A stretch of 64,000 nucleotides of DNA from an uncultured archaeon (lineage in GTDB: Archaea; Asgardarchaeota; Lokiarchaeia; Sigyniarchaeales; SOKP01): assembly GCA_964632315.1 (NCBI GenBank), contig CAZWEM010000018.1, positions 1 through 64,000 on the forward strand, read 5' to 3'. Under the pieces are notes generated by a model, which saw only the letters and a program-made list of their open reading frames with translations, searched no databases and was not told where the DNA came from. The stretch's first letter is position 1. Each line of letters begins with the position of its first letter. Both the position numbers and the translations under genes were made by a program. This document shows, in pieces, positions 1 through 64,000 of the stretch.

Positions 1-89
1 AAAAGTGGAATTTCTTAAATTTCTAAATATGGTAATAATTAAATACAACATTTTTTATTTATTTATAAAACCAATTAATTAATCCGCAA

Positions 90-1466
90 GTGAGAAATTT
101 GGAGGAAAATGATAAACCATTAACCGCAGAAGAAATTGAAAAACAAAAGAGCATAGTCGATAAAATTTACAAGCAAGAAAAAGAAGAGCGAGAGGAATAT
201 TTTAAAGTCACTGAAGAAGAGAGAAAAAAGGCATTTGAAGAGAGTAAGACAATGATTTCTAAATTAATATCTGAAAAAGCATTTATTCGTGAGAAACATA
301 GACAAGAAGATTTGGAACGGGCAAGTATACATTCGGATATCCAAAAAAAGGGAGAGGAAATCGATAAAATAATTAAAACAAAAGTTTTTATCCGGGAAAA
401 ACAAAGAGAGGGGGATCATCAAAGAATTGGGCTAAAACCAGATATAAAGGGAATGGGAGACAAGATCTCTAAATCTATTGACCAAAAAGCATTCTTGATT
501 GATCAAAAAAAAGAAAGTGATTATGCGAGAATGAAAATTAAGCCAGATATTGCAAAATCTCAAGAAATAATTGGAAAATCTATAAATGAGAAAGCGTTTT
601 TCATCGATCGTAAGAGAGAAGAAGACTCAAAGAGAATGGAAATTAAACCAGAAATAGAAAAAAGTAAAGATGCTATTGGAAAATCTATTCAAGAAAAAGC
701 CTTTATTATTGAAAAAAAGAAGGAAGAAAATTCAAAACGCATGGAACTTAATCCTGATTTCAGAAAGACTGGAGAAGCAATTGATAAAACCATTGCTGAA
801 AAAGCCTTTTTAAGAGATAAACAGAGAGAACAAGATAAGAAACGGATGTCTATCCATCCTAATAGGGAGGGAACGATTGAAGCAATTCAAAGTTCCATTG
901 AACAAAAAGCATTTCAAATTGAGAAGAAGCGTGAAACAGATCGATTAAAAGCGGGAATCAAACCAGAAATTAATAAAGTGAGTGAAGTTATAGATAAAGC
1001 AATTCAAGAAAAAGCATTTAGGATAGAAAAGCAAAGAGAAGAAGACAAAAAAAGAATGGGTTTAAAGCCAGATTTTCTCAAATCAAGCGAAGCTATAAAT
1101 AAGAGTATATCTGAAAAAGCCTTTTTAAGAGATAAACAGAGAGAAATGGATCAGAAAAGAATTTCCCTAAAACCTAATAAGCAAGAAGCTAGTCAAGCGA
1201 TTAGTAAATCTCTAAATGAAAAAGCATTTATGAGATCGAAACAACGAGAAGAAGATTTAAAAAGGAAACAATTAAAACCTGACATTCAAAAATCTTCACA
1301 AGCAATTAGTAAATCAATAGAAGATAAAGCATTCATTAGAGATAAACAAAGAGAGGAAGATCATAAGAGAATGCAACTAAAACCCGATATTCAGGGAATT
1401 GGTGAGAAATTAGAAGAAAAAATTGAAAAAATTGAAGATAAAAAACGGGAAAGTTCTGAAGACTGA
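90..1466 (+). CDS. Highly charged tandem-repeat protein (11 x 35-aa repeats), function unknown
   Basis: 458-aa ORF with GTG start; the unit KAF(I/L)xxKxRExDxxRMx(L/I)KPxxxKxxxxIxKSIxE recurs every 35 residues. Confidence 0.8.
   Translation: MRNLEENDKPLTAEEIEKQKSIVDKIYKQEKEEREEYFKVTEEERKKAFEESKTMISKLISEKAFIREKHRQEDLERASIHSDIQKKGEEIDKIIKTKVFIREKQREGDHQRIGLKPDIKGMGDKISKSIDQKAFLIDQKKESDYARMKIKPDIAKSQEIIGKSINEKAFFIDRKREEDSKRMEIKPEIEKSKDAIGKSIQEKAFIIEKKKEENSKRMELNPDFRKTGEAIDKTIAEKAFLRDKQREQDKKRMSIHPNREGTIEAIQSSIEQKAFQIEKKRETDRLKAGIKPEINKVSEVIDKAIQEKAFRIEKQREEDKKRMGLKPDFLKSSEAINKSISEKAFLRDKQREMDQKRISLKPNKQEASQAISKSLNEKAFMRSKQREEDLKRKQLKPDIQKSSQAISKSIEDKAFIRDKQREEDHKRMQLKPDIQGIGEKLEEKIEKIEDKKRESSED
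276..1430 (+). repeat. Intragenic degenerate tandem repeat, 105-bp (35-aa) unit, about 11 copies
   Basis: K(A/V)F motifs counted 35 aa apart; near-identical DNA such as gaaaaagcctttttaagagataaacagagagaa occurs at ~798 and ~1113. Confidence 0.85.
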
Positions 1467-1467
1467 T

Positions 1468-1965
1468 TCAAAACCGACGAAATTGGCTAAATAAATTATT
1501 GATATTTGTATTTTCTAACCTTTTTTTATATTGAATTATTGATGGCTCAATATGACCATTAAACTTATTGATACTAGTTTCAAATCGTTCATAAAAATCG
1601 ACAACAATTTGTCTTAAAACTTGTCGTTCGATGGATAAATCAACTTTTTTTGTTATACCAACGACCAATAACCGCCCTATTCTTTCATAAAGGATTCTTG
1701 TTTCCCGAAAATTAATTTCTTGGATTTCGTCTGGATTCTTTCCTATTTTAACTTCTTTAATAAACAGATCCAAGGCGCTAAGAAATCCACCAATTAGATC
1801 AACATCAAATTTCAAATTATTTACATTTGAATATTCCTTACTTAACAATAATGCCCCAGTCAATTTATCAAGGAAATAGATTGCATGAAATATCCCCTCT
1901 TCTGAATTTCTTACTCTAAACCCATAGTGACTAATTCCGTTTGTGTTCTTGGGATCAATTGGCAT
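1468..1965 (-). CDS. Asgard longin-like domain protein
   Basis: Pattern IYFLDKxTGALLLSKEY...DLIGGFLSALDLFIKEV...IQEINF, typical of Asgard longin/roadblock-type proteins. Confidence 0.65.
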   Translation of the reverse strand: MPIDPKNTNGISHYGFRVRNSEEGIFHAIYFLDKLTGALLLSKEYSNVNNLKFDVDLIGGFLSALDLFIKEVKIGKNPDEIQEINFRETRILYERIGRLLVVGITKKVDLSIERQVLRQIVVDFYERFETSINKFNGHIEPSIIQYKKRLENTNINNLFSQFRRF

Positions 1966-2150
1966 AATAAAAAATGAAGATTTATTTATGATTAATTTCT
2001 ATGAATGAATTCAGTAAGTAGCTAATTTAAAATATAAATATTATCTTAATATCATCCAAATATTCAGACTGTGAAATTGTTGAAGAAAACCAAAAATTAA
2101 AAATGAACGTCTTCTATTATTAGACATATTCTTTTAAAAAACCTTGGTAC

Positions 2151-2621
2151 TTGATGGAAATGGAAGGTAAACAAAACGAGGACAAGAACAAGATTTCTAC
2201 AGGATTAATCATTAACCGAGAGGCTCTTAATAACACGATATTTCCCGACGAAGTAAAGGATGAGATTGCTCAGACTCCTTATTATCTCTTAATATTTATT
2301 TCTCGTGAAGATGTTATTAAAATTAGTTGTTTTCCAACAAAAACTAAATCGATAAAAAAAATTTTAATTAAATTAGAAGAATTTTCTCCCGATATAGTAA
2401 AAGGAATCTCAGATATTTTAAACAAACTAAATCTAGCAAAAGATATCCTTCATACAACTGGAATTTGTTATGAGCTTGAGAATTGTTTTTATGAAACTTA
2501 TTTGATTGGTGACTTAATAGAAAAAGATAAAGATTTTGGGAAGAAAATCGAAAATGAATTTCTATCGATACCCCGAATTACAAGTGTTACCTTGGAAAAT
2601 ATCACAATTCAAAATGTATAA
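2151..2621 (+). CDS. Hypothetical protein
   Basis: 156-aa ORF with plausible composition; no family recognised. Confidence 0.6.
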   Translation: MMEMEGKQNEDKNKISTGLIINREALNNTIFPDEVKDEIAQTPYYLLIFISREDVIKISCFPTKTKSIKKILIKLEEFSPDIVKGISDILNKLNLAKDILHTTGICYELENCFYETYLIGDLIEKDKDFGKKIENEFLSIPRITSVTLENITIQNV

Positions 2622-2636
2622 TTTTTTACTTTTAAC

Positions 2637-3044
2637 TTAATTATTTTGCGTTTTTATCGCACTTAAAGTTCTCCAAGTCTTCCAAAAAATTAACCACATG
2701 ATTAAAAAGATAAATAAAGCAGTTGCTAGGGTGTATCCTCCAATAAAAACATCTTTAAATACGAAATATGGGATTCCCGCTGAAGCAAATCCAATCATAT
2801 AGCCATAAGCCCAATATCTATGTATTAATGAAATTATTATGGCTGGAATGAAAGTTGTCAGTATAACTGATAAAAAAGCAAGTGCTTGCATTGGTACAGA
2901 TGCTTCGCTATTGTGCTGCTGTTGTGCAACATTTATAAATTCCATATTAATCCAAGACACTATGAAACCAATTATGGCAAAGATTATTGCTTTATAATCC
3001 AACTTTAAATTAACTTTCTCTTTTTTGCTTGGAGAGATTACCAT
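2637..3044 (-). CDS. Small integral membrane protein (~4 TM)
   Basis: Four hydrophobic segments. Confidence 0.65.
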   Translation of the reverse strand: MVISPSKKEKVNLKLDYKAIIFAIIGFIVSWINMEFINVAQQQHNSEASVPMQALAFLSVILTTFIPAIIISLIHRYWAYGYMIGFASAGIPYFVFKDVFIGGYTLATALFIFLIMWLIFWKTWRTLSAIKTQNN

Positions 3045-3295
3045 GGTAACCTACATCATTTTTTAGAATTATTTAAAGACATACTGATGATAACGAATAA
3101 ATTAAGTTAAATTTTTAGTCAAAATGTTATAAATCGACAAAAATATAAAATTCATCCTTATTAAACCATAAATTATTTTAAATACTTAGTCGTATATATG
3201 ATAGTTAAGATAAAAATTTAAAAATCAACTATAGAGGTATTTATCTCATATAAAACTGTAAAAAAAAAAAAATAAAACAATATAAAATTAACCAT

Positions 3296-3412
3296 GACTC
3301 CTGCCCCACCCTGGATTTTTGTCTTTTGGTAGTGCATTTGATGCACTCTTATTTCGCCCTCCTCCCCCTTAAATTTTTCAGACCTTCTCTTTAGGTCTTG
3401 GTGGCAGGAGTC
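3296..3412. ncRNA. Putative structured non-coding RNA or small element, family unknown
   Basis: GC-rich island in an AT-rich intergenic region; terminal stem gactcctgcc (3296-3305)/ggcaggagtc (3403-3412); internal hairpins agtgcat-ttg-atgcact (3331-3347) and agacct/aggtct (3380-3398). Confidence 0.45.
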
Positions 3413-3491
3413 TCTCTTTCATTATTATTTTAAAATAAATGGTCTAAAAAATTAAATACTTGAATGCTAAATTCTTAATTGTGAGAGCTAA

Positions 3492-3770
3492 ATGTCTTTT
3501 TTTTATGTCTATATTTTAGAGACAATTGGAAAGAATAATAAAAAAAGATTTTATACTGGATATACAAATGATTTAAAAAGAAGACTAAATGAGCATAAAA
3601 CGGGAAAAGGAGCAAAGTTCTGTAAAGGAAAAAAGGTAAGTCTTAAGTATTTTGAAACTTACCTTACTAGAAGTGAAGCCATGAAACGAGAATTAGAAAT
3701 AAAATCATTTAAACGCAAAGAAAAACAACAGTTAATCAAAAATTTTAATGAAAATGAAATCCCTAAATAA
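3492..3770 (+). CDS. Small GIY-YIG nuclease (UPF0213/YhbQ-like)
   Basis: YVYIL...FYTGYTNDLKRRLNEH..GKGAKF...EAMKRELEIK motifs. Confidence 0.85.
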   Translation: MSFFYVYILETIGKNNKKRFYTGYTNDLKRRLNEHKTGKGAKFCKGKKVSLKYFETYLTRSEAMKRELEIKSFKRKEKQQLIKNFNENEIPK

Positions 3771-4563
3771 ATTTAATTTTTCCAATAATTTTCTGATAAT
3801 CTTATGTGGACTACCTGCATCAGGAAAATCAACTTTTGCTCAAGAAATAAGCGAATTAATAGAAGCAAATTCAACCCAAATTGTAAAAATTGTCGATCCA
3901 GATCAAATTAGGAATCAAATTTCTCCTACATTTAATTTTACTCTAGAGAAAAATGTAAGAAATAAACATTTAGTAGATATAGAATATTTTCTTAAGCGCG
4001 GTATGATAACCATTAGCGATGATTTAAATTATTATTCAAGCATGAGACACCAATTAAAAGATATTGCTGAGAAATTGAATAAAAAGTTTTACATCATTTA
4101 CATATCAACGCCAGTAGAAGTATGCTTAAAATGGAATAAAGTTCGTGGATCTCCAATTCCAGATAGTGTTCTACTTAAAGTCGATAACAAATTTGACAAT
4201 TTTCAGAACTATCAATGGGACACACCTAGCTTAATCCTAGATATGTCTAAAACGAGTGATCTAAAACATAATATTACAACCTATCTTAATTCTTTACAAT
4301 TTGAGCTTAAAAAAAAACAGATGAAAAAATCCTCCTCAAATCAATTGGCAGAACAACTTGATAGCATCACAAGAAAAATTATATCTGAGTTATTTCAAGA
4401 TAAAAGAATGCTAAATGACAAATCTAAAATATTGAAACTTAGGAAGCAGTTCATAAAAAAAACATTGGGAAGTAAAAAATTTTCTAAGAATATGAAGGAA
4501 GATTTCATTGACTTTTTAAAAGAAAATGTTGATACAAATAAATCTAAAGAGAAAAAAAAATAA
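3748..4563 (+). CDS. pstK: O-phosphoseryl-tRNA(Sec) kinase (PSTK/KTI12 family P-loop kinase)
   Basis: LIILCGLPASGKST Walker A, DxxR (DQIR), DDLNYYSSMR, WDxP and a helical C-terminal domain, as in archaeal PSTK. Confidence 0.72.
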   Translation: MKMKSLNKFNFSNNFLIILCGLPASGKSTFAQEISELIEANSTQIVKIVDPDQIRNQISPTFNFTLEKNVRNKHLVDIEYFLKRGMITISDDLNYYSSMRHQLKDIAEKLNKKFYIIYISTPVEVCLKWNKVRGSPIPDSVLLKVDNKFDNFQNYQWDTPSLILDMSKTSDLKHNITTYLNSLQFELKKKQMKKSSSNQLAEQLDSITRKIISELFQDKRMLNDKSKILKLRKQFIKKTLGSKKFSKNMKEDFIDFLKENVDTNKSKEKKK

Positions 4564-4633
4564 AGAAAGATAAATTTATATTATTTGATTTACAAAACAC
4601 TCTTTATTATAATGATTAAAAATTAGATTTATT

Positions 4634-6922
4634 ATGCCCTCAAAAGATTCAGATGTTAAACAGACTAAAGTAAGAATTGAAGAACTAGAAAAGAGTCGGA
4701 GTGGACGATCGCTCTGTTATGTGGATCCTGAAATTTTGGAAAAACTTGACCTAACCACTGGTAATATAATTGAAATCCAGGGTAAAAAGAAGACAACTGG
4801 AATTGTAGTTTCCAGCATGATTGATAGTGGAAAAGGAATAATTAGATTGGATGGATTACAACGATTAAATGCAGGAGCTACGATCGGAGAGATGGTGTCA
4901 ATAAAATTAGCAACAGTTTATAATGCCGAAGAAATCAGTCTTACCCCCACTAAATCAAATATTGATCTGAAAAAGCAAGCTGATGCGATTAAAGCTAAAT
5001 TAATAGATAAGCCCGTAGTTTTAGGAGATATCATTGAGGTTTTAGGAGAAGTTTATCAAACGAACGATTCAGATAATAATGCAATGAATGATTTCATGAA
5101 AATGATGCCAATGTTTCGAACTCAAAGAAAAAAACCAACTTTTGGCACTCTCAGATTAATCGTAGAAGATACTGCTCCTACAGAAAAAGTTGTAAAAATT
5201 ACTCGAGACACAAGAATTAAGGTAAATAAACGAGTTGCGGTATTGAACGTATCTGGAGGAGTGGTTACCTATGATGATATTGGTGGACTAATAGATGAAA
5301 TACAGAGAATAAGAGAAATGGTAGAATTACCATTAAAGCATCCTGAATTGTTCCACAGGTTAAATATCGATCCTCCTAAAGGAGTTTTATTTCACGGCCC
5401 TTCTGGAACAGGAAAAACCTTAATGGCCAAAGCAGTATCCCAAGAATCAAATGCAAATTTTATTACTATTAATGGTCCAGAGATAATGAGTAAATTTTAT
5501 GGTGCAAGTGAGGGGAGACTACGAAAAATTTTCGAGCAAGCTGAAAATAATGCACCATCAATAATTTTTATTGATGAAATTGATTCCATCGCCCCTAAAC
5601 GAGTCGATACATCTGGAGAAGTTGAGAGAAGGGTAGTTTCACAATTGCTTTCTTTGATGGACGGTTTACAAGGGAGAGGAGAAATAATATGCATTGGTGC
5701 TACGAATCGTATAAATGCAATTGATGAAGCTTTGAGAAGACCAGGTAGATTCGATAGAGAAATTGAGTTTGGAGTCCCTAATGTAAAAGGAAGAAAAGAA
5801 ATTTTTCAAATTCATACTCGTGGAATGCCATTAGAAGCGAACGTATCATTAGATGAATATGCAAAAATAACTCACGGATTTGTGGGTGCTGATATAATGG
5901 CTGTATGTAGAGAGGCCGCTTTATTTGCTCTTAGAAAGATTCTTCCTAAAATTAATTTGGATGAACCAATTCCTAGTGAAATAATCCAAGAATTAGAAAT
6001 CAGTGACGATGATTTCATGCAGGCGATTAATTTAGTGGAACCATCTGCGATGAGAGAAGTCATGGTTGAAATTCCTAATGTAAAATGGGGAGATATTGGT
6101 GGATTAGAGGAAATTAAAGAAGAATTAAAAGAAGCTGTCGAATGGCCCTTAATTTATCAAGATTTATTTGAACGCGCTGGAATCCGCCCATTAAATGGGA
6201 TTTTACTATTTGGACCTCCAGGTTGTGGAAAAACACTTCTAGCCAAAGCCATTGCTACAGAAACTAAATCTAATTTCATAACAGTGAAGGGACCAGAAGT
6301 ATTTAATAAATTCGTAGGAGAAAGTGAAAGGATTGTTAGAAACATTTTTCGAAAAGCCCGGCAAGCGGCACCATCCATTGTCTACTTTGATGAACTTGAT
6401 GCTATAAGCACTGTTAGAGGTGCAAATGAAGTGAGTTCTCTTAGAGATTCGATAGTTAACCAGATTTTAGTTGAGATGGATGGGATCGAGAATAGAAAAG
6501 GAGTAGTTGTCATTGCCAGTACTAATCGTCCAGAGTTAGTTGATCCAGCATTATTAAGGCCTGGACGATTAGATCGATTATTATATGTGACAGCACCAGA
6601 CCTAAAAGCTAGAGAAAGAATTTTAAAGGTACATACACGTAACATGCCATTAGCTGATAATGTATCCTTAATGCATTTAGCCCAAGTGACGGAAGGATAC
6701 AGCGGGGCAGATATAGAAAACCTATGCCGTGAAGCAGGAATGCAGGCAATCAGAGAGCTATTATATGATTTTAAAAATATTGAATACCAACATTTTGAAC
6801 ACGCTCTCGATAGAATCAAATCTACATTAAGCGACTCAGTAATACAGCGTTATGAACAGATGGCTAAAGTAATAACAGAATCCCGTAATATTAAAGATTC
6901 TTCTGCTGATTTTTATAAATAA
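4634..6922 (+). CDS. cdc48: CDC48/p97/VAT AAA+ ATPase
   Basis: N domain plus two AAA modules (GPSGTGKT/IIFIDEID; GPPGCGKT/VYFDELD; RRPGRFD and LRPGRLD); C-terminal F-Y-K fits HbYX. Confidence 0.95.
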   Translation: MPSKDSDVKQTKVRIEELEKSRSGRSLCYVDPEILEKLDLTTGNIIEIQGKKKTTGIVVSSMIDSGKGIIRLDGLQRLNAGATIGEMVSIKLATVYNAEEISLTPTKSNIDLKKQADAIKAKLIDKPVVLGDIIEVLGEVYQTNDSDNNAMNDFMKMMPMFRTQRKKPTFGTLRLIVEDTAPTEKVVKITRDTRIKVNKRVAVLNVSGGVVTYDDIGGLIDEIQRIREMVELPLKHPELFHRLNIDPPKGVLFHGPSGTGKTLMAKAVSQESNANFITINGPEIMSKFYGASEGRLRKIFEQAENNAPSIIFIDEIDSIAPKRVDTSGEVERRVVSQLLSLMDGLQGRGEIICIGATNRINAIDEALRRPGRFDREIEFGVPNVKGRKEIFQIHTRGMPLEANVSLDEYAKITHGFVGADIMAVCREAALFALRKILPKINLDEPIPSEIIQELEISDDDFMQAINLVEPSAMREVMVEIPNVKWGDIGGLEEIKEELKEAVEWPLIYQDLFERAGIRPLNGILLFGPPGCGKTLLAKAIATETKSNFITVKGPEVFNKFVGESERIVRNIFRKARQAAPSIVYFDELDAISTVRGANEVSSLRDSIVNQILVEMDGIENRKGVVVIASTNRPELVDPALLRPGRLDRLLYVTAPDLKARERILKVHTRNMPLADNVSLMHLAQVTEGYSGADIENLCREAGMQAIRELLYDFKNIEYQHFEHALDRIKSTLSDSVIQRYEQMAKVITESRNIKDSSADFYK

Positions 6923-7021
6923 TCATATCATTTCTTATCATGTAATTGAACCATTTTTTAGAATTACTTATTTAAAGATTCACATATAACATTAATTTAA
7001 TAATATTAAAATGGTTAAAAT

Positions 7022-8221
7022 ATGAATGAGTTTAATATAGATTGGGATCTACATGTTAAGAAATATCAGAATGCAATGGAACAACTAAACTTAGATTTCT
7101 GTGTTTTAACTAGAGTTAAATCAATAATCTATTTATCAGGATGTTTTGTTCCATGGAAAAGTTTTGTTTTTCTACCGAAACAGGATGCTGGCGAGCCAAC
7201 ATTATTTACCGTGCTCTTAGATGTTGAGAGGGTAAAAGATGAGGGCCATATAAAGACAGAAGGATGGGGCCCCATGAAAGGTTTTTATTGGGAAAAAAAA
7301 ATTCAATCTACGGCGAAAAAATTTGGACTCTATAATGCTAAAGGTAAAGCTCCACGGATTGGAGTAGAATTGGGTGTTGATATATGCGTCACTGGACAAA
7401 TGTTATCCTTTAGCGAATCTGAATCTCTCAAAAAAATGTTTCCGGGATGTGAATTAATAGATTTCAATGACAAAACTGAGAGAATCCAACTTATTAAAGA
7501 AGCTGAAGAGATAAGAGCATTAAGAAAAGCAAGTGAAATTACTGATATTGGACAAGCCATAGTGAAAAAAGAATTAGAAAATCGTCCAATAGATAAAATT
7601 TTTACCGAAAATGAAATTGCAGGAATAGGAACTAAAGCTATGAGAAATGCAGGAAGTAACTATGAATGGACTTTTACAGGAAACCAAGAGATTGGCTCTG
7701 GTTATAGGGCAAGCTATACATTTAATGGATGCACTCCTGCAACGAATAAGATGATAAAAGAAGGAGAATCATTATTAGTAGATCTACATAGTGAAGTGGG
7801 ATGTTATTTAGGGGATTTAAGTCATAATTATGTACTTGGAAGTTGTGGTCACGAACTAAAAAACTTTAATGAAGTATATGAACAATTATGTTATACCTTG
7901 ATTGATAACATGAAACCAGGAATCACATTTGACGAATGTTATGCAGCTGTAAGGAACGTAGCAGACAAATCGGGATATGCTAATGATTTATTCTTTGGAA
8001 TTGGCCATGGAATAGGATGCATTGGAAATGAAAGCTACCCAATTGTATTACCAGGTAAGGATTGGGGATCAATGTTTTTTGAAGAAAATATGGTGGAAAT
8101 AGCTGCAATAGTTTTTAATCGCCCTGGATTAGGAGGTTTAAGATTAGAATCCCCCACCTTAATTACAAACCATAAAGCTGAGGTGTTACCAAAGACACCT
8201 TTTGAAGTAGATTATGTTTAA
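7022..8221 (+). CDS. M24 family Xaa-Pro peptidase-like protein
   Basis: Creatinase N-domain, IKEAEEI..LRKA, LVDL...GDL, GHGIG, GGLRLE. Confidence 0.8.
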   Translation: MNEFNIDWDLHVKKYQNAMEQLNLDFCVLTRVKSIIYLSGCFVPWKSFVFLPKQDAGEPTLFTVLLDVERVKDEGHIKTEGWGPMKGFYWEKKIQSTAKKFGLYNAKGKAPRIGVELGVDICVTGQMLSFSESESLKKMFPGCELIDFNDKTERIQLIKEAEEIRALRKASEITDIGQAIVKKELENRPIDKIFTENEIAGIGTKAMRNAGSNYEWTFTGNQEIGSGYRASYTFNGCTPATNKMIKEGESLLVDLHSEVGCYLGDLSHNYVLGSCGHELKNFNEVYEQLCYTLIDNMKPGITFDECYAAVRNVADKSGYANDLFFGIGHGIGCIGNESYPIVLPGKDWGSMFFEENMVEIAAIVFNRPGLGGLRLESPTLITNHKAEVLPKTPFEVDYV

Positions 8222-8236
8222 AATTAATAAAAAAAA

Positions 8237-8710
8237 TTAAATTCTTTCCTTTCCACATTTTTTGCAGAATTTAGCTGAAGGATCCATTTCCTCTCCGCAA
8301 TAGCTACAAATATTTTCTTGTTTAGATACCATCCTTTGAAGATTTACGGTTTTAATAATTGTTGAATTTACTAACTCACTTAAATAAGTCGCGCTTTCTC
8401 TTCCATTATTCTTATTAGTGGCCATACTAATCGAAAAAATATGATTATCTCTGGTTTCAACAACCACTAAATACACATTTCTGAATTTTATAGGATATAC
8501 TTTCTTAATATTGGTTAAAGGGATTTTAAAACCCTCCTTATAATCATCAACCGAAGCACCAATATCTGTAAGACTTATGTTCGATCTTCTCATCAGAGAT
8601 AAATTTTCTTCGCTAAGAAGAATTTTTCCTAATTCCATTTGATATTGCCACTTTTTTTGAAATACTTGTCCTTCGCAAAAATAACCATCCGATGTAAAGA
8701 CTAATGACAT
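8237..8710 (-). CDS. Hypothetical protein with PH-like N-terminus and C-terminal zinc ribbon
   Basis: C-terminal CSYCG...FCKKCG; beta-rich N-terminal part. Confidence 0.6.
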   Translation of the reverse strand: MSLVFTSDGYFCEGQVFQKKWQYQMELGKILLSEENLSLMRRSNISLTDIGASVDDYKEGFKIPLTNIKKVYPIKFRNVYLVVVETRDNHIFSISMATNKNNGRESATYLSELVNSTIIKTVNLQRMVSKQENICSYCGEEMDPSAKFCKKCGKERI

Positions 8711-8923
8711 TATAATTCTTTCTTATAAGTTTGGATTATATCTATTTTTGATTTTATTCTAAATTAATCATAGAAAAATTCACTTATATATCATGGTAAG
8801 TCCAATTTTTATCACTTATAAAAGCTCCATAAATTTTTAAATATGAACTCGATAACTACTTTAGAGTTCCGATTAAATTAATTGGAATTAAATAGAATTC
8901 AAATATTAAAATTGTGAAATTAA

Positions 8924-9463
8924 ATGTCTGAGCAACTACTTAAATGCAGAAATTTCATGCTTAAGGAAAAAATGATTTCTTTAACAGATAAAGGAGAAAT
9001 TTTTAATGCAGACAACAACGAACTAATTGGTACTTTTCGAGGAAAGCTGATAAAGATTGGAAATACATATAGAATAAGAGATCTCAATGAAACTCCAGTG
9101 TTGACGGTATCAGAGAAAATCATCTCTTTACGTTCCTCTTATAGATTCTATAATGGTGGAGAAAAGGACGATAGTCAATATTTAGGAATTTTGAAAAGGA
9201 AACTAGTATCAATTAAACCAAGCTATTGGTTTGAAGATCCCAATGAGAATAGAGTTTTTGAAATGAAAGGTAATATTTTTACACTAAAGTTCAGAATCTT
9301 GAAAGATGGCAAGGAAGTAGCTGAAATTAGCAAAAAACTTTGGAAAAGCTTACTTAGAGGCCATTATGGGGTAAAAATGAATCCTGATTTAGATGATGGC
9401 TCTGCAATGCTCATATTGGGCATAGTATTAATGCTACATCATGAAAAAGAAGAAAATCGATAA
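8924..9463 (+). CDS. LURP-one-related / scramblase (Tubby C-terminal-like) protein
   Basis: LKEKMISLTD..., KGNIFTLKFRI, VAEISKK, D..LILGIVL pattern. Confidence 0.75.
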   Translation: MSEQLLKCRNFMLKEKMISLTDKGEIFNADNNELIGTFRGKLIKIGNTYRIRDLNETPVLTVSEKIISLRSSYRFYNGGEKDDSQYLGILKRKLVSIKPSYWFEDPNENRVFEMKGNIFTLKFRILKDGKEVAEISKKLWKSLLRGHYGVKMNPDLDDGSAMLILGIVLMLHHEKEENR

Positions 9464-9509
9464 ATCATGCAGTAATTTTTTTTAATTTTTATTTTGTTAT
9501 ATTTATAGA

Positions 9510-10637
9510 ATGAAATTTACAACTTCTTCCCAAAAGAGTATTGTTTCTCTTTTAAAAGATTTGATTCAAATTCCGACGGAAAATCCCCCAGGTTTTACCA
9601 AGGAAATTATCAATTTCTTAACCTCCGAAGTTCTAACCGAAGAGCAAGGTTTTGAAAATAATATTATTGCATATAAAAAAGATAAAAATATTCTTCATAA
9701 TCTCGTAAGCAAAATTGGAAATGGAGAAACAAAGATTATATTTTCTGGTCATTTTGATGTTGTTCCTGTGGGAAACCGTGGTGATTGGACAGTGGATCCT
9801 TTCTCTGGAAAAATCGTTGGGGACTATATATACGGACGAGGATCTGCTGATATGAAATCTGGGATAGTGGCATTATTAACTACGATAAAAAGCTTATCTC
9901 AAGTCCCTAATTTTTTAGATAAATGTACCTTAATCTTTGCTGGCACCGCTGATGAAGAACTTGGTATGACGGGTGCTCAAAAATTGCATCAAATGGGAAT
10001 TATGAAGGATGCAAATTTATTAATTGTGGCAGAACCTACAAAATTAAAAATTGGAGTGGCAGAAAAAGGATTATTATGGTTATCGGCAACTTTAAAAGGA
10101 AGATCAGCGCATGGGTCTATGCCGCACGAAGGAGTTAATGCAATTGAAAAAGCAATGAAATTCTTACCTAAAATAAAGAAATGTGTTGAAAAGAATCAAA
10201 ATCCAATTTTAGGGAAGTCTACTGTTAATATCGGAACTATTAAAGGTGGAACGAGTATAAATATTGTTGCGGATAAAGTAACTGTTGAATTAGACTTTCG
10301 ATTAATACCCGAAGATAACTCAGATACTATTATCGCAAATCTAAGGGAAATAGATGAAGATTGTGAAATTAAAGTAATAAAAACTTTACCCGCATTAGAA
10401 TCAAATATTGAGCACGATTTTATCAAAAATCTTAAAAATGTGACAAAAACTGAACTCATTGGACTACCATATGCAACAGATGCTGCAGAATTAATAAAAT
10501 ACAGTGATAAGGTTCCATTTGTAATATTTGGTCCAGGGGACCCTGTTCATATTCATAAAAATGATGAAAGAGTAAATATTGAAGATGTATTCACTGCTAC
10601 TAAAATCTTAAGAGACAGTATTTATATGACTTATTAG
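9510..10637 (+). CDS. M20 family metallopeptidase/deacylase (ArgE/DapE-like)
   Basis: SGHFDVVP, GRGSADMKSG, DEE, AEPT, AHGS.P..GVNAI, TDA, GPG..HIH. Confidence 0.9.
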   Translation: MKFTTSSQKSIVSLLKDLIQIPTENPPGFTKEIINFLTSEVLTEEQGFENNIIAYKKDKNILHNLVSKIGNGETKIIFSGHFDVVPVGNRGDWTVDPFSGKIVGDYIYGRGSADMKSGIVALLTTIKSLSQVPNFLDKCTLIFAGTADEELGMTGAQKLHQMGIMKDANLLIVAEPTKLKIGVAEKGLLWLSATLKGRSAHGSMPHEGVNAIEKAMKFLPKIKKCVEKNQNPILGKSTVNIGTIKGGTSINIVADKVTVELDFRLIPEDNSDTIIANLREIDEDCEIKVIKTLPALESNIEHDFIKNLKNVTKTELIGLPYATDAAELIKYSDKVPFVIFGPGDPVHIHKNDERVNIEDVFTATKILRDSIYMTY

Positions 10638-10644
10638 AGAGAAA

Positions 10645-11796
10645 TTACAATGAATTAATAAATTTCTCAATCCTATCCAAAGCCTCTGATAATTTACTAT
10701 ATTCTGTCGCATACGAAATTCTTAAACGATCATCAGAATATGACCCAAAAATATTCCCAGGTACAATTGCCACTCCTTGGGATTCCATGATTCTTCTAGA
10801 AAATTCAGTACTAGAAATATGGAAATTTTTAATTGAGGGCATTATGTAAAAAGCCCCCTTTGGTTTCACTACTTCAAAATTTAATTCACTCAACCGATTA
10901 TACGCTAATAAGCGTCTTCTATCGAAATCTTTTAAAATTTCATCAAAAAATAAATGATCCATCTTTAATGCTTCAATAAATCCATATTGTGCGGCATGAT
11001 TGGTTCCTGCAGCGGTATATTGATGATATTTTTCTATAAGTCCAATAATTTCTTTGTTTGCAGCGACATAGCCCAGTCGGAAGCCTGTGGCAGAAAACAG
11101 TTTTGACATTGCATTTAATGTAATGGTCCTTTCAAACATATCACTAAATGATGCTGGACTATAATGCTTTAATCCATCATATAAATAATTTTCATACACT
11201 TCATCAGAAATTAAATATAAATCATTTTCTATCACCAGTTCATTTATACGGTTTAATTCATTTAAAGATAAAGTGTATCCAGTGGGGTTATTAGGAGAAT
11301 TTATTAAAATAGCTTTAGTTTTTGGAGTGATTGCTCTTTCCATCTCTAAAAGATTAATACTGAAATCTTTATTTCGTTTAAGCTCCACTACTTTCACGTC
11401 GTAAAAAAGAGCTAAATAAAAATATGATAAGAAATTAGGGGAAGGGATAATAATTTCATCTCCCGGATTAAATATCGTCGCAAAAGTAAGTGAGAGCGCT
11501 TGGGATCCTCCATTAGTAACAATTATATTTTTATCCCAATTAGTTTCAATGCTATTATATTTTCTAAGTTTTTCTTCAAGTAATTTTAGCAGCTCCGGGG
11601 TACCTCTTGTTGGGGCATAATACGTGATTTTTTTTTTTAGAGCATTAATATTTCCTTCGATTGCAGGATCGGGTGTTGGAAAATCGGGTTGTCCGATGCC
11701 CAAACTGATGACGTCTTTTCTACCAGCAGCAAGATCGAAAAGTTCTCGGATCTTTGATTTTGGTGCCTTCGCGACTTTTTGAGATAGTTCTTTCAT
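10645..11796 (-). CDS. Class I/II PLP-dependent aminotransferase (aspartate aminotransferase-like)
   Basis: GIGQPDF, NSPNNPTG, SDEVY, SKLFSATGFRLGY. Confidence 0.9.
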   Translation of the reverse strand: MKELSQKVAKAPKSKIRELFDLAAGRKDVISLGIGQPDFPTPDPAIEGNINALKKKITYYAPTRGTPELLKLLEEKLRKYNSIETNWDKNIIVTNGGSQALSLTFATIFNPGDEIIIPSPNFLSYFYLALFYDVKVVELKRNKDFSINLLEMERAITPKTKAILINSPNNPTGYTLSLNELNRINELVIENDLYLISDEVYENYLYDGLKHYSPASFSDMFERTITLNAMSKLFSATGFRLGYVAANKEIIGLIEKYHQYTAAGTNHAAQYGFIEALKMDHLFFDEILKDFDRRRLLAYNRLSELNFEVVKPKGAFYIMPSIKNFHISSTEFSRRIMESQGVAIVPGNIFGSYSDDRLRISYATEYSKLSEALDRIEKFINSL

Positions 11797-11876
11797 AGTT
11801 AAACAACCAAATAATGATATCTAAAGGGAATAATATTATATAAACTTAAAGCAAGAAGTACAATTAATTTAAATTA

Positions 11877-12428
11877 TTATATCTTTTCTCCTTGCTTTTC
11901 AAGGATCTCAAACACCAAAGTTTTAAACGCATTATCCACATTCTCTCCCAGTTTTGCACTGGTTTCAATGAATTTACTTGCTTTAATCTTCTCAGCCAAA
12001 CTTTTCCCATCATTATCTGAGATCATTCTTTGGTCCTTTAAATCACATTTATTCCCAATTAAAAGGTATGTTCCCTCTTTCTTAACAAATTTTTTAAAGT
12101 CATTGAGCCACTTAGTTTCAATGGTATTGAATGTGTTAGATCTCGTAATATCATATACTAATAGAGCTCCTACGCATCCTTGATAATATAAACTCCTCAC
12201 GACATTATATTTTTCTTGTCCTGCTAAATCCCATACAATTAATCTAACTTTGGCATTTGAATTTTCTAATATTACATCTTTTCGGATGATATTTGCTCCT
12301 AGAGTTGGTTTATAATCTTCTTCAAAAGCATTTTCAACAAATTGGTTTATCAGAGACGTTTTTCCTACAGCACTATCTCCTAATATTACGATTTTAAAAA
12401 CGTATTCCCTTGTTTCTTCTGTCGACAT
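11877..12428 (-). CDS. Rab-like small GTPase
   Basis: GDSAVGKT, PTLG, WDLAGQE, GNKCD, ETSAK (G1-G5). Confidence 0.93.
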   Translation of the reverse strand: MSTEETREYVFKIVILGDSAVGKTSLINQFVENAFEEDYKPTLGANIIRKDVILENSNAKVRLIVWDLAGQEKYNVVRSLYYQGCVGALLVYDITRSNTFNTIETKWLNDFKKFVKKEGTYLLIGNKCDLKDQRMISDNDGKSLAEKIKASKFIETSAKLGENVDNAFKTLVFEILEKQGEKI

Positions 12429-12526
12429 GCTTTTTTTTTCACCCGATAATTTGTATGAAATTATTTTAAAATTGGATGAAGTTATATTTAACTATTTATT
12501 GATTTTTGAAATAAAATAGTTATACC

Positions 12527-13114
12527 TTATTCAAGAATTTTATTTTCTATTAAAAGCGTCAATCTAAACGAATTATGATTTGGGGAATTTATATTTTCTT
12601 TAATGCTTATAGGTCTAACTATCTTTTCAGAAGGTAGGGATTTTTCTAATGAATTAATAAGAAAAGCTTTGAAAAGATCGCATGAAATTCCGATTTCAGA
12701 ACAAAAAACACATTTTCTTACGTCAATTACATATTTAATATCTGATTTCTCTGAAATTTCAACTTTCCAATTCGTTTCTATCAAGCGATTTATATCGACA
12801 ATAATCTCTTCGAATTTTTTCCCAAATGGATATAAATAAAATGAGAATTTTCGACCTATTTCATATAATAATTGAGATGAATCATAAAGTAAACAATTTT
12901 GCGCAGTAATTATCTTTTTAAATGAAAAAAAATCAATTGTCCCATCCGGATCCACATCTCGAAGATCTTTTAAATCTAATAATTCTGCTTCTCGTAAAAT
13001 AGATTTCATTCCATCATAATCAAGTGTATCTAAATAAGATTGGAGGAGTGCAGTTATTACGCGATTCTTAACACTACCTCTATATGCTCCAATCATCTCA
13101 GAATTATTATCCAT
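12527..13114 (-). CDS. V4R-like (4-vinyl reductase/Bet3-fold) domain protein, divergent
   Basis: GMKSILREAEL..., LYEIGRKF, CVFC...SCDLFKAFL pattern. Confidence 0.5.
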   Translation of the reverse strand: MDNNSEMIGAYRGSVKNRVITALLQSYLDTLDYDGMKSILREAELLDLKDLRDVDPDGTIDFFSFKKIITAQNCLLYDSSQLLYEIGRKFSFYLYPFGKKFEEIIVDINRLIETNWKVEISEKSDIKYVIDVRKCVFCSEIGISCDLFKAFLINSLEKSLPSEKIVRPISIKENINSPNHNSFRLTLLIENKILE

Positions 13115-13318
13115 AAGCGATCGTATACTTTTTATTTTTCTACAAAGCGGAATTAATACTTTTTCGACTAGCCTAATCTTCTCTCTAATATCTTTAGTCG
13201 GTTGAATGCTTTTAAGATTTTATTTTTAGTTGAATTATCTGATTATAATAAGAACTATTACAATTCTATTAATTAAATAAAATTAAGATTAAAAATAATA
13301 AGATATTAAAAAATTAGG

Positions 13319-15019
13319 TTATTCTTCAACAGTTTTAAGAATGTCTTCAATCTCAGATTGAATGACTTCTGCTTTCTTTGCTTGTTCTCCTTTTATGGCA
13401 TTTCCAAGCTCGATCCGTTCACGATGGAGCGTATTCATGGCGCAAAATGGAACCTCTAATACCCTAGCATTGTCGTCGGGATCAATAACTCCATAATGAA
13501 CCAAGCACCTGCAAACTCTCTGGAGATCAAAGTTATATGCATCCTGGAAGTGCATGGCACTAATTAATAAGTTTTTAGTATGTAAGAAATTAGCTGCTGA
13601 TGCAAGATTTGGAGCCATTACCAATCGAGCAAAACTCTGGAACGTTTGACTGGTTAAGATTTTTGCAGGATCCTTGACATATCTCATTGCCCCAGCCAAG
13701 TAGTAAGCTTTCATCATCTGACGATATCCTAGATTTGTCATGTCATCGATAAACTTACCAATAGTATTTGGAACGGAACCAAAATCTTCTAGATTAATAC
13801 CTTTTAGAAAATTAGTAGGTTTAGGAACCTCTTGATTTTGTACCATATCATATACTTTATTGGACCATCGAACGAGGCCCTCAGTATCGAAGTAATTTTC
13901 AATAGGCTCCCATTCATTGTTTTTATTAACAATACAAATTGTTGCAAATCCACAATCTTTATGACTCGTCATGGAAAATTCTGGAACATCATCAAACCAA
14001 GCAAGTAACCGAGTCATTTTTGCAGTCGTTGCTATAGGATAAAATCGCGCGATCGCATTGTTTGTAGCTTTATTAATAGCCACCTTTAAATCTGAGGTGG
14101 TATATCTAAGATCCATTAATTCTTCGAAGCTTATTCGACCACATAAAGATACTGGTTGGAAAACAACACCTGAGACCACATCCGTATTTTCTTTAGCAAA
14201 ATTCAATATAGGTCCTACTTGATGATCATTAACACCTTTGGCAACTGTTGGTACTAATACAACTCCAAAAAATCCTATTTTTCTTGCATTTTCAATTACC
14301 TTTTTCTTTAGGGGCCATAGATTTACTCCCCTAACTTTCTTCCATGTTTCAGGATCGTCAGTAGCATCAAATTGGAGATAACAAGCTTTCATACCTGCGT
14401 CCATGCACTTTTTCATGAATTCGGGAGATTTTCCAAATCTTACTCCATTAGTTGTAACCATGACTTCAACAAAACCAAGCTCAACTCCCTTTCTTATGAT
14501 ATCTGGAAGATCATTTCTTACTGTTGGTTCTCCTCCAGATAATTGGAGTAATACAGGAGATATTGGTCTCATTGATCTAAAATGTTCCATTATTTGAACT
14601 ATTTGGTCAAAAGTAGGTTCGACAACATAACCTTTTGCGCTAGCGTTTGCGAAACATATTGGACAAGTGAGGTTGCAACGATTCGTAATATCAATCAAAG
14701 CAATATTTGGAGCGCTTTTATGATTTTGACATAAACCACAATCATTTGGGCATCCACTGCTAATATCCTTAATACCAGAGTTTACAAATTCTGGTTTCGT
14801 TGAGTTATCAATAGTAGAACCTAAATCATCAGTAAAAGTTTCAGCCCATTTATATTCTTCGGGATCAATGGAGAGCTTGTCCTTGAATTCTCCGTGTTCA
14901 TCGCAATTTTTCCTCATCATGACCCAATTTGTCTTTGGATCAACATAAATTTCCGCGTCAATGGTCTTCATGCATTCTGGACAAATGCTTTGCGTGCGCC
15001 TTATAATTTCTTCAGTCAT
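13319..15019 (-). CDS. tes: Tetraether lipid synthase (Tes/GDGT-MAS) radical SAM enzyme
   Basis: N-terminal SICPEC...CDEHG, GCPNDCGLC..H, CNLTCPICF (CX3CX2C), FQPVS..GR, MHFQDAYNFDLQRV.RC..HY, PFCAMN. Confidence 0.85.
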   Translation of the reverse strand: MTEEIIRRTQSICPECMKTIDAEIYVDPKTNWVMMRKNCDEHGEFKDKLSIDPEEYKWAETFTDDLGSTIDNSTKPEFVNSGIKDISSGCPNDCGLCQNHKSAPNIALIDITNRCNLTCPICFANASAKGYVVEPTFDQIVQIMEHFRSMRPISPVLLQLSGGEPTVRNDLPDIIRKGVELGFVEVMVTTNGVRFGKSPEFMKKCMDAGMKACYLQFDATDDPETWKKVRGVNLWPLKKKVIENARKIGFFGVVLVPTVAKGVNDHQVGPILNFAKENTDVVSGVVFQPVSLCGRISFEELMDLRYTTSDLKVAINKATNNAIARFYPIATTAKMTRLLAWFDDVPEFSMTSHKDCGFATICIVNKNNEWEPIENYFDTEGLVRWSNKVYDMVQNQEVPKPTNFLKGINLEDFGSVPNTIGKFIDDMTNLGYRQMMKAYYLAGAMRYVKDPAKILTSQTFQSFARLVMAPNLASAANFLHTKNLLISAMHFQDAYNFDLQRVCRCLVHYGVIDPDDNARVLEVPFCAMNTLHRERIELGNAIKGEQAKKAEVIQSEIEDILKTVEE

Positions 15020-15330
15020 GTGAATCAGTTTTTTTAGTTTTTATTTACTTAAACAAATATTTAATTAATCAAATAACACATTTTTCCTTAAAAAATTACC
15101 CATCATCATCATATTTGTAAAAGTATTATTAATCAAGAGTCTGATCGTTATTAAATTGTATTCTTTATAGAATAAATTGAAAATCCATATTCCTTATTAT
15201 TTTATAAATTTTTAAAAAAATATGAGGAAGATACTAGGAACAACTGAATTTAAATTAAATTTATTAATACTAACTTTTATAATTTAAGAGAAGAAGATTA
15301 GACGATTTAAGACGGTTAAGGTGAGCTATT

Positions 15331-15966
15331 ATTCCTTTAGGGATATTTTTAATAAAATGGGATGAACTTTTAGGAGGTTCAATTTACATGAAATATCCCG
15401 AGGATCTTGAAATCAATTCAAATGTCGTTCAACAGATTCAAATATCCCATAATTTTGTTGAAAGTTATATCACAATTGAAGAAAAAGATTGGAATTCGAT
15501 CTCTTATTATAACGAAAATAAAGATATCATTATTGTACTTGCCTTAGACAAATTTGATGATGCCTCCGATTATACTATAATTTTGGATGAATTCAAAAAA
15601 GAACTTGACTTGGATATCAAGAAAGAACGCTTGAAGCGCCATTTAAAAGAGAAATATGATCTCTCATTAAAAGTATTTCGAACAAGAGACGAAGTGATCG
15701 CTAAATTAAGCAATGAGGTTGCCCATTTAAAGACTTTGGAATATGATTTGAAAAAACGTTTTGATAAAATCGCTAGGTCTGATCATTTAAAAGTAAAGAG
15801 TAAGATTCAATTTCTGCTTGCAGTTAATGATCTAGTATCATATGATGAACTTAAAAAAGTCATAAATACAAGCTCGAGATGGTTGAATGAAGTTCTTAAA
15901 ACACTGTTAAAGTGTAATTTAATAGGGTATAATAACGAATCTGATTCTTACTTTTTAGTATTCTAA
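15331..15966 (+). CDS. Longin-like N-terminal domain + coiled coil + C-terminal winged helix; probable ATT start at 15331 (ORF track starts at 15388)
   Basis: Frame stays open 19 codons upstream of the ATG, giving (M)PLGIFLIKWDELLGGSIYMKYP, and is preceded by SD-like aaggtga. Confidence 0.55.
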   Translation: MPLGIFLIKWDELLGGSIYMKYPEDLEINSNVVQQIQISHNFVESYITIEEKDWNSISYYNENKDIIIVLALDKFDDASDYTIILDEFKKELDLDIKKERLKRHLKEKYDLSLKVFRTRDEVIAKLSNEVAHLKTLEYDLKKRFDKIARSDHLKVKSKIQFLLAVNDLVSYDELKKVINTSSRWLNEVLKTLLKCNLIGYNNESDSYFLVF

Positions 15967-16061
15967 TTATATCGTTTCCCTCGTTATAAAATGAACAATT
16001 TATTAATCATGTAAGTCTTTTCTTCATAAAAATATGAACTTATTTAATTAAATTTACAATT

Positions 16062-17195
16062 ATGAATCTGGATAAAGAGGAACAAGAAGCAGTTTTAAAG
16101 GTAATGGAATCTCAAATGTTAACTTTGCTTCATGGACAGAATGTAAAACAATTTGAGATTGATTTTGCTCAATATCATGGTGTTAAGAATGCTATTGCTG
16201 TAAATACCGGAACAGCAGCACTTCATATCGCCATTGCAGCACTGAATATAGGACCGGGTGATGAAGTGATAGTTCCCCCTTTCACATTTATCTCGACTGC
16301 CAGCTCGATTCTTCACAATAATGCAATTCCAGTTTTTGCCGATATCGATGATAAATCCTATACTTTAGATCCTAAATCCGTAGAACAACACATAACTGAA
16401 AGAACAAAAGCAATTATACCGGTTCATTTGGCTGGAATTCCAGCAAATATGACTGAATTAAAAAAAGTAGCATTGAAAAATGAAGTAGCAATAATCGAAG
16501 ATGCCTGTCAATCCATAGGTGCTCATTGTGATGGCAAATTGGTTGGTTCAATAGGAGATGTTGGGTGTTTTAGTTTTTATCCTTCTAAAAATATCACAAC
16601 TGGAGAGGGGGGAATGATAATCACGAATGATGATAAATTAGCAGAAGAATGCAGGTTACTAAGACATCACGGAGAACCCTCATGGTATGTTTATAACAGA
16701 TTAGGTTATAATTATCGAATGACTGAAATTCAAGGTGCTATTGGAAGGGTCCAACTGAAAAAAATTAATGATTTCATCAAAATTAGAAATGAAAATGCTG
16801 AATATCTCTCTGAAGGTATTGCTCATCTCGAAGGAATTGATCCACCCCATGTTCCTAATTATTGTAAACCCGCATTTAACTATTGGATTGGTAGAATCCA
16901 TCCTGATGTAATTGGAGTAGATAAAGAAGAATTCTTGCTACAATTTCCTAAAAGTAAAGTACTCTACCCCATTCCTCTTTATAAAACTAAGTTATTTCAA
17001 GAAAAAATTGCATATCCTAAAGGATGTCCCTGGTCTTGTCCATTCTATGGAAAACAAATTGACTATTCTAAGGTAAATCTACCAATAGTAGAGAAAGTCA
17101 CAAAAGAAATATTTGCTCTCGACATCCATCCCAATATCACTAAAAGTATTTTAGATGAATATATATCAAAAATAAGCCAAATTACATCAAAATAA
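16062..17195 (+). CDS. DegT/DnrJ/EryC1/StrS aminotransferase
   Basis: NTGTAALH, GDEVIVPPFTF, EDACQS, SFYPSKNITTGEGG, GYNYRM. Confidence 0.92.
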   Translation: MNLDKEEQEAVLKVMESQMLTLLHGQNVKQFEIDFAQYHGVKNAIAVNTGTAALHIAIAALNIGPGDEVIVPPFTFISTASSILHNNAIPVFADIDDKSYTLDPKSVEQHITERTKAIIPVHLAGIPANMTELKKVALKNEVAIIEDACQSIGAHCDGKLVGSIGDVGCFSFYPSKNITTGEGGMIITNDDKLAEECRLLRHHGEPSWYVYNRLGYNYRMTEIQGAIGRVQLKKINDFIKIRNENAEYLSEGIAHLEGIDPPHVPNYCKPAFNYWIGRIHPDVIGVDKEEFLLQFPKSKVLYPIPLYKTKLFQEKIAYPKGCPWSCPFYGKQIDYSKVNLPIVEKVTKEIFALDIHPNITKSILDEYISKISQITSK

Positions 17196-17202
17196 AACTT
17201 TT

Positions 17203-17475
17203 ATGAAGAGATTAATAATCCAAGTTTATGGATTGGTGCAAGGTGTTTTTTTTAGATATAGTACAAGAAAACTTGCTAGAAATTTAGGATTAACGGGAAT
17301 TGTAAAAAATTTGCCAGATGGTTCAGTCTATATAAAAGCCGAAGGCCCAGAAGAAAAATTATTAGAATTATTGAAATTTTGTAGGAAAGGTCCAAAGAGT
17401 GCAAAAGTTGATGATGTGGAATTTAGATTTGAATCATTTCAATCTAAATTTAAAGGGTTTGAATATTCCTTTTGA
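17203..17475 (+). CDS. acyP: Acylphosphatase
   Basis: VYGLVQGVFFR...GLTG.VKNLPDGSV...GP. Confidence 0.93.
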   Translation: MKRLIIQVYGLVQGVFFRYSTRKLARNLGLTGIVKNLPDGSVYIKAEGPEEKLLELLKFCRKGPKSAKVDDVEFRFESFQSKFKGFEYSF

Positions 17476-17502
17476 AAATCTCCTCGTATTACCTGCATAT
17501 TA

Positions 17503-17886
17503 TTGTGGAAAATAAATAATTGTCGAATTTATTTATTTATGTCGTATGCATTCGAAAAATATGCAAATCTTCAATTATTTAAGACCCTAAGGCATGATCA
17601 GATTAAATTTCAATATCCAATCATACTTAGAATGTATGGGTTATTGAACGAACTTAACCTAAAGAATGAAAATCGGTATATCTTATGTAATTTTATCGAC
17701 CAAAATAGTGATGTTTTCGATTTAAAAGAGGATATCTACAAAAAAAATAATTCCTGTTCTCTAAATCAACTCTTTCTCTTTGCTATTAGGAAGGCTAAAG
17801 AAAAAAATTTAATAAAGTCTCTTTATAACGAATATCTTAACAGTATTGATGCAATTTTGGAAAAAAGAGAATTAACATCATTTTAA
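17503..17886 (+). CDS. Hypothetical protein (true start possibly the ATG at 17539)
   Basis: Open frame of 115-127 aa; no family recognised. Confidence 0.55.
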   Translation: MWKINNCRIYLFMSYAFEKYANLQLFKTLRHDQIKFQYPIILRMYGLLNELNLKNENRYILCNFIDQNSDVFDLKEDIYKKNNSCSLNQLFLFAIRKAKEKNLIKSLYNEYLNSIDAILEKRELTSF

Positions 17887-17983
17887 TCTTTTAAAAATAA
17901 TTTTCATGTTGAAGCAAAAATTAATAATAATAAACACTATTATGAAAGTATTAATTCAACGTGAAATATGGATTTGATTAATT

Positions 17984-18511
17984 ATGACGGAACCCGATTA
18001 TGTAATCAAGATTTGTTTGCTTGGGGAGGCAAATGTTGGAAAAACATCACTTGTTTATCGCTTTATTGAAAATAAATTCAGAGATAATTATAAAAGTACA
18101 CTTGGAGTTAATCTCCTTAAAAAAGACTTGAATATTGAAGATTACGGCGGAGTAGCTGCCACAATCTGGGATCTAGGTGGTCAAGAAAGTTTTAGATCCC
18201 TCCGAAAACTCTACTTAGAGGGAGCGAATGGTGCTCTAGTTATCTTTGATTGGACTCAAAAAGAAAGCTTCCTTAAATTAGAAAGTTGGATACAAGATTT
18301 TAGATTAGAGAGAGAAAATGAACCAATTTTATTGATCGGAAATAAAGATGATTTAAAAGATAAGGAAAAGGTATCTAAAGATGAAGCATTAGAATTAGCA
18401 CGTCGTTATAAGCTAAAATTTCTTTCTACCTCAGCTAAAACAGGTTCTAATGTAGAAGAAGCATTTAATACTGTTACTAAGACGATTTTAAAATCCCAAT
18501 TAGCTAAATAG
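17984..18511 (+). CDS. Rab-like small GTPase
   Basis: GEANVGKT, STLG, WDLGGQE, GNKDD, STSAK. Confidence 0.93.
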   Translation: MTEPDYVIKICLLGEANVGKTSLVYRFIENKFRDNYKSTLGVNLLKKDLNIEDYGGVAATIWDLGGQESFRSLRKLYLEGANGALVIFDWTQKESFLKLESWIQDFRLERENEPILLIGNKDDLKDKEKVSKDEALELARRYKLKFLSTSAKTGSNVEEAFNTVTKTILKSQLAK

Positions 18512-18709
18512 TCTAAGGATAGCTTGTTTTTTAATATATTATCGAAAATGTTGCTGAAATATTTTTTAAAATTAACAATTATTTATAAAGCATTTATAAA
18601 TGATCATATATTTAAATAAAATTATATATAAAATATGACTTCGTCATTAAAGATAATTTTACAATTATTTAACTATATACAAATCATATTTGGAACTTAT
18701 TGATTTATC

Positions 18710-19396
18710 ATGCCTGAAGAAGAAGATGATCATGAAGAAGAGGAGGAGGAGGAAGAAGAAGAACTCTCCTCTGAAGAAGGTTTAGATTATAAAATTGAAA
18801 ATGTTGTTGCAACCGTTACTGTTGAAATCACTGAAAAAATTGATTTAAATCAAATTGCAAGAAAGCATGCTGAAGTAGAATATAATCCAGAGAGATTTCC
18901 TGGATTAGTCATGCGAATTGAGAAACCCAGAGCAACTATTCTCATATTTTCCACCGGAAAAATGGTTGTTACTGGATTACGTAAAGCGTCTGAGGCTGAA
19001 AGAGTGGTTGATAAAGTTGTTAAAAATATTCGAAAAGCAGGAATAAAATTATCTAATCCCGAGATCACCATTCAAAACATAGAAAACTTAATATATCATT
19101 AAGTTTATGGATTTGCGAGTGGCGATCTTCATACGAACATCGATCTAAATATGGCTGCAATTGTTATGGAGTATGCCATGTATGAACCAGAAGTGTTTCC
19201 CGGGTTAATTTATAGAATGCAAGAACCTAAGACTGTATTTTTAATATTTTCAACTGGTAGAATAGTATGCACCGGAGCCAAGCAAAAAGAAATTGTAAGA
19301 GATGCCGTAAAAAAACTAAACCAACAAGTACGTGATCTAGGAGTTGCAAAAAAGGAGCTTATAGATAGCGATTACCAAGATATCACGTTTATTTAA
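18710..19396 (+). CDS. tbp: TATA-box-binding protein, join(18710..19082,19113..19396), 218 aa after removal of a 30-nt intron
   Basis: Repeat 1: IENVVAT...YNPERFPGL...[12 protein letters not shown]. Repeat 2: IQNI|VASGDL...[13 protein letters not shown]...[14 protein letters not shown]. Both halves are in one frame, separated by 30 extra nt containing TAA. Confidence 0.9.
19083..19112 (+). other. Putative bulge-helix-bulge (tRNA-type) mRNA intron in tbp
   Basis: aaaacttaatatatcattaagtttatggat; 9-bp intron stem 19084-92/19098-106; 3-nt bulges 19081-83 and 19111-13; central helix 19077-80/19107-10; exon-exon helix 19061-76/19114-29; excision gives ATA G|TT GCG = I-V-A. Confidence 0.85.
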
Positions 19397-19444
19397 ATTT
19401 TTATTTTCTATTTTTATATTTTAGTTGATTATGAAAAGCAGTGC

Positions 19445-19770
19445 TAATCATAAATTCGATAATCAATTTTCGGTAAGCCAATATTTCTAACCCCTTTCTC
19501 ATTTGGTGCCATCTTATTGTAAACATCTACAGGACTTTCATAGGGAATTTTACTCCTTAAACCTTCTCGATTTGCCAATAATCGTTCTTTAAAATCTTCT
19601 AACCATTTTTTCCGGATTTGAGCTAGTTCTTTGGATTGAAATTGATGAGCTTCATATTTATCAAAATTAGCATATTCTATAATTTTAAGTTTTAAAATTC
19701 TTAGGTATACATATCCCCCAAGCCATTAATTCATCATTCGCAAGCGGCTTAAATCCTAATCTTTTCCTTT
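19445..19770 (-). pseudogene. Start-less, possibly frameshifted gene remnant of unknown family
   Basis: Minus-strand open frame of ~90 codons (...KLKIIEYANFDKYEAHQFQSKELAQIRKKWLEDFKERLL...YRIYD*) with no ATG near its 5' end; a short open frame in another phase overlaps it upstream. Confidence 0.35.
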
Positions 19771-19940
19771 TTTCTTTTCAAAAAAATCTAAATTCTAATC
19801 CAATCTCTTCCTTTCAGAGAGAGATCTTTAAGTTATGGGAGGAGTCCCCCAAATTGAGGACATTCTTCTCCAGAATTTATTTAAGAATGTATAACATGAT
19901 AATAAATGATATTAAATTCAGACAAAAATCAATAAAGTGA

Positions 19941-22187
19941 TTGCATTTAATGACAAAAACGATTTTGATGAATAATAAATTAATGAAGGTCACAGTCATT
20001 ATATTATCTTTTATTATACTAAGTATTTTAACCTCCAATATCAGTTTAAACAAAAATGAAGAAAGAAACAATAGCGAACTATTTTCAGAGCCTTTAGCAT
20101 CAAGTTCAAAATCGTTTATTTCTATCTGGGATACAACCAAATCTGGTGTTAGTAGTAGCAATCAAGTTCATTTACCTTTATTATCGAGTGGAAAATATAA
20201 TTTTACGGTTAATTGGGGAGATGGAAATAATGACACAATTACGATCTGGAATCAAGGTTCTGTAACCCATACATATGCTACCCAGGGTATTTATACCATA
20301 AAAATATTAGGAAAGATTATTGGTTGGCAATTTAATTACCAAGGAGATAGGTTGAAAATACTTGAAATTCAGCAATTTGGATGTCTACAATTAGGAAATT
20401 TGGGAAGTTATTTTTATGGATGCCGTAATTTAGCACTCACCGCTACTGATAGTTTGAATTTGAATGGAACCACAAATTTAAGTTTAATGTTCGGAAACTG
20501 CCATAATCTTGGCAATAGTGGTGATTTTAATAAGTGGAATACGTCAGGAGTCACAGATATGTTCCAAATGTTTTATAACGCTCAAACCTTCAATTGTTCC
20601 ATAGATAACTGGGATGTCTCAAGTGTAACGACAATGGCAAGAATGTTTGTTGATGCTGACTCATTTAACCAACCCATTGGCAACTGGGTTGTTTCGAGTG
20701 TGATAGATATGAATTGCATGTTTTGCGGTGCTTATTCTTTCAATCAACCCATTGGCAACTGGGATGTCTCAAATGTGAGAGATATGTTTGAAATGTTTGG
20801 TGATACAATCTCTTTTAATCAACCCTTAAGTAAATGGGATGTATCGAATGTGACAGAAATGCAGGGTATGTTCGATCAAGCATTATCATTCAATCAACCC
20901 ATTGGTGACTGGGATGTTTCTAGTGTGACATCAATGGCTTTGATGTTTGGATGGGCTCTTTCATTCAATCAACCCATTGGCAATTGGGATGTATCTAGTG
21001 TAACAACAATGGCTTCAATGTTTGCTGGAGCATCCTCATTTAATCAACCGATTGACGATTGGAATGTCTCAAATGTAATAGATATGAGCAGTATGTTTGA
21101 TGATGCTGGTTCATTTAATCAATCTCTTGGATCGTGGAATGTTTCGAAAGTAATAACGATGAATAGAATGTTCTATGGAGCCTCCTCATTCAACCAACCC
21201 ATTGACTTATGGGATGTTTCGAGTGTAACGGATATGTTTGAAATGTTTTCTAGTGCCTCCTCATTCGACCAATCTATTGGTGATTGGGATGTCTCGAGCG
21301 TGGGAGATATGAGAAACATGTTTTATGGAATAGCTTTATCAACACCAAATTATGATAATCTTCTACTGGGTTGGTCGCAGTTATTGCTAAAAAATGAAGT
21401 AATTTTTGATGGTGGTGATTCCAAATATAGTAATGCTGCCAAAACCGCGCGGCAATACATTATAACTACTTTTGATTGGACGATCATTGATGGTGGTTTA
21501 ATATCACCGGGAGAATTCACCTTATTTTCAAATGCAGGCACTCCCGATATTGATGGACGTTTTAATCTTACCTGGACACCATCTTCAAGAGCAAGTAATT
21601 ATTCAGTGTATCAAAATTCGAGTTACATTACTCAAGTTAATGAAAACTTATCTCTCTTGACTGCTGAAATTACAAATTTAACCCACATGCTCACTGGCTA
21701 TAATGAAGGAACTTACTACTTTATCATTGTAGCAAATAATGATTTTGATTACACTCTTTCTAATTGTCTCACTGTTGTAGTGAGATTACCACCAGGAGAA
21801 TTCGAATTATCATCAGATTCAGGCACTCCCGACCCCGACGGATGTTTCAATCTTACCTGGACACCATCTTCAAGAGCAAATAATTATTCCGTTTACCTAC
21901 ATTCAAGTTATATTACCGAGCTAAATGCTAGTGTTTCTCTCTTAGGATCTGGAATTACTGATCTGAATTTAAAATTGATTGGTTACGTTGATGGTGCTTA
22001 TTATTTTATGATTGTTGCCTATAATAACTATGGTATAAATCATTCAAACTGTATTAATGTGATTGTAATGAAAACTCCAACACAACAACAACCTCTCCCC
22101 GCAATTCAAGGATACGATCTCTACTTGCTTATAGGAATAGCGAGCGTGATAACGACTTTAATGCTTCGAAAACGAGTCAAATCCTAA
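19941..22187 (+). CDS. BspA-family (DUF285) repeat surface protein with PKD-like domain, two FnIII-like modules and Loki-CTERM-like anchor
   Basis: N-terminal hydrophobic helix; VNWGDG...THTY; 25-aa FNQPIGxWDVSxVxxMxxMF repeats; duplicated PGEFxLx[18 protein letters not shown]; C-terminal IQGY-TM-RKRVK. Confidence 0.85.
20525..21330 (+). repeat. About 11 tandem 75-bp (25-aa) DUF285 repeats
   Basis: Recurrent ttcaatcaacccattggcaactgggatgtctc-like DNA. Confidence 0.85.
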
Positions 22188-22281
22188 TTTTCCATTTTTT
22201 CTTTTTTTGAATATTAAGTATAAATAGGATTATATCCTAGCTTTATATTAAAGATTTTGACAAAAATCGAGCTATGAAATT

Positions 22282-22497
22282 ATGAAGCATAGATATAATT
22301 TAAAAATCATCAATTCAAGAATTAAATCAGTATTAATCGTGAGTGTTTTATTAATATCCATTATAGTTCATATAAAAATTGGATTTTCCTTGAGTCCTGA
22401 TACACCTACGAATCCGTATCCTCAAGATGGCGCAACTGGTTATGGTGGGATTTTTTTACTCCCATACTTAGAAGTTGACGTCTCTGATGGAGATTAG
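22282..22497 (+). pseudogene. Truncated N-terminus of a secreted/surface protein
   Basis: Signal-like helix followed by PDTPTNPYPQDGATG...LEVDVSDGD; ends at TAG with no visible continuation. Confidence 0.5.
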
Positions 22498-22604
22498 ATA
22501 TAGAGAAAAACTTAGTAGTAAATGATTTTTAAACCACTATCTTAATCGGAGGGTGACCGCAATTTCTTTTATTTGATTTTTCTGAAATATGCGTTCGAGT
22601 TAAT

Positions 22605-23084
22605 TTAATCTTTCTGAAAAACAATCATAAATTCACAGAAATCTTCTCCTGTTTGTAAAGCGCAATTTACTTCTTGAGCAAAACAATGAAAATTTATCAT
22701 TCTTTCAACGATTCCTGCAAGTATTCCGGCTTCAAAGGAACAAAAACTTCCGTCTGATTTGATTCCCTTGCCTATCAAATCTTTAATTGATGAATGTTCT
22801 TTTAATTTTAACTGAATAATTTCTTCTGAACTGTCAGTAATTTCAACTTTTCCAAGATTATAATCGTGAATTATTTTTTTTAATGATTCAGGGATCTGAT
22901 ATACATCATTTAATTGTTTGACTTTTAAGATCGTTCCAAGTTCATGCCCCAAATAATAGAAAATGGCTTCTAATTGATGTCCTAGAGCTAATAAAGCTCC
23001 TACTTTCATATCTCCTATTTCTTTACCTTTTTCTAAATGATTCCTCATTTGAGCTAAAATTCCAGAAAGTAATTGTCTATCCAA
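22605..23084 (-). CDS. V4R domain protein (Bet3/TRAPP-related fold)
   Basis: YYLGHELG, YNLGKVEI, FCSFEAGILAGIVE, QEVNCALQTGEDFCEF. Confidence 0.85.
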   Translation of the reverse strand: MDRQLLSGILAQMRNHLEKGKEIGDMKVGALLALGHQLEAIFYYLGHELGTILKVKQLNDVYQIPESLKKIIHDYNLGKVEITDSSEEIIQLKLKEHSSIKDLIGKGIKSDGSFCSFEAGILAGIVERMINFHCFAQEVNCALQTGEDFCEFMIVFQKD

Positions 23085-23114
23085 TCATTTCACTTCCTAA
23101 TTTTTTAAATTATT

Positions 23115-23411
23115 TTATTCAATTTCTACTGATGAGATAAAACCGTATAAAATCGCATCGATAATGTCTTCTTCTTGGATATTAATACTTAATTTCTTAT
23201 CAGCGATTATAATTGTAGGTAATGAAGTTACCTTATAATGCTGGGTTAGTTTATAATTTTTACTTACGTCTATTTTTTCAATATATAATTTCTTTCCAAA
23301 CATTGATAAATTTATTCTCTTCAACATTTCTTCGACAGGTTGACAAGGAGTACAATGTGGAGATGAAAAAAGTAATATTTTCGGATATCCACTTTTCAAA
23401 GCACTTGACAT
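23115..23411 (-). CDS. Thioredoxin-family protein
   Basis: FSSPHCTPC (CxxC), IDV, Y.VTSLPTIII (cis-Pro). Confidence 0.85.
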   Translation of the reverse strand: MSSALKSGYPKILLFSSPHCTPCQPVEEMLKRINLSMFGKKLYIEKIDVSKNYKLTQHYKVTSLPTIIIADKKLSINIQEEDIIDAILYGFISSVEIE

Positions 23412-23443
23412 TTACAATCCTTATAACCTATCTAAATAAATTT

Positions 23444-23983
23444 TTATTGATCTTTATATTTTTCATACAAATTCATAATTATTGCTTGAAATGCTTTATA
23501 AACCCCGTTTCCTGTTTTTGCTGAAGTTTTATAGTATCCAAGAAAATTTCTTTCATTAACAAGTTGAATTGCTTTATCATCATCTAAATTATCTAAATCT
23601 ACTAGATCGATCTTGTTTCCAAATAGCATTATTGGAATATTTCCACAGTATTTTTTAATATCCTCATGCCATTCACTTACATCCTCAAAACTTTCCTCTT
23701 CATCTGGGTCATGGGAAAAAACAATTATTGCTGCCTTACTCCCCTTATAAAACGTAGGACGCATGAAACTGAACTGTTCTTGACCTGCAATATCCCAGAA
23801 AAAAAGCTTTACGGCATTTCCCGCAATTTTTTCATCATATTTCGAAAATTGGGCTCCTAACGTCTTTATATATTCCTTTTGGAAACTGCCCTTCGTATAT
23901 TTTCGTATCAATGATGTTTTGCCAACGCCCCCATTGCCTATTACAGTAATCTTGAATACAAAATCTTTCCTTTCCTCATTCAT
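23444..23983 (-). CDS. Rab-like small GTPase
   Basis: GNGGVGKT, KTLG, WDIAGQE, GNKID, KTSAK. Confidence 0.93.
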   Translation of the reverse strand: MNEERKDFVFKITVIGNGGVGKTSLIRKYTKGSFQKEYIKTLGAQFSKYDEKIAGNAVKLFFWDIAGQEQFSFMRPTFYKGSKAAIIVFSHDPDEEESFEDVSEWHEDIKKYCGNIPIMLFGNKIDLVDLDNLDDDKAIQLVNERNFLGYYKTSAKTGNGVYKAFQAIIMNLYEKYKDQ

Positions 23984-24163
23984 TTTACCATAATCACTAA
24001 ATTGTATTTTTCCGTATCTCTAATTAATTGGATTATTTATCCAAAAATAAACAATACATCATTTTTTATTTATATGGATTAATATAATAACATTATACTT
24101 TAAAGTTTTTCAAATACTAATTTAGCTATATAATAAAAATTCAGCAAATAAAGCAGATTAGAC

Positions 24164-24625
24164 GTGATAGAAAGAATCACCAAAATTGTGGATAATTTAG
24201 TTAAAAATCAAATTCGAATCGCTTTTGCGGAATCTTGCACAGGAGGTTATGTCTCTCACATGTTTACCAATATATCTGGGGTATCAAACACTTTTGATCG
24301 AGGTATAGTTTGTTATAGCAATGCTGCTAAAGTGCAACTATTAAATGTAGAATCCAAAACATTAGAAAAATATGGTGCCGTATCAGAGGAAGTTGCTAAC
24401 CAATTAGCATTCAATCTCAGGATTCTTTCAAGCGTTGATATTGGTATTGGAATAACGGGAATCGCAGGACCTACTGGCGGAACTGAAGAAAAACCCGTAG
24501 GTTTAGTATATATTGGGTTTTCAACTGAGAAAGAAACAGTTGTAAAAAAATTCCAATTTCATACTGACAGAATTGATTTTAAAAAGAAAATATTAGAAAA
24601 GATTTTAGATTACTTTGAAACCTAA
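24164..24625 (+). CDS. CinA C-terminal domain / NMN amidohydrolase (PncC-like)
   Basis: AESCTGG, YSNAAK, YGAVSEEVA, GITGIAGPTGG..EKPVGLVYIG. Confidence 0.9.
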   Translation: MIERITKIVDNLVKNQIRIAFAESCTGGYVSHMFTNISGVSNTFDRGIVCYSNAAKVQLLNVESKTLEKYGAVSEEVANQLAFNLRILSSVDIGIGITGIAGPTGGTEEKPVGLVYIGFSTEKETVVKKFQFHTDRIDFKKKILEKILDYFET

Positions 24626-25809
24626 TCTTCTATTATTTTTCCTTGTTCCATGATCATTTTTTTAGTGCCGTCTTTATACTCTATAGTGATATTTACTTTC
24701 GGAGCAGTGACAAAATCCCAATGCATCTGTGATTTTGAAGTTCCACCAAAAAGATTATTCATTCCGAATGCAACATGTACGCTACCAGTTATTTTTTCGT
24801 CGGTTAAGATGTATCCAATCCCTCGCGTTATTTTCGGGTTACATCCAATGCCTAATTCAGCCACATTATAAGTCCTTATTTCTGGAAGGTTATTCTTTTT
24901 ATCTATCTCTTCACATTGCTTAAAAGCTTCAATTAAAGTGTCTAAGTCATTATCGGCTGTAATATTATCAATTTGAAGTTTTCCGTCCTTAAAAGTTAAA
25001 TTCACCCCTCTTATGATTCTCTTACTATCTCTTTCTCTCGTTATTGGACAAAATATTGTTCCCTCTCCTAATTTTTCATTTGGTGGGAAAAATACTTCCC
25101 CAGCTGGTAAATTTCCACCTAAATCTCCCATTTCAATCTGTTCATCAGATATTAAACCATCATCTAAAATTTTTGTCCTATTTTCTATAGAAACCCAAAA
25201 ATTTGTTCCAAAATCATCACTTACATGCACTTTTTTCGCATTTTCAAAATGTTTACCTATATTTTTCGTAATCTTGTGTAATTCTTCCATGGGTACTGCC
25301 ATCCCGTCAACGCAAAACTTTTCAAGTAAATCATAATCTATTCCATAGTATTCTGCAGCACTCTCAGAGGGCCAACCAGCATATATCCATTTTTTTCCAG
25401 GTGCGAATTTTTCATTAGCACCATATAACACGTCTCTTATTGGAACCATCGATTTTGCATGTGATTTTAATCTATCCCGAGGGATATGATTCATTATACC
25501 TGGATTTTCAAGAGGTTCGATAACGACATAGGCATCAATATTTTCGATTAATTTCAAGTAATGTGTATGCGTTTTTTCTAAAATTTCATTCTTAATTTTA
25601 CCATCAGTATAAACAGAATGCGTATATTTATCTGAAGTTGATGAAATTCGAGGAAGCCCCCCATTTCTATAAGCTTCTAAGGCAATTTCTTCTAATAGCT
25701 CTTGTGAGTATATCCCTCCAGTTATAAACACACACTCTCCTTCTTTTTTGAAGTTAAGTGCTTTGATAATATTTTGAGCACATAGAACAATTTTTTTTTT
25801 ATCAATCAT
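24622..25809 (-). CDS. M29 family (thermophilic metalloprotease) aminopeptidase
   Basis: NLPAGEVF, AELGIGCNP, DEKITGSVHVAFG, HWDFV. Confidence 0.88.
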   Translation of the reverse strand: MIDKKKIVLCAQNIIKALNFKKEGECVFITGGIYSQELLEEIALEAYRNGGLPRISSTSDKYTHSVYTDGKIKNEILEKTHTHYLKLIENIDAYVVIEPLENPGIMNHIPRDRLKSHAKSMVPIRDVLYGANEKFAPGKKWIYAGWPSESAAEYYGIDYDLLEKFCVDGMAVPMEELHKITKNIGKHFENAKKVHVSDDFGTNFWVSIENRTKILDDGLISDEQIEMGDLGGNLPAGEVFFPPNEKLGEGTIFCPITRERDSKRIIRGVNLTFKDGKLQIDNITADNDLDTLIEAFKQCEEIDKKNNLPEIRTYNVAELGIGCNPKITRGIGYILTDEKITGSVHVAFGMNNLFGGTSKSQMHWDFVTAPKVNITIEYKDGTKKMIMEQGKIIED

Positions 25810-25988
25810 AGGATTAAAAATATGTGTATCGATTTTATTTCTTATTAAAATCAGAAATATGAATCGTATCGATACTTAAGACTTAACAAAGAGTTTATTA
25901 CATTGAATGTTTATATTAAATGTAGAATTATAGCACTTTATTCAGCTCTTATAAATATATATACACAATTCTTCTGGTAAATCCTAAT

Positions 25989-26453
25989 ATGGTTATTCGC
26001 GAAGCCGGCTTATTATTCAGGGGATTCACGCTTGTAAAGAAAAGCTATCATAAATCAACCTTAGGTAAAATCGATACCGACTTGCGGAGTGGGCTCTTAA
26101 CCGCTATTCTTAATTTTGCAGAAACTGCATTTTCGAAGGATTTTATTGAATACTTCGAAGGTAAGAAGTATGTCATCGCTTTTAGGAAGGATCAAATAAC
26201 AGCTGAAGATAGTTTTGAACCGGAACTTTTAATTTCTTACGCAATAATGGATAAAGAAAAACGCATAGAAAAATATATTCATAAAGTCGTTCAACCCATA
26301 CTAAAAATGATTGCTGACCAATTTAAGAGCAAGAATAATGGTAGAAATCTTTCAGAAGTGACCCAATTTAAATATTTTAAGGAAACCTTAGATAAGCTGT
26401 TTGGTACTGATACAGAAAATGTGGATCAAAAATTAAAAGGAACATTTTATTAA
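25989..26453 (+). CDS. Longin-like domain protein
   Basis: IREAGLLFRG.TLV...DTDLRSGLLTAILNFAE pattern. Confidence 0.55.
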   Translation: MVIREAGLLFRGFTLVKKSYHKSTLGKIDTDLRSGLLTAILNFAETAFSKDFIEYFEGKKYVIAFRKDQITAEDSFEPELLISYAIMDKEKRIEKYIHKVVQPILKMIADQFKSKNNGRNLSEVTQFKYFKETLDKLFGTDTENVDQKLKGTFY

Positions 26454-26457
26454 CATC

Positions 26458-27405
26458 TTACTTCTTTTTTACCTCTTTTAAATACCACAATAAAATTGGT
26501 AAAACAATTGAAGCATCAGATATAACTGTGGATCTTTGTGCGTTTTCTCCGATCTTTCCCCAAGAAATTGCTTCTTGCAATGTTGCACCGCTTAACCCTC
26601 CAGGTTCAGGACGATCCATGGTAATTTGAATAGCATAATCTGCAGAATTTGGGCAAAACTGGAGTGATTGAAATATAAAATTTTTTGGGACACCTCCACC
26701 AATAATACAGACTCCCGCTTTTTTTGAATCCCACGCAATATCGACCATTTTAAGCATATCTTTAAAATGATTTAAATTCAAATTTTGATAATGAAATCCG
26801 AGTTGTAAAGCTAAGCCAGAATCTGTAAATGCTGGACAAAAAATGGGAATATCTTTCTCGGCGCATATTTTTAAAATTGATTTAGAACCTTTTGGTAACT
26901 GTTCTCCTAAATATTTTAAAAATTCACTTACAGGCATCGAATATTCAGGTATATCTAATTTCGAAACAAAATCTTCAATTCCTTCATACACCTCGTTAGG
27001 TAAAAATACATCATAAATTCGATTCATCTCATTGCTATGAAATTTCTGATCATCAAATTCATTTACGTTTAACTCTCCTTGAAGATGATGAAAACCTAGA
27101 CTTTCCGCAAGATCGTGAGTAAGATTTGCTCCAGTAGTTATTAAAACATCAATAAAATCCTCTTTTATAAAATCGTGAAGTATTCCTTGGAATCCTGCAG
27201 GAACTAATGCACCTGCTAACCCAAAAAAAATCCTACAATCTTCTTCATTTATCATTTCCTCATAGATTTTACAAGCAAGTGCCATTCTTTTGGCGCTAAA
27301 ACCAGTATTAGAAAGTTTTTTTATAAAATCGGTAATATTTTCATCATCATCTAAATGAAATTGATTTACTTCTTTATATTTCTTATTTGAATCTTCTTGA
27401 GTCAT
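26458..27405 (-). CDS. dys: Deoxyhypusine synthase
   Basis: TTGANLTHD, NRIYDV, PAFTDS, GGGVPKN, GGLSGAT..EAISWGK (catalytic Lys). Confidence 0.92.
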   Translation of the reverse strand: MTQEDSNKKYKEVNQFHLDDDENITDFIKKLSNTGFSAKRMALACKIYEEMINEEDCRIFFGLAGALVPAGFQGILHDFIKEDFIDVLITTGANLTHDLAESLGFHHLQGELNVNEFDDQKFHSNEMNRIYDVFLPNEVYEGIEDFVSKLDIPEYSMPVSEFLKYLGEQLPKGSKSILKICAEKDIPIFCPAFTDSGLALQLGFHYQNLNLNHFKDMLKMVDIAWDSKKAGVCIIGGGVPKNFIFQSLQFCPNSADYAIQITMDRPEPGGLSGATLQEAISWGKIGENAQRSTVISDASIVLPILLWYLKEVKKK

Positions 27406-27420
27406 TTTACATCATCATAT

Positions 27421-28323
27421 TTAAATAGAATGGGAAATAAATGAAATGAATTCAATAATCAGTTTTGCTGCTAAATTTGCTGTCATATTGTTAGGAGGAT
27501 CCAAGTTTGGAGCGACCTCAACCAGATCGAAACCAATGATGTTAAAACTTTTTGCTAATGTCCTCAAAATGTTCCACATTTCTCTATATGATAATCCTCC
27601 AGGGATAGCATATCCCGTTGCTGGTGCAATTGATGGATCTAAAACATCAATATCAATCGAAACATACAATTTTTTAATTTTAGAATTTTTGAAAAAATTA
27701 ATAATGTCATTTGTAAGCTTTTGAAGTCCTAAATCAGAAAATAAAAATGCATCGTAGTGTGTTATATGCTCCTCATTTGCAATCTTCAATTCAGGGATGT
27801 CCATATCTCGAGTTCCAACAATTAAAAGTCTGTTGTTATCAACAAAATCTAAATCGTATATTCGGTGTGAGATCGTTGCATGAGAATATACTCCTTTATC
27901 CCACTCATCATATAAATCTAAATGGCTATCAAAAATTAGAATCCCAACATCATTATTTAAATTTAAATTTTTTCCCATAGATTTTACAACTGGGAAAGTA
28001 CAAAAGTGATCTCCACCAATAGCAACAAGTACAATATTTTGTTTTTTGTTGTAAATTCTAGTTATAAAATCATTAATTTCCTTGAGATTTAATTCTACGT
28101 TTGAATCAACTATTCTAATGTCCCCAGCATCAATCACTTTCAAACTTGGAATTTCAATTCCCATCTCTGTAGTCAAAGCTAAATTCGAAGTAACGGCTCG
28201 AATTTTTGAAGGTGCTTCCGAAGCATTTGCATGCTGTGCAGAACTTAAATAATCCCACGGAATACCAAAAATTACAAATTCTGAATCATTTTGTATTTCT
28301 TCATTAAAGTCAAAAAAACTCAT
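27421..28323 (-). CDS. speB: Agmatinase (ureohydrolase family)
   Basis: GGDH, DSHLD, SHAT, SIDIDVLDPS.APATG..PGG, DLVEVAP. Confidence 0.85.
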   Translation of the reverse strand: MSFFDFNEEIQNDSEFVIFGIPWDYLSSAQHANASEAPSKIRAVTSNLALTTEMGIEIPSLKVIDAGDIRIVDSNVELNLKEINDFITRIYNKKQNIVLVAIGGDHFCTFPVVKSMGKNLNLNNDVGILIFDSHLDLYDEWDKGVYSHATISHRIYDLDFVDNNRLLIVGTRDMDIPELKIANEEHITHYDAFLFSDLGLQKLTNDIINFFKNSKIKKLYVSIDIDVLDPSIAPATGYAIPGGLSYREMWNILRTLAKSFNIIGFDLVEVAPNLDPPNNMTANLAAKLIIEFISFISHSI

Positions 28324-28336
28324 GGATATCCTCCAA

Positions 28337-30052
28337 TTACATTTGTTCTAATGTATCAATTCCTAATAAATTCAAACCAACTTTAATCACAATCTGAACA
28401 CACACTATCAATAACAGTCTCGCTTTTTCTAACTCCTTATCTTCTGAAATTACTTGACAAGATACATAAAAAGAATTAAATGCTTGACATAGTGATAATA
28501 GATATTGTGGGATGTAATGAATGCTATAGGTAGATTCAACTGAGGAAATTATCTCTGGAAAATATGTTAATTGCTTAATAATTTTTAATTCGGTTTCATG
28601 GGTCAATAAATCCCACTTTACATCTAAATTTATTTTTATTTCCGATTTTGAAACAATCGAACTAATTCGAGCATAACAATATTGTATATAAGGTCCAGTT
28701 TCACCCTCAAAAGAGATACTTTCCTTTGGGTTAAAAATGAAACCTTTTGTAGGATTAAATTTTAATATATAAAATTTTAATGCTGCCAAACCGATTATCT
28801 CAGCTCTCTTCTTCTTTTCTTGAGCATCTAAACTTGGATATCTTGAATCGACTTCATTCATTGCCAAATCTTCCATTTCTTCGATGATGTCATCAGCATC
28901 AACTACAGTTCCTTCCCTACTTTTCATTTTACCGCTTGGTAAATCAACCATGCCATATGATAAATGATAATTATCACCCTCGAAACCGAGCATATCTAAT
29001 ACAGCAAATAACCATTTAAATACTTGAATTTGTTCATCAGCTACCACATAAATCGAGAGATCATAATTAAAATCCTCCTTCTTTTTATAAGCTAAATAAA
29101 TATCTTGGGTGATATAAAGAGAGGTTCCATCATTTCTTATTAAAACCTTATTTTCAAGGTTATATTTTTCTTTTAATCTAGCGATAATGGCACCATCATC
29201 TAATTTTTCGAAGATTCCTCTATTTAAACCATCAAATATTATCTCTTTTCCCTTCAAATAAAGATCTGATTCATAATATTCTTTATCAAAAGCGATTTCT
29301 AATTTTTGATAAGTTTCTTTAAATCCCTCAAGAGCCCATTTTCTCATCTTATTCCATAATGCTAGAGTTGAGGGATCATTATTTTCCCAAGATCTTAATA
29401 ACTTTCTTGCTTCTTCCTCTAAATTGGGCTTTTCTTTAACTTTTTCATTAAATTTGACGTAATAATTTCCGACAAAATGATCACTTTTTATGTCCGGTTT
29501 CTTATCATGACCCCATTTTTCATATGCTAGCATACTTTTACAAATGTGAATACCTCGATCATTATACAAATTCACTTGAAATACTTGATGTTTTTTATAA
29601 ATTAGCAAGTTTGAAATTGATTTACCTAAAAGCATGTTTCTGATATGGCCGAAATGTAAGGGTTTATTTGTATTTGGAGATGGATATTCGATAACTACTC
29701 TTAAGTGCTTTTTCTTATCTACTAAAATTTGACTTTCCTGCTTTCCGTAATCTTCCTTTTGTTTAAAAATAACTTCTAAAATGTGTTGTGTTTTAACTCT
29801 TATGTTTAAGTAAGGTCCTTCAGCTTCGACTATGTCAATAAAATCGGGAATTTCAAGTTTACTTTTTAAATCTAAGGCGATATCTTTAGGAGATTTTTTT
29901 TCTTGTTTTGCTAATCTATAACAAGGGAACGCGTAGGTATAAACGTACTCATCCGGGGGAATCTCAATTAAATTGAATATTTCTTCCAGCGAAAAATAAC
30001 TGATATAAGATTTTAATAATTCTGCAATTTTCAGTTTATCAATAACTTTCAT
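28337..30052 (-). CDS. argS: Arginine--tRNA ligase
   Basis: SPNTNKPLHFGHIRN (HIGH), DGTSLYITQD, KMKSREG, GETGPYIQY..ARI. Confidence 0.95.
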   Translation of the reverse strand: MKVIDKLKIAELLKSYISYFSLEEIFNLIEIPPDEYVYTYAFPCYRLAKQEKKSPKDIALDLKSKLEIPDFIDIVEAEGPYLNIRVKTQHILEVIFKQKEDYGKQESQILVDKKKHLRVVIEYPSPNTNKPLHFGHIRNMLLGKSISNLLIYKKHQVFQVNLYNDRGIHICKSMLAYEKWGHDKKPDIKSDHFVGNYYVKFNEKVKEKPNLEEEARKLLRSWENNDPSTLALWNKMRKWALEGFKETYQKLEIAFDKEYYESDLYLKGKEIIFDGLNRGIFEKLDDGAIIARLKEKYNLENKVLIRNDGTSLYITQDIYLAYKKKEDFNYDLSIYVVADEQIQVFKWLFAVLDMLGFEGDNYHLSYGMVDLPSGKMKSREGTVVDADDIIEEMEDLAMNEVDSRYPSLDAQEKKKRAEIIGLAALKFYILKFNPTKGFIFNPKESISFEGETGPYIQYCYARISSIVSKSEIKINLDVKWDLLTHETELKIIKQLTYFPEIISSVESTYSIHYIPQYLLSLCQAFNSFYVSCQVISEDKELEKARLLLIVCVQIVIKVGLNLLGIDTLEQM

Positions 30053-30173
30053 TTTCAGACAATATTTCTTTAGCTAATATACTTAGATCGATTGAAACTT
30101 TTATCTGCTTTAATATATATATTTTAAATAGCTCATAAAATTTATGCTATTAACTAAAAATGGATGAGTTCTC

Positions 30174-31379
30174 ATGTCTTTTAAACGAGATACCAAAAAT
30201 AATTTTCCAAGTTGGCCAATATATGATGATTCTGAAATCAAAGCATTAGAAAACGTGATTAAGTCTGGTAATTGGTGGTGTGGTGCACCAGGGACACCTG
30301 AAGGAGAAAATCTCTGGAAATTTCAAGAGGAATTCGCGAGATTTCAAGAAGCTAAGCATTGTATTGGTGTTTGTAATGGGACTGTCGGTATAGAAGCTGC
30401 GTTAATGGCATTAGGTATTGGTTTGGGTGATGAAGTGATTGTATCTGATTACACTTTTGTTGCCTCTGCCTCTGCTGTAATAGCTACAAATGCAGTGCCA
30501 ATATTTTGTGATATTGATCCAGAAACTCTTGTTTTAGATGTTAATAAAGTTGATGAATTAATCACACCACGAACCAAAGCGATTATCTCAGTTCATTTAG
30601 GAGGAAATCCAGTAAAAATGGATGCATTATTAGAAATAGCACAAGAAAAAAATTTATATGTAGTAGAGGATTGTGCCCATGCTCATGGTTCACGATATAA
30701 AGGTAAGCGACTAGGTAATTGGGGAGTTGCTGGAGCTTTTAGTTTTCAAGCATCTAAAGTGCTCACAGCTGGGGAGGGGGGTGCAATTATATGCAACTCT
30801 GATGATTTGGCTCACAAGATTTATTCTTATACTGATTGCGGAAGGAAGATAAATAACTATTCTTATAAACATTTTTCCTATGGGACTAATTACAGAATGA
30901 CTGAATATCAAGCGGCAGTACTTCGAGCTCAATTAAGAAAGTTTCCGAGTCAGCATGAGTTGAGGAATAAGAATGCTATATATCTCATGAAAGAACTTAA
31001 TAAAATTGATGGAATAAAAGTGATGAAACCTACTCCTGGTACCTCAGAAATGGGTTGGTATGTATATCCCATAATTTTTGAACCAGAAAAATTTGGGGGG
31101 TTATCTAAATCTCAATTTTACAAGAAACTTAATAGAAGGGGGATTCCAACTGATGATTGTTATCCTCCTTTGCATACTCTAGATTGTTTTAAAAACTTTA
31201 ATCTAAAAAAAGGGATAGATTATTCAAAAGCGAATTGGGGCGGAAATAAAAGTGAAAGCAAGAATTTTCCAATTGTTTCAGATATCTATTCTCGCAGCGT
31301 AGAGTTTCCTCAATTTATTCTTCTCGCATCCAAGCAAAAATTAGATGAGATTGTTGAATTTATCAAATCTTTAATTTAA
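30174..31379 (+). CDS. DegT/DnrJ/EryC1/StrS aminotransferase
   Basis: NGT, GDEVIV..YTFVASA, EDCAHAHG, SFQASKVLTAGEGG, NYRMTE. Confidence 0.9.
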   Translation: MSFKRDTKNNFPSWPIYDDSEIKALENVIKSGNWWCGAPGTPEGENLWKFQEEFARFQEAKHCIGVCNGTVGIEAALMALGIGLGDEVIVSDYTFVASASAVIATNAVPIFCDIDPETLVLDVNKVDELITPRTKAIISVHLGGNPVKMDALLEIAQEKNLYVVEDCAHAHGSRYKGKRLGNWGVAGAFSFQASKVLTAGEGGAIICNSDDLAHKIYSYTDCGRKINNYSYKHFSYGTNYRMTEYQAAVLRAQLRKFPSQHELRNKNAIYLMKELNKIDGIKVMKPTPGTSEMGWYVYPIIFEPEKFGGLSKSQFYKKLNRRGIPTDDCYPPLHTLDCFKNFNLKKGIDYSKANWGGNKSESKNFPIVSDIYSRSVEFPQFILLASKQKLDEIVEFIKSLI

Positions 31380-31384
31380 ATTTT

Positions 31385-32434
31385 TCAAGAATATAGAACT
31401 TCCTCAATTTTCTTTGTTTCTGCGCTTTTATACATTGTCTCAATAATCTTTAGGATCTTTAAACCGTAATTACCATCAGTAAGCGGATCTTCATTATTCA
31501 TTATACAATTTACAAAATATGCCATTTCTTGAGGATATCCAAAATTCCATGCTTCAGATGGGACTGGAAAAGTCCAACCTTTCGTTGAACCTGCTTTTTC
31601 TACGGCATATCCATATCCCTTTTCACTATATACACTAACTAAATTTGAAAAGGTTGGAGCAACTTTCACTTGTCCTTCCGTTCCAAATAGTTCAAATCGC
31701 ATATCGTAACCACCGGGAGCCGTCCAAGATTCCTCAAGTATCACTTGAGCATCATTTTCAAAATATAAAATTCCCACTGCATTATCTTCAACTTCGCAAG
31801 TCCCAAATTCACCTCTATCTGGAACTATAGTTCTTGTCTGACAAAATACTTTTGACACTTCGCAATTTAGATACCAAACAAGACAGGCAACGTCGTGAAT
31901 ACCCAAATCTAATAGAGCTCCTCCTCCAGACTCCTCCATTTTATAAAACCATTTAGAGTGAGGTCCTGAATGTTGCTCTCTACCCCTACCCATATAAATT
32001 CTCCCAATAGCTCCTTCTTGGATAACTTCTTTAACCTTACTAAAGCTAGGGGCATACATGTTGTTTTCACAATAAAAAATTTTCCTATTAGACGATTTCT
32101 CAGAATCTAACATCTCTTGGCCCTCAATGGGATTTCTTGCTAATGGTTTTTCAATTAAGACATGCTTGCCTGAATTTAAAATATCGATAGAAATTTTTTT
32201 ATGTAAATAATTAGGTATGCAAGCAGATATAACATCACACTCAAGCTTTAAAAGATCCTGATAGTTATATATTGGTTTTCCAGGAATTTTATATTTGTTC
32301 ATTAATGTTTTTGCCTCACTCTCATTTATAGATGAGATTCCAATGATTTCAACGTTGGGTAATAACGAAAATGCCAAGCAATGGTGTTCTGCGATGAATC
32401 CTGAGCCGATAATACCTACTTTTACTTTATTCAT
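31385..32434 (-). CDS. Gfo/Idh/MocA family NAD(P)-dependent oxidoreductase
   Basis: GIIGSGFIA, EKPLA, GGGALLDLGIH, VEDNA. Confidence 0.9.
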   Translation of the reverse strand: MNKVKVGIIGSGFIAEHHCLAFSLLPNVEIIGISSINESEAKTLMNKYKIPGKPIYNYQDLLKLECDVISACIPNYLHKKISIDILNSGKHVLIEKPLARNPIEGQEMLDSEKSSNRKIFYCENNMYAPSFSKVKEVIQEGAIGRIYMGRGREQHSGPHSKWFYKMEESGGGALLDLGIHDVACLVWYLNCEVSKVFCQTRTIVPDRGEFGTCEVEDNAVGILYFENDAQVILEESWTAPGGYDMRFELFGTEGQVKVAPTFSNLVSVYSEKGYGYAVEKAGSTKGWTFPVPSEAWNFGYPQEMAYFVNCIMNNEDPLTDGNYGLKILKIIETMYKSAETKKIEEVLYS

Positions 32435-32594
32435 AACACTTCAATTACTTTTTTTATTTAGTTCATTTTAATACTTTAGTAAATTTTATCACAAATTGCT
32501 TTCAATATACATTATCTTGGCGGAATAAATAAAAAGTTTAAACAATTCACTTATAACTAGATTGTCGTATTTATTCAAAGAGAAGGAAATTTAA

Positions 32595-32975
32595 ATGAAA
32601 GAAAAATCCTTTATTGTGCAACTAGGTTGCGGAACGGACCAACATGGACATAATGGAGATTGTACCTCAGCAGCTATTAAAGCTGTTAAAAATGCGATTT
32701 CAAATAATTGTTTAACTGGTCTCAGTGAAATTTGTGGCTTAACTGATCCGAAAGATCTATTACAAATGAGGGTTCATATAAAAATTGGTGCCCCATATCC
32801 AGAAAACTTAAACCATAAGAAAGTTTTAAAAGCCATTCCATTTGGAATTAAGTCACTTGAGGTTGTTAAGGGTGGTTTAATTGCTAACGGGATCATGATC
32901 AAAGAACTAGGAGATACATCTAATGAAATGATAATGTGTAATGCGGCTGTTACTGTTTCAATCTCTTCTAGTTAG
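32595..32975 (+). CDS. Lin0512 family protein
   Basis: LG.GTDQHG..D.T.AA.KAV.NAI..N, AIPFG...VVKGGL, NAAVTV. Confidence 0.8.
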   Translation: MKEKSFIVQLGCGTDQHGHNGDCTSAAIKAVKNAISNNCLTGLSEICGLTDPKDLLQMRVHIKIGAPYPENLNHKKVLKAIPFGIKSLEVVKGGLIANGIMIKELGDTSNEMIMCNAAVTVSISSS

Positions 32976-32986
32976 GTGTACAAAAA

Positions 32987-33556
32987 TTGAAACGATGTGA
33001 ATGGGTGGGTCAGGATCCTCTGATGATAAAATATCATGATGAGGAATGGGGGACTCCTATACATGATGACCAAGTTCTTTTTGAATTATTGATTTTAGAG
33101 GGTATGCAAGCAGGTTTGAGTTGGAGTACAATCCTCAATAAACGTGAAAATTTTCGAAAAGCTTTTGATAATTTTGATTATGAAAAAATATCCTTATATG
33201 GAGATCAAAAAGTAGAAAACTTGCTTCAAGATAAAGGAATTATTCGAAATAACTTAAAAATTCAATCGGTGATTACTAACGCTAAGGAATTCATTAAAGT
33301 GAGGAAAGAATTTGGTTCATTTGATAAATTCATATGGAATTTTGTTGATCGGAAGCCAATTAATAATTCTTGTGAGCATTTGAGTGAAATACCAGCAAAC
33401 AGTACGCTTTCAGATACAATAAGTAAGAATATGAAAAAGAGAGGTTTTAAATTCATTGGGACGACTATCATCTATTCATATCTTCAAGCAATAGGAATAG
33501 TAAATGATCATTTAATCTATTGTTTCAGATACGATGAAATATTAAAGAATTATTAA
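32987..33556 (+). CDS. tag: DNA-3-methyladenine glycosylase I
   Basis: RCEW...YHDEEWG, LEGMQAGLSW, IIRN..KI, GFKFIG, G.VNDH..C. Confidence 0.95.
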   Translation: MKRCEWVGQDPLMIKYHDEEWGTPIHDDQVLFELLILEGMQAGLSWSTILNKRENFRKAFDNFDYEKISLYGDQKVENLLQDKGIIRNNLKIQSVITNAKEFIKVRKEFGSFDKFIWNFVDRKPINNSCEHLSEIPANSTLSDTISKNMKKRGFKFIGTTIIYSYLQAIGIVNDHLIYCFRYDEILKNY

Positions 33557-34860
33557 CTTAATTTGAGATTTTCAAGTTTTAGTTCCTCTTCGGCATATTT
33601 TTTCAAAGCAATCCATTGTTCATCACTAGTTCCGAAATATTTGAAGACAGCAATCCCTAAACCAAAATCAAACCCTCTCATTTGTTTTAACATCTCGTTA
33701 GTGTTGCATTCTACAGAATTTGTCACTGTTAAGACGGGGCTTTTAAATTCATGAGCTCTTTTCTTCATATTTCGAACAAAGTACCAATAAAAAAGATCTG
33801 CCAATTTCCCCCAGTACCATCCGTCATCTCGAGTTCCCATGAGATATGGATATTCCATGGGTGAAGCTACGTCTAAAATTGAGGATAATTTCTGCCAATC
33901 TTGTCCCAATCTTTTTCTTGTAAACAAATTTTTAGGACCTGGAAGACAAAACCATCCAGAAATACAATTATGGTTTGCTTTTTTAATGCTATCATGTAAT
34001 TGTTCAGCATACAAAGCGATAGTATATCCTTTAAAATCATACCATTCTTCACTTTTGATGATTTTGGGGCTATTTCCATACATTTCTCTAAATTTACTCA
34101 TACAACGTTCACAAGTACATAAATCTGGATATCCTCCATCATATCGGATATAATCAGCAAAAATTCCAACAATATTATAATTTTCAACAACTTCCTTGGT
34201 TAAATCAATGAGATAATCCACGTGTTCACTATTGGGACACATGAAACTCGTTGTAGGAATATATCCTTTTCCTCTTGATCCCCTTGCTTTCCCTTTCTTT
34301 TCATCAAACTTTTCAGTGATGAATGGAACTTTCTCTTGATATCTCTTAAATTCAACACCTAAGGGTAAATCAATACGCATTTCGCCTTCTTCATGTGTAG
34401 AAATATCACCCTTTTTATAAGTTCGTCCATTTTTCTTTCCATTTTCTCCATGAACACTAACCCTTTCAGGATGAACATGGCCTTGGTAAGCATCATTCAT
34501 GCTCGTAAAAGAAGCCATTAGTTTAATATTATAATCCTTCCCTGCATCGCAAAATTCACCTAATATATCTCGATTGGTTGGATTCCATCCTACTTTAGTA
34601 TCCCACATGCAAGCACCATCTGTATCCTTAATCACTAATCCCAGTACATTAAAATGAGTTTCTTCAAGTTTCTTCATTACCTTTTGGACATTTAAGGAAT
34701 GTTCAGCAAACTCATAATCGAGTTTTCGAAAACCTTTTGGACCTCTCACGGGCATTAATCCCATGGCAAATACTTTTTGAGTACCAAATTGATTTCTAAA
34801 ATTAATTAGATCTTCCCTTTTAAAATTAAAATATTGAGACCAATTTACTTGCTTAACCAT
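33553..34860 (-). CDS. Putative glycoside hydrolase-like TIM-barrel protein
   Basis: KDTDG, RDILGEFCDA, MCPNS, GIFADYIRY, CTCERC..F, GQDW, SPMEY; resembles GHL/DUF4015-type families. Confidence 0.55.
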   Translation of the reverse strand: MVKQVNWSQYFNFKREDLINFRNQFGTQKVFAMGLMPVRGPKGFRKLDYEFAEHSLNVQKVMKKLEETHFNVLGLVIKDTDGACMWDTKVGWNPTNRDILGEFCDAGKDYNIKLMASFTSMNDAYQGHVHPERVSVHGENGKKNGRTYKKGDISTHEEGEMRIDLPLGVEFKRYQEKVPFITEKFDEKKGKARGSRGKGYIPTTSFMCPNSEHVDYLIDLTKEVVENYNIVGIFADYIRYDGGYPDLCTCERCMSKFREMYGNSPKIIKSEEWYDFKGYTIALYAEQLHDSIKKANHNCISGWFCLPGPKNLFTRKRLGQDWQKLSSILDVASPMEYPYLMGTRDDGWYWGKLADLFYWYFVRNMKKRAHEFKSPVLTVTNSVECNTNEMLKQMRGFDFGLGIAVFKYFGTSDEQWIALKKYAEEELKLENLKLS

Positions 34861-35099
34861 CTGATTATCATTTCAAAATAAAATTTAGTATTAGAAATAT
34901 ATATTAACAATTAATTCTAATTATTTTATCATAGTTGGGTGATCTATATCGTGAATAACATTGGAATTAAAATATTCAATATTTGATATAAGCGAATGGA
35001 TCATAGAATCAAATTTAAAAAGATTAAATAAATTAAATAAGTATAGTCGAAGGCAAAGTATCACAAAAAAAACTCGACTCCGGAGGTATAATTGCAATA

Positions 35100-35621
35100 A
35101 TGTACGATGCAACTTTCAAAATAGTAATTTTTGGTGACGCAGGATGCGGTAAAACTACTTTAACTCAGAGATTTTTGACAAATTTATTCGTATCGGATAC
35201 TAAAATGACGATCGGAGTCGACTTTGAGGTAAAGAGTCTGGTTGTCGATAGTCAGAAGGTAAAACTCCAAATTTGGGATTTTGGAGGTGAAGAACGATTT
35301 CGTTTCCTACTTCCAACTTACGTGAGGGGAGCAAGAGGGGGAATCTTCATGTATGACATCACTAATTACTCCTCTATTGCCCATATTGATGATTGGCTTA
35401 CTGTAATTAGAAAGGAAATTAAAGCGGAAGATCAATTTCCGATAATAGTCGCAGGAGGAAAAGCGGATTTAGCAGAATTTAGGGAAGTTTCAGCAGAAGA
35501 AGGTATCAAAATCTCAAAATCACGTGGTGTTGATGGATTCATAGAGTGTTCTAGTAAAACTGGTGAGAATGTAGAAAAAACTTTTGAAGCTTTAACTGGT
35601 TTGATGTTAAATAATTTTTAA
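35100..35621 (+). CDS. Rab-like small GTPase
   Basis: GDAGCGKT, TIGVDF, WDFGGEERFR, GGKAD, ECSSK. Confidence 0.92.
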   Translation: MYDATFKIVIFGDAGCGKTTLTQRFLTNLFVSDTKMTIGVDFEVKSLVVDSQKVKLQIWDFGGEERFRFLLPTYVRGARGGIFMYDITNYSSIAHIDDWLTVIRKEIKAEDQFPIIVAGGKADLAEFREVSAEEGIKISKSRGVDGFIECSSKTGENVEKTFEALTGLMLNNF

Positions 35622-35624
35622 TAT

Positions 35625-36512
35625 TTATTGTACTGCTTTTTCTTCTTTAGTATCAAACTTTGATTCTGCTTCTTGCAAATTTTTAAGATCTAAACGTCGG
35701 TTTAAAACCATGGTCTGAAACTCGATGTCTTTTCTATATTTACTGGAGAATTCAAGTAAGTCTTCTATCATCTTAACTTCTTTTTCGTCAAGGTTTAACC
35801 CACCAAAGATTGGAATCTCAGCGTAATGCATTTTTAAGGCGTCCATTAATTCATCGGATAAAACATCACTTCGTTCTTTTAGAGCATTTTCTAAGTTGTC
35901 GATCAATTCGTTATATTTTTGCGCCTTCCCGAATTGGCATTTCACGCATTTATCCGCCCGATTCTTCAAAATTAACAAGATTAAAATGCCCAGTATGTAC
36001 TTTAAGTTGTATATGAGTTTTTTGGCATCTCCATTCTTAGAATAATTTTCCACAATTCTTTCAGCTATTGAAAATAAACTTGCAAAATAAATTGCTCTGA
36101 AAAAATAGGGAGGATCAATGCAAAAAAGACGTGTAAACCAGAAAGCACTAAGATCTTGAGGAGGATCTTCAGAAAGAATATAATACACCACACGACCATC
36201 TCTTTCTTTATATAATGTGGATTCACTCTTTAACATGTTTAAATAGGTGGAAACAGTTGAGCGTGCGATCTGCTTGTAGTACTTTTTATATTCGAATTCT
36301 ACATCCCGAGTAGTTACTCTTTTTTTTCCTTCCAAGTAAAATTTTAACATTATTCCTAGTATCCTACTTTCATGAAGTCTGCCCGTTTTGACCTGTTGTT
36401 CCTCAGATTCATCTTCTCTAATGTTATATATTTCAGATATTTCAGGTACAAACTCTTGTATGAATTTTTCTAAAATATAAATGTTTAATTCTGAAATTTT
36501 TAGTCTCTCCAA
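35625..36512 (-). CDS. Winged-helix domain putative transcription regulator
   Basis: VTTRDV...IARSTVSTYLNML...KERDGRVVYY wHTH pattern; CxxC in C-terminal part. Confidence 0.65.
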   Translation of the reverse strand: MERLKISELNIYILEKFIQEFVPEISEIYNIREDESEEQQVKTGRLHESRILGIMLKFYLEGKKRVTTRDVEFEYKKYYKQIARSTVSTYLNMLKSESTLYKERDGRVVYYILSEDPPQDLSAFWFTRLFCIDPPYFFRAIYFASLFSIAERIVENYSKNGDAKKLIYNLKYILGILILLILKNRADKCVKCQFGKAQKYNELIDNLENALKERSDVLSDELMDALKMHYAEIPIFGGLNLDEKEVKMIEDLLEFSSKYRKDIEFQTMVLNRRLDLKNLQEAESKFDTKEEKAVQ

Positions 36513-36691
36513 TTTTTTGATAGAATATTAAAAAAAACCTAACTTTTTAATAATTTATGTTCGATTATATTAGAAACTCCTCAATTTTCTTTTTAATGAA
36601 AGAATTATAAGAAACAATAAAGGTTTTTACTAAACTAAATAATCTAATGTGAAAAAAAATTAAAAAAAGTGGATAGAAGGGGAATATTTTA

Positions 36692-38536
36692 TTACGCATC
36701 CCCATATTTTTCTTTCCAGATTTGGTCGTTTATTTGAAGTACTCTTCGTTGAACTTTTCCGAGTACATCTTTAGGAACTTCATTTATGAATTCTATAATT
36801 GCAGGACACTTCCATCGAGTCATGTTTTCCTGAGTCCAGTCAATTAGTTCTTGTTCTGTTATCTTTCCAACATAATCTGGTTTTAATTCAACCCAAGCTT
36901 TGGTTATCTCTCCAACCTTTCCCTCAGGATCAGGTAAACCAGCAACAGCAGCTTCAGAGACAGCCTCATTTTTCATTAACATTGACTCTACTTCTTTTGG
37001 AAAAACTGAATGCCCTGCGACCTTAATTAATTGCTTCTTTCTGTCTCTAATTTCAATCGTACCATCTTCATTCATGAAACCTATGTCTCCTGTTAAGAGC
37101 CATAATTTACCATTATATTCTTTTATAGTATCATTTGTTTCTTCTTCTTGCTTGAGATATTCATACATTACCTGCGGTCCATGGACACATATCTCTCCAG
37201 TATATTCTTCTCCAAAATTAGTATCATTTGAATTGCCCAAACATAATGGTCCAGCGGAAAAATCGTCAGCAGGCCAAATACCCCATTCTGTTCCTGGAAA
37301 TGGCATTCCAATCGTGCCAAGTGGGCTTTCTCCAAATAAGTTTCCCGCACTAACCACCGGAGTTGCCTCTGAGAGACCATATCCCTCAACTATTCTCCCT
37401 CCAGTATTCTTTTCAAAAGCATCTCTTACAGGAGCATGTAAAGGACCTGCTCCAGAAACACTTAGCTTTAATTTTCCCATAAGTGTTGGAAATTTATCTA
37501 ACTCGGGAAACTCCGCTATTCTTTTAAATAGAATCTCAGCTCCAGCATATAACAATCCTTCAGGTGCATCAGTCTCTTCTATGTGTTCCAAGAGTTCTTC
37601 TGTTGGAGGGGGCGATGGAAATAACATTATCCATCCACCTAATGCGATACTAGCATGCATTACTACGGTATGTCCAAAACTATGGAAAAATGGCAAGACT
37701 CCAATACTTCCTATACCGGGCCTTTCTCCTCCAAACCATGCTTGACATTGTAATGCATTTGATACCACATTGAAATGAGTAAGAACCGCAGCCTTAGGTA
37801 ATCCTGTTGTTCCTCCTGTCATGATATATGTTGCAGGATGCGTTTTTACATCAATATCTACTTTTGGAACATTTGACTCAATATCCATCAACTTCATGAA
37901 TTCGTGAGCATTAGGGACTTGTACTTTACCTTTTGGGATCTTCCCTAATAATTTTCCCAATGTTCTTTTAAATCCTAATCCAGAAGCTAAATCTGCTAAA
38001 TTAGTTGAGATGAATATTTCGATATTAGTTTTTTCTATTATAGATCCGATGTAGGGAAGACCGAATTTTTTACGACTTTTACTGTTTTCATCATACATCG
38101 CATCATACGCGATTAAAACCTTCGCATTTGTTATAGTAAGCTGATGAAGAATTTCTAGTGGTTTATAGGTCGGATTTACTCCTGTAATTATCGCTCCAAT
38201 TTTTACAGCCGCAAAATATGCGACCATATATTGAATACAGTTACCCATAAGCAGAGCAACTACATCTCCTTTCTTCACTCCTAACTTATGGAGTGCTGTG
38301 GCGAAACGATCTGCATAATTTTGAACTTGCTTATATGTAACTACTGTTTCTAAGAACCAGATCAATTTATCATTAGGATATTTATTTACTTGCTTTTCAA
38401 AAAACTTATCTATCGTTTCTTCTGGAAAATTAATGTTTTTTGGGACATTTTCAGGCCACCATTTCTGAAACCAGCGCTTATTTTCATTGACTTGATAATT
38501 ATCTTCTCTAATTATTGGAATATTATTCACATCCAA
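36692..38536 (-). CDS. fadD: Long-chain-fatty-acid--CoA ligase (AMP-binding)
   Basis: MTGGTTGLPKAA, PFFHSFG, EGYGLSEA, GPQVM..Y, TGDIG, DRKKQLI, GKVQRR. Confidence 0.88.
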   Translation of the reverse strand: MDVNNIPIIREDNYQVNENKRWFQKWWPENVPKNINFPEETIDKFFEKQVNKYPNDKLIWFLETVVTYKQVQNYADRFATALHKLGVKKGDVVALLMGNCIQYMVAYFAAVKIGAIITGVNPTYKPLEILHQLTITNAKVLIAYDAMYDENSKSRKKFGLPYIGSIIEKTNIEIFISTNLADLASGLGFKRTLGKLLGKIPKGKVQVPNAHEFMKLMDIESNVPKVDIDVKTHPATYIMTGGTTGLPKAAVLTHFNVVSNALQCQAWFGGERPGIGSIGVLPFFHSFGHTVVMHASIALGGWIMLFPSPPPTEELLEHIEETDAPEGLLYAGAEILFKRIAEFPELDKFPTLMGKLKLSVSGAGPLHAPVRDAFEKNTGGRIVEGYGLSEATPVVSAGNLFGESPLGTIGMPFPGTEWGIWPADDFSAGPLCLGNSNDTNFGEEYTGEICVHGPQVMYEYLKQEEETNDTIKEYNGKLWLLTGDIGFMNEDGTIEIRDRKKQLIKVAGHSVFPKEVESMLMKNEAVSEAAVAGLPDPEGKVGEITKAWVELKPDYVGKITEQELIDWTQENMTRWKCPAIIEFINEVPKDVLGKVQRRVLQINDQIWKEKYGDA

Positions 38537-38693
38537 ATTTTTTAGTTCACTTAATTTATCATGATAATTATTATTTTCGATATTAAATTAAACATTCTCG
38601 ATCACGATACTGATATTTTATTTAAATAATTCATCAATGAGCATAATCGATAAAAAAATAGGAAATTAAAAAAAAGAAAGAATTTTGTTTTAT

Positions 38694-40802
38694 TTAAAAC
38701 CTTGCGTCTTTTCTTCTCTTGATTAAGATAGTAGCAATGCCAACCAATCCAACTCCAGCAATTAATAGGATTAATGCCCAAAAGCCTGGAGCTTCAAATA
38801 CCATGTATACACTGAAGGTTGGATCATGCCAAATACCAGAACCATCGTTGAATGCTGGGTAACAAACAGCATATGCCATTACATTAAGGCTTACTTTTAA
38901 TCGAATGTCAGTAGCAAAGGTCAAAACTTCACTAGTATCGGAAGAAACAAAAGTATCATGTCTTTCAACTTCACCTTCATATAATGCAAGTGGAATGACT
39001 GCACTAGATGCCGGTGCTGTATTTCTTGAGGCTTCATCTTCAACCCCATATTCATAATCCGGTCCTGCGATATCAACAAAAGCTAATTTATCTTTAAAGG
39101 ATTTTCCGAGATAATTTCCAACCTTGAGTGTATGCGTTTGATTGTTATAATCATCTGCTGGATCTAATAAAGTTGTTGGATCCTCAGGATTTTCTCCCAT
39201 AGTAGCAACATTAAGGTGGAAATGAAGCATTGTGGAAAGATATATTATTGACATGTCTAACCCATCAATATTATTATTAGCTTTACCTGTAGGGCCGTTC
39301 CACGGTGAAAAGAATTGATCTAACTTGATTGGGGCATATAAAATACCGGCTGCAACTTCTCTTGGTTCAAAACTAAAACCAAAATGGATATATTGTAAGT
39401 TTTCTTCTGTAGCTCCTAGATATGAATTTAAATCGACTCCAACGGGAACAGGAATAATAGTTGGATTATTTAATGTTAATCCCCAAGAGATTTTATTAGC
39501 TCCTGTTTTATGCGGTCGTTCAAACGTGAAATCACCAACGGTTCCAAGCATTATTCTATGGGTAATCTCTGAACGATCTGGCACTTGAATAGGAACTCCA
39601 TCAAGTGTCAAGGTACTATTACCGACAGTAACGTCTTTATAAGAGGAAGAAACAATCCCATCATGGTTAGAGTCATTATAGAGAAAGACCCCTCCTAAAT
39701 GGTGAGTGAAAAGGTAGAATTCAATGTCTAATCCTCTAAAAATACTAGCGATATCAGTTGGTCCAGAGCCTCCTCCTCCAATTAAATCGACAATTGCGGA
39801 TGCATTAATATGGACTTCGAAATTTTTCATCCATAATTGAACTAAATCAAAAGTAAATGCAGTAAAGTGATTTTCAGCTAAAGAAACTTCATCTGTAGGC
39901 CTTAATAGCCATTCCATGTAACTATCTTTTCGAGATTTTGCCGTAGTATTCCAACTATTCAATAACTCAGTTGCGTTAATAATACCTATTGCTGAAGTCA
40001 AGTTGTTATCATATGGACCATTCACGGTGTAGTCATTACCAGTAACTTTCCAAGTTTTTTCCAATGAAAATCCTGGAAGGGGCGTGATTTGCATGCTTTG
40101 CCACGTGATTGGATTTACTGCAAATAATTCTTCTCCTGTAAAAATGTCGTTTATGTGAATTAAGAACCAAGATAGAACTTCTACACCTTTACGAATTAAT
40201 AGTTGCTGATCCTCATTAGATAAAGAATTAAGATTTGTTCCCATTAATTCATTTATAAAATCGATAACTTTTTGAATGGCAGTAATAAATGACTTATCTT
40301 GATCATAAATTAAGAGTGTAACTCCGCCACCTATAGTGACCGAATAATTAGCCATTCCCGCCTTCTTTACTTCACAATAAGCATATCCATCAGTTGTAGG
40401 TATGTCACTCTGATCATAATCACGAGGAGGCATGTAATATTCATAAGTAGGTTGACCGTATTGACTAAAATCTCTTGTTCCGTTTACGGTCTTTTCTTGG
40501 AATGCACTAAGTGCGTACACTCCTGGCATAATTTCAGATTCACTGAAATTGCTTAAAGTTTGCATTAGAAGCATTTCAAAAACTTGACCTAAAATTTGGC
40601 CCCCATAACCTAACCCCGAAAACATGCTACCAAAGCCCCCGAACACGTTTAAAAGCTGATCAGGGCTACTAATCCCTGAGATTTGATCAAACTCGTAACT
40701 ATCATCATCATTTCCATAACCCGCAGCCATGACTGGTGTTGCTACTGCAGAAGCAATTAGCAAGGTAAAAATCATTACAGATTTAACGTTTATTTTCTTC
40801 AT
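38694..40802 (-). CDS. Secreted cell-surface glycoprotein with PGF-CTERM-like anchor
   Basis: Signal peptide, many N-x-S/T sequons, IWHDP motif, then APGF + TM helix + KRRK. Confidence 0.65.
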   Translation of the reverse strand: MKKINVKSVMIFTLLIASAVATPVMAAGYGNDDDSYEFDQISGISSPDQLLNVFGGFGSMFSGLGYGGQILGQVFEMLLMQTLSNFSESEIMPGVYALSAFQEKTVNGTRDFSQYGQPTYEYYMPPRDYDQSDIPTTDGYAYCEVKKAGMANYSVTIGGGVTLLIYDQDKSFITAIQKVIDFINELMGTNLNSLSNEDQQLLIRKGVEVLSWFLIHINDIFTGEELFAVNPITWQSMQITPLPGFSLEKTWKVTGNDYTVNGPYDNNLTSAIGIINATELLNSWNTTAKSRKDSYMEWLLRPTDEVSLAENHFTAFTFDLVQLWMKNFEVHINASAIVDLIGGGGSGPTDIASIFRGLDIEFYLFTHHLGGVFLYNDSNHDGIVSSSYKDVTVGNSTLTLDGVPIQVPDRSEITHRIMLGTVGDFTFERPHKTGANKISWGLTLNNPTIIPVPVGVDLNSYLGATEENLQYIHFGFSFEPREVAAGILYAPIKLDQFFSPWNGPTGKANNNIDGLDMSIIYLSTMLHFHLNVATMGENPEDPTTLLDPADDYNNQTHTLKVGNYLGKSFKDKLAFVDIAGPDYEYGVEDEASRNTAPASSAVIPLALYEGEVERHDTFVSSDTSEVLTFATDIRLKVSLNVMAYAVCYPAFNDGSGIWHDPTFSVYMVFEAPGFWALILLIAGVGLVGIATILIKRRKDARF

Positions 40803-41030
40803 GACTTCTTGATCACGAAATGTTTTTAATTAAATGCTAAAATTAAAGAAATGATCTGGGTTTTTAATAATTTTTATTCTATCTCAATAGAAAATTAGAA
40901 GAGCTTGACAGTGATTGCTAAAACTGAACGTTAATTATTATTTATATCACATTCGAGGAAGAATCAATCTTGAAAATGAAATTTAAACGGCTCTAAATGA
41001 CTAATTTTCAGTTAAATACATTGAGGACTT

Positions 41031-42053
41031 TCATTCAATGGTAATGAAGGTGTAGAAAAGAACAACAATATAGATTATTGCTGAAACCAAGAGACTCCAA
41101 ACTCTTAACAATTCACTAATTTCTGAACTCGTGAAGATCACATTAGAACCGATAAATACTGCTGCAATGAAGTATCCCACTAGATGTCCTTTAAAACCTT
41201 TATACTTGGATTTCCCTCTAATATAATTCACTAATGAGGTAAAAATGATGATGACAAATCCAGCATAATAAAAAAAGTTAATGATATTATATTCAAAAAT
41301 CCCCCAATATCGACTTAAGTCGAGGTATAACAAAAAGGCGAATAAAATTCCTTCAAAAACTTTCACCTTCCAAAACCTATGTTTAGTAGGAGTTTCACTC
41401 CAAATTTGTTCATATTCACTGATTCCTTGATTCGAGAAAAGAATGATTAAGGATCCGAATGCAAGTGCGGTAAATAATGAGTATGAAAAAATAAATAGAT
41501 AGGGAAGAATTTTAACCCAAATTCGATTCCATAAAAAGAGTGAAATGTTAAAATATTGATTTATAATACTTGCAGTACAAAAAATAGGGATGAGAGCAAA
41601 GAGAACCATTAAAAATTTGGTAAAGAAAGAAATTTTTGTATCATCTTCCCAGTTTTCTTTTCTAAAGGTCATTAATCGCCATGCAAATGAAGCAAAACTT
41701 AATATGGAAACTATAGGAGTTACAAGGGGAAAAATGAAAATAAATAGAATATAAACTGCATTTATTCCATAAAAAAACTTCAATCTTGAAGGGACAACTC
41801 CAATCTTCTCGTCAAACAATTCCATGGATTCTGCTAAGCGAGTTGCAAATAAAATCAAAAAAAAAAGCCATGAAACGCTAAAAACTATTGGAATTGCGAG
41901 ATGAATTACCCAAAAAGTAAGGATCGGATCATCGGAATACCATAAAGTGAAAGGGACGAGATTATAAATCAAAAAGATACTTATGGGGACGCAAATAATT
42001 AAGATTAACACTATAACTCTTGTAATAATTAATCCCTTTACTTCTCTGGGCAT
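41031..42053 (-). CDS. Polytopic membrane protein, unknown function
   Basis: About 9 hydrophobic segments. Confidence 0.7.
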   Translation of the reverse strand: MPREVKGLIITRVIVLILIICVPISIFLIYNLVPFTLWYSDDPILTFWVIHLAIPIVFSVSWLFFLILFATRLAESMELFDEKIGVVPSRLKFFYGINAVYILFIFIFPLVTPIVSILSFASFAWRLMTFRKENWEDDTKISFFTKFLMVLFALIPIFCTASIINQYFNISLFLWNRIWVKILPYLFIFSYSLFTALAFGSLIILFSNQGISEYEQIWSETPTKHRFWKVKVFEGILFAFLLYLDLSRYWGIFEYNIINFFYYAGFVIIIFTSLVNYIRGKSKYKGFKGHLVGYFIAAVFIGSNVIFTSSEISELLRVWSLLVSAIIYIVVLFYTFITIE

Positions 42054-42205
42054 GCTTTTATCTGAATTGTTAAATCGTAATTATGTATAATATAGAGATT
42101 AATCAATATAAATGATGATTTTTCCATAATTCTTGAATAAGAATTTGAAATATCAAAAGATTGAAAAATAAGAGAAAAATATTTTCTGGTATATTTTATT
42201 AGCAA

Positions 42206-42946
42206 TTAATTTTTAAAGCCACAATTCGTACAAAACTCATCTCCTGGACTTAGCTTAGAACCACAATTAGTACAGAAATCTGTTTCTACTCCATCTAATG
42301 TAGGTTCTGATACGTCCGGAACTTTACCTTTTGTTTTCTTCACTTTTTGAGTCTTTCCCCCCTCGGGTTTATATTTGAGACTACCAATAAAGCCCCCAAA
42401 GACAGCTCCTACTAACGAACCTTCTAAAATAGAAGTGAAAACGGCCAAGGCATAGGGTAAATCTGTAAGTCCTGTGGTTAACCCATCAATGATGCCACCT
42501 ATGAGAGCACCAACGGTGGGAATGAAAGGGAGAATGAAATATATCAGAAGAGCAGGAATCATGTATCCGATTCCTATCGCCAAACTAGTATGTATCCCTC
42601 CTCTTGGAGAATGAGCAGAAATTGCGGCTGTTATAGAACAGCATAAAATCCACGGTAGAATTACTGAAATTAGGAGCAAAACATCATCAGGTCTATAGAA
42701 TAAACACCAATGAATTGGAAACAGGAATATCAATATCAAACCGATAAATGCCCCACCAATAACTCCAAGTATTGCTCCTAAGCCTCCCATTAAGGTTCCT
42801 AAAGAACCTAATGCATCATTTAAATTTGTAATTAACCCTCCAGTAATAGAACCAGTTAAATCAAGGAAAGAAAAACTAATCCACGCCATAGGAATTAAAC
42901 AAAGCATCCCTACACAGCCAGACCATACTACACGAACAAATCCCAA
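42206..42946 (-). CDS. Membrane protein with C-terminal zinc ribbon
   Basis: Gly-rich TM helices, then FCTNCG...FCTNCG. Confidence 0.7.
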   Translation of the reverse strand: MGFVRVVWSGCVGMLCLIPMAWISFSFLDLTGSITGGLITNLNDALGSLGTLMGGLGAILGVIGGAFIGLILIFLFPIHWCLFYRPDDVLLLISVILPWILCCSITAAISAHSPRGGIHTSLAIGIGYMIPALLIYFILPFIPTVGALIGGIIDGLTTGLTDLPYALAVFTSILEGSLVGAVFGGFIGSLKYKPEGGKTQKVKKTKGKVPDVSEPTLDGVETDFCTNCGSKLSPGDEFCTNCGFKN

Positions 42947-43158
42947 ATGAAATAACCTCTTTCAAACGTATTGTTTCTATCAATTTTAATTTTATATTTT
43001 GCTTACTAATTCAAACACGGTTCGAATATTTATAATTTTGGTTATGATAATTCAAGCATTTCCGATTTAATTTTAAATCAAAATGAGTTTATGAATTATT
43101 ATTTATCTTAAAAAACTTAAAGATGATTCGTCAAAAAAGGGAATAAAAATAATTATAT

Positions 43159-43851
43159 TTATTTGATACGTTTAATGCTTCCTTTTTCCATAGTTACTAC
43201 ATGGTCGGCATAAGATGTTAACGAGCCTCGGTGGGTTACTACTATAATCGTAGTTTCCATATCCTTATTAATTTGCTTCAATAGTTCCATTACTTGCTTC
43301 TCCGATTCGGGATCCAAATTTCCAGTTGGCTCATCTGCTAAGATAACTCTTGGTCGGTGAACAATTGCTCGAGCAAGTCCACACCTTTGTTTTTCTCCTC
43401 CCGACATCTGCACGGGATAATGATCTTTACGTTCGAGCAAATTCACATCTCTTAAGGCAGCAATAGCCCTATTTTCAATTTCTTTTTCTCTGAGCACCGT
43501 TGGCCACAACAAGGATTCAACATTTTCAATAGCGGTTAAAGTAGGCACGAGATTGAAATCTTGAAACACAAAGCCAATTTTTTGTCTCCTTATCTTACTT
43601 AAACGGTCTTCGGTTGCTCTTGCAATGTTTTCTCCATCGAAAATGATTTTTCCGGAGTCTGGTAAATCCAATCCAGATAATACATTTAATAGTGTACTTT
43701 TTCCGCATCCTGTTGGGCCTTGAACTATCACAAATTCACCCGATTTAATTGTTAGGTTTATGTCAGCTAAGGCTCTGATGATTGCTCCTGCCCTACGATA
43801 TTCCTTGTTTACATCAATTGCTTCTATCATGGTATCTTTATCTACTGGCAC
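43159..43851 (-). CDS. ABC transporter ATP-binding protein (LolD/MacB-like)
   Basis: GPTGCGKST, IGFVFQ.FNL, MSGGEKQR, LADEPTGNLD, VVTH. Confidence 0.92.
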   Translation of the reverse strand: MPVDKDTMIEAIDVNKEYRRAGAIIRALADINLTIKSGEFVIVQGPTGCGKSTLLNVLSGLDLPDSGKIIFDGENIARATEDRLSKIRRQKIGFVFQDFNLVPTLTAIENVESLLWPTVLREKEIENRAIAALRDVNLLERKDHYPVQMSGGEKQRCGLARAIVHRPRVILADEPTGNLDPESEKQVMELLKQINKDMETTIIVVTHRGSLTSYADHVVTMEKGSIKRIK

Positions 43852-43858
43852 TTTTCAC

Positions 43859-44413
43859 TCACTCTCCAACCTTTTTTAATGCTATAATTGGTCTAACTTT
43901 GTAAATCTTTCTATTAGCTAGAATTATAGCTAATACCTGAGCAAGAAGAAAAAGCACAAACGTAAAGACTACTGGCAATAAATCAATCAATACTAAAGGT
44001 ACTTCCGTTACTAAATTCGCAGATTGAAGATACCCAACTCCAGCAGTATAATGAAAAAGTACCTCGATCACGATGATAAACCCAATGAGAGTAGTAAAAA
44101 ATATTTTACCAGTAACAAGAGAGTTAATGTTCTTATTGGTATATCCAATACATTTTAAGGTTGCCCAAGTTTTTCTATTTCGAGCAACTATTATCCATGC
44201 ATAAAGTAATGAAAGAAGTAAACTGACACCAAAAAAGATTAGAACAAAATATCCAGCGTTTCCTTCTAATCCACCATTAAATGCCAGTTGCATGAAAAGA
44301 CTTGTTAAAAATATTAATGAGGTATAAATTAGAATGAAAACTGTGAAGGTCTTCTTTTCTCTTAGGGTCATTAACACTGCTTTTTTCCACAGTCTAAAAG
44401 CCATAATATTCAC
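43859..44413 (-). CDS. FtsX-like ABC permease, minimal 4-TM form
   Basis: RNRKTWATLKCIGY (cf. R.E.A.LK..G) and C-terminal RPIIALK. Confidence 0.75.
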   Translation of the reverse strand: MNIMAFRLWKKAVLMTLREKKTFTVFILIYTSLIFLTSLFMQLAFNGGLEGNAGYFVLIFFGVSLLLSLLYAWIIVARNRKTWATLKCIGYTNKNINSLVTGKIFFTTLIGFIIVIEVLFHYTAGVGYLQSANLVTEVPLVLIDLLPVVFTFVLFLLAQVLAIILANRKIYKVRPIIALKKVGE

Positions 44414-44491
44414 TGATTACAAAAATTAATTTTTTAAATAAATTCTTTGATAAGTATTATAATAAAATGATAATAAAAATTTTGGGATAAA

Positions 44492-44896
44492 ATGTCAGCA
44501 GAAATAGAAACATTAATTGATGAATTATTAAATGAAGAACAGAATGTATTTGGAGTGGCTGTAATTAGTCAATCAGGATCATTAATCACTCAAACTGAAA
44601 ATTGGGATATATCAAGTGATATGGGTCAACTTAATGAACTCTTAAACACTAAACTAGAGTTAGGACAAAAAGGAATGTCTTCAATTACTATTCAAGGCAT
44701 TAAATACATGATTGTTGAAAATACGGAAGAAAGAAAAATAGGAACTAATATTCAAGGTAAAGGACATTTAATTATCGCTCCTGCTCCAGTTGGAGGTACA
44801 GGTGCTTTAGTTTGTTATCTTAATCCTCAGAGTGGACCCAGAGATGCTTTATTCACTGTTCAATCGTTTGCTTTAAAGCTTGCGGCTCATCTTTAA
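44492..44896 (+). CDS. Profilin (Lokiarchaeal type)
   Basis: GVAVIS..GSLITQTENW, KLELG.KG.SSITIQGIKYMIVENTEERKIGTN..GKGH, GGTGAL..Y.NP..GPRD, as recalled from Loki profilins. Confidence 0.9.
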   Translation: MSAEIETLIDELLNEEQNVFGVAVISQSGSLITQTENWDISSDMGQLNELLNTKLELGQKGMSSITIQGIKYMIVENTEERKIGTNIQGKGHLIIAPAPVGGTGALVCYLNPQSGPRDALFTVQSFALKLAAHL

Positions 44897-44905
44897 GAGC
44901 TTATA

Positions 44906-46009
44906 TTATTTATTTAAATCTAGTGTCTTCCAATATCCAACAAATAAGTGTAATAAAGTATATTTTATCTTTTTTATCTCTTCTCTTAAATTTTTACTCA
45001 TGGGAAAATCTTCAAATTCAGGAACTTGATATTTCTCATCTAAAAGAGCTTTAATTATAGCTAGTGTACAGTAAGGTAAACCAATTAAACTATATCCTCC
45101 TTCTAGTATAAATGCTAGTTTACCTTCACATAATTTTAAACTTAACTTTTTAATTCTATTCGAGAATTGGTAATACGCATCACTAGTTAAATTATTATTT
45201 CCAATTGGATCATCAAAATACATGTCGAATCCCATGGCAACAATTATTAATTCAGGCTGAAAACCTTCGAGAATTGGTTCAACAATATCAAACAAACTTA
45301 AAAATTCTGAATTGATAAGACCTGGTGGAACAGGAAAGTTTATATTTGTTCCCTTTCCTAAACCATCTCCAACTTCGTTAATCATTCCTAAATCCCCGCT
45401 TTGATAGTCAAATTCATGTATTGAAAAATAAAGTACTGTGGGATCTTCATAGAAATAACGAGCCAGTCCGTCACCGAAATGATTATCTATATCAACGATG
45501 GCAATTTTACCTTGAAAATTTAATTTTTGCCTGAGATATAAAATTGCAATAGCAATGTTATTAAATATACATAATCCTGACGCAGCTTCTTGCAATGCGT
45601 GATGTCCTGGCGGACGAATTAATGCGATAGAATGTTCAAATTTTCCCTCCACGACGGACTTTAAAGCTTGAACAGCTCCCCCTACGGCTTTCTTTGCAAG
45701 TCTAAATGTGTTTTTTGTTATAAAGACCTCATCTGAAATTAATCCTCCTCCTAATCTAGAAATTCTTTTAATAGATTCAACGTGATAACGAGAATGTGCT
45801 AATAATAAATCATTCACCGTAATTTTTAGTGGATAAATCCTTTCTATATTACTTTTTTCAAAAATTCCCCGTTTTTTCAATTCACGGAGAATATTCGAAA
45901 TCCTTTTGGGATTCTCATAAGATATGAAGCTTGGTCTTGGAAATGGAGGTTCATGCATGTAAGTAAAGCCACTATCTGTTATAATCGCTATTTTTTTTCT
46001 TTCACTCAT
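44906..46009 (-). CDS. Histone deacetylase family protein
   Basis: RPPGHHA, SGLCIFNN, DIDNHFGDG, SIH, GFD...DP, LEGGY. Confidence 0.9.
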   Translation of the reverse strand: MSERKKIAIITDSGFTYMHEPPFPRPSFISYENPKRISNILRELKKRGIFEKSNIERIYPLKITVNDLLLAHSRYHVESIKRISRLGGGLISDEVFITKNTFRLAKKAVGGAVQALKSVVEGKFEHSIALIRPPGHHALQEAASGLCIFNNIAIAILYLRQKLNFQGKIAIVDIDNHFGDGLARYFYEDPTVLYFSIHEFDYQSGDLGMINEVGDGLGKGTNINFPVPPGLINSEFLSLFDIVEPILEGFQPELIIVAMGFDMYFDDPIGNNNLTSDAYYQFSNRIKKLSLKLCEGKLAFILEGGYSLIGLPYCTLAIIKALLDEKYQVPEFEDFPMSKNLREEIKKIKYTLLHLFVGYWKTLDLNK

Positions 46010-46125
46010 GTTATTGACTCTCGAATATTGAAATAATACCTAAACTAATATATTAAAAATTGCTTGATCTATCTTAAATCAAATCATTTGAATTAATAAT
46101 AGAATATTAAAATGAGTAAAATAAC

Positions 46126-48336
46126 ATGACAGTCATAGAATTCGCATTAACTATTCTTTACAACCTTCTTCCAATAATTATAATCGCTATACCTTATTTT
46201 TTTATTAGAAAGAGGTTTACGGGTAAACTTTATTATCGGATTTTGATGGGAATAATTGTTTTCTATCTGATTTACTGGGTTCTTCCAATAATATTCCAAA
46301 TTAATGAACCTCCACTTGAATTAACTGGAGGAAGTTTTGGATTAGGAATTGGATATATAGCAGCCCACTTTGGTTCGTTAATTGCATTTTTTGCCTCCTA
46401 TCCGCTTGTAACGCTACCTTTTATTTTCTTTCTCGCGCCGCTCATTTCATTTGTTATGGTTTGGAATCATGTAAGAAAACAAGATGGTTCCATAAAAAGT
46501 AAGTTAGATTCCTTAACGTTCCAACTTAATCAAAGTCCATTTGAATCTATAAAAAAGGGACTCATGAAAAGTGATTGGACACGAGAAAAAGATATTTTAA
46601 AACTCTTGATCGTGCTTTTACCAATCTCTCTTTACTTGCTTCAAGTCATTCTTTCTGTAGCTGGTTATGAAACTGTATCATTAACTACCGGGGAAACAAC
46701 ATTGGGTTGGTTTTTGGAGATTTTGTTTGTCTATTTAACCACCTTCATATTTAGTATTGAAATATTATTCAGTTCTCAAATTGCATTGAAGGGTAGACAA
46801 TTTGGAGAAACAATTAGAACTCAAACATTTAAAAGCCTTTATACTGTTGGAGCTCCTATTTCGATACTCTCAATCATCTTGTTCATTGCTCAATATTTAG
46901 AATCGCTACTAATTATCATATACTTTTTCGCTTATTTTATCATGGCTTCAGTGATTTTCATCCTTTTTTTAAAATTTTTTGAACCAATTTCTATTCTTAT
47001 TTTTGTCAAGTTGGTTAATTGGTGGAAGAATAGAAAAAAACAAAGTAAAATTTCTAACAATCGTAATCTTATCTATATTCTTACATACACTTTATTTGCT
47101 GTAGTTGGGTATTTAATTCTTTATTGGATTTCCTTCTTTGGATACACCTCTGCTTTCCCAAATGGAAGTGATATCATAACTAGTGCTAAATTTAATCAAA
47201 GTCAGTCCTTGCTATATGCTTTCGGGTTTGATATGATAAATATCTATAACTTTCTCACTCTTACCGTTTTACCATTGATAATCTCGATTCTCACGATCTT
47301 CTATGGATTTAAAAAACTTTCTAACAAAACAATGGGTTATATAGCATTTTTTGCTATCGTTTTACCATTTTCAATCGTTCTGCCTTTATTCGGGGTTTTG
47401 GGTTTGGTATCTTTTGGGACAGATTTTTATTGGATAACTGGACAAACTAGTTTTACTACGGTATTTGGATTCTCGTTTTTCACTCTTCGATCTGCTGGTC
47501 TTAATGCGACTTTAGTTGAAACTGATTTATTAGGGTATCTTTCCCTCCCTTATATTTTTACAAGATATATATTCAACATCATTATTTGGAGTCTATTGAT
47601 CTACTACATTGGGAAATCATTCAAAACCAAAACACTTCCAAAGGATGAGAATAAGCTAGAAAGAATGATCTTTTCCAATGTTGATGAGTTAATGCATTTT
47701 GATGATTATATCGAAGGAGAAATCCCCTATTTAGTAGCCCAAAGTAGCGATTTCAATACAGATGATTTACTTACTGAACGAGATGAAATTAAGGAGATAA
47801 TGAACATGTTGGAAACTGAAAAATTATTAAGTGAAATAACTCCTCCTGAGGAAAATGAAAAAAAAAGGTTCTATTTTACTTTAAAATATCTCTACAACAA
47901 TGGATTCATTGAAATCTTTAGACCAGAATTCAGTTATGAGACTGAAGTGGTCGAAAAACAAGGTTTATATATCATATATGATGACGGTCGAGGAATTTTC
48001 AATTATAGCTTTTCTGAGGAATTTGATCAAGACCCAGGACTTATTTCGGGGATGTTCTCTGCAATTACTTCATTTATAAAAGAAACGACGCGTTCTCAGG
48101 ATCTCTTAAAAACGATTGATCATGGTGATATAAGGATCCTTTTAGAATACGGAAACCGAGTTTTTGGTGCTTTATTTATTAAAGGCAAGCAATCCACGGT
48201 TGTGAGGAGTCAACTAAGAGAATTTGTAACTAGTTTTGAGAAGAAATATGCTGATGTATTAAAAGATTGGAGTGGAGCCTTAATTCATTTCAAGGATGAT
48301 AATAAATTAGTAGAACGATTATTTAAAGAAGAATAA
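46126..48336 (+). CDS. Polytopic membrane protein (~12 TM) with C-terminal cytoplasmic longin-like domain
   Basis: Hydrophobic N-terminal ~495 aa; C-terminal GLYIIYDDGR...DPGLISGMFSAITSFIKET...TIDHGD..ILLEYG. Confidence 0.7.
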   Translation: MTVIEFALTILYNLLPIIIIAIPYFFIRKRFTGKLYYRILMGIIVFYLIYWVLPIIFQINEPPLELTGGSFGLGIGYIAAHFGSLIAFFASYPLVTLPFIFFLAPLISFVMVWNHVRKQDGSIKSKLDSLTFQLNQSPFESIKKGLMKSDWTREKDILKLLIVLLPISLYLLQVILSVAGYETVSLTTGETTLGWFLEILFVYLTTFIFSIEILFSSQIALKGRQFGETIRTQTFKSLYTVGAPISILSIILFIAQYLESLLIIIYFFAYFIMASVIFILFLKFFEPISILIFVKLVNWWKNRKKQSKISNNRNLIYILTYTLFAVVGYLILYWISFFGYTSAFPNGSDIITSAKFNQSQSLLYAFGFDMINIYNFLTLTVLPLIISILTIFYGFKKLSNKTMGYIAFFAIVLPFSIVLPLFGVLGLVSFGTDFYWITGQTSFTTVFGFSFFTLRSAGLNATLVETDLLGYLSLPYIFTRYIFNIIIWSLLIYYIGKSFKTKTLPKDENKLERMIFSNVDELMHFDDYIEGEIPYLVAQSSDFNTDDLLTERDEIKEIMNMLETEKLLSEITPPEENEKKRFYFTLKYLYNNGFIEIFRPEFSYETEVVEKQGLYIIYDDGRGIFNYSFSEEFDQDPGLISGMFSAITSFIKETTRSQDLLKTIDHGDIRILLEYGNRVFGALFIKGKQSTVVRSQLREFVTSFEKKYADVLKDWSGALIHFKDDNKLVERLFKEE

Positions 48337-48352
48337 AATTAATTTTTTTATT

Positions 48353-49156
48353 TTAATCTGGAATTGTAGCCACAGCTCTGACCCACCCTGCACTAGCTCG
48401 AGCAATTTTAACTGGAAAACAATAAATTGTAGCCCCGACGGGAGGAACTTTATCTAAGTTATTCATTTTTTCCATCTGATAATACCCTAATTCTATACCT
48501 GCAAAATGGCCTTCCCAAATAAGAGACGCATCTGGATTTTTTTCTTTTACTGTTTTTTTCCACTTTTGAGCTGTTAAGGCGAAAGGAGCATCCCAAGACC
48601 ATGCATCAATTCCGACCACGTGTACGCCTTGTTTTATGATATGAAGTGTAGCCTCTTTACCAACTCCCACCCCTTTATTAATATAATCCTTAGTACCATA
48701 AAATTTAGGAGCATTCGTATGCACGCATAATATATCTCCTTCTTTTAATGTATGATCAATTTCCAATAATTTTTTGTCTATATCCTTGGGACTCATAACG
48801 TAACCTTCTTCATAGTTAGTGCAATCCAACACTATAAGAGGGCCTATCCCCCATTCTAAAGGAAATTGATCAATAGTTTGAGCTTTTTTTACTCCGATAG
48901 CTTTATCTTGAACTGGTGCAAAATGCCAAGGAGCATCCATGTGGGTCCCACTATGAGTACCTAACGTTATATTTTCCGTTGCCCACCCTTTTCCATCAGG
49001 AAGATGTTTCTCGGGGTCCAATTTAAAAAAAACAAATCCCATTTCTTCTGCTCCACGTTCATGAGTTCCATATTCAATGTGAGGTTGAGTGAGGGGAGGA
49101 TCAAATACTAATTCGTCGGGATTGATAATTGGAATTGAAAGATCAATAAATTTCAT
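48353..49156 (-). CDS. Cyclase family protein (kynurenine formamidase-like)
   Basis: IDLSIPI, HSGTHMDAPWHF, VGIDAWSWD, EKM.NL, RAVA. Confidence 0.88.
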   Translation of the reverse strand: MKFIDLSIPIINPDELVFDPPLTQPHIEYGTHERGAEEMGFVFFKLDPEKHLPDGKGWATENITLGTHSGTHMDAPWHFAPVQDKAIGVKKAQTIDQFPLEWGIGPLIVLDCTNYEEGYVMSPKDIDKKLLEIDHTLKEGDILCVHTNAPKFYGTKDYINKGVGVGKEATLHIIKQGVHVVGIDAWSWDAPFALTAQKWKKTVKEKNPDASLIWEGHFAGIELGYYQMEKMNNLDKVPPVGATIYCFPVKIARASAGWVRAVATIPD

Positions 49157-49210
49157 GTTAAAAACCTATTTTTTAATTAATATTATAACAATATCAATAC
49201 ACATTGAAAT

Positions 49211-50071
49211 TTAAATATTCAATATTTTACTAGCATTTTTACCCATTATCTTGCTTATTTCATCTGGAGATAAGAAATCAACAACTTCAAAATAATTCAC
49301 CGCAATCTCTATCATTTCAGGGACAAATCCATCAGATCCAAATAATATTTTATCCACTCCAATTAATTCTTTTGCATGAAGTAAGAACTCACGTAATCGT
49401 GATGGCATCATGTACGTCAGATTACTAATATCCAAATACACATTAGTATACTGTACAGCCAATGCCAGTGCATTATCAACCCAAGGATATCCCATGTGAG
49501 CAATTATTATTTTCGCTTTAGGAAAGGAGTTAATGAATTCATCTATTAATATTGGATTCGAATAAGAAAGCACATTTTTAGGAGTCCCCGGAGGAGGATA
49601 ACCAGAGTGAAATAATACCGGCAGTTTATATTTACTTGCCACTTCTAAAGTTGGAAGAAGGATCTCATCATTTAATTTCTTCTTTCTAAAAGATAGCATC
49701 ACTTTAAACCCTTTATAAGGACGTTTTTTTATTATCGGTTCAATTAGTGAACCTAATTCTTCCTCTTTATTGAATTTTTCAGGAGGGTTATAAAAAGGAA
49801 TAAATATTTGTGGCTCTTTAAGAAACCATTGTTTTACTATTTCATTTTCCTTATTACTAACTGGGAGTAATACGACTTTATCAATTCTGGCTTTTGTTAC
49901 ATGGTATCGCGTCTTTTCAAATATATCTTGAGTCTTTATTCTTTTAATTCCTTCAATTTTAGTTAGTATTCTTTCATAAAACCCATATCCCTCGAATTTC
50001 TTGTAAATTTGTTTAAATGCTTCAAGATTAATCATTTCATCAAAAATGTGGCAATGAAAATCAACTCTCAC
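49211..50071 (-). CDS. Amidohydrolase family protein
   Basis: DFHCH, LFHSG, IAHMGYP, YLDIS, LFGSD. Confidence 0.85.
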   Translation of the reverse strand: MRVDFHCHIFDEMINLEAFKQIYKKFEGYGFYERILTKIEGIKRIKTQDIFEKTRYHVTKARIDKVVLLPVSNKENEIVKQWFLKEPQIFIPFYNPPEKFNKEEELGSLIEPIIKKRPYKGFKVMLSFRKKKLNDEILLPTLEVASKYKLPVLFHSGYPPPGTPKNVLSYSNPILIDEFINSFPKAKIIIAHMGYPWVDNALALAVQYTNVYLDISNLTYMMPSRLREFLLHAKELIGVDKILFGSDGFVPEMIEIAVNYFEVVDFLSPDEISKIMGKNASKILNI

Positions 50072-50101
50072 GTTACTTTACACATCCCATTTTAAATTAT
50101 A

Positions 50102-51097
50102 TCATATTTCATTAAGCTGTAAGCCTTTGTTTACAAATTCATAATCAATATGAGAGCCTGGTTGTCGATTTAAATATTCAATTATGGCTTTTTTATCTAT
50201 GTTTTTTATCAGCCATATCATGCATCCGCCTCCTCCAGCTCCACAAACTCGTCCTCCTATTGCTCCCCTTTTGATCATTCCTTTATTTAAATTATTCATA
50301 AATTCAGTCATTAATCGAGGATTGAATTTGCTTTTTACCTCTAAATCCTTCTGTAATAATGATCCAAATGACTCTAGATCCTCGGAAATAATCGTATCTC
50401 TTATATTGTAAGCTATCTCTTTTAAGTTATCTAAATAGCTCTTGGATTTTTTTTTATTTTTCTCATATAATTCGATTTGATCTTTAACTAAGTCACCACT
50501 CACGTGTTCTTGCCCAGTATAATATAATATTAACCTATTCTCTAACTCTGATTTAAAGCTAACCGGAATTTTTAATTTTTCAATCTTTACCTTAGAATTT
50601 CCTTGAAATTCCAAACAATTAAAACCACCATGAACTGCTGCATATTGGTCTTGACGCCCTCCAGCATTCTTTAAAACCTTATCTTCTACCTGAAATGCCA
50701 TTTCTGCTATTTTGTTTTCATCAATTTCATTTCCTTGCAATCTTGATATTCCACCGATTAAAGCACATCCTAAACTGGCGGAAGCTCCTAAGCCTGCTCT
50801 TTTTGGAGGATCAGAATGGAATGATATATCAATGCCTTCTTTAATTGATAAATAATATAATATTGCTTTAATCAAATCTGATTTCACTGATATATCAAGA
50901 TTTGCCTCCAATTTATAAAGTAATACATCGTCTTTATACACTTTAATGATATTCTCAAGGTTAAAATCAAGTTTAATCGTGAAATATTTATTAATTGTCG
51001 CATTTACCACGAACCCTCCATTATCCGATGAATAGGGCTCAACGTCTGTACCTCCCCCTCCAAATGCGATCCTTACTGGTGCTTTACTTAATATCAA
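50102..51097 (-). CDS. GHMP sugar kinase (HddA heptose-7-phosphate kinase-like)
   Basis: KAPVRIAFGGGGTD, P..AGLGASA, GGRQDQYAA..GGFN, GAGGGG. Confidence 0.85.
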   Translation of the reverse strand: MILSKAPVRIAFGGGGTDVEPYSSDNGGFVVNATINKYFTIKLDFNLENIIKVYKDDVLLYKLEANLDISVKSDLIKAILYYLSIKEGIDISFHSDPPKRAGLGASASLGCALIGGISRLQGNEIDENKIAEMAFQVEDKVLKNAGGRQDQYAAVHGGFNCLEFQGNSKVKIEKLKIPVSFKSELENRLILYYTGQEHVSGDLVKDQIELYEKNKKKSKSYLDNLKEIAYNIRDTIISEDLESFGSLLQKDLEVKSKFNPRLMTEFMNNLNKGMIKRGAIGGRVCGAGGGGCMIWLIKNIDKKAIIEYLNRQPGSHIDYEFVNKGLQLNEI

Positions 51098-51287
51098 GAT
51101 AATGCAATCTTACTTTTACTTAGAATGTAATGAATCCTCAGATATTAAATAATTAATACGTATACTCGAAATTATAACTTTTTTTTTATTTTTGGAATTA
51201 GTAAAAAAATCTTGGAAAAATCAAAAAATTGATGATCCATTATCAATAATCATATAATTTTTAAAAATCCACATTATAATAAATAAT

Positions 51288-52199
51288 ATGGACGACATTG
51301 ATCTCAAAATAATTCTTCTCTTAATGAATAATTCCAGACTCTCATATCGAGAGATATCTGATTATTTAGAGTTGTCTGTAAACGCAATATACAAGCGAGT
51401 TCAAAACTTAATTGAGTTAAATATCATACAACAATTTACCGCAAGGCTTAAACCTTATGCAGTTGGTGCTACGTATGTTTTTATTTTTGGACAAAGTCTT
51501 TCTCAAGATCTAGATACAATAACGTCTAATTTAGGAGAACACGATAATACATGGCAAATAATCTTTTCCAGTAGAAATTATCTGTATATTGGAGCGATCC
51601 TTGAGAATATCCATCAATTAGACAGCTATTCCTCTTTTGTATCTAAAATGGCAGAGATTCAATCACCTAAAATTGGATTGCTTTCGGGGGTACAGTATAA
51701 TAGTTCAATACCATATATCGTCCCAAAATCAAAAAATTTGAGCTATGACAGATTAGATTTAGAAATCATTCGAGCTTTGCATAAAGATTCACGAAAATCA
51801 ATATCTGAAATTGCTGATGATGTTAATAGCACTTCAAATACAGTACGTCGTCGTTTAACGAGATTAGTTGAAGAAGGAATTATTGACTTAACTATTAATT
51901 TTAATCCTGAAGAAGCAAGTGATGTTTTTGCCTTATTTCAAATCGAGATCAATACATCCGTTGATAAAATCGAATTTGCGAGTTATTTACACAAAAAGTA
52001 TAACCCAAACTTATTTTACTGCTGGACATTCAGCAATTTACCAAATCTCATCATATGTTGGGTTTGGTCGAATTCGATGAAAGAACTCACTCAACTGGTT
52101 GATGATATAAAAAAAGAAAATATTGAGTCAATTTTGTTTGATATAATGTCGAAAGTAATTTATTTTGACACATGGAAGGAAAAACTCTTGTATAGATGA
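51288..52199 (+). CDS. Tandem Lrp/AsnC-family transcription regulator
   Basis: Two HTH modules: DDIDLKII...SRLSYREI...KRVQNL and DRLDLEII...SRKSISEIA...RRRLTRL. Confidence 0.85.
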   Translation: MDDIDLKIILLLMNNSRLSYREISDYLELSVNAIYKRVQNLIELNIIQQFTARLKPYAVGATYVFIFGQSLSQDLDTITSNLGEHDNTWQIIFSSRNYLYIGAILENIHQLDSYSSFVSKMAEIQSPKIGLLSGVQYNSSIPYIVPKSKNLSYDRLDLEIIRALHKDSRKSISEIADDVNSTSNTVRRRLTRLVEEGIIDLTINFNPEEASDVFALFQIEINTSVDKIEFASYLHKKYNPNLFYCWTFSNLPNLIICWVWSNSMKELTQLVDDIKKENIESILFDIMSKVIYFDTWKEKLLYR

Positions 52200-52241
52200 G
52201 TAATAAAGATAAATTAATTTGTTATTTCAGTTTAGAATAAG

Positions 52242-52573
52242 TTATATCACGCAAAGACTAATCCAAATTGCTACTCGTATAAAGTGCACGCTATAAGACG
52301 ACATTCCTGAATAAAGAATCATTTTGGACATTCTTATCTCTTCAATTTTTAACCCTTGTTTTCTTGAATAAAAGATCTTAAATGATCCCCAATAGACTGC
52401 AGCAAAAGATATCGCAATTTCAGATAAAAGAAGGATCCCTGATATGATGGGATTGATCATTCCAAAATGGTCTCCTCCCGTAATCGCCATTTGAATTGCA
52501 CGAATGAAGAAAAACAATGGGCCCCTACGATTAGTATCCACTTTAATGTAATTATGGAAGCTTTGTTATTCAT
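52242..52573 (-). pseudogene. Small membrane protein split by a 1-nt frameshift (or sequencing error)
   Basis: ATG at 52573 overlaps the flavodoxin stop (ATGA) and reads MNNKASIITLKWILIVG; adding one G in the G4 run (52522-52525) joins it to the 99-aa ORF (GPLFFFIRAIQ...). Confidence 0.6.
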
Positions 52574-53058
52574 TCACGACGCTCCTTGTAAATTTTTAAT
52601 GAATTATGATCAAATCTATCAGAAATGCAAATTCCTAATTGTTCCATTGTTTTCAAGGTGGATTCGACTAATGGACCTTCTCTTTTCATCACCTTCCCGG
52701 AAATATCTATATCGATAACTTTCAAATTCATTTTTTTAAGTGATTTAACTATTTTCTTTGCTGCTGAACCTGCTATTGGAGAATCGGCTTTAGTATCAAA
52801 AGCGAAACTTATTTTATTATTTAATCCAATATTGCATAAATTGGATAAAAATAATTTGATGTTTTTTGATACTCCACGAAAGTGAGTAGGACTTCCAATT
52901 CCGATAACATCATAATCTATTAGTTCGTTTGGACTACAATCTGAGACGAATTTACTGTCAACATAAATACCACCTGCTTCCAATCCTCGACTTAGTGCCA
53001 TTGCAACCTTTTTCGTATTTCCAAAAAGAGAATCATATATGATTATCGCTTTTTTCAT
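52570..53058 (-). CDS. Flavodoxin family protein
   Basis: IYDSLFGNTKKVA, IGIGSPTH, FAFDT. Confidence 0.88.
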   Translation of the reverse strand: MKKAIIIYDSLFGNTKKVAMALSRGLEAGGIYVDSKFVSDCSPNELIDYDVIGIGSPTHFRGVSKNIKLFLSNLCNIGLNNKISFAFDTKADSPIAGSAAKKIVKSLKKMNLKVIDIDISGKVMKREGPLVESTLKTMEQLGICISDRFDHNSLKIYKERRE

Positions 53059-53252
53059 ATTAATCCCTCTGATTTCAATTTTTGAACCAATTCATAATTC
53101 TTTCGGTAGAATATCTTGGTAAATAATCCATGCTGCCTTTTACAAAATGATAATCCATCTAAACTTAAATGATACTTCTCACATTCCTCACAATTTCCAT
53201 GTCTCGGGCATGTTAATTTTGGACAAGGACAATCAAACTTAATCTTAATCAC
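53055..53252 (-). CDS. Small Cys-rich metal-binding protein
   Basis: CPCPKLTCPRHGNCEEC..YH......FC; stop overlaps the flavodoxin ATG. Confidence 0.7.
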   Translation of the reverse strand: MIKIKFDCPCPKLTCPRHGNCEECEKYHLSLDGLSFCKRQHGLFTKIFYRKNYELVQKLKSEGLI

Positions 53253-53493
53253 CTCAATTGTGTTTAATTATTAACAGAAAGGTACTAGATATAATTCTAA
53301 GTTCTATTTTCGATTAAAGAATCGAATAAGAATTATTAATTTGATAATGAGTTCTTCAACCAAGCAGTTGAAAAATCTAGCATTTAATTACCTATTTCCT
53401 TACAAAATGGGATTAAATATAGTGGCAGAAGCCCCCCAAAATTGAGTATTTATTTGGATCTAATCTCACATTGAATTATATGAGGTTGGAAAC

Positions 53494-53856
53494 TTGCTAA
53501 TTCTTGAATCATATAAAATTGTGATTATAATGAAAATTGAAAAAAACCAAATTTTGAGTATAATAATGAAAATGATTAAGGGAATAATCATTTTATTATA
53601 TACGATATTCGTGATTGCTCTGCTTTCAGGTGGACTTTCTGCTGGGATCTTAACTCTGATTCCTCATGAAGCGAGCAAAGCAAATTATTTAGGTTATTAT
53701 TCTCTTTGCTCTTTTGTTCCATATAGCACAATGATTTTATTTACAATGGCAATCGTTGGTACCGTACTCTTAGTAAAACTCATGAAATATTACAAAAGAA
53801 CTCTTAAGAGAGTTAAAATCAATTCACCAAAATTAATACCAAATTTAAACTACTAA
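53494..53856 (+). CDS. Small 2-TM membrane protein
   Basis: Two hydrophobic helices flanking ASK.N.LGYYS.CSF.P; true start probably a downstream ATG. Confidence 0.6.
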   Translation: MLILESYKIVIIMKIEKNQILSIIMKMIKGIIILLYTIFVIALLSGGLSAGILTLIPHEASKANYLGYYSLCSFVPYSTMILFTMAIVGTVLLVKLMKYYKRTLKRVKINSPKLIPNLNY

Positions 53857-53916
53857 AATAAATTCAAATTAATTTTCTTTTTTTCTTTAGTCTTTTACCT
53901 TATTTTAATAAAAACA

Positions 53917-54888
53917 TTATTTCTTTATTTTGGATTTTAAGATTTCATATGGAGTGATATTAAATTCGCATTCCTTAATACAGATTGAACACCCGTAATT
54001 TTCTATAAAGTATGGAAAGCATTTATCAACATCAATACAAGTTTTTATATCTCCAGTTTTTATGATTTTATCGTTCAGTATTGCATTGGGCGGGCATGTT
54101 CGAATACATCGACCGCACTTTTGGCACCAAGAATCTATCCACGAATGAGGATTCACTGTGTTAAATGGTAAATTTTCAATGCTAGTAAATACCGCAGCAA
54201 TACGAACCCGAGGTCCGAATTTGGCTGTAATGAGCATCCCGTGTCGACCTTGCCAACCGAGACCTGCGGCTTGCGCGAGGGGCGGAGTAAGTACAGCACC
54301 TCCTAAGGGATGGATTGGATGCGCTCCGTAACCTTCCTTTCGGAGGTACTCTGCCAATTTATTGGTAACGGTTCCCAAATCCCTGTAAGTTTGATGTACT
54401 TCAAGAAATGATTCAACACTCGGAGATGAATCTATCTTAAACTTGTCCATTTCTTTTACCAATACAATGGCATTCTTATATAGAACTCCTTTGTCTTTGA
54501 ATATTAACTGGTTGGGAAGCTTAGTATATCCAACCATCCCAATACCAAGTGATGTACAAAAATCTTCCATTTTTTGGAGAGCATCATGCGCTATAATGGA
54601 TTTCGGAAAAGCTGGATTTTTTTTCAAACCCTTCAGACCTTTAAAGATTCCCCTTATACTCCCAAACACGATTGGCATGGCTTTCCGTTTGAAAAAAGTG
54701 ATTTCTCCTCCATTTTCTATGTATTTAATAGCTTCAAGCGGGATATCAAAACGAACAGGTGAATTTGAATCATATTTAATAATGTTTTCTTGATCTGCAA
54801 TCGCATTCTCTCGCTTTATTATCCTGTTATATTGAGGACGAGCAATTTTCCTCATGAATGTCAATTTAATTTTAAAACCAATCCCCAT
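53917..54888 (-). CDS. Reductive dehalogenase/QueG-like cobalamin and 4Fe-4S dicluster protein
   Basis: LA..AGLGWQGRHGMLIT.KFGPRVR.AAVFT, CQKCGRCIRTCP, C...GCSICIKEC. Confidence 0.75.
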   Translation of the reverse strand: MGIGFKIKLTFMRKIARPQYNRIIKRENAIADQENIIKYDSNSPVRFDIPLEAIKYIENGGEITFFKRKAMPIVFGSIRGIFKGLKGLKKNPAFPKSIIAHDALQKMEDFCTSLGIGMVGYTKLPNQLIFKDKGVLYKNAIVLVKEMDKFKIDSSPSVESFLEVHQTYRDLGTVTNKLAEYLRKEGYGAHPIHPLGGAVLTPPLAQAAGLGWQGRHGMLITAKFGPRVRIAAVFTSIENLPFNTVNPHSWIDSWCQKCGRCIRTCPPNAILNDKIIKTGDIKTCIDVDKCFPYFIENYGCSICIKECEFNITPYEILKSKIKK

Positions 54889-55131
54889 AATATATGTTTA
54901 AATGGTTATTGAAATTTAAAAAGATAATTTTTGAGAAAATTAAGTTATGTGAATATTAAAGGATTAATATAAAAAACTAGAGATACATCATTATTTTCAA
55001 GCCTTATTGAAAGCTTGGAATATCCTATCCGTTCTTTTTTTTATTAAGTTCTCCTAAAAGGGATCTTTATGATTTAGGATGTAAAATTCATTATTTTTCA
55101 TTGAGATCCGATTTTAAATTTACTGGCTATT

Positions 55132-56316
55132 CTAAGAAAAGTGCGGATTATCCTCGTTAATATAATCCAAGTATCTGAAAATGAAGTCTTTTAATTGGTT
55201 ATAATTTGGTGAAATTCCTGTTCTAACAAATATAGCAGTAAGGGCATTCCCGATAAGAATTGATTCCATTGGTGAAAAATTACATGATAATCCAAGAGCC
55301 ACTCCTGTATGAAAATGATCTCCTGCTCCCACTGTGTATTTTGGTTTAGAGGTAAAGCCTTCAGTAATCCAATAGTGTTCATTTTTTGTACTAATCGTTG
55401 CAAAGTGAGGAGAATGGATTACAAAATAAGAGATATTAATTTCCTTGTTGAGATTTAATCCCCCCTCAATATAATCTACAAAACCTGGATTATGCGGATC
55501 GATTATCTTTACGTTATCAAGATTTTTTGAAATTAGAGAAGCTTCTTGATCATTTACACTTAACATTACTGGCATGAAGGTCTCAACTTCTTGTAGAACC
55601 TTAATTAAGTCTTTTATGTCTGAAGATTTTCGTTTTCGAATATCAGCAATATCTACAAAAAATAATTTACTTTCTAAATTATTAAGAGAGGGAAATATAT
55701 CTAAAATAAAATGATGCCAGATTTCATTTAAATTTGGAACTAATGCCCAATGTCCAAAACCCAAAATCTTAGAATTGTCTATAAGTGTTCCTATTTTCTC
55801 AATAGAGATGCTTTGAGTTAATGTTTTCCAATCAATGTCAAGAATGGGAGCAAAATCAGTAATCATTATCTTTCCATCATCAAATTCCAACCCCAATGTT
55901 TCTCCTGGATTGGTAATGGAATATAATTCTTCATTTATTTGTCTTTCATAAAATTGATTTAATTTGGGAACGCCTAGAGCCCCAACCAAATAAGTGTGAG
56001 CACCTAATGTACTCATTGCCCTAGATGTATTAGGAGCAAAACCTCCGAATATTCTTTTCTTTAAAACTCTTTCAATGCTCCCCGAACTGCCTGATATATT
56101 GATTAATAAATCTCCAAATGTTTTCATGGATTCCATTCTTCTCCATTCTTTTGAATCAATTCTATGTTCGACTAAAGAATAGAGTGAATCTATATAACCA
56201 TCAAATCCTAAAAAAGCAGTTATTTTTTCTATATCAGATTTGAAGTTCGAAAGGTTTTCTGTTATTTTATTATAAGTTTCAAGGGTAACATCATATTGAT
56301 TTAGCTTGTGATACAT
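55132..56316 (-). CDS. PfkB-family carbohydrate kinase-like protein
   Basis: GFDGYID, FGGFAPN, LSVNDQEA, TVGAGDHF.TG anion-hole motif. Confidence 0.75.
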   Translation of the reverse strand: MYHKLNQYDVTLETYNKITENLSNFKSDIEKITAFLGFDGYIDSLYSLVEHRIDSKEWRRMESMKTFGDLLINISGSSGSIERVLKKRIFGGFAPNTSRAMSTLGAHTYLVGALGVPKLNQFYERQINEELYSITNPGETLGLEFDDGKIMITDFAPILDIDWKTLTQSISIEKIGTLIDNSKILGFGHWALVPNLNEIWHHFILDIFPSLNNLESKLFFVDIADIRKRKSSDIKDLIKVLQEVETFMPVMLSVNDQEASLISKNLDNVKIIDPHNPGFVDYIEGGLNLNKEINISYFVIHSPHFATISTKNEHYWITEGFTSKPKYTVGAGDHFHTGVALGLSCNFSPMESILIGNALTAIFVRTGISPNYNQLKDFIFRYLDYINEDNPHFS

Positions 56317-56566
56317 AAAAATAAGTAAGAAAACTCATTAAAAAACTGATCTATAGACTTTAGGGTTTTAAAAGTTTTTTGAAGAATTAAAGGCATTGAA
56401 TAGACCTCCCTCTAATAATGATCTATGACTTTAAAGTTCTTTCAATTAAATAAAAAAATTTAAATCAATTTAAATTCTTTAAATCAATGCTAAGATTTAT
56501 AAATAAATTAAAATATATTCAAACATCTAAATTATAAAACATTAAAATATTTAGGTTTAGATTAAG

Positions 56567-57949
56567 ATGAGTACAGAAAGGCATTCTACGGGCAAAATGA
56601 CATTATTCACAATGGTTTTTTTTGGGACCACTATCGTAACAAACGTTATGACGGCGAGATTTACAGCTTTTTATGAAACAGAAGTATTATTACCAATAAA
56701 TATGATGGTTCTGGCCATAATGTTTTATACTATATGGGATATGATTAATGATCCAATTGCGGGACATCTTACTGACAGAAAATATCGTTTAACTCGGAGA
56801 TGGGGCAAAAGATTTCCCTGGCTAATGTCTGCTTCTTTACCAGTTTTGTTTATTTTGATATTTTTTTTTATGCCCCCAAATCCAGCAGGGAGTGGAGTTT
56901 GGCTTACATTTGTATGGTTTTTAGCATTTTTAATGTTATTTGATGGATGCATGTCTATTATTGGTGTTTCTTATTTTGCATCACTTATCAATAAATTTCG
57001 TTCTGATCAAGAAAGATTAAAAGTCGCTTCATTTCAGCAAATTTTTTCAACCTTAGGATTATTAATTGCATTTATTATTCCCCCCTTAGTCGTGCATTAC
57101 GGAGATAAATCGTCATATGTGACACTAGCGTTAATATGTGGGGTAATTTTCTTAATTACAATTATAGTAAGTATCCCTGGTCAGAGAGAAACGAAAGAAG
57201 AAATTGATAAATATTATGCACTCGATACAGAACAAGAACCTTTTCTTAAAAGCTTTATTGGAATGCTAAAAGTCAGTTTAAAACAAAAAAATTTTCGAGC
57301 TCTTATAATAATAACAATATCTCTTGCGACCTTCAATTTACTATTCATTGCTTCTATACCTTATTATGTTCGATATGTCCTCCAAGCTACTGCTACTACC
57401 GAATTATTACTTTATCTTCCTTATCTATTAGCAGCATTTATTCCAATTCCATTATATTTTTGGATGTCTAAAAGATTTGGTCATTTGAAATTGTATATTA
57501 TTTCATTATTGCTTAGAGCGATCGTTCTATTCCTCATGGTTATTTTCTACACTAATCTACTCGTAATACTCATCCTAGTGGCAATTATGGGGATTTCTGT
57601 AGGAATTAGCAATATTACTGGTACACCTGTAGGAGGAGATTTTTATGATGAAGCAGCAGTAATAAATAAGAAGCGTTATGAAGGCATATATTTCGGGATT
57701 CAATCGTTCTTTAGTCGAACAGTGTACATTTTCCAGTTACTTATCTTTTGGATAATTCATACCTTAACTGGATTCAATGCAGAAGTTACCGCTCAAACAG
57801 AATTAGCTCAATTTGGTATCATTATCCACATGATGATTATACCTGCAATTGTCACTCTCCTTGGAGTACTATTCTTCTGGAAAATATGGGATTTACAACC
57901 AGATAAGGTTTTAACCATTAAAGATCAAATTAAAGAGCTTAAAATTTAA
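56567..57949 (+). CDS. MFS transporter, GPH (glycoside-pentoside-hexuronide) family
   Basis: IWDMINDP..G..TD.....WGKRFPW, R.EG.YFG, ~12 TM. Confidence 0.88.
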   Translation: MSTERHSTGKMTLFTMVFFGTTIVTNVMTARFTAFYETEVLLPINMMVLAIMFYTIWDMINDPIAGHLTDRKYRLTRRWGKRFPWLMSASLPVLFILIFFFMPPNPAGSGVWLTFVWFLAFLMLFDGCMSIIGVSYFASLINKFRSDQERLKVASFQQIFSTLGLLIAFIIPPLVVHYGDKSSYVTLALICGVIFLITIIVSIPGQRETKEEIDKYYALDTEQEPFLKSFIGMLKVSLKQKNFRALIIITISLATFNLLFIASIPYYVRYVLQATATTELLLYLPYLLAAFIPIPLYFWMSKRFGHLKLYIISLLLRAIVLFLMVIFYTNLLVILILVAIMGISVGISNITGTPVGGDFYDEAAVINKKRYEGIYFGIQSFFSRTVYIFQLLIFWIIHTLTGFNAEVTAQTELAQFGIIIHMMIIPAIVTLLGVLFFWKIWDLQPDKVLTIKDQIKELKI

Positions 57950-58067
57950 TTTTTTTTATTTTATAATTATGAAAGAATGTTACTAAAATATTATCAAGAA
58001 TGAATTTCTAAGATTAATTTCTGTAATATATCATTAAAAGTAATTACCTATTAAGGTTGTATAAAAT

Positions 58068-58445
58068 ATGGGGAATCTTATGGAATCAATATTTTCTATT
58101 TTGCGGACAAAATTAAAGGAATATATTAAAATAGAATTTGATGATAGAAATAGAACAGTTTATCTTTGGGTAAAATCTAAGCAGTATTCTGAGGATATAA
58201 TTGGCACATCCGACGAAGTAAAGGTAATGCTTATCATATTTGGTGGGTTAAGGGAGACAACCTCTGTTAATATTGAAGTTAATAATGATTCAAAAATCAT
58301 AAAAATCATTACAGAAATCGAAGAAGAATATACTAATCTGAAATCAATAATGAGTCATATTTGGGATGATACCATAGATCTCTTAGAACAAGTGAATGTT
58401 GGAGATTTATCTAAATTCCAGACCATAAAATATGAAGATAATTAA
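58068..58445 (+). CDS. Hypothetical protein
   Basis: 125-aa ORF; no family recognised. Confidence 0.55.
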   Translation: MGNLMESIFSILRTKLKEYIKIEFDDRNRTVYLWVKSKQYSEDIIGTSDEVKVMLIIFGGLRETTSVNIEVNNDSKIIKIITEIEEEYTNLKSIMSHIWDDTIDLLEQVNVGDLSKFQTIKYEDN

Positions 58446-58507
58446 TTTGATATATTTTAATCATTTTTAAAATTAAGATCTTAATAATTTGGTGAGAATT
58501 TGAATAA

Positions 58508-60346
58508 ATGAATGAAAAATCCGATGATGAAATAAACCCATTTTTAGAACTTTCTAAGGAGTCCATTAAAATGATCAATGATTCCTATGAACGGATCATT
58601 TTTGATGAATATATCACAATGCGAGATGGAGTTAAAATAGCTGTTACTGTATCCCTGCCAAAACTGGGTGAACAACAAATAAAAATGCCAACTTTTTTAT
58701 CTCAAACAAGATATTGGCGAGCTATGAACTTACGGCTACCTTTTAGATGGCTGATTAATGAAATGCCGTTAGCAACAGTTGTCAATGAGATTTATAATTC
58801 TTATGGATATGCTACTGTCTCAGTTGATGTTCGAGGGACAGGTGCATCTTTTGGAACGAGAAACTTTCCTTTTACAAGAGAAGAAGTACAAGACGGTAAT
58901 GAATTGCTAAATTGGATAATCAGCCAACCATGGTCAAACGGGATGGTATGCTCCAGTGGAGGATCATATTTAGGAACTGCTGCCGAATATTTAACAACCC
59001 ATAACAATCCAGCATTAAAATCAATAGTGCTTGGGCATTGTTCTTGGGATGCCTTTTTAGATGGGGCTGCTCCTGGAGGATGTTTTAATTATACATTTAT
59101 GCAAATGTGGTCTCTTTCTGGAAAATTACAGGATCAAAATAATCCTAAAATGTTTAAACAAAACTTACCATTGTTTTGGTTGCTGATAGACGGAGTTAAA
59201 CCGGTTAATTCCAAATCAGATCCCAATTTATTACAAGAAGCAATTAAAGAGCATCTCAACAATCAATATGTTTATGAATTAACTAAAGATCTTAACTTTC
59301 GTGACGATAAACTTCCTGACGGTAATCCAGTAGATTATATTAGTACATTTTATCATAAACAAGAAATAGAAGAATCAAAAGTACCAATTCTATCCTGGTC
59401 TTCTTGGTTAGATTCAGGTTATGGAGATGTAGTTATACATCGATTTTTAAATTTGGATAATCCTCAGATTGGAATACTAGGCGATTGGAATCATGGTGCT
59501 ACTATTCCTTCAAATCAATTCTTCCCAAATAGGAAAGAAGTCAATCCAGCTTTAGAAGAATTACTCAAAACTTGGCTTCATTTTTTCCACCAGTGTATTA
59601 ACAATAAACAACCGAATAAAAAAGTACTATATTATTATACAATGGTAGAAGAGAAATGGAAAAAAACGGAAATATGGCCTCCAGAGGGTCATACATATTC
59701 TAGATGGTTTTTTACTGATAATAACACATTAGAACAAGTCCCTCCACAAACTCCTAACGGATCTGATACCTATAAAGTCGATTTTTTCGCAAGTACTGGA
59801 AAAAACAATAGATGGTGGACATTAATGGGATTTAAAGTATTGTATGGGGATAGAGCAGTAAAAGATAAGAAATTATTAACTTATACTAGCGAGCCATTTA
59901 AACAAGATGTTGAAATTACGGGTAATCCCATAATTTCCATTAATTTAAGCACTACTCATCAAGATGGGGTAATTTATGCGTATTTAGAAGATATCAACCC
60001 CGAAGGAATAGTAACTTATATTACAGATGGCCACATGCGATTTATACATAGAAAAATCTCTCATGAACCTCCCTTATACAAAACTATGGTTCCCTATCAT
60101 TCTTATAAAAGAAAGGATGCTCTCCCTGTTATTCCACATAAAATTATGGAAATTAAAATGGGATTATTTGGGACCTCCGTTGTAATAAAAAAGGGTCATA
60201 GAATTCGGATTGCGCTTGCAGGTCACGATCGGGAGACCTTCACAAAATATCCGAGTTCTGGGAAACCCGTTATAACAGTATATAGAAATAGTACAAATTC
60301 TTCTTATATAGATATACCAATTATTAAAAAGAAATCACATAAGTAA
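58508..60346 (+). CDS. CocE/NonD family serine hydrolase
   Basis: MRDGVKIA, DVRGTGASFG, QPWSNG, GGSYLG nucleophile elbow, GDWNH, C-terminal jelly roll (KKGHRIRIA). Confidence 0.9.
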   Translation: MNEKSDDEINPFLELSKESIKMINDSYERIIFDEYITMRDGVKIAVTVSLPKLGEQQIKMPTFLSQTRYWRAMNLRLPFRWLINEMPLATVVNEIYNSYGYATVSVDVRGTGASFGTRNFPFTREEVQDGNELLNWIISQPWSNGMVCSSGGSYLGTAAEYLTTHNNPALKSIVLGHCSWDAFLDGAAPGGCFNYTFMQMWSLSGKLQDQNNPKMFKQNLPLFWLLIDGVKPVNSKSDPNLLQEAIKEHLNNQYVYELTKDLNFRDDKLPDGNPVDYISTFYHKQEIEESKVPILSWSSWLDSGYGDVVIHRFLNLDNPQIGILGDWNHGATIPSNQFFPNRKEVNPALEELLKTWLHFFHQCINNKQPNKKVLYYYTMVEEKWKKTEIWPPEGHTYSRWFFTDNNTLEQVPPQTPNGSDTYKVDFFASTGKNNRWWTLMGFKVLYGDRAVKDKKLLTYTSEPFKQDVEITGNPIISINLSTTHQDGVIYAYLEDINPEGIVTYITDGHMRFIHRKISHEPPLYKTMVPYHSYKRKDALPVIPHKIMEIKMGLFGTSVVIKKGHRIRIALAGHDRETFTKYPSSGKPVITVYRNSTNSSYIDIPIIKKKSHK

Positions 60347-60388
60347 TAAACAAAATTAAATCATTCTTAGGATTATAAGTTTAAAACT

Positions 60389-63190
60389 ATGAAAGCTAAT
60401 AACATTATTGTCGTTTCCGAAACTCATTGGGATAGAGAATGGTATCTACCATTTCAAGAATTTCGGGTTAAGTTAATAAAAATGATGGATAATGTCATTG
60501 AAATTCTTCAGCAAAATCCCCGCTATAAAAGTTTCACATTGGATGGGCAAACTATCATACTTGAGGATTATTTAGAAATCAAACCAAACGAGAAGCTTAA
60601 AATTAAGAATCTGATTCAAAAAAGAAGGTTAATAATTGGACCATTATACGTAATGCCCGATGAATTCTTAGTAAGTGGTGAATCTATAATTCGAAACCTG
60701 TTGATTGGAATTCAAATGGCAAAAAAATTTGGTGGAGTAATGAAAGTTGGATATTTCCCCGACCCATTTGGTCACATTGCCCAACTTCCTCAAATCTTGC
60801 AAGGATTCGAAATCCCTGCAGTATTATTTTGGAGAGGGCTTGGTAATCAACTCTTAGAGAATCATTTAAGCTTGGAGTTTATCTGGAATGCTCCTGGAAA
60901 TGTGGCGAATGTTTTAGCAAGCTTAATGAAATTAAGTTATGGCTCCGTTGCAGGATTAGATACAAGAAAAAAAGAAGGTATTTTTAAAAAAGCATTGCAT
61001 ACATTAAACTGGGCTATATCTAAACTTGAACCGTTTGCAGCCACACCTATAATTTTATTAAATAATGGTACGGATCATAGTCTTGCCAATCCTAAGTTGC
61101 CTGAAATAATAGGGCAATGGAATGAATTTCATCCCGATAAACCAATGCTATTAGGCGATTTCGAGGAATATATTGAAAAGATTATGGTTTATAAAGAAAA
61201 ATTAAAAAGTTATCAAGGAGAATTAAGAGGAAGTAAATATATTCATCTTCTTTCTGGTGTTTTATCCAGTAGAATCTGGATCAAACAGCTTAATTCCCGA
61301 ATTGAGCACCTTTTTGAGAGATATGTGGAGCCCTTAACAACAATCAATTGGCTTTTGAACGATGACAAATCCATTACTTATCCAAAAGAACTTATATTAA
61401 ACGGATATAAATGGTTGATAAAAAATCACCCCCATGATTCTATTAGCGGGTGTTCTATTGATCCAGTATATGAAGAGATGAAAATTAGATATCAATGGGC
61501 GGAGCAGATCGGCTTAGAAGTATTAAGGACTTCACTTGTACAATTGGATAAATTGATCCAATTGAAGAGTGATTCCTTAAATAGTATTCATTTAATAATA
61601 TTTAATCCGTTACCTTGGAATAGAAAAGATATTGTTCAATTTAACATTCTTACTGAACTGAAAAGGGTCGGTAATAAAGCAAGAAGTTCGTTCGACATAT
61701 ATGACAGTAATGATAAGAAGATCAACTGTCAAGTAGAGGATATTGTTGAAGTTCCCAGATTTCGACATACTTCCTCAAAAAGTTACAAGTGTAGCTTTCT
61801 TGGAGAGGTTCCAGCATGTGGATATCAAATATACTACTTAAAACCACATAAAAAAGGTTCACTCGTGGATTTCAAGGTAAAAAAAATTACATCAAATACT
61901 TCTTCAATAGAGAACCAATACTACAAAATTAAAGTAGGAGAAACTGGAGAGATTGCAATATTCGATAAAGCTAGCGAAAAATGGTATCGAAATCTTAGCA
62001 TTATTGAAGATATTGGAGATTGGGGAGATCTTTATGATTATTCTGGCCCAAAAAAATTCCAGAATGATAAAATTTTTTCGACTAAGGAGATTACCCCTTT
62101 AAAAATCTTAACTACTTCAAATGGGAGAATTAGTAAAACAATCCAAATAGAATATGATTTTAAATTGCCCCAATCATTATCTAATGATCGACAAAACAGA
62201 GAAAATTATCTGGTATCCAATCCCATTTCAATTTCAATAACACTACATCACTGTATTAAACGCGTGAATATTAAAGTAAAAGTAGAGAATAATAGTAAAG
62301 ACCATAAGCTTCGTATCTTATTTCCGACCTCAATTAAAACAAATGAAGTTAAGTCCGATGATCATTTTTACGTAATTTCCCATTTTGTAAACCTTCCAGA
62401 GGGAAGTGGCTGGAATCAGAAACCCTCTACTACTAAATATAATAATAAGTTTGTCGCAGTTAACGATGCTGTAAAAATGTTTGCAATTTTAAATAAAGGA
62501 CTTTCTGAATATGAAGCATTTATAAATAATGATGGGTCTATTACAATTGGAATCACTTTATTACGCTGTGTTGAATGGTTATCTAGGTATGATTTGGAAA
62601 CACGTGATATAAATGCTGGTCCTGATTTACAAACACCTTCAGCTCAATGTATAGGCACTTATTTTTTCGAGTTATCTTTAGTTATAGATAATAACACACA
62701 AATGTTAGAAACTATCCATAACAGTAGTCTAGAATTTACTAATCCTCTTATGGCTTTATGTCCTGCTATGATTCAAACCAATCTAGGCACTCATGATAGA
62801 GTGATTCTGGCACCGCTTGGTATTTTATACCCCTATCACATAACAAAAAATGTTACAGGTAAACAACTTCTTCCACCACAATTTTCTTTCCTTTCAATTA
62901 ATAATAAGGCAATTATCCTAAGCATAATAAAAAAGGCGGAACAAGATAACGATGTAGTAGCGAGAGTTTATAATTTATCTTCTCAAACCCAATTAGCACA
63001 ATTATCATTTTATAGCGGTTTAAAAGTCATAGGGGTAAAAATAGTCAATCTCTTAGAAGAAGATCCAATAAATATGATTAAAGCAAAAATAAACTCGGTA
63101 GATGATAATTTAATTGAAATCCAGCTCGATCCCCATGTTATAGCTACAATAAAAATACAGTTCCAATTGAATTTTGAAAAATATAGCTAA
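60389..63190 (+). CDS. GH38 alpha-mannosidase family glycoside hydrolase
   Basis: THWDREWY, LDGQ, PDEFLVSGES, PDPFGH nucleophile, NG.DH, HPHDSISGCS. Confidence 0.92.
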   Translation: MKANNIIVVSETHWDREWYLPFQEFRVKLIKMMDNVIEILQQNPRYKSFTLDGQTIILEDYLEIKPNEKLKIKNLIQKRRLIIGPLYVMPDEFLVSGESIIRNLLIGIQMAKKFGGVMKVGYFPDPFGHIAQLPQILQGFEIPAVLFWRGLGNQLLENHLSLEFIWNAPGNVANVLASLMKLSYGSVAGLDTRKKEGIFKKALHTLNWAISKLEPFAATPIILLNNGTDHSLANPKLPEIIGQWNEFHPDKPMLLGDFEEYIEKIMVYKEKLKSYQGELRGSKYIHLLSGVLSSRIWIKQLNSRIEHLFERYVEPLTTINWLLNDDKSITYPKELILNGYKWLIKNHPHDSISGCSIDPVYEEMKIRYQWAEQIGLEVLRTSLVQLDKLIQLKSDSLNSIHLIIFNPLPWNRKDIVQFNILTELKRVGNKARSSFDIYDSNDKKINCQVEDIVEVPRFRHTSSKSYKCSFLGEVPACGYQIYYLKPHKKGSLVDFKVKKITSNTSSIENQYYKIKVGETGEIAIFDKASEKWYRNLSIIEDIGDWGDLYDYSGPKKFQNDKIFSTKEITPLKILTTSNGRISKTIQIEYDFKLPQSLSNDRQNRENYLVSNPISISITLHHCIKRVNIKVKVENNSKDHKLRILFPTSIKTNEVKSDDHFYVISHFVNLPEGSGWNQKPSTTKYNNKFVAVNDAVKMFAILNKGLSEYEAFINNDGSITIGITLLRCVEWLSRYDLETRDINAGPDLQTPSAQCIGTYFFELSLVIDNNTQMLETIHNSSLEFTNPLMALCPAMIQTNLGTHDRVILAPLGILYPYHITKNVTGKQLLPPQFSFLSINNKAIILSIIKKAEQDNDVVARVYNLSSQTQLAQLSFYSGLKVIGVKIVNLLEEDPINMIKAKINSVDDNLIEIQLDPHVIATIKIQFQLNFEKYS

Positions 63191-63210
63191 TGCAAATTTG
63201 GTGAATAATT

Positions 63211-64000
63211 ATGAATAAATTTTTAGATGAAATCCTGTTTCAAGGACAGGCACTTGAAAATTGTTATAACAGCATTTTGTATGAACAGAAGGAATCATTG
63301 ATTACTTTCTTTAATTATATTGATAGTCAACACGTAAAAAAATTAATTTTTACGGGTATGGGGTCAAGTTTTTATTGCACTTATGTTCCATTCATTATGT
63401 TAAAACAAGCAGGTTATAATGTTGAACGTATTGAAGCTGGAGAATTACTCCTACACGGTTTTCCTCTAACTGAAAATGAATCTAATTACAAAACAGTCGT
63501 TATTTTAATTTCTCAATCCGGGCAAACTGGAGAAATAGTCGAGTTGGTAAAGAAAATTCAAAACTTAAAAATAAAACCCTACACAGTTGGAATAACTAAT
63601 AATATAAATAGCTTTTTAGCTACACATACAGATCTCCAATTAATCTTAAATGTGGGTCCTGAAGTTTCTGTGACTTCAAAAACTTATGTGGGATCTCTTC
63701 TGGTAATGTATGTTCTTAGTCGGTTCTTAATTACAAAAAATCTTGATTCTGAGAATGAAAACAATATGATCAAACATCTTATCACAAAGATTAGACAATT
63801 CTTAATGAATAATAAAGCCCTTTCTGGTCTATTCGATATTATAGATGAAAAATTTGGAAATGATTATCAGTTTATTCAGATTCTTGCGAGAGGGCCCTCA
63901 ATGTCAACTGCTTATCAAGGAGCCTTAAATTTTAAAGAAATTGTTAAGATTACATCTGAGGCGACAACCGTATCTACGTTCAGACATGGCGGAATCGAAT
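63211..64000 (+). CDS. SIS-domain sugar-phosphate isomerase/deglycase (GlmS C-terminal-like), truncated by window end
   Basis: Read by hand: MNKFLDEILFQ...FTGMGSS...ISQSGQTGE...GITNN..S.LA...E.SVTSKTY...ARG...A..GALNFKE...FRHG. Confidence 0.85.
   Translation, partial: MNKFLDEILFQGQALENCYNSILYEQKESLITFFNYIDSQHVKKLIFTGMGSSFYCTYVPFIMLKQAGYNVERIEAGELLLHGFPLTENESNYKTVVILISQSGQTGEIVELVKKIQNLKIKPYTVGITNNINSFLATHTDLQLILNVGPEVSVTSKTYVGSLLVMYVLSRFLITKNLDSENENNMIKHLITKIRQFLMNNKALSGLFDIIDEKFGNDYQFIQILARGPSMSTAYQGALNFKEIVKITSEATTVSTFRHGGIE

Follow-up and report, generated by a model that had tools for sequence, protein, structure and literature searches.

How does a Loki-type archaeon make its TATA-binding protein (TBP) when straight translation of the tbp gene meets a stop codon in the middle of the second repeat? 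In the window, the whole 64,000-nt stretch of DNA that was analysed, a single TAA separates two tbp ORFs lying in the same frame. A sequence-only reading of this DNA had explained the interruption by a 30-nt insert that leaves the mRNA as a bulge-helix-bulge (BHB) intron, by way of the tRNA-splicing machinery. All its coordinates for the two ORFs, the insert and the stop codon hold, and the locus is made up as follows.

18710-19396, + strand: tbp gene, the whole locus including the 30-nt insert.
18710-19102, + strand: 130-aa ORF, the 5' part of tbp, ending at the TAA 19100-19102 (ORF and translation).
19151-19396, + strand: 81-aa ORF, the 3' part of tbp, in the same frame as the 130-aa ORF and starting at ATG 19151.
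18710-19082, + strand: predicted tbp exon 1, with the acidic N-terminal tail, repeat 1, the linker and the start of repeat 2 to I-Q-N-I plus base 1 (G) of a Val codon (ORF, Pfam).
19083-19112, + strand: 30-nt intervening sequence (mini-intron), missing base for base in intronless orthologues and present in five allelic forms at one site.
19100-19102, + strand: in-frame TAA, inside the intron, in the 3' arm of its hairpin.
19113-19396, + strand: predicted tbp exon 2, with the remainder of the Val codon, repeat 2 and the stop codon (Pfam).

Both halves match the Pfam TBP family (PF00352) above its cut-off, the 5' half over profile positions 1-84 (E 1e-28) and the 3' half over positions 9-84 (E 8e-25), and they form one two-repeat frame only once the 30 nt are removed. 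Deletion of 19083-19112 joins ATAG to TTGCG and yields a TBP of 218 aa, the length of the closest intact TBPs (P0001 and P0003), with the peptide IQNIVASGDL at the junction. The restoration of IVASGDL, which the sequence-only reading had pointed out, is borne out by the relatives: all 24 species representatives of the genus share the junction peptide, which is near-identical across the order, and the tbp genes are uninterrupted in both groups. The near-identical TBPs are labelled Promethearchaeota or Lokiarchaeota, which fits the probable assignment of the host to the Asgard archaea.

That the 30 nt are an artefact of assembly or sequencing is refuted. A sequence identical to the insert is found on an independent JGI metagenome contig (L038), and Logan contigs from separate runs and studies match it without difference; one of them (X2) bridges both junctions, and another (X3) spans the insert with only 22 nt on the 5' side. 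Four further variants were recovered by a degenerate pattern scan and by look-ups of truncated gene products. The five forms are referred to here as alleles A (the window), B (L053, L054 and L066), C (L067 and L068), D (L069-L074) and E (L075-L077). Alleles B-E come from at least 14 JGI, ENA and Logan contigs from other sampling sites, and with allele A the total is at least 16 contigs, from different sampling campaigns assembled by JGI, ENA and Logan. The 30 nt are genuine DNA.

Exactly the intervening bases are lacking from the orthologues, as alignments place a 30-nt gap at the same columns against the close relatives L047, L049 and L062, against L063-L065 and against at least 33 orthologues of the order. 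A scan of 185,579 species genomes with the degenerate pattern found no insert of any length from 12 to 42 nt at this site; the same pattern matched allele B in metagenomes. When metagenomes were scanned for the flanks of allele A with 0-30 nt between them, a design that would have caught either of the two spliced junctions considered below (30-nt or 28-nt), no spliced junction was found, and the unspliced form was absent too, in a collection that may omit records near the window's genome. A group I or group II self-splicing intron or a catalogued RNA family was rejected, the insert being 30 nt and not hundreds of nucleotides long, and Rfam giving no relevant match over 18600-19500 at E <= 1.

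The five alleles allow the selection acting on each part of the locus to be compared. Between the junction and the next ATG lie 39 nt with 15 variable sites and not a single amino-acid change; the silent changes include switches of codon family for Ser (AGT/TCG) and Leu (CTT/TTA/TTG). As about 23% of random changes in this stretch would be silent, the probability of an all-silent pattern is roughly 3e-10. No in-frame start codon occurs in 19113-19150, yet only synonymous changes are seen there. Located behind the TAA and not preceded by an in-frame start, the stretch has to be joined to exon 1 to be translated at all. Between alleles A and B, 66% of the synonymous sites of exon 1 differ, with dN of about 0.06 and dN/dS of about 0.04; in exon 2 dN is equally low and dS is saturated, so that no ratio was computed. 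The introns of the same two alleles are identical at 26 of 30 positions. A full-length TBP is obtained from all four alleles with a complete contig, and allele C stays open to the end of its contig.

These patterns bear on the idea that TBP is made as two polypeptides, one of 130 aa and one of 81 aa starting at ATG 19151, which assemble non-covalently. Gene callers give exactly these two ORFs in many assemblies, but the 13 codons that would then be untranslated are still perfectly conserved as protein despite their 15 variable nucleotide sites, and we regard this arrangement as extremely improbable.

The insert itself evolves as RNA, not as protein. In the intron hairpin of allele C, two A-U pairs have been replaced by G-C through compensatory changes (pairs 86-104 and 91-99), and an A107G change keeps a G.U pair with U80, whereas the hairpin loop and the last two intron bases vary freely among the five alleles. 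The peptides that the insert would hypothetically encode differ (ENLIYH, ENLIIH, ECLVYH, ENLIFH and ENLIVH).

Translational handling of the message, either by read-through of the stop with an insertion of 10 residues or by ribosomal bypassing of the hairpin, is hard to accommodate with these changes. A stop codon within a stable hairpin resembles known recoding signals, and bypassing is known from phage T4 gene 60. But base pairs are conserved here where the encoded peptide is not, and 10 additional residues would fall in the first strand of repeat 2, a strand without variation among the orthologues examined. The split codon (G|TT) makes ribosomal hopping implausible: there are no matching take-off and landing codons, and a hop between matching codons could not recreate the Val. 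We therefore consider translational handling very unlikely.

The in-frame stop within an essential strand, and the absence of the insert from the 24 species representatives of the genus, would also be expected of a pseudogene that carries an insertion scar, for instance a palindromic footprint, and whose function has been lost or is supplied from elsewhere. The genome bin consists of 4.45 Mb in 119 contigs with 8.6% contamination, and a second copy could have escaped assembly; however, it is 99.5% complete and holds no second two-repeat TBP, as the search for another intact tbp made clear. The only other TBP-domain ORF encodes a single repeat fused to an Lrp/AsnC regulator. Nor was any target-site duplication seen at the insert, or any second copy of it in the genome in a search allowing up to 3 mismatches. 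A pseudogene would not be expected to combine saturated synonymous divergence with almost no amino-acid change on either side of an insert that has itself undergone compensatory changes, and this explanation is rated as highly improbable.

The only canonical (two-repeat) TBP gene of this Loki-type archaeon is thus broken by a 30-nt hairpin insert with a stop codon. The protein constraint seen across the five alleles, together with the RNA-type changes in the insert, argues strongly against a decaying pseudogene, a two-polypeptide TBP and a translated insertion. From the coding constraint on the flanks, the compensatory changes in the hairpin and the lack of a second two-repeat TBP, removal from the mRNA can be argued: as judged from these comparisons, the insert must be removed before translation for tbp to work, which we regard as the strongest result of the analysis. 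The sequence 19083-19112 truly interrupts an essential gene and is, with high probability, taken out at the RNA level.

The structure in which the insert lies was described in the sequence-only reading as a five-part fold, and its helices, bulges and pair counts are as stated there. The 81-nt RNA folds with -21 kcal/mol (z = -4.2), and none of 200 dinucleotide shuffles folds as well. Enumeration of all BHB placements gave two neighbouring registers, one productive (excising 30 nt) and one non-productive (28 nt), with the following elements.

19061-19076, + strand: exon-exon helix h, 5' strand, pairing with 19114-19129 (13 of 16 positions).
19077-19080, + strand: central helix H, 5' strand, productive register; ACAU, forming 3 pairs plus A77.G110 with AUGG.
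19081-19083, + strand: 5' bulge AGA, with a predicted cut after 19082 (protein homology and the rule of cutting after the second bulge nucleotide, PMC2738675).
19084-19106, + strand: intron hairpin h', a perfect 9-bp stem (19084-19092/19098-19106) with a 5-nt loop (19093-19097).
19107-19110, + strand: central helix H, 3' strand, productive register; AUGG, or GUGG in three alleles, with U80 still paired as G.U.
19111-19113, + strand: 3' bulge AUU, with a predicted cut after 19112; its two intron bases vary (AU, UU, AA).
19114-19129, + strand: exon-exon helix h, 3' strand, pairing with 19061-19076.
19078-19081 and 19106-19109, + strand: alternative non-productive register, CAUA/UAUG, 4 of 4 pairs, with bulges at 19082-19084 and 19110-19112.

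The flanking helices are maintained to different degrees, in a test that has limited power with five sequences: 97.8% of the cells of the h' stem are paired, including the two compensatory pairs, against 70% for the exon-exon helix, in which one pair has changed on both sides. The part of the exon-exon helix beside the 3' cut is not conserved and is almost absent in allele E; the 13 of 16 pairs of allele A compare with 6-11 of 16 in 33 intronless orthologues. In the productive central helix, A77.G110 occurs in all five alleles and is never a standard pair.

The alternative helix is fully paired in all five alleles (100% of cells). Its bulges are GA|A and GA|U, its intron stem has 8 bp, and it would excise 19084-19111, that is 28 nt, with a frameshift. 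The strict BHB motif at tbp therefore sits in the 28-nt register, and the productive one, with 3 bp and an A.G in every allele, would qualify only as a relaxed (HBh'-like) BHB. In this form the 5' bulge is well defined and the intron helix strong, a central helix is present and the 3' site is loose. By nearest-neighbour energies, the wrong register is the more stable one in alleles A, C and D, by 2-3 kcal/mol, whereas in alleles B and E the productive one leads by about 3 kcal/mol; because the sign of the difference changes between alleles, thermodynamics cannot pick the register.

The earlier claim that the BHB rule predicts the junction independently of the protein is overstated, since the best canonical register is that of 28 nt and is out of frame. 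In the productive register, cuts after the second bulge nucleotide (19082 and 19112) do recreate G|TT and IQNIVASGDL, but this register was chosen with the protein known. The junction is fixed by the protein and by the absence of exactly 30 nt in the relatives, and not by the structure rule alone. Two other structures were rejected: a CCAU (19068-19071)/AUGG helix, whose in-frame excision of 39 nt deletes QNIV and cannot be the productive form, and the mirror-image topology, with the central helix between the 5' end of the intron and exon 2, as the bulge of a BHB lies 3' of the helix on both strands.

Blind genome-wide censuses were run in three designs (BHB with ORF fusion, hairpin-BHB with decoy bulge sizes, and in-frame interrupted frames), and motifs with 3/3 bulges were not in excess over decoys with 2- or 4-nt bulges. 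At a score of at least 17, for example, there were 34 hits, against 31-41 in the decoys. The AT-rich genome and the gene boundaries swamp the signal, and in the light of this lack of excess a BHB motif by itself is weak evidence.

The genome encodes the proteins that such splicing would call for, an EndA and an RtcB-type ligase. One EndA paralogue, on contig C28, retains the context of the Tyr/His/Lys motif and looks alpha-like, its nearest match being the catalytic subunit of the Aeropyrum pernix heterotetramer (3P1Z_B, E 8e-34). The other, on contig C8, aligns best with the EndA of M. jannaschii, and its catalytic His is replaced (KDSAKY versus KEHSVY); it looks beta-like, as expected of a structural beta subunit. 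The pair of a catalytic and a non-catalytic EndA suggests an enzyme of the broad-specificity (alpha-beta)2 type. RtcB is encoded on contig C26, with a match of 568 bits. ARAGORN detected 30 tRNA genes, 19 of them with predicted introns, which fits a preprint on Asgard genomes in which most of those surveyed have two EndA paralogues and the tRNA genes are heavily interrupted (bioRxiv 10.64898/2026.10.13.758758).

The following mechanism is proposed. The sequence 19083-19112 would be an archaeal endonuclease-type intron with a relaxed BHB in the pre-mRNA of the only canonical TBP. The last bases of exon 1 (ACAU) would pair with the 3' end of the intron (AUGG), this helix being flanked on one side by the AGA bulge and the 9-bp intron hairpin, and on the other by a 3' bulge or loop (AUU) of loose structure, which the exon-exon helix closes. 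A heterotetrameric (alpha-beta)2 splicing endonuclease would cut after 19082 and 19112, and RtcB would join the exons, creating the Val codon G|UU and an mRNA for the 218-aa two-repeat TBP, with the expected spliced junction CAAAACATAG|TTGCGAGTGG. The 30-nt intron would be released, probably as a circle. Removal by EndA (alpha-beta)2 and RtcB is the best-supported mechanism, and we consider it quite probable. The sequence-only reading had stated that the mRNA must be spliced by the tRNA machinery; the need for removal is upheld by the five alleles and the lack of a spare TBP, and the genome does encode EndA alpha and beta and RtcB, whereas we infer that EndA and RtcB are the cutter and the joiner, and likewise which exact conformer they act on.

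The insert could instead be removed from the RNA by a different pair of endonuclease and ligase, or by some unknown activity that recognises the hairpin. In keeping with this, a better canonical BHB exists than that of the productive register, G110 and A81 do not vary although they are unpaired in the productive model, and every mini-intron examined is 30 nt long, a length that the BHB model does not require. Yet the layout, with a 4-position helix, 3-nt bulges and cuts placed two bases 3' of the helix, agrees with EndA, of which the genome apparently encodes the broad-specificity type, and the introns of cbf5 are relaxed motifs as well (PMC2738675). The involvement of other enzymes is considered unlikely.

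To our knowledge, there is no other archaeal RNA cut-and-join system for such hairpins, which counts against such an alternative. TBP nucleates every transcription initiation complex, and if the EndA/RtcB mechanism is true, all transcription in the cell would depend on a tRNA-splicing step. A precedent is the cbf5 pre-mRNA intron, reportedly from the work of Watanabe in 2002 and treated by Yokobori in 2009 (PMC2738675).

For more than 20 years, cbf5 of some Crenarchaeota was the sole archaeal coding sequence reported to need endonuclease-type splicing (PMC7714728, PMC2738675); a 2020 study names it as the only additional BHB intron reported and adds a case from a Haloferax 5' UTR (PMC7714728). 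Full-text literature searches found no report of a tbp intron, in agreement with the sequence-only reading, or of BHB introns in protein-coding genes of Asgard archaea. With the tbp intron, a known kind of splicing would extend to a further gene and to a phylum new for it. Like it, the cbf5 introns of Desulfurococcales and Sulfolobales are short, lie in coding sequence, have mostly unconventional, relaxed BHBs and occur in hosts with a hetero-oligomeric EndA, which cuts between the second and third bulge residues (PMC2738675), as predicted for tbp. They also split a codon of a conserved motif, and are patchy among relatives, implying gain and loss. In contrast to cbf5, tbp encodes a core transcription initiation factor, its hosts are Asgard archaea (Promethearchaeota), mesophilic sediment dwellers, the length is uniformly 30 nt, and presence varies between lineages with about 95% identical flanks. 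Splicing has been shown experimentally for cbf5 and is predicted from sequence for tbp.

The non-canonical BHB introns of archaeal tRNAs, including those of Asgard archaea (bioRxiv 10.64898/2026.10.13.758758), share the motif and the presumed enzymes with tbp. They differ in that the host RNA of the tbp intron is an mRNA, so that the exon half of the motif must also encode protein, a load carried by the synonymous sites beside the intron. The BHB intron in the 5' UTR of Haloferax volcanii HVO_1309 is likewise a target of EndA within an mRNA, as experiments in vivo and in vitro have confirmed for it and as is presumed for tbp, but it lies in an untranslated leader where no frame has to be restored, and it combines a homodimeric EndA with a strict motif (PMC7714728).

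A parallel from outside the archaea lies in transcription factor messages of eukaryotes that are spliced independently of the spliceosome, as proposed for tbp, by endonuclease cuts in small mRNA stem-loops. HAC1 and XBP1 are cut by Ire1 and joined by a tRNA ligase or by RtcB, the latter in animals, and the protein encoded by the unspliced message is truncated or a different one. Ire1, which is regulated by stress, is no relative of EndA, and there is no sign of regulation at tbp.

Other 30-nt inserts were found in tbp genes and beyond. The tbp genes of L059-L061 have one at the site YKIEN|VVATV, without a stop, for which the canonical motif TTGA[AA|A]...TCGA[AA|A] is ranked first, and a second one at IDLN|MAAIV with a relaxed motif. 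The gene of L058 has an insert at the YKIEN|VVATV site, with ATAG[AA|A]...CTAT[AA|A]. For two of these three inserts at other sites (L058 and site 1 of L059), the correct junction comes out first or second under the canonical BHB rule. In a histone gene on contig C3 of the genome, the Pfam match stops at profile position 54 of 65, beside a 30-nt insert, and the top-ranked BHB (GUAA/UUAU, bulges AA|A and AU|A) restores HANRKK|ITKNDLLLAI. Taken together, the tbp and histone cases suggest a wider phenomenon of which tbp would be one example.

The nearest relative of allele A lacks the intron. This contig (L047) and L038 derive from one metagenome, and over the 3 kb upstream L047 shares 95.6% identity with the window. 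The two coding sequences differ at 59 positions, nearly all synonymous and concentrated at the junction, with a divergence of 22% up to 50 nt from it and of 7% in the remainder (Fisher p = 4e-5). Around the junction, the intron-bearing allele D (6%) is nearer to allele A than L047 is, whereas away from it the distances are 10% to D and 7% to L047. The end of exon 1, ACC-ATT-CAR-AAC-ATA-G, is common to the five intron-bearing alleles, and AAC-ATA is found in only 2 of 33 intronless orthologues. The data are compatible with two histories: the intron was transferred or lost along with a short conversion tract, or selection acted on synonymous sites to build the splice motif.

Because the tbp intron is present or absent between lineages with about 95% identical flanks, and the neighbourhood of the junction has its own history, one can speculate that 30-nt tRNA-type mini-introns are actively turning-over elements in Loki-type protein genes, which record gain, loss or transfer by recombination, and that the two registers could be a tunable gate on the supply of TBP; we put this forward tentatively, as a doubtful but interesting possibility. 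Eukaryotes are thought to have arisen from the Asgard group, and, if the turnover were real, gain, loss or transfer of introns would be taking place in coding genes of their closest prokaryotic relatives. The five alleles and their intronless sisters form a comparative series on how introns enter, persist in and leave protein genes, and on how exon sequence is shaped as both codon and splice motif.

A second clade shows the same pattern, alleles B and E having the intron and L062-L065 lacking it. Within it, contig L066 is a clean mosaic: starting 400 nt before the gene and as far as CDS position ~350 it equals the intronless L062, and from there on the intron-bearing L053. Either it arose by recombination, or co-occurring strains were joined into a chimera during assembly.

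The intron segment AUGG (19107-19110), which forms the central helix of the productive 30-nt splicing register with ACAU (19077-19080), can also pair perfectly with an exon 1 segment, CCAU (19068-19071), a rival to ACAU. Both exon segments are without variation in all of the intron-bearing alleles (5/5), and the CCAU/AUGG pairing is included in the minimum-energy fold of one of them, allele E.

Interruptions and apparent rearrangements were also found in TBP genes of other assemblies:

L059:1042-1746 (also L060 and L061; GCA_004196275.1 and ENA assemblies), TBP gene of another Loki-type archaeon
L058:678-1119 (proteins P0218, P0122, P0123 and P0127), short 'TBPs' of 134 aa
L066:423-1142, mosaic intron-bearing contig, compared with L062:1501-2190 and L053

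The gene of the other Loki-type archaeon carries two 30-nt inserts, at positions differing from that of the window tbp insert. The one lying between YKIEN and VVATV contains no stop, so that the ORF is open across it, and the one separating IDLN from MAAIV contains two. In the 134-aa 'TBPs', which occur in many assemblies, the start of repeat 1 is joined straight to the end of repeat 2 (at MAAIVMEY); they are either genuine single-repeat TBPs that arose by recombination between the internal repeats, or products of a collapse of the repeats in assembly. The mosaic contig is 100% identical to the intronless allele L062 up to CDS position ~350, and beyond it 100% identical to the intron-bearing allele L053; its make-up reflects either recombination between alleles or the chimeric assembly of co-occurring strains. 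Protein P0203 (159 aa) looks like another chimera of this kind.

The surroundings of the window tbp were compared with those of its closest relative, the intronless L047. Synteny is lost just past the tbp stop codon (window 19396-22187 versus L047:3657-6657), beyond which the window encodes a 748-aa DUF285 repeat protein, whereas L047 carries V4R, thioredoxin and Arf-like genes. Upstream, synteny with the following gene is kept in every relative examined:

window 17984-18511, Arf/Ras-family small GTPase gene, adjoining tbp

Small GTPases of this family are an Asgard hallmark.

Two further genes of the window's genome, both on contig C3, are interrupted or in pieces:

L046:1470-1499 (C3:100646-100675), minus strand, 30-nt insert with in-frame stop in a histone-fold gene
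L041:1081-1981 (C3:12500-13400), minus strand, ubiquitin-conjugating (E2, UQ_con; Pfam) gene

The first-ranked BHB of the histone insert has the central helix GUAA/UUAU and bulges AAA and AUA, each with its inferred cut after the second nucleotide, and excision at these cuts restores HANRKK joined to ITKNDLLLAI. A further break lies close to the 5' end of this gene, the frame shifting after MAKKKHRSRVKSTLSG. The E2 gene is in several pieces in differing frames, and the Pfam match is limited to profile positions 16-64, within an 86-aa frame; this fragmentation is consistent with several short inserts.

In the whole genome bin (99.5% complete), ARAGORN detected only 30 tRNA genes, with introns in 19, and three genes had 'introns' of >1 kb. 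Probably, many others contain so many interruptions that they escape recognition. Contigs C74, C80, C109, C112 and C113 are short and GC-rich compared with the genome (33% GC) and are probably the source of the 8.6% contamination estimate.

What the first reader, a model, noticed from the sequence alone, without database searches (positions are those of the whole stretch)
18710..19396. Splicing as a possible switch on TBP supply (HAC1/XBP1-like logic)
Seen in sequence: because the intron carries the stop, unspliced mRNA encodes a 130-aa single-repeat half-TBP. The BHB is imperfect, with an A.G in the central helix and two mismatches beside the 3' bulge, which could make cleavage inefficient or tunable. 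Established: eukaryotic HAC1/XBP1 transcription-factor mRNAs are activated by non-spliceosomal cleavage and tRNA-ligase joining. Inference: TBP level may be coupled to EndA/RtcB activity or pre-tRNA load, and other Asgard genes annotated as split or pseudogenes may hide similar introns.
Basis: inference. Interest (0 to 1): 0.7.

Follow-up and report, generated by a model that had tools for sequence, protein, structure and literature searches.

The report
tRNA-type mini-intron in TBP gene
The only full TATA-binding-protein gene of this Loki-type Asgard archaeon is broken by a 30-base insert shaped like the introns that the tRNA-splicing enzyme removes, and it is one of many such mini-introns in this genome's protein genes rather than a special switch.

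Summary
Observation confirmed. The TBP gene (18710-19396, +) carries a 30-nt insert (19083-19112) with an in-frame TAA. It is absent from 21 orthologous copies in 19 congeners and from 80 further relatives. It is present in DNA contigs of two runs. Its ends fit a relaxed bulge-helix-bulge (BHB) motif. Excision rebuilds the conserved Val codon and a 218-aa two-repeat TBP.

The genome has a two-subunit EndA with the broad-specificity loop lysine, and one RtcB.

The switch idea is not supported. A motif-free comparison with 1.6 Mb of a relative found about ten more 30-32-nt inserts of the same architecture. They lie in EF-2, UvrA, acetyl-CoA synthetase (five), a molybdopterin oxidoreductase, a GH38 mannosidase and a Mg-chelatase-like gene. 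The relative has its own set.

The A.G mismatch recurs in the class. So the TBP intron is most likely an ordinary, constitutively spliced member of a spreading mini-intron class.

No RNA data exist. This scan noted similar mini-introns before in other archaeal genomes (rtcB, carB, fwdB). I found no paper describing them beyond cbf5.

The parts
18710..19082 (+). TBP exon 1: acidic N-terminal tail, repeat 1 and the first base (G) of the Val codon
   Evidence: ORF and translation. Pfam PF00352 at aa 26-109, E 1.3e-28. Boundary from alignment with 21 intron-less copies.
19083..19112 (+). 30-nt BHB-type mini-intron (phase 1). It is built as 1 nt, a 9-nt stem arm, a 5-nt loop, a 9-nt stem arm, a 4-nt H strand and 2 bulge nt.
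   Evidence: Unique 30-nt gap against 21 orthologous copies. Geometry. Present in DNA contigs. No second copy in the genome; the best exact match is 15 nt.
19100..19102 (+). In-frame TAA inside the intron. It ends the 130-aa product of unspliced mRNA.
19061..19076 (+). 5' strand of the exon-exon outer helix h. It pairs with 19114-19129.
   Evidence: 13 of 16 positions pair here, against 8-11 of 16 in the 21 intron-less copies. The helix is also in the MFE fold.
19077..19080 (+). 5' strand of the central helix H (exon). It pairs with 19107-19110 as A.G, C-G, A-U, U-A.
19081..19083 (+). 5' three-base bulge (AGA). The predicted cut is after 19082.
   Evidence: Geometry. The cut position is the only one that rebuilds the conserved Val codon.
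19084..19106 (+). Intron hairpin h': 9 perfect pairs (19084-19092 with 19098-19106) and a loop at 19093-19097
19107..19110 (+). 3' strand of the central helix H (intron)
19111..19113 (+). 3' three-base bulge (AUU). The predicted cut is after 19112.
19114..19129 (+). 3' strand of the exon-exon outer helix h
19113..19396 (+). TBP exon 2: the last two bases of the Val codon, repeat 2 and the stop codon
   Evidence: Pfam PF00352 on the downstream frame, E 7.9e-25. The spliced frame is 218 aa with 0 stops.

Best explanation
The 30-nt insert is a tRNA-type (bulge-helix-bulge) mini-intron in the pre-mRNA of the organism's only two-repeat TBP gene.

Proposed mechanism:
- In the transcript the exon flanks pair with each other (19061-19076 with 19114-19129).
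- The intron forms a 9-bp hairpin.
- Four exon bases (19077-19080) pair with four intron bases (19107-19110). This exposes two 3-nt bulges.
- The two-subunit splicing endonuclease EndA cuts after 19082 and after 19112.
- RtcB joins the exons. This rebuilds the split Val codon (G + TT) and gives an mRNA for a 218-aa TBP.

Shown here: the insert, its uniqueness, its geometry, the restored frame, the enzymes, and the existence of a whole class of such inserts.

Inferred: cleavage and ligation in vivo, and that splicing is constitutive.

The intron is one recently gained member of a class of 30-32-nt introns. The shared architecture is 1 nt, a 9-bp stem, a 5-7-nt loop, a 4-nt guide strand and 2 nt. 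Members are scattered through protein-coding genes of this Promethearchaeota family. It is probably a tolerated selfish or neutral element, not a regulatory device.
For: 1. The boundaries come from comparison, not from structure. A 30-nt gap at 19083-19112 separates this gene from 21 intron-less copies. It is the only excision that gives the Val present in all 21 copies.

2. At those boundaries the BHB geometry holds: H 3/4 plus A.G, h' 9/9, h 13/16. The random-site probability is 0.0058.

3. This is the only two-repeat TBP in a 99.5%-complete genome. The other PF00352 hit is a single repeat inside a 418-aa Lrp-like protein.

4. The enzymes are present. EndA alpha (207 aa) matches A. pernix 3p1z_B best, and K44 and R46 of the CSL are aligned. 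There is also an EndA beta and one RtcB (PMC3241643, PMC5829648 passages).

5. Class evidence from a motif-free census against 1.6 Mb of relative G217:
- It found 6 stop-containing in-frame inserts, 5 of them exactly 30 nt.
- 4 of those 5 pass H>=3/4 and h'>=7/9.
- Among stop-free inserts of 24-36 nt, 5 of 64 pass. Two of these lie in the ACS gene and I read them as introns.
- Two 32-nt frameshifting inserts have H 4/4 at the best-aligning register.

6. Removing five inserts from the ACS gene turns a 322-aa longest frame with 19 stops into 532 aa with 0 stops, 444/518 identical to the relative. For EF-2 the frame goes from 694 to 755 aa.

7. The EF-2 intron sits at the same site in 4 of 42 genus genomes. 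53/56 cells are paired, against 41-62% when partners are slid. Variation falls in 4/5 loop columns against 2/25 other intron columns.

8. Relative G217 has its own 30-nt stop-containing BHB inserts and a 28-nt one in rpL11. G282 has a stop-free 30-nt insert of the same architecture at another TBP site.
Against: - There is no RNA evidence. None of the 22 listed runs is RNA, so cleavage, ligation and efficiency are unproven.
- The central helix has only three standard pairs.
- A competing register is as stable or more so. Register CAUA/UAUG has H 4/4 and would excise 28 nt and shift the frame. Its energy is -19.9 kcal/mol, against -20.1 for the in-frame register and -21.0 for the MFE. P(A19081-U19106) is 0.56 against 0.38 for A19084-U19106.
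- The EF-2 comparison shows no double compensatory change.
- Motif-only genome scans show no enrichment over controls, so the class rests on the comparative census.
- That census covers only 48% of one relative.
- One ACS insert has a weak motif (H all G-U, h' 3/9). The UvrA insert has only 6 of 9 h' pairs and fails the h'>=7/9 threshold.
- Four split-gene candidates have no clean BHB.
- The genome is a MAG with 8.6% contamination.
Confidence: 0.8

Rival explanations
1. Regulated switch. Splicing of the TBP pre-mRNA is deliberately inefficient or condition-dependent. TBP supply would then follow EndA/RtcB activity or pre-tRNA load, as HAC1/XBP1 follow IRE1.
For: - Unspliced mRNA would give a 130-aa half-TBP.
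- Two near-isoenergetic BHB registers compete, and only one is in frame.
- TBP is single-copy here, whereas many congeners have 2-4 matches.
Against: - The intron occurs in this genome alone among the 42 genomes of its genus searched, so no conserved regulatory role is visible.
- The same architecture, including A.G/G.A mismatches and weak exon helices, occurs in about ten unrelated genes.
- Alternative 4/4 registers exist for 5 of the 11 introns.
- No dedicated sensor nuclease was found. The KEN-domain search found nothing, but the control was silent too, so this is weak.
- The cut sites lie in 3-nt bulges, not in the twin 7-nt loops of HAC1/XBP1 (recalled).
Confidence: 0.1
2. Unspliced disabling insertion or assembly artefact. 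The insert is a small palindromic insertion that has killed the gene (pseudogene, or a minority allele captured by the MAG).
For: - The insert is unique to this genome.
- Read depth is low, 2.5-2.9.
- MAG contamination is 8.6%.
- The hairpin alone could come from a mutational process.
Against: - The gene is the only two-repeat TBP.
- Both exons are 96% identical in protein to relatives, with no other defect.
- The insert is in contigs of two runs and no intron-less contig of this strain was seen.
- The exon/intron pairing fits the BHB geometry at the independently defined boundaries.
- The same kind of insert sits in EF-2 and, in a single-contig relative, in rpL11.
Confidence: 0.05
3. Translational recoding. 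Ribosomes read through the TAA or hop over the 30 nt, in the manner of T4 gene 60.
For: A stop codon and a stable hairpin lie close after the last conserved codon, as in gene 60 (recalled).
Against: - The conserved Val codon is split by the insert (G ... TT). Only joining of nucleic acid can rebuild it.
- Read-through would put 10 foreign residues into the first strand of repeat 2.
- Class members of 32 and 28 nt shift the frame, and some hold two stops.
Confidence: 0.02

Closest known systems
BHB intron in cbf5 pre-mRNA of Desulfurococcales and Sulfolobales (Watanabe 2002; Yoshinari 2006; Yokobori 2009, PMC2738675; passages read)
   Same: A short intron inside a protein-coding gene, with a relaxed BHB-like motif. 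It is removed by the hetero-oligomeric EndA that also serves tRNA and rRNA. It shows lineage-specific gain and loss.
   Different: The gene (TBP) and the phylum (Asgard) differ. Here the intron is not a one-gene curiosity: about eleven inserts of one fixed 30-32-nt architecture lie in at least seven genes of one genome, up to five in a single gene. Splicing of cbf5 was shown experimentally; here it was not.
Non-canonical and multiple tRNA introns of Asgard archaea and Thermoproteales (bioRxiv 10.64898/2026.10.13.758758, passages; PMC11291895, passages)
   Same: The same predicted enzyme and motif, repeated lineage-specific gains, an unknown route of arrival, and sites where the exon can contribute half the motif. 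This genome is also intron-rich in tRNAs: ARAGORN calls introns in 18 of the 29 tRNA genes it finds.
   Different: Those papers treat tRNA genes only. The preprint has 0 occurrences of 'mRNA', and PMC11291895 mentions introns only for tRNA. In a protein gene the exon half of the motif must be made from coding sequence.
HAC1/XBP1 unconventional splicing (IRE1 plus tRNA ligase or RtcB)
   Same: Non-spliceosomal endonuclease cuts and RtcB-type ligation of a transcription-factor mRNA. Intron removal changes the protein that is made.
   Different: No stress-sensing nuclease, a different RNA motif, no conservation and no evidence of regulation. The resemblance is in chemistry only.
SOS splicing of DNA-transposon inserts from animal mRNAs (PMC12779559; abstract seen in the search listing only)
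   Same: Inserts are recognised by base-pairing of their ends and removed from mRNA independently of the spliceosome, which rescues the host gene. RtcB is named 106 times in that paper (listing).
   Different: That system works in animals on transposon inverted repeats hundreds of bases long. Here the insert is 30 nt, the BHB geometry is defined, and the tRNA endonuclease is the predicted nuclease.

Membership tests
Archaeal BHB intron (EndA/RtcB substrate) | [quoted passage not shown] | tested here: met
   Bulges at 19081-19083 and 19111-19113. The helix between them has 3 standard pairs plus A.G, which is the relaxed form. A.G/G.A accounts for all 4 H mismatches among the 11 class members.
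Archaeal BHB intron (EndA/RtcB substrate) | Flanking helices: h' in the intron and h between the exons | tested here: met
   h' has 9/9 pairs. h has 13/16, with 2 mismatches after the first pair.
Archaeal BHB intron (EndA/RtcB substrate) | Cuts after the second bulge base give a functional junction | tested here: met
   Cuts after 19082 and 19112 give the Val codon and the gap-free sequence of all 21 intron-less copies. The resulting frame is 218 aa. The cut rule itself is recalled. It agrees with the one ARAGORN tRNA intron that has a strict BHB.
Archaeal BHB intron (EndA/RtcB substrate) | The host encodes a splicing endonuclease able to cut relaxed motifs, and an RtcB ligase | tested here: met
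   Two EndA paralogues are present. The alpha has aligned CSL K44/R46 equivalents. One RtcB is present.
Archaeal BHB intron (EndA/RtcB substrate) | Excision and exon ligation seen in RNA | not testable with these tools
   No RNA run holds the stretch. Only DNA contigs could be laid.
HAC1/XBP1-type regulated unconventional splicing | A dedicated stress-activated nuclease (IRE1 kinase-KEN RNase) | tested here: inconclusive
   PF06479 has no match in the genome, but the control genomes were silent too.
HAC1/XBP1-type regulated unconventional splicing | Splice sites in the loops of twin stem-loops | tested here: not met
   The cut sites lie in 3-nt bulges of one BHB. The HAC1/XBP1 motif is recalled, not taken from a call.
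HAC1/XBP1-type regulated unconventional splicing | A condition-dependent spliced/unspliced ratio | not testable with these tools
   No RNA data.
Programmed translational bypass (T4 gene 60 type) | Matching take-off and landing codons, with the product colinear with the mRNA flanks | tested here: not met
   The conserved Val codon is split as G / TT across the insert. A hop cannot rebuild it.
Multi-copy mobile element (MITE-like) | Further copies of the same sequence in the genome | tested here: not met
   blastn-short finds no second copy; the best exact match is 15 nt. Class members share their shape, not their sequence.

The most novel reading that the evidence does not exclude
Loki-type Asgard archaea carry an actively turning-over population of uniform roughly 30-nt 'cassette' introns. 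Each has a 9-bp stem, a 5-nt loop and a 4-nt guide strand that pairs with the upstream exon.

These introns invade protein-coding genes, including core ones such as TBP, EF-2 and rpL11, and are removed by the tRNA-splicing machinery. That would be a prokaryotic, spliceosome-free counterpart of intron invasion in the closest relatives of eukaryotes. The fixed size points to a dedicated route of insertion, for example reverse splicing guided by the 4-nt strand.

In TBP, competition between an in-frame 30-nt register and a frameshifting 28-nt register could make output sensitive to splicing conditions.
Probability: 0.35. Interest if true: 0.88.

Novelty: new variant of a known kind. Interest (0 to 1): 0.7.

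Why it matters
Introns removed by the tRNA-splicing enzyme are textbook features of archaeal tRNA and rRNA genes. In protein genes, the papers I found describe them only for cbf5 of Crenarchaeota.

If splicing is confirmed, several things follow:
- An Asgard archaeon depends on RNA splicing to make its general transcription factor, its translocation factor and several enzymes. One gene carries five introns.
- Gene callers will report such genes as split or as pseudogenes, which distorts metabolic reconstructions of Asgard MAGs.
- The uniform 30-nt architecture and the patchy, species-level distribution make intron gain directly observable in the closest prokaryotic relatives of eukaryotes. That bears on how host genes tolerate intron invasion.

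The specific switch idea adds little until RNA data exist.

Tried and rejected
RNA evidence:
- The look-up of sequencing runs listed 22 runs and no RNA holder.
- Laying contigs from four runs showed the insert in DNA only.

Motif-first genome scans had no power:
- BHB plus ORF restoration gave 825 (strict) and 993 (relaxed) hits, against 810-838 and 978-1073 with the 3' cut shifted by 1-2 nt.
- The length profile of strong BHB hairpins was flat, about 240 per length and 257 at 30 nt.
- The class-specific pattern gave 238 hits at 30 nt against 181-239 at other lengths.
- With an ORF filter it gave 4 stop-containing hits at 30 nt against 1, 0 and 1 at 33, 36 and 39 nt. The four were TBP, EF-2, one new hit on C41 and one low-complexity hit on C3.

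Other negative or uninformative checks:
- Rfam and ARAGORN found nothing in the window.
- Scanning ARAGORN tRNA calls for a strict BHB was uninformative; only tRNA-Val agreed.
- Four split-HSP candidates gave no clean BHB at alignment-consistent boundaries and are left open. They are a thiolase-like gene at C1 47196-47270, a gene on C39, an E2-like gene on C3 and a gene on C10.
- The 33-nt stop-containing insert on C43 failed the BHB test.
- The stop-free 10-aa inserts show no excess over 9- and 11-aa ones: 12 against 17 and 18.
- The EF-2 intron alignment gave no two-sided compensatory change.

Rejected readings: a split two-gene TBP, read-through, bypass, and a multi-copy mobile element. For the split-gene reading, the first in-frame start after the stop is ATG 19151, which would drop the first strand of repeat 2.

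Full report
**What is there**

The region 18710-19396 (+) is a TATA-binding-protein gene. The first frame runs for 130 codons and ends ...QNIENLIYH at TAA 19100-19102. The same frame continues open after the stop. Pfam finds TBP repeat 1 before the stop (aa 26-109, E 1.3e-28) and repeat 2 after it (E 7.9e-25).

A search of the whole assembly (4.45 Mb, 119 contigs, 99.5% complete, 8.6% contamination) with PF00352 finds three hits. Two are the repeats of this gene. The third is a single TBP repeat on C16. That one lies inside a 418-aa protein whose sequence looks Lrp/AsnC-like by eye; no family search was run on it. So this is the only canonical TBP gene.

**The insert is defined by comparison, not by folding**

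A DNA search of 41 genomes (G000 and 40 relatives) matched in 39. I took the 19 best loci, all from congeners. They hold 21 orthologous copies, because two genomes have tandem pairs.

- tblastn puts the two halves one codon apart in all 21 copies. In the window they are 33 nt apart.
- MAFFT places a single 30-nt gap at 19083-19112.
- Exon 1 ends ...ATAG and exon 2 starts TTGCG. The insert therefore splits a Val codon (G / TT) that all 21 copies have.
- Shifting the 30-nt window by one base gives Phe or Asp instead, so the boundaries are unique.

With an intact relative's TBP as query, 374 of 400 Asgard genomes matched. This included all 41 other genomes of the genus. Among the 150 listed matches only this gene has an internal stop; 523 weaker matches were not listed. 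None of the 80 best TBP loci in the species-representative collection has an insert. Their record titles place the lineage in Promethearchaeota/Promethearchaeia.

The insert is not an assembly slip. A 151-nt contig of run X4 spans 19061-19211 without a difference, and an X1 contig covers 19098-19284. Depth is low (2.5-2.9), and one of these runs may be the source sample.

**Geometry**

Take the archaeal rule of a cut after the second base of each 3-nt bulge. This rule is recalled; it agrees with the one tRNA intron that ARAGORN and a strict BHB search both call. The comparative boundaries then imply:

| Element | Coordinates | Content |
|---|---|---|
| Bulge 1 | 19081-19083 | AGA |
| Central helix H | 19077-19080 with 19107-19110 | A.G, C-G, A-U, U-A |
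| Intron stem h' | 19084-19092 with 19098-19106 | 9 perfect pairs |
| Loop | 19093-19097 | 5 nt |
| Bulge 2 | 19111-19113 | AUU |
| Exon-exon helix h | 19061-19076 with 19114-19129 | 13 of 16 positions pair; two mismatches after the first pair |

As a chance check I placed the same 30 nt at 200,000 random genome sites. H>=3/4 together with h>=7/9 occurred in 0.58% of sites.

The exon helix is largely pre-existing. The 21 intron-less copies already pair at 8-11 of 16 positions, and the intron-bearing gene has the most, 13.

**Enzymes**

- The genome has two EndA paralogues.
- The 207-aa one has the catalytic Tyr/His/Lys context. It matches the A. pernix catalytic subunit best (3p1z_B, E 7.7e-34). 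The Crenarchaea-specific loop is aligned, including the equivalents of K44 and R46.
- K44 was shown to be needed for broad substrate specificity (PMC3241643, abstract and passages).
- The 205-aa paralogue lacks the His, read by eye from the translation, and looks like the structural subunit.
- Asgard archaea were reported to have the (alpha-beta)2 type with this loop (PMC5829648, passages).
- One RtcB gene is present and uninterrupted.

**The decisive turn: the TBP intron is not alone**

Motif-first scans of the genome were useless because the background is huge. I therefore ran a motif-free census.

*Method.* I fetched 1.6 Mb (48%) of G217, a single-contig genome of another genus in the same family. 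I translated its 2074 ORFs of at least 90 aa and searched them against this genome.

*In-frame inserts.* In 1631 retained HSPs (466,890 columns) there are six in-frame inserts that contain a stop. Five are exactly 30 nt and one is 33 nt. I scored each at alignment-consistent boundaries with the test H>=3/4 and h'>=7/9:

| Insert type | Length (nt) | Pass / total |
|---|---|---|
| Stop-containing | 30 | 4 / 5 |
| Stop-containing | 33 | 0 / 1 |
| Stop-free | 24 | 0 / 14 |
| Stop-free | 27 | 3 / 16 |
| Stop-free | 30 | 2 / 13 |
| Stop-free | 33 | 0 / 17 |
| Stop-free | 36 | 0 / 4 |

- The fifth 30-nt stop-containing insert has H 3/4 and six contiguous stem pairs.
- Both stop-free 30-nt passes lie in one gene.

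*Frameshifting inserts.* There were 12 split-HSP pairs. I examined six of them in detail, and two have high-identity flanks and H 4/4 at the best-aligning register. Both inserts are 32 nt. Four others gave no clean motif.

*Host genes, named from the intact G217 orthologues*: EF-2, UvrA, acetyl-CoA synthetase, a molybdopterin oxidoreductase, a GH38 alpha-mannosidase and a Mg-chelatase-like protein.

*Acetyl-CoA synthetase and EF-2.* The acetyl-CoA synthetase gene holds five inserts: one of 32 nt and four of 30 nt, one of them with a weak motif. Removing them changes the longest frame from 322 aa (19 stops) to 532 aa with no stop. The result is 444/518 identical to the relative. Removing the EF-2 insert gives a 755-aa frame aligned in one block.

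*Shared plan.* All eleven inserts, TBP included, share one plan:
- one base;
- a 9-position stem (six members pair at 8-9 of the 9 positions);
- a 5-nt loop (7 nt in the 32-nt forms);
- a 4-nt strand that pairs with the exon bases just upstream of bulge 1;
- two bulge bases.

Nine are 30 nt and two are 32 nt. H is 4/4 in seven and 3/4 in four, and all four mismatches are A.G or G.A. The sequences themselves are unrelated. The TBP insert has no second copy in the genome.

**Relatives**

- The reverse census used 5219 ORFs and kept 2082 HSPs. It shows that G217 has its own stop-containing 30-nt inserts with the same geometry: in a GGLGPTFDD-motif gene, in a gene carrying the DGNRRWA motif (read by eye as undecaprenyl-diphosphate synthase; no family search was run) and in a duplicated gene. 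It also has a 28-nt frameshifting insert in ribosomal protein L11.
- G282, of another genus, has a stop-free 30-nt insert of the same architecture at a different TBP site. Its removal gives a gap-free alignment.
- The EF-2 insert lies at the same site in 4 of 42 genus genomes.
- In those four EF-2 introns, 53 of 56 cells pair, against 41-62% when the partners are slid. Variation falls in 4 of 5 loop columns and in 2 of the 25 other intron columns. There is no two-sided compensatory change.

**How it most likely works**

Shown:
- the insert and its uniqueness;
- the BHB-compatible geometry at independently defined ends;
- the restored frames;
- the enzymes;
- a class of like inserts with species-level presence and absence.

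Inferred:
- EndA cuts after 19082 and 19112, and RtcB joins the exons;
- the 30-nt intron is released;
- splicing is constitutive;
- the intron is a recent, tolerated gain, being found in this genome alone among the 42 of its genus searched.

**The switch hypothesis**

Nothing I could test supports it.

- The 'defects' of the motif are class features.
- The intron is not conserved.
- Like introns sit in unrelated genes.
- I found no IRE1-type nuclease domain, though that search had no positive control.

One point stays open in its favour. A second register (H = 19078-19081/19106-19109, four standard pairs) would excise 28 nt and shift the frame, and it is as stable as the in-frame one or more so. 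The energies are -19.9 against -20.1 kcal/mol, with an MFE of -21.0. The discriminating pair probabilities are 0.56 against 0.38. Five of the eleven introns have such an alternative register. The enzyme must therefore choose by something other than pair count. The 9-bp stem plan fits only the in-frame register.

**What is known**

Splicing of a protein-gene transcript by EndA is established for cbf5 of Crenarchaeota, with relaxed motifs and a link to the hetero-oligomeric enzyme (PMC2738675, passages). Asgard tRNA genes are heavily interrupted (PMC11291895; bioRxiv 10.64898/2026.10.13.758758, passages). Neither text treats protein genes.

Six full-text searches found no paper on a TBP intron or on multiple BHB introns in Asgard protein genes. 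Subscription journals and supplements were not covered.

Earlier notes of this scan (unchecked) report similar mini-introns in other archaeal genomes, in rtcB, carB and fwdB, and a three-intron tRNA-Leu in this genome.

**Verdict**

- Observation: confirmed.
- Interpretation: partly supported. It is an intron, and there are more of them; there is no evidence for a switch.
- Novelty: a new variant of a known kind.
- Main weakness: no RNA evidence.

Noticed in passing
G000:C25, + coordinates 135-164, 328-357, 433-462, 572-601, 788-819 (gene on the - strand, cut by the contig end): The acetyl-CoA synthetase gene has five short inserts (four of 30 nt, one of 32 nt). Removing them gives one open 532-aa frame that is 86% identical to the relative. 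One insert (328-357) has only a weak BHB.
   Followed up: yes
G000:C25 29359-29388 (-); L191, L192, L193: The EF-2 gene has a 30-nt stop-containing BHB insert before the DEEQERGITI motif. The same site is occupied in G015, G016 and G264 but not in the other genus genomes listed.
   Followed up: yes
L027 (G282:C130), about 965-994 of the locus: A second TBP gene, in another genus, carries a stop-free 30-nt insert of the same architecture after IVCTGT. It is flanked by a CTAAG direct repeat. The other four TBP copies of that genus that were listed lack it.
   Followed up: partly
L087 9381-9408; L101; L106; L047 and L065 (G217): The single-contig relative G217 has its own mini-introns. There is a 28-nt frameshifting insert in ribosomal protein L11. 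There are 30-nt stop-containing inserts in a GGLGPTFDD-motif gene, a DGNRRWA-motif gene (prenyl-diphosphate synthase type, named by eye) and a duplicated gene with the identical insert in both copies.
   Followed up: partly
G000:C1 47196-47270 (+); G000:C3 12807-12917 (-); G000:C39 6548-6610 (-): A thiolase-like gene (90% identical flanks), an E2 ubiquitin-conjugating-like gene and a third gene are interrupted by 55-65-nt frameshifting stretches. No clean single BHB fits them. They may be double introns or true lesions.
   Followed up: partly
G000:C41, - strand, strand coordinate 18623 (30 nt): A further stop-containing 30-nt insert of the class pattern lies between long open frames (148 and 847 codons). 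It came from the pattern-plus-ORF scan and was not checked against a relative.
   Followed up: no
G000:C16, L028 1641-2897 (-): A 418-aa protein has a single TBP repeat set between two regions that look Lrp/AsnC-like by eye (no family search run). It is an unusual fusion of a half-TBP with ligand-sensing regulator domains.
   Followed up: no
whole genome G000: ARAGORN finds only 29 tRNA genes in a 99.5%-complete genome and calls introns in 18 of them. Many tRNA genes are probably hidden by multiple introns.
   Followed up: no
window 18710-18780: The TBP starts with a very acidic tail ([18 protein letters not shown]...), which varies in length among congeners.
   Followed up: no
window 17984-18511 (+) and 19941-22187 (+): TBP is flanked upstream by a 175-aa small GTPase of Rab/Ras type. 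Downstream lies a 748-aa protein made of many ~24-aa repeats ([14 protein letters not shown]...) with a C-terminal membrane anchor.
   Followed up: no
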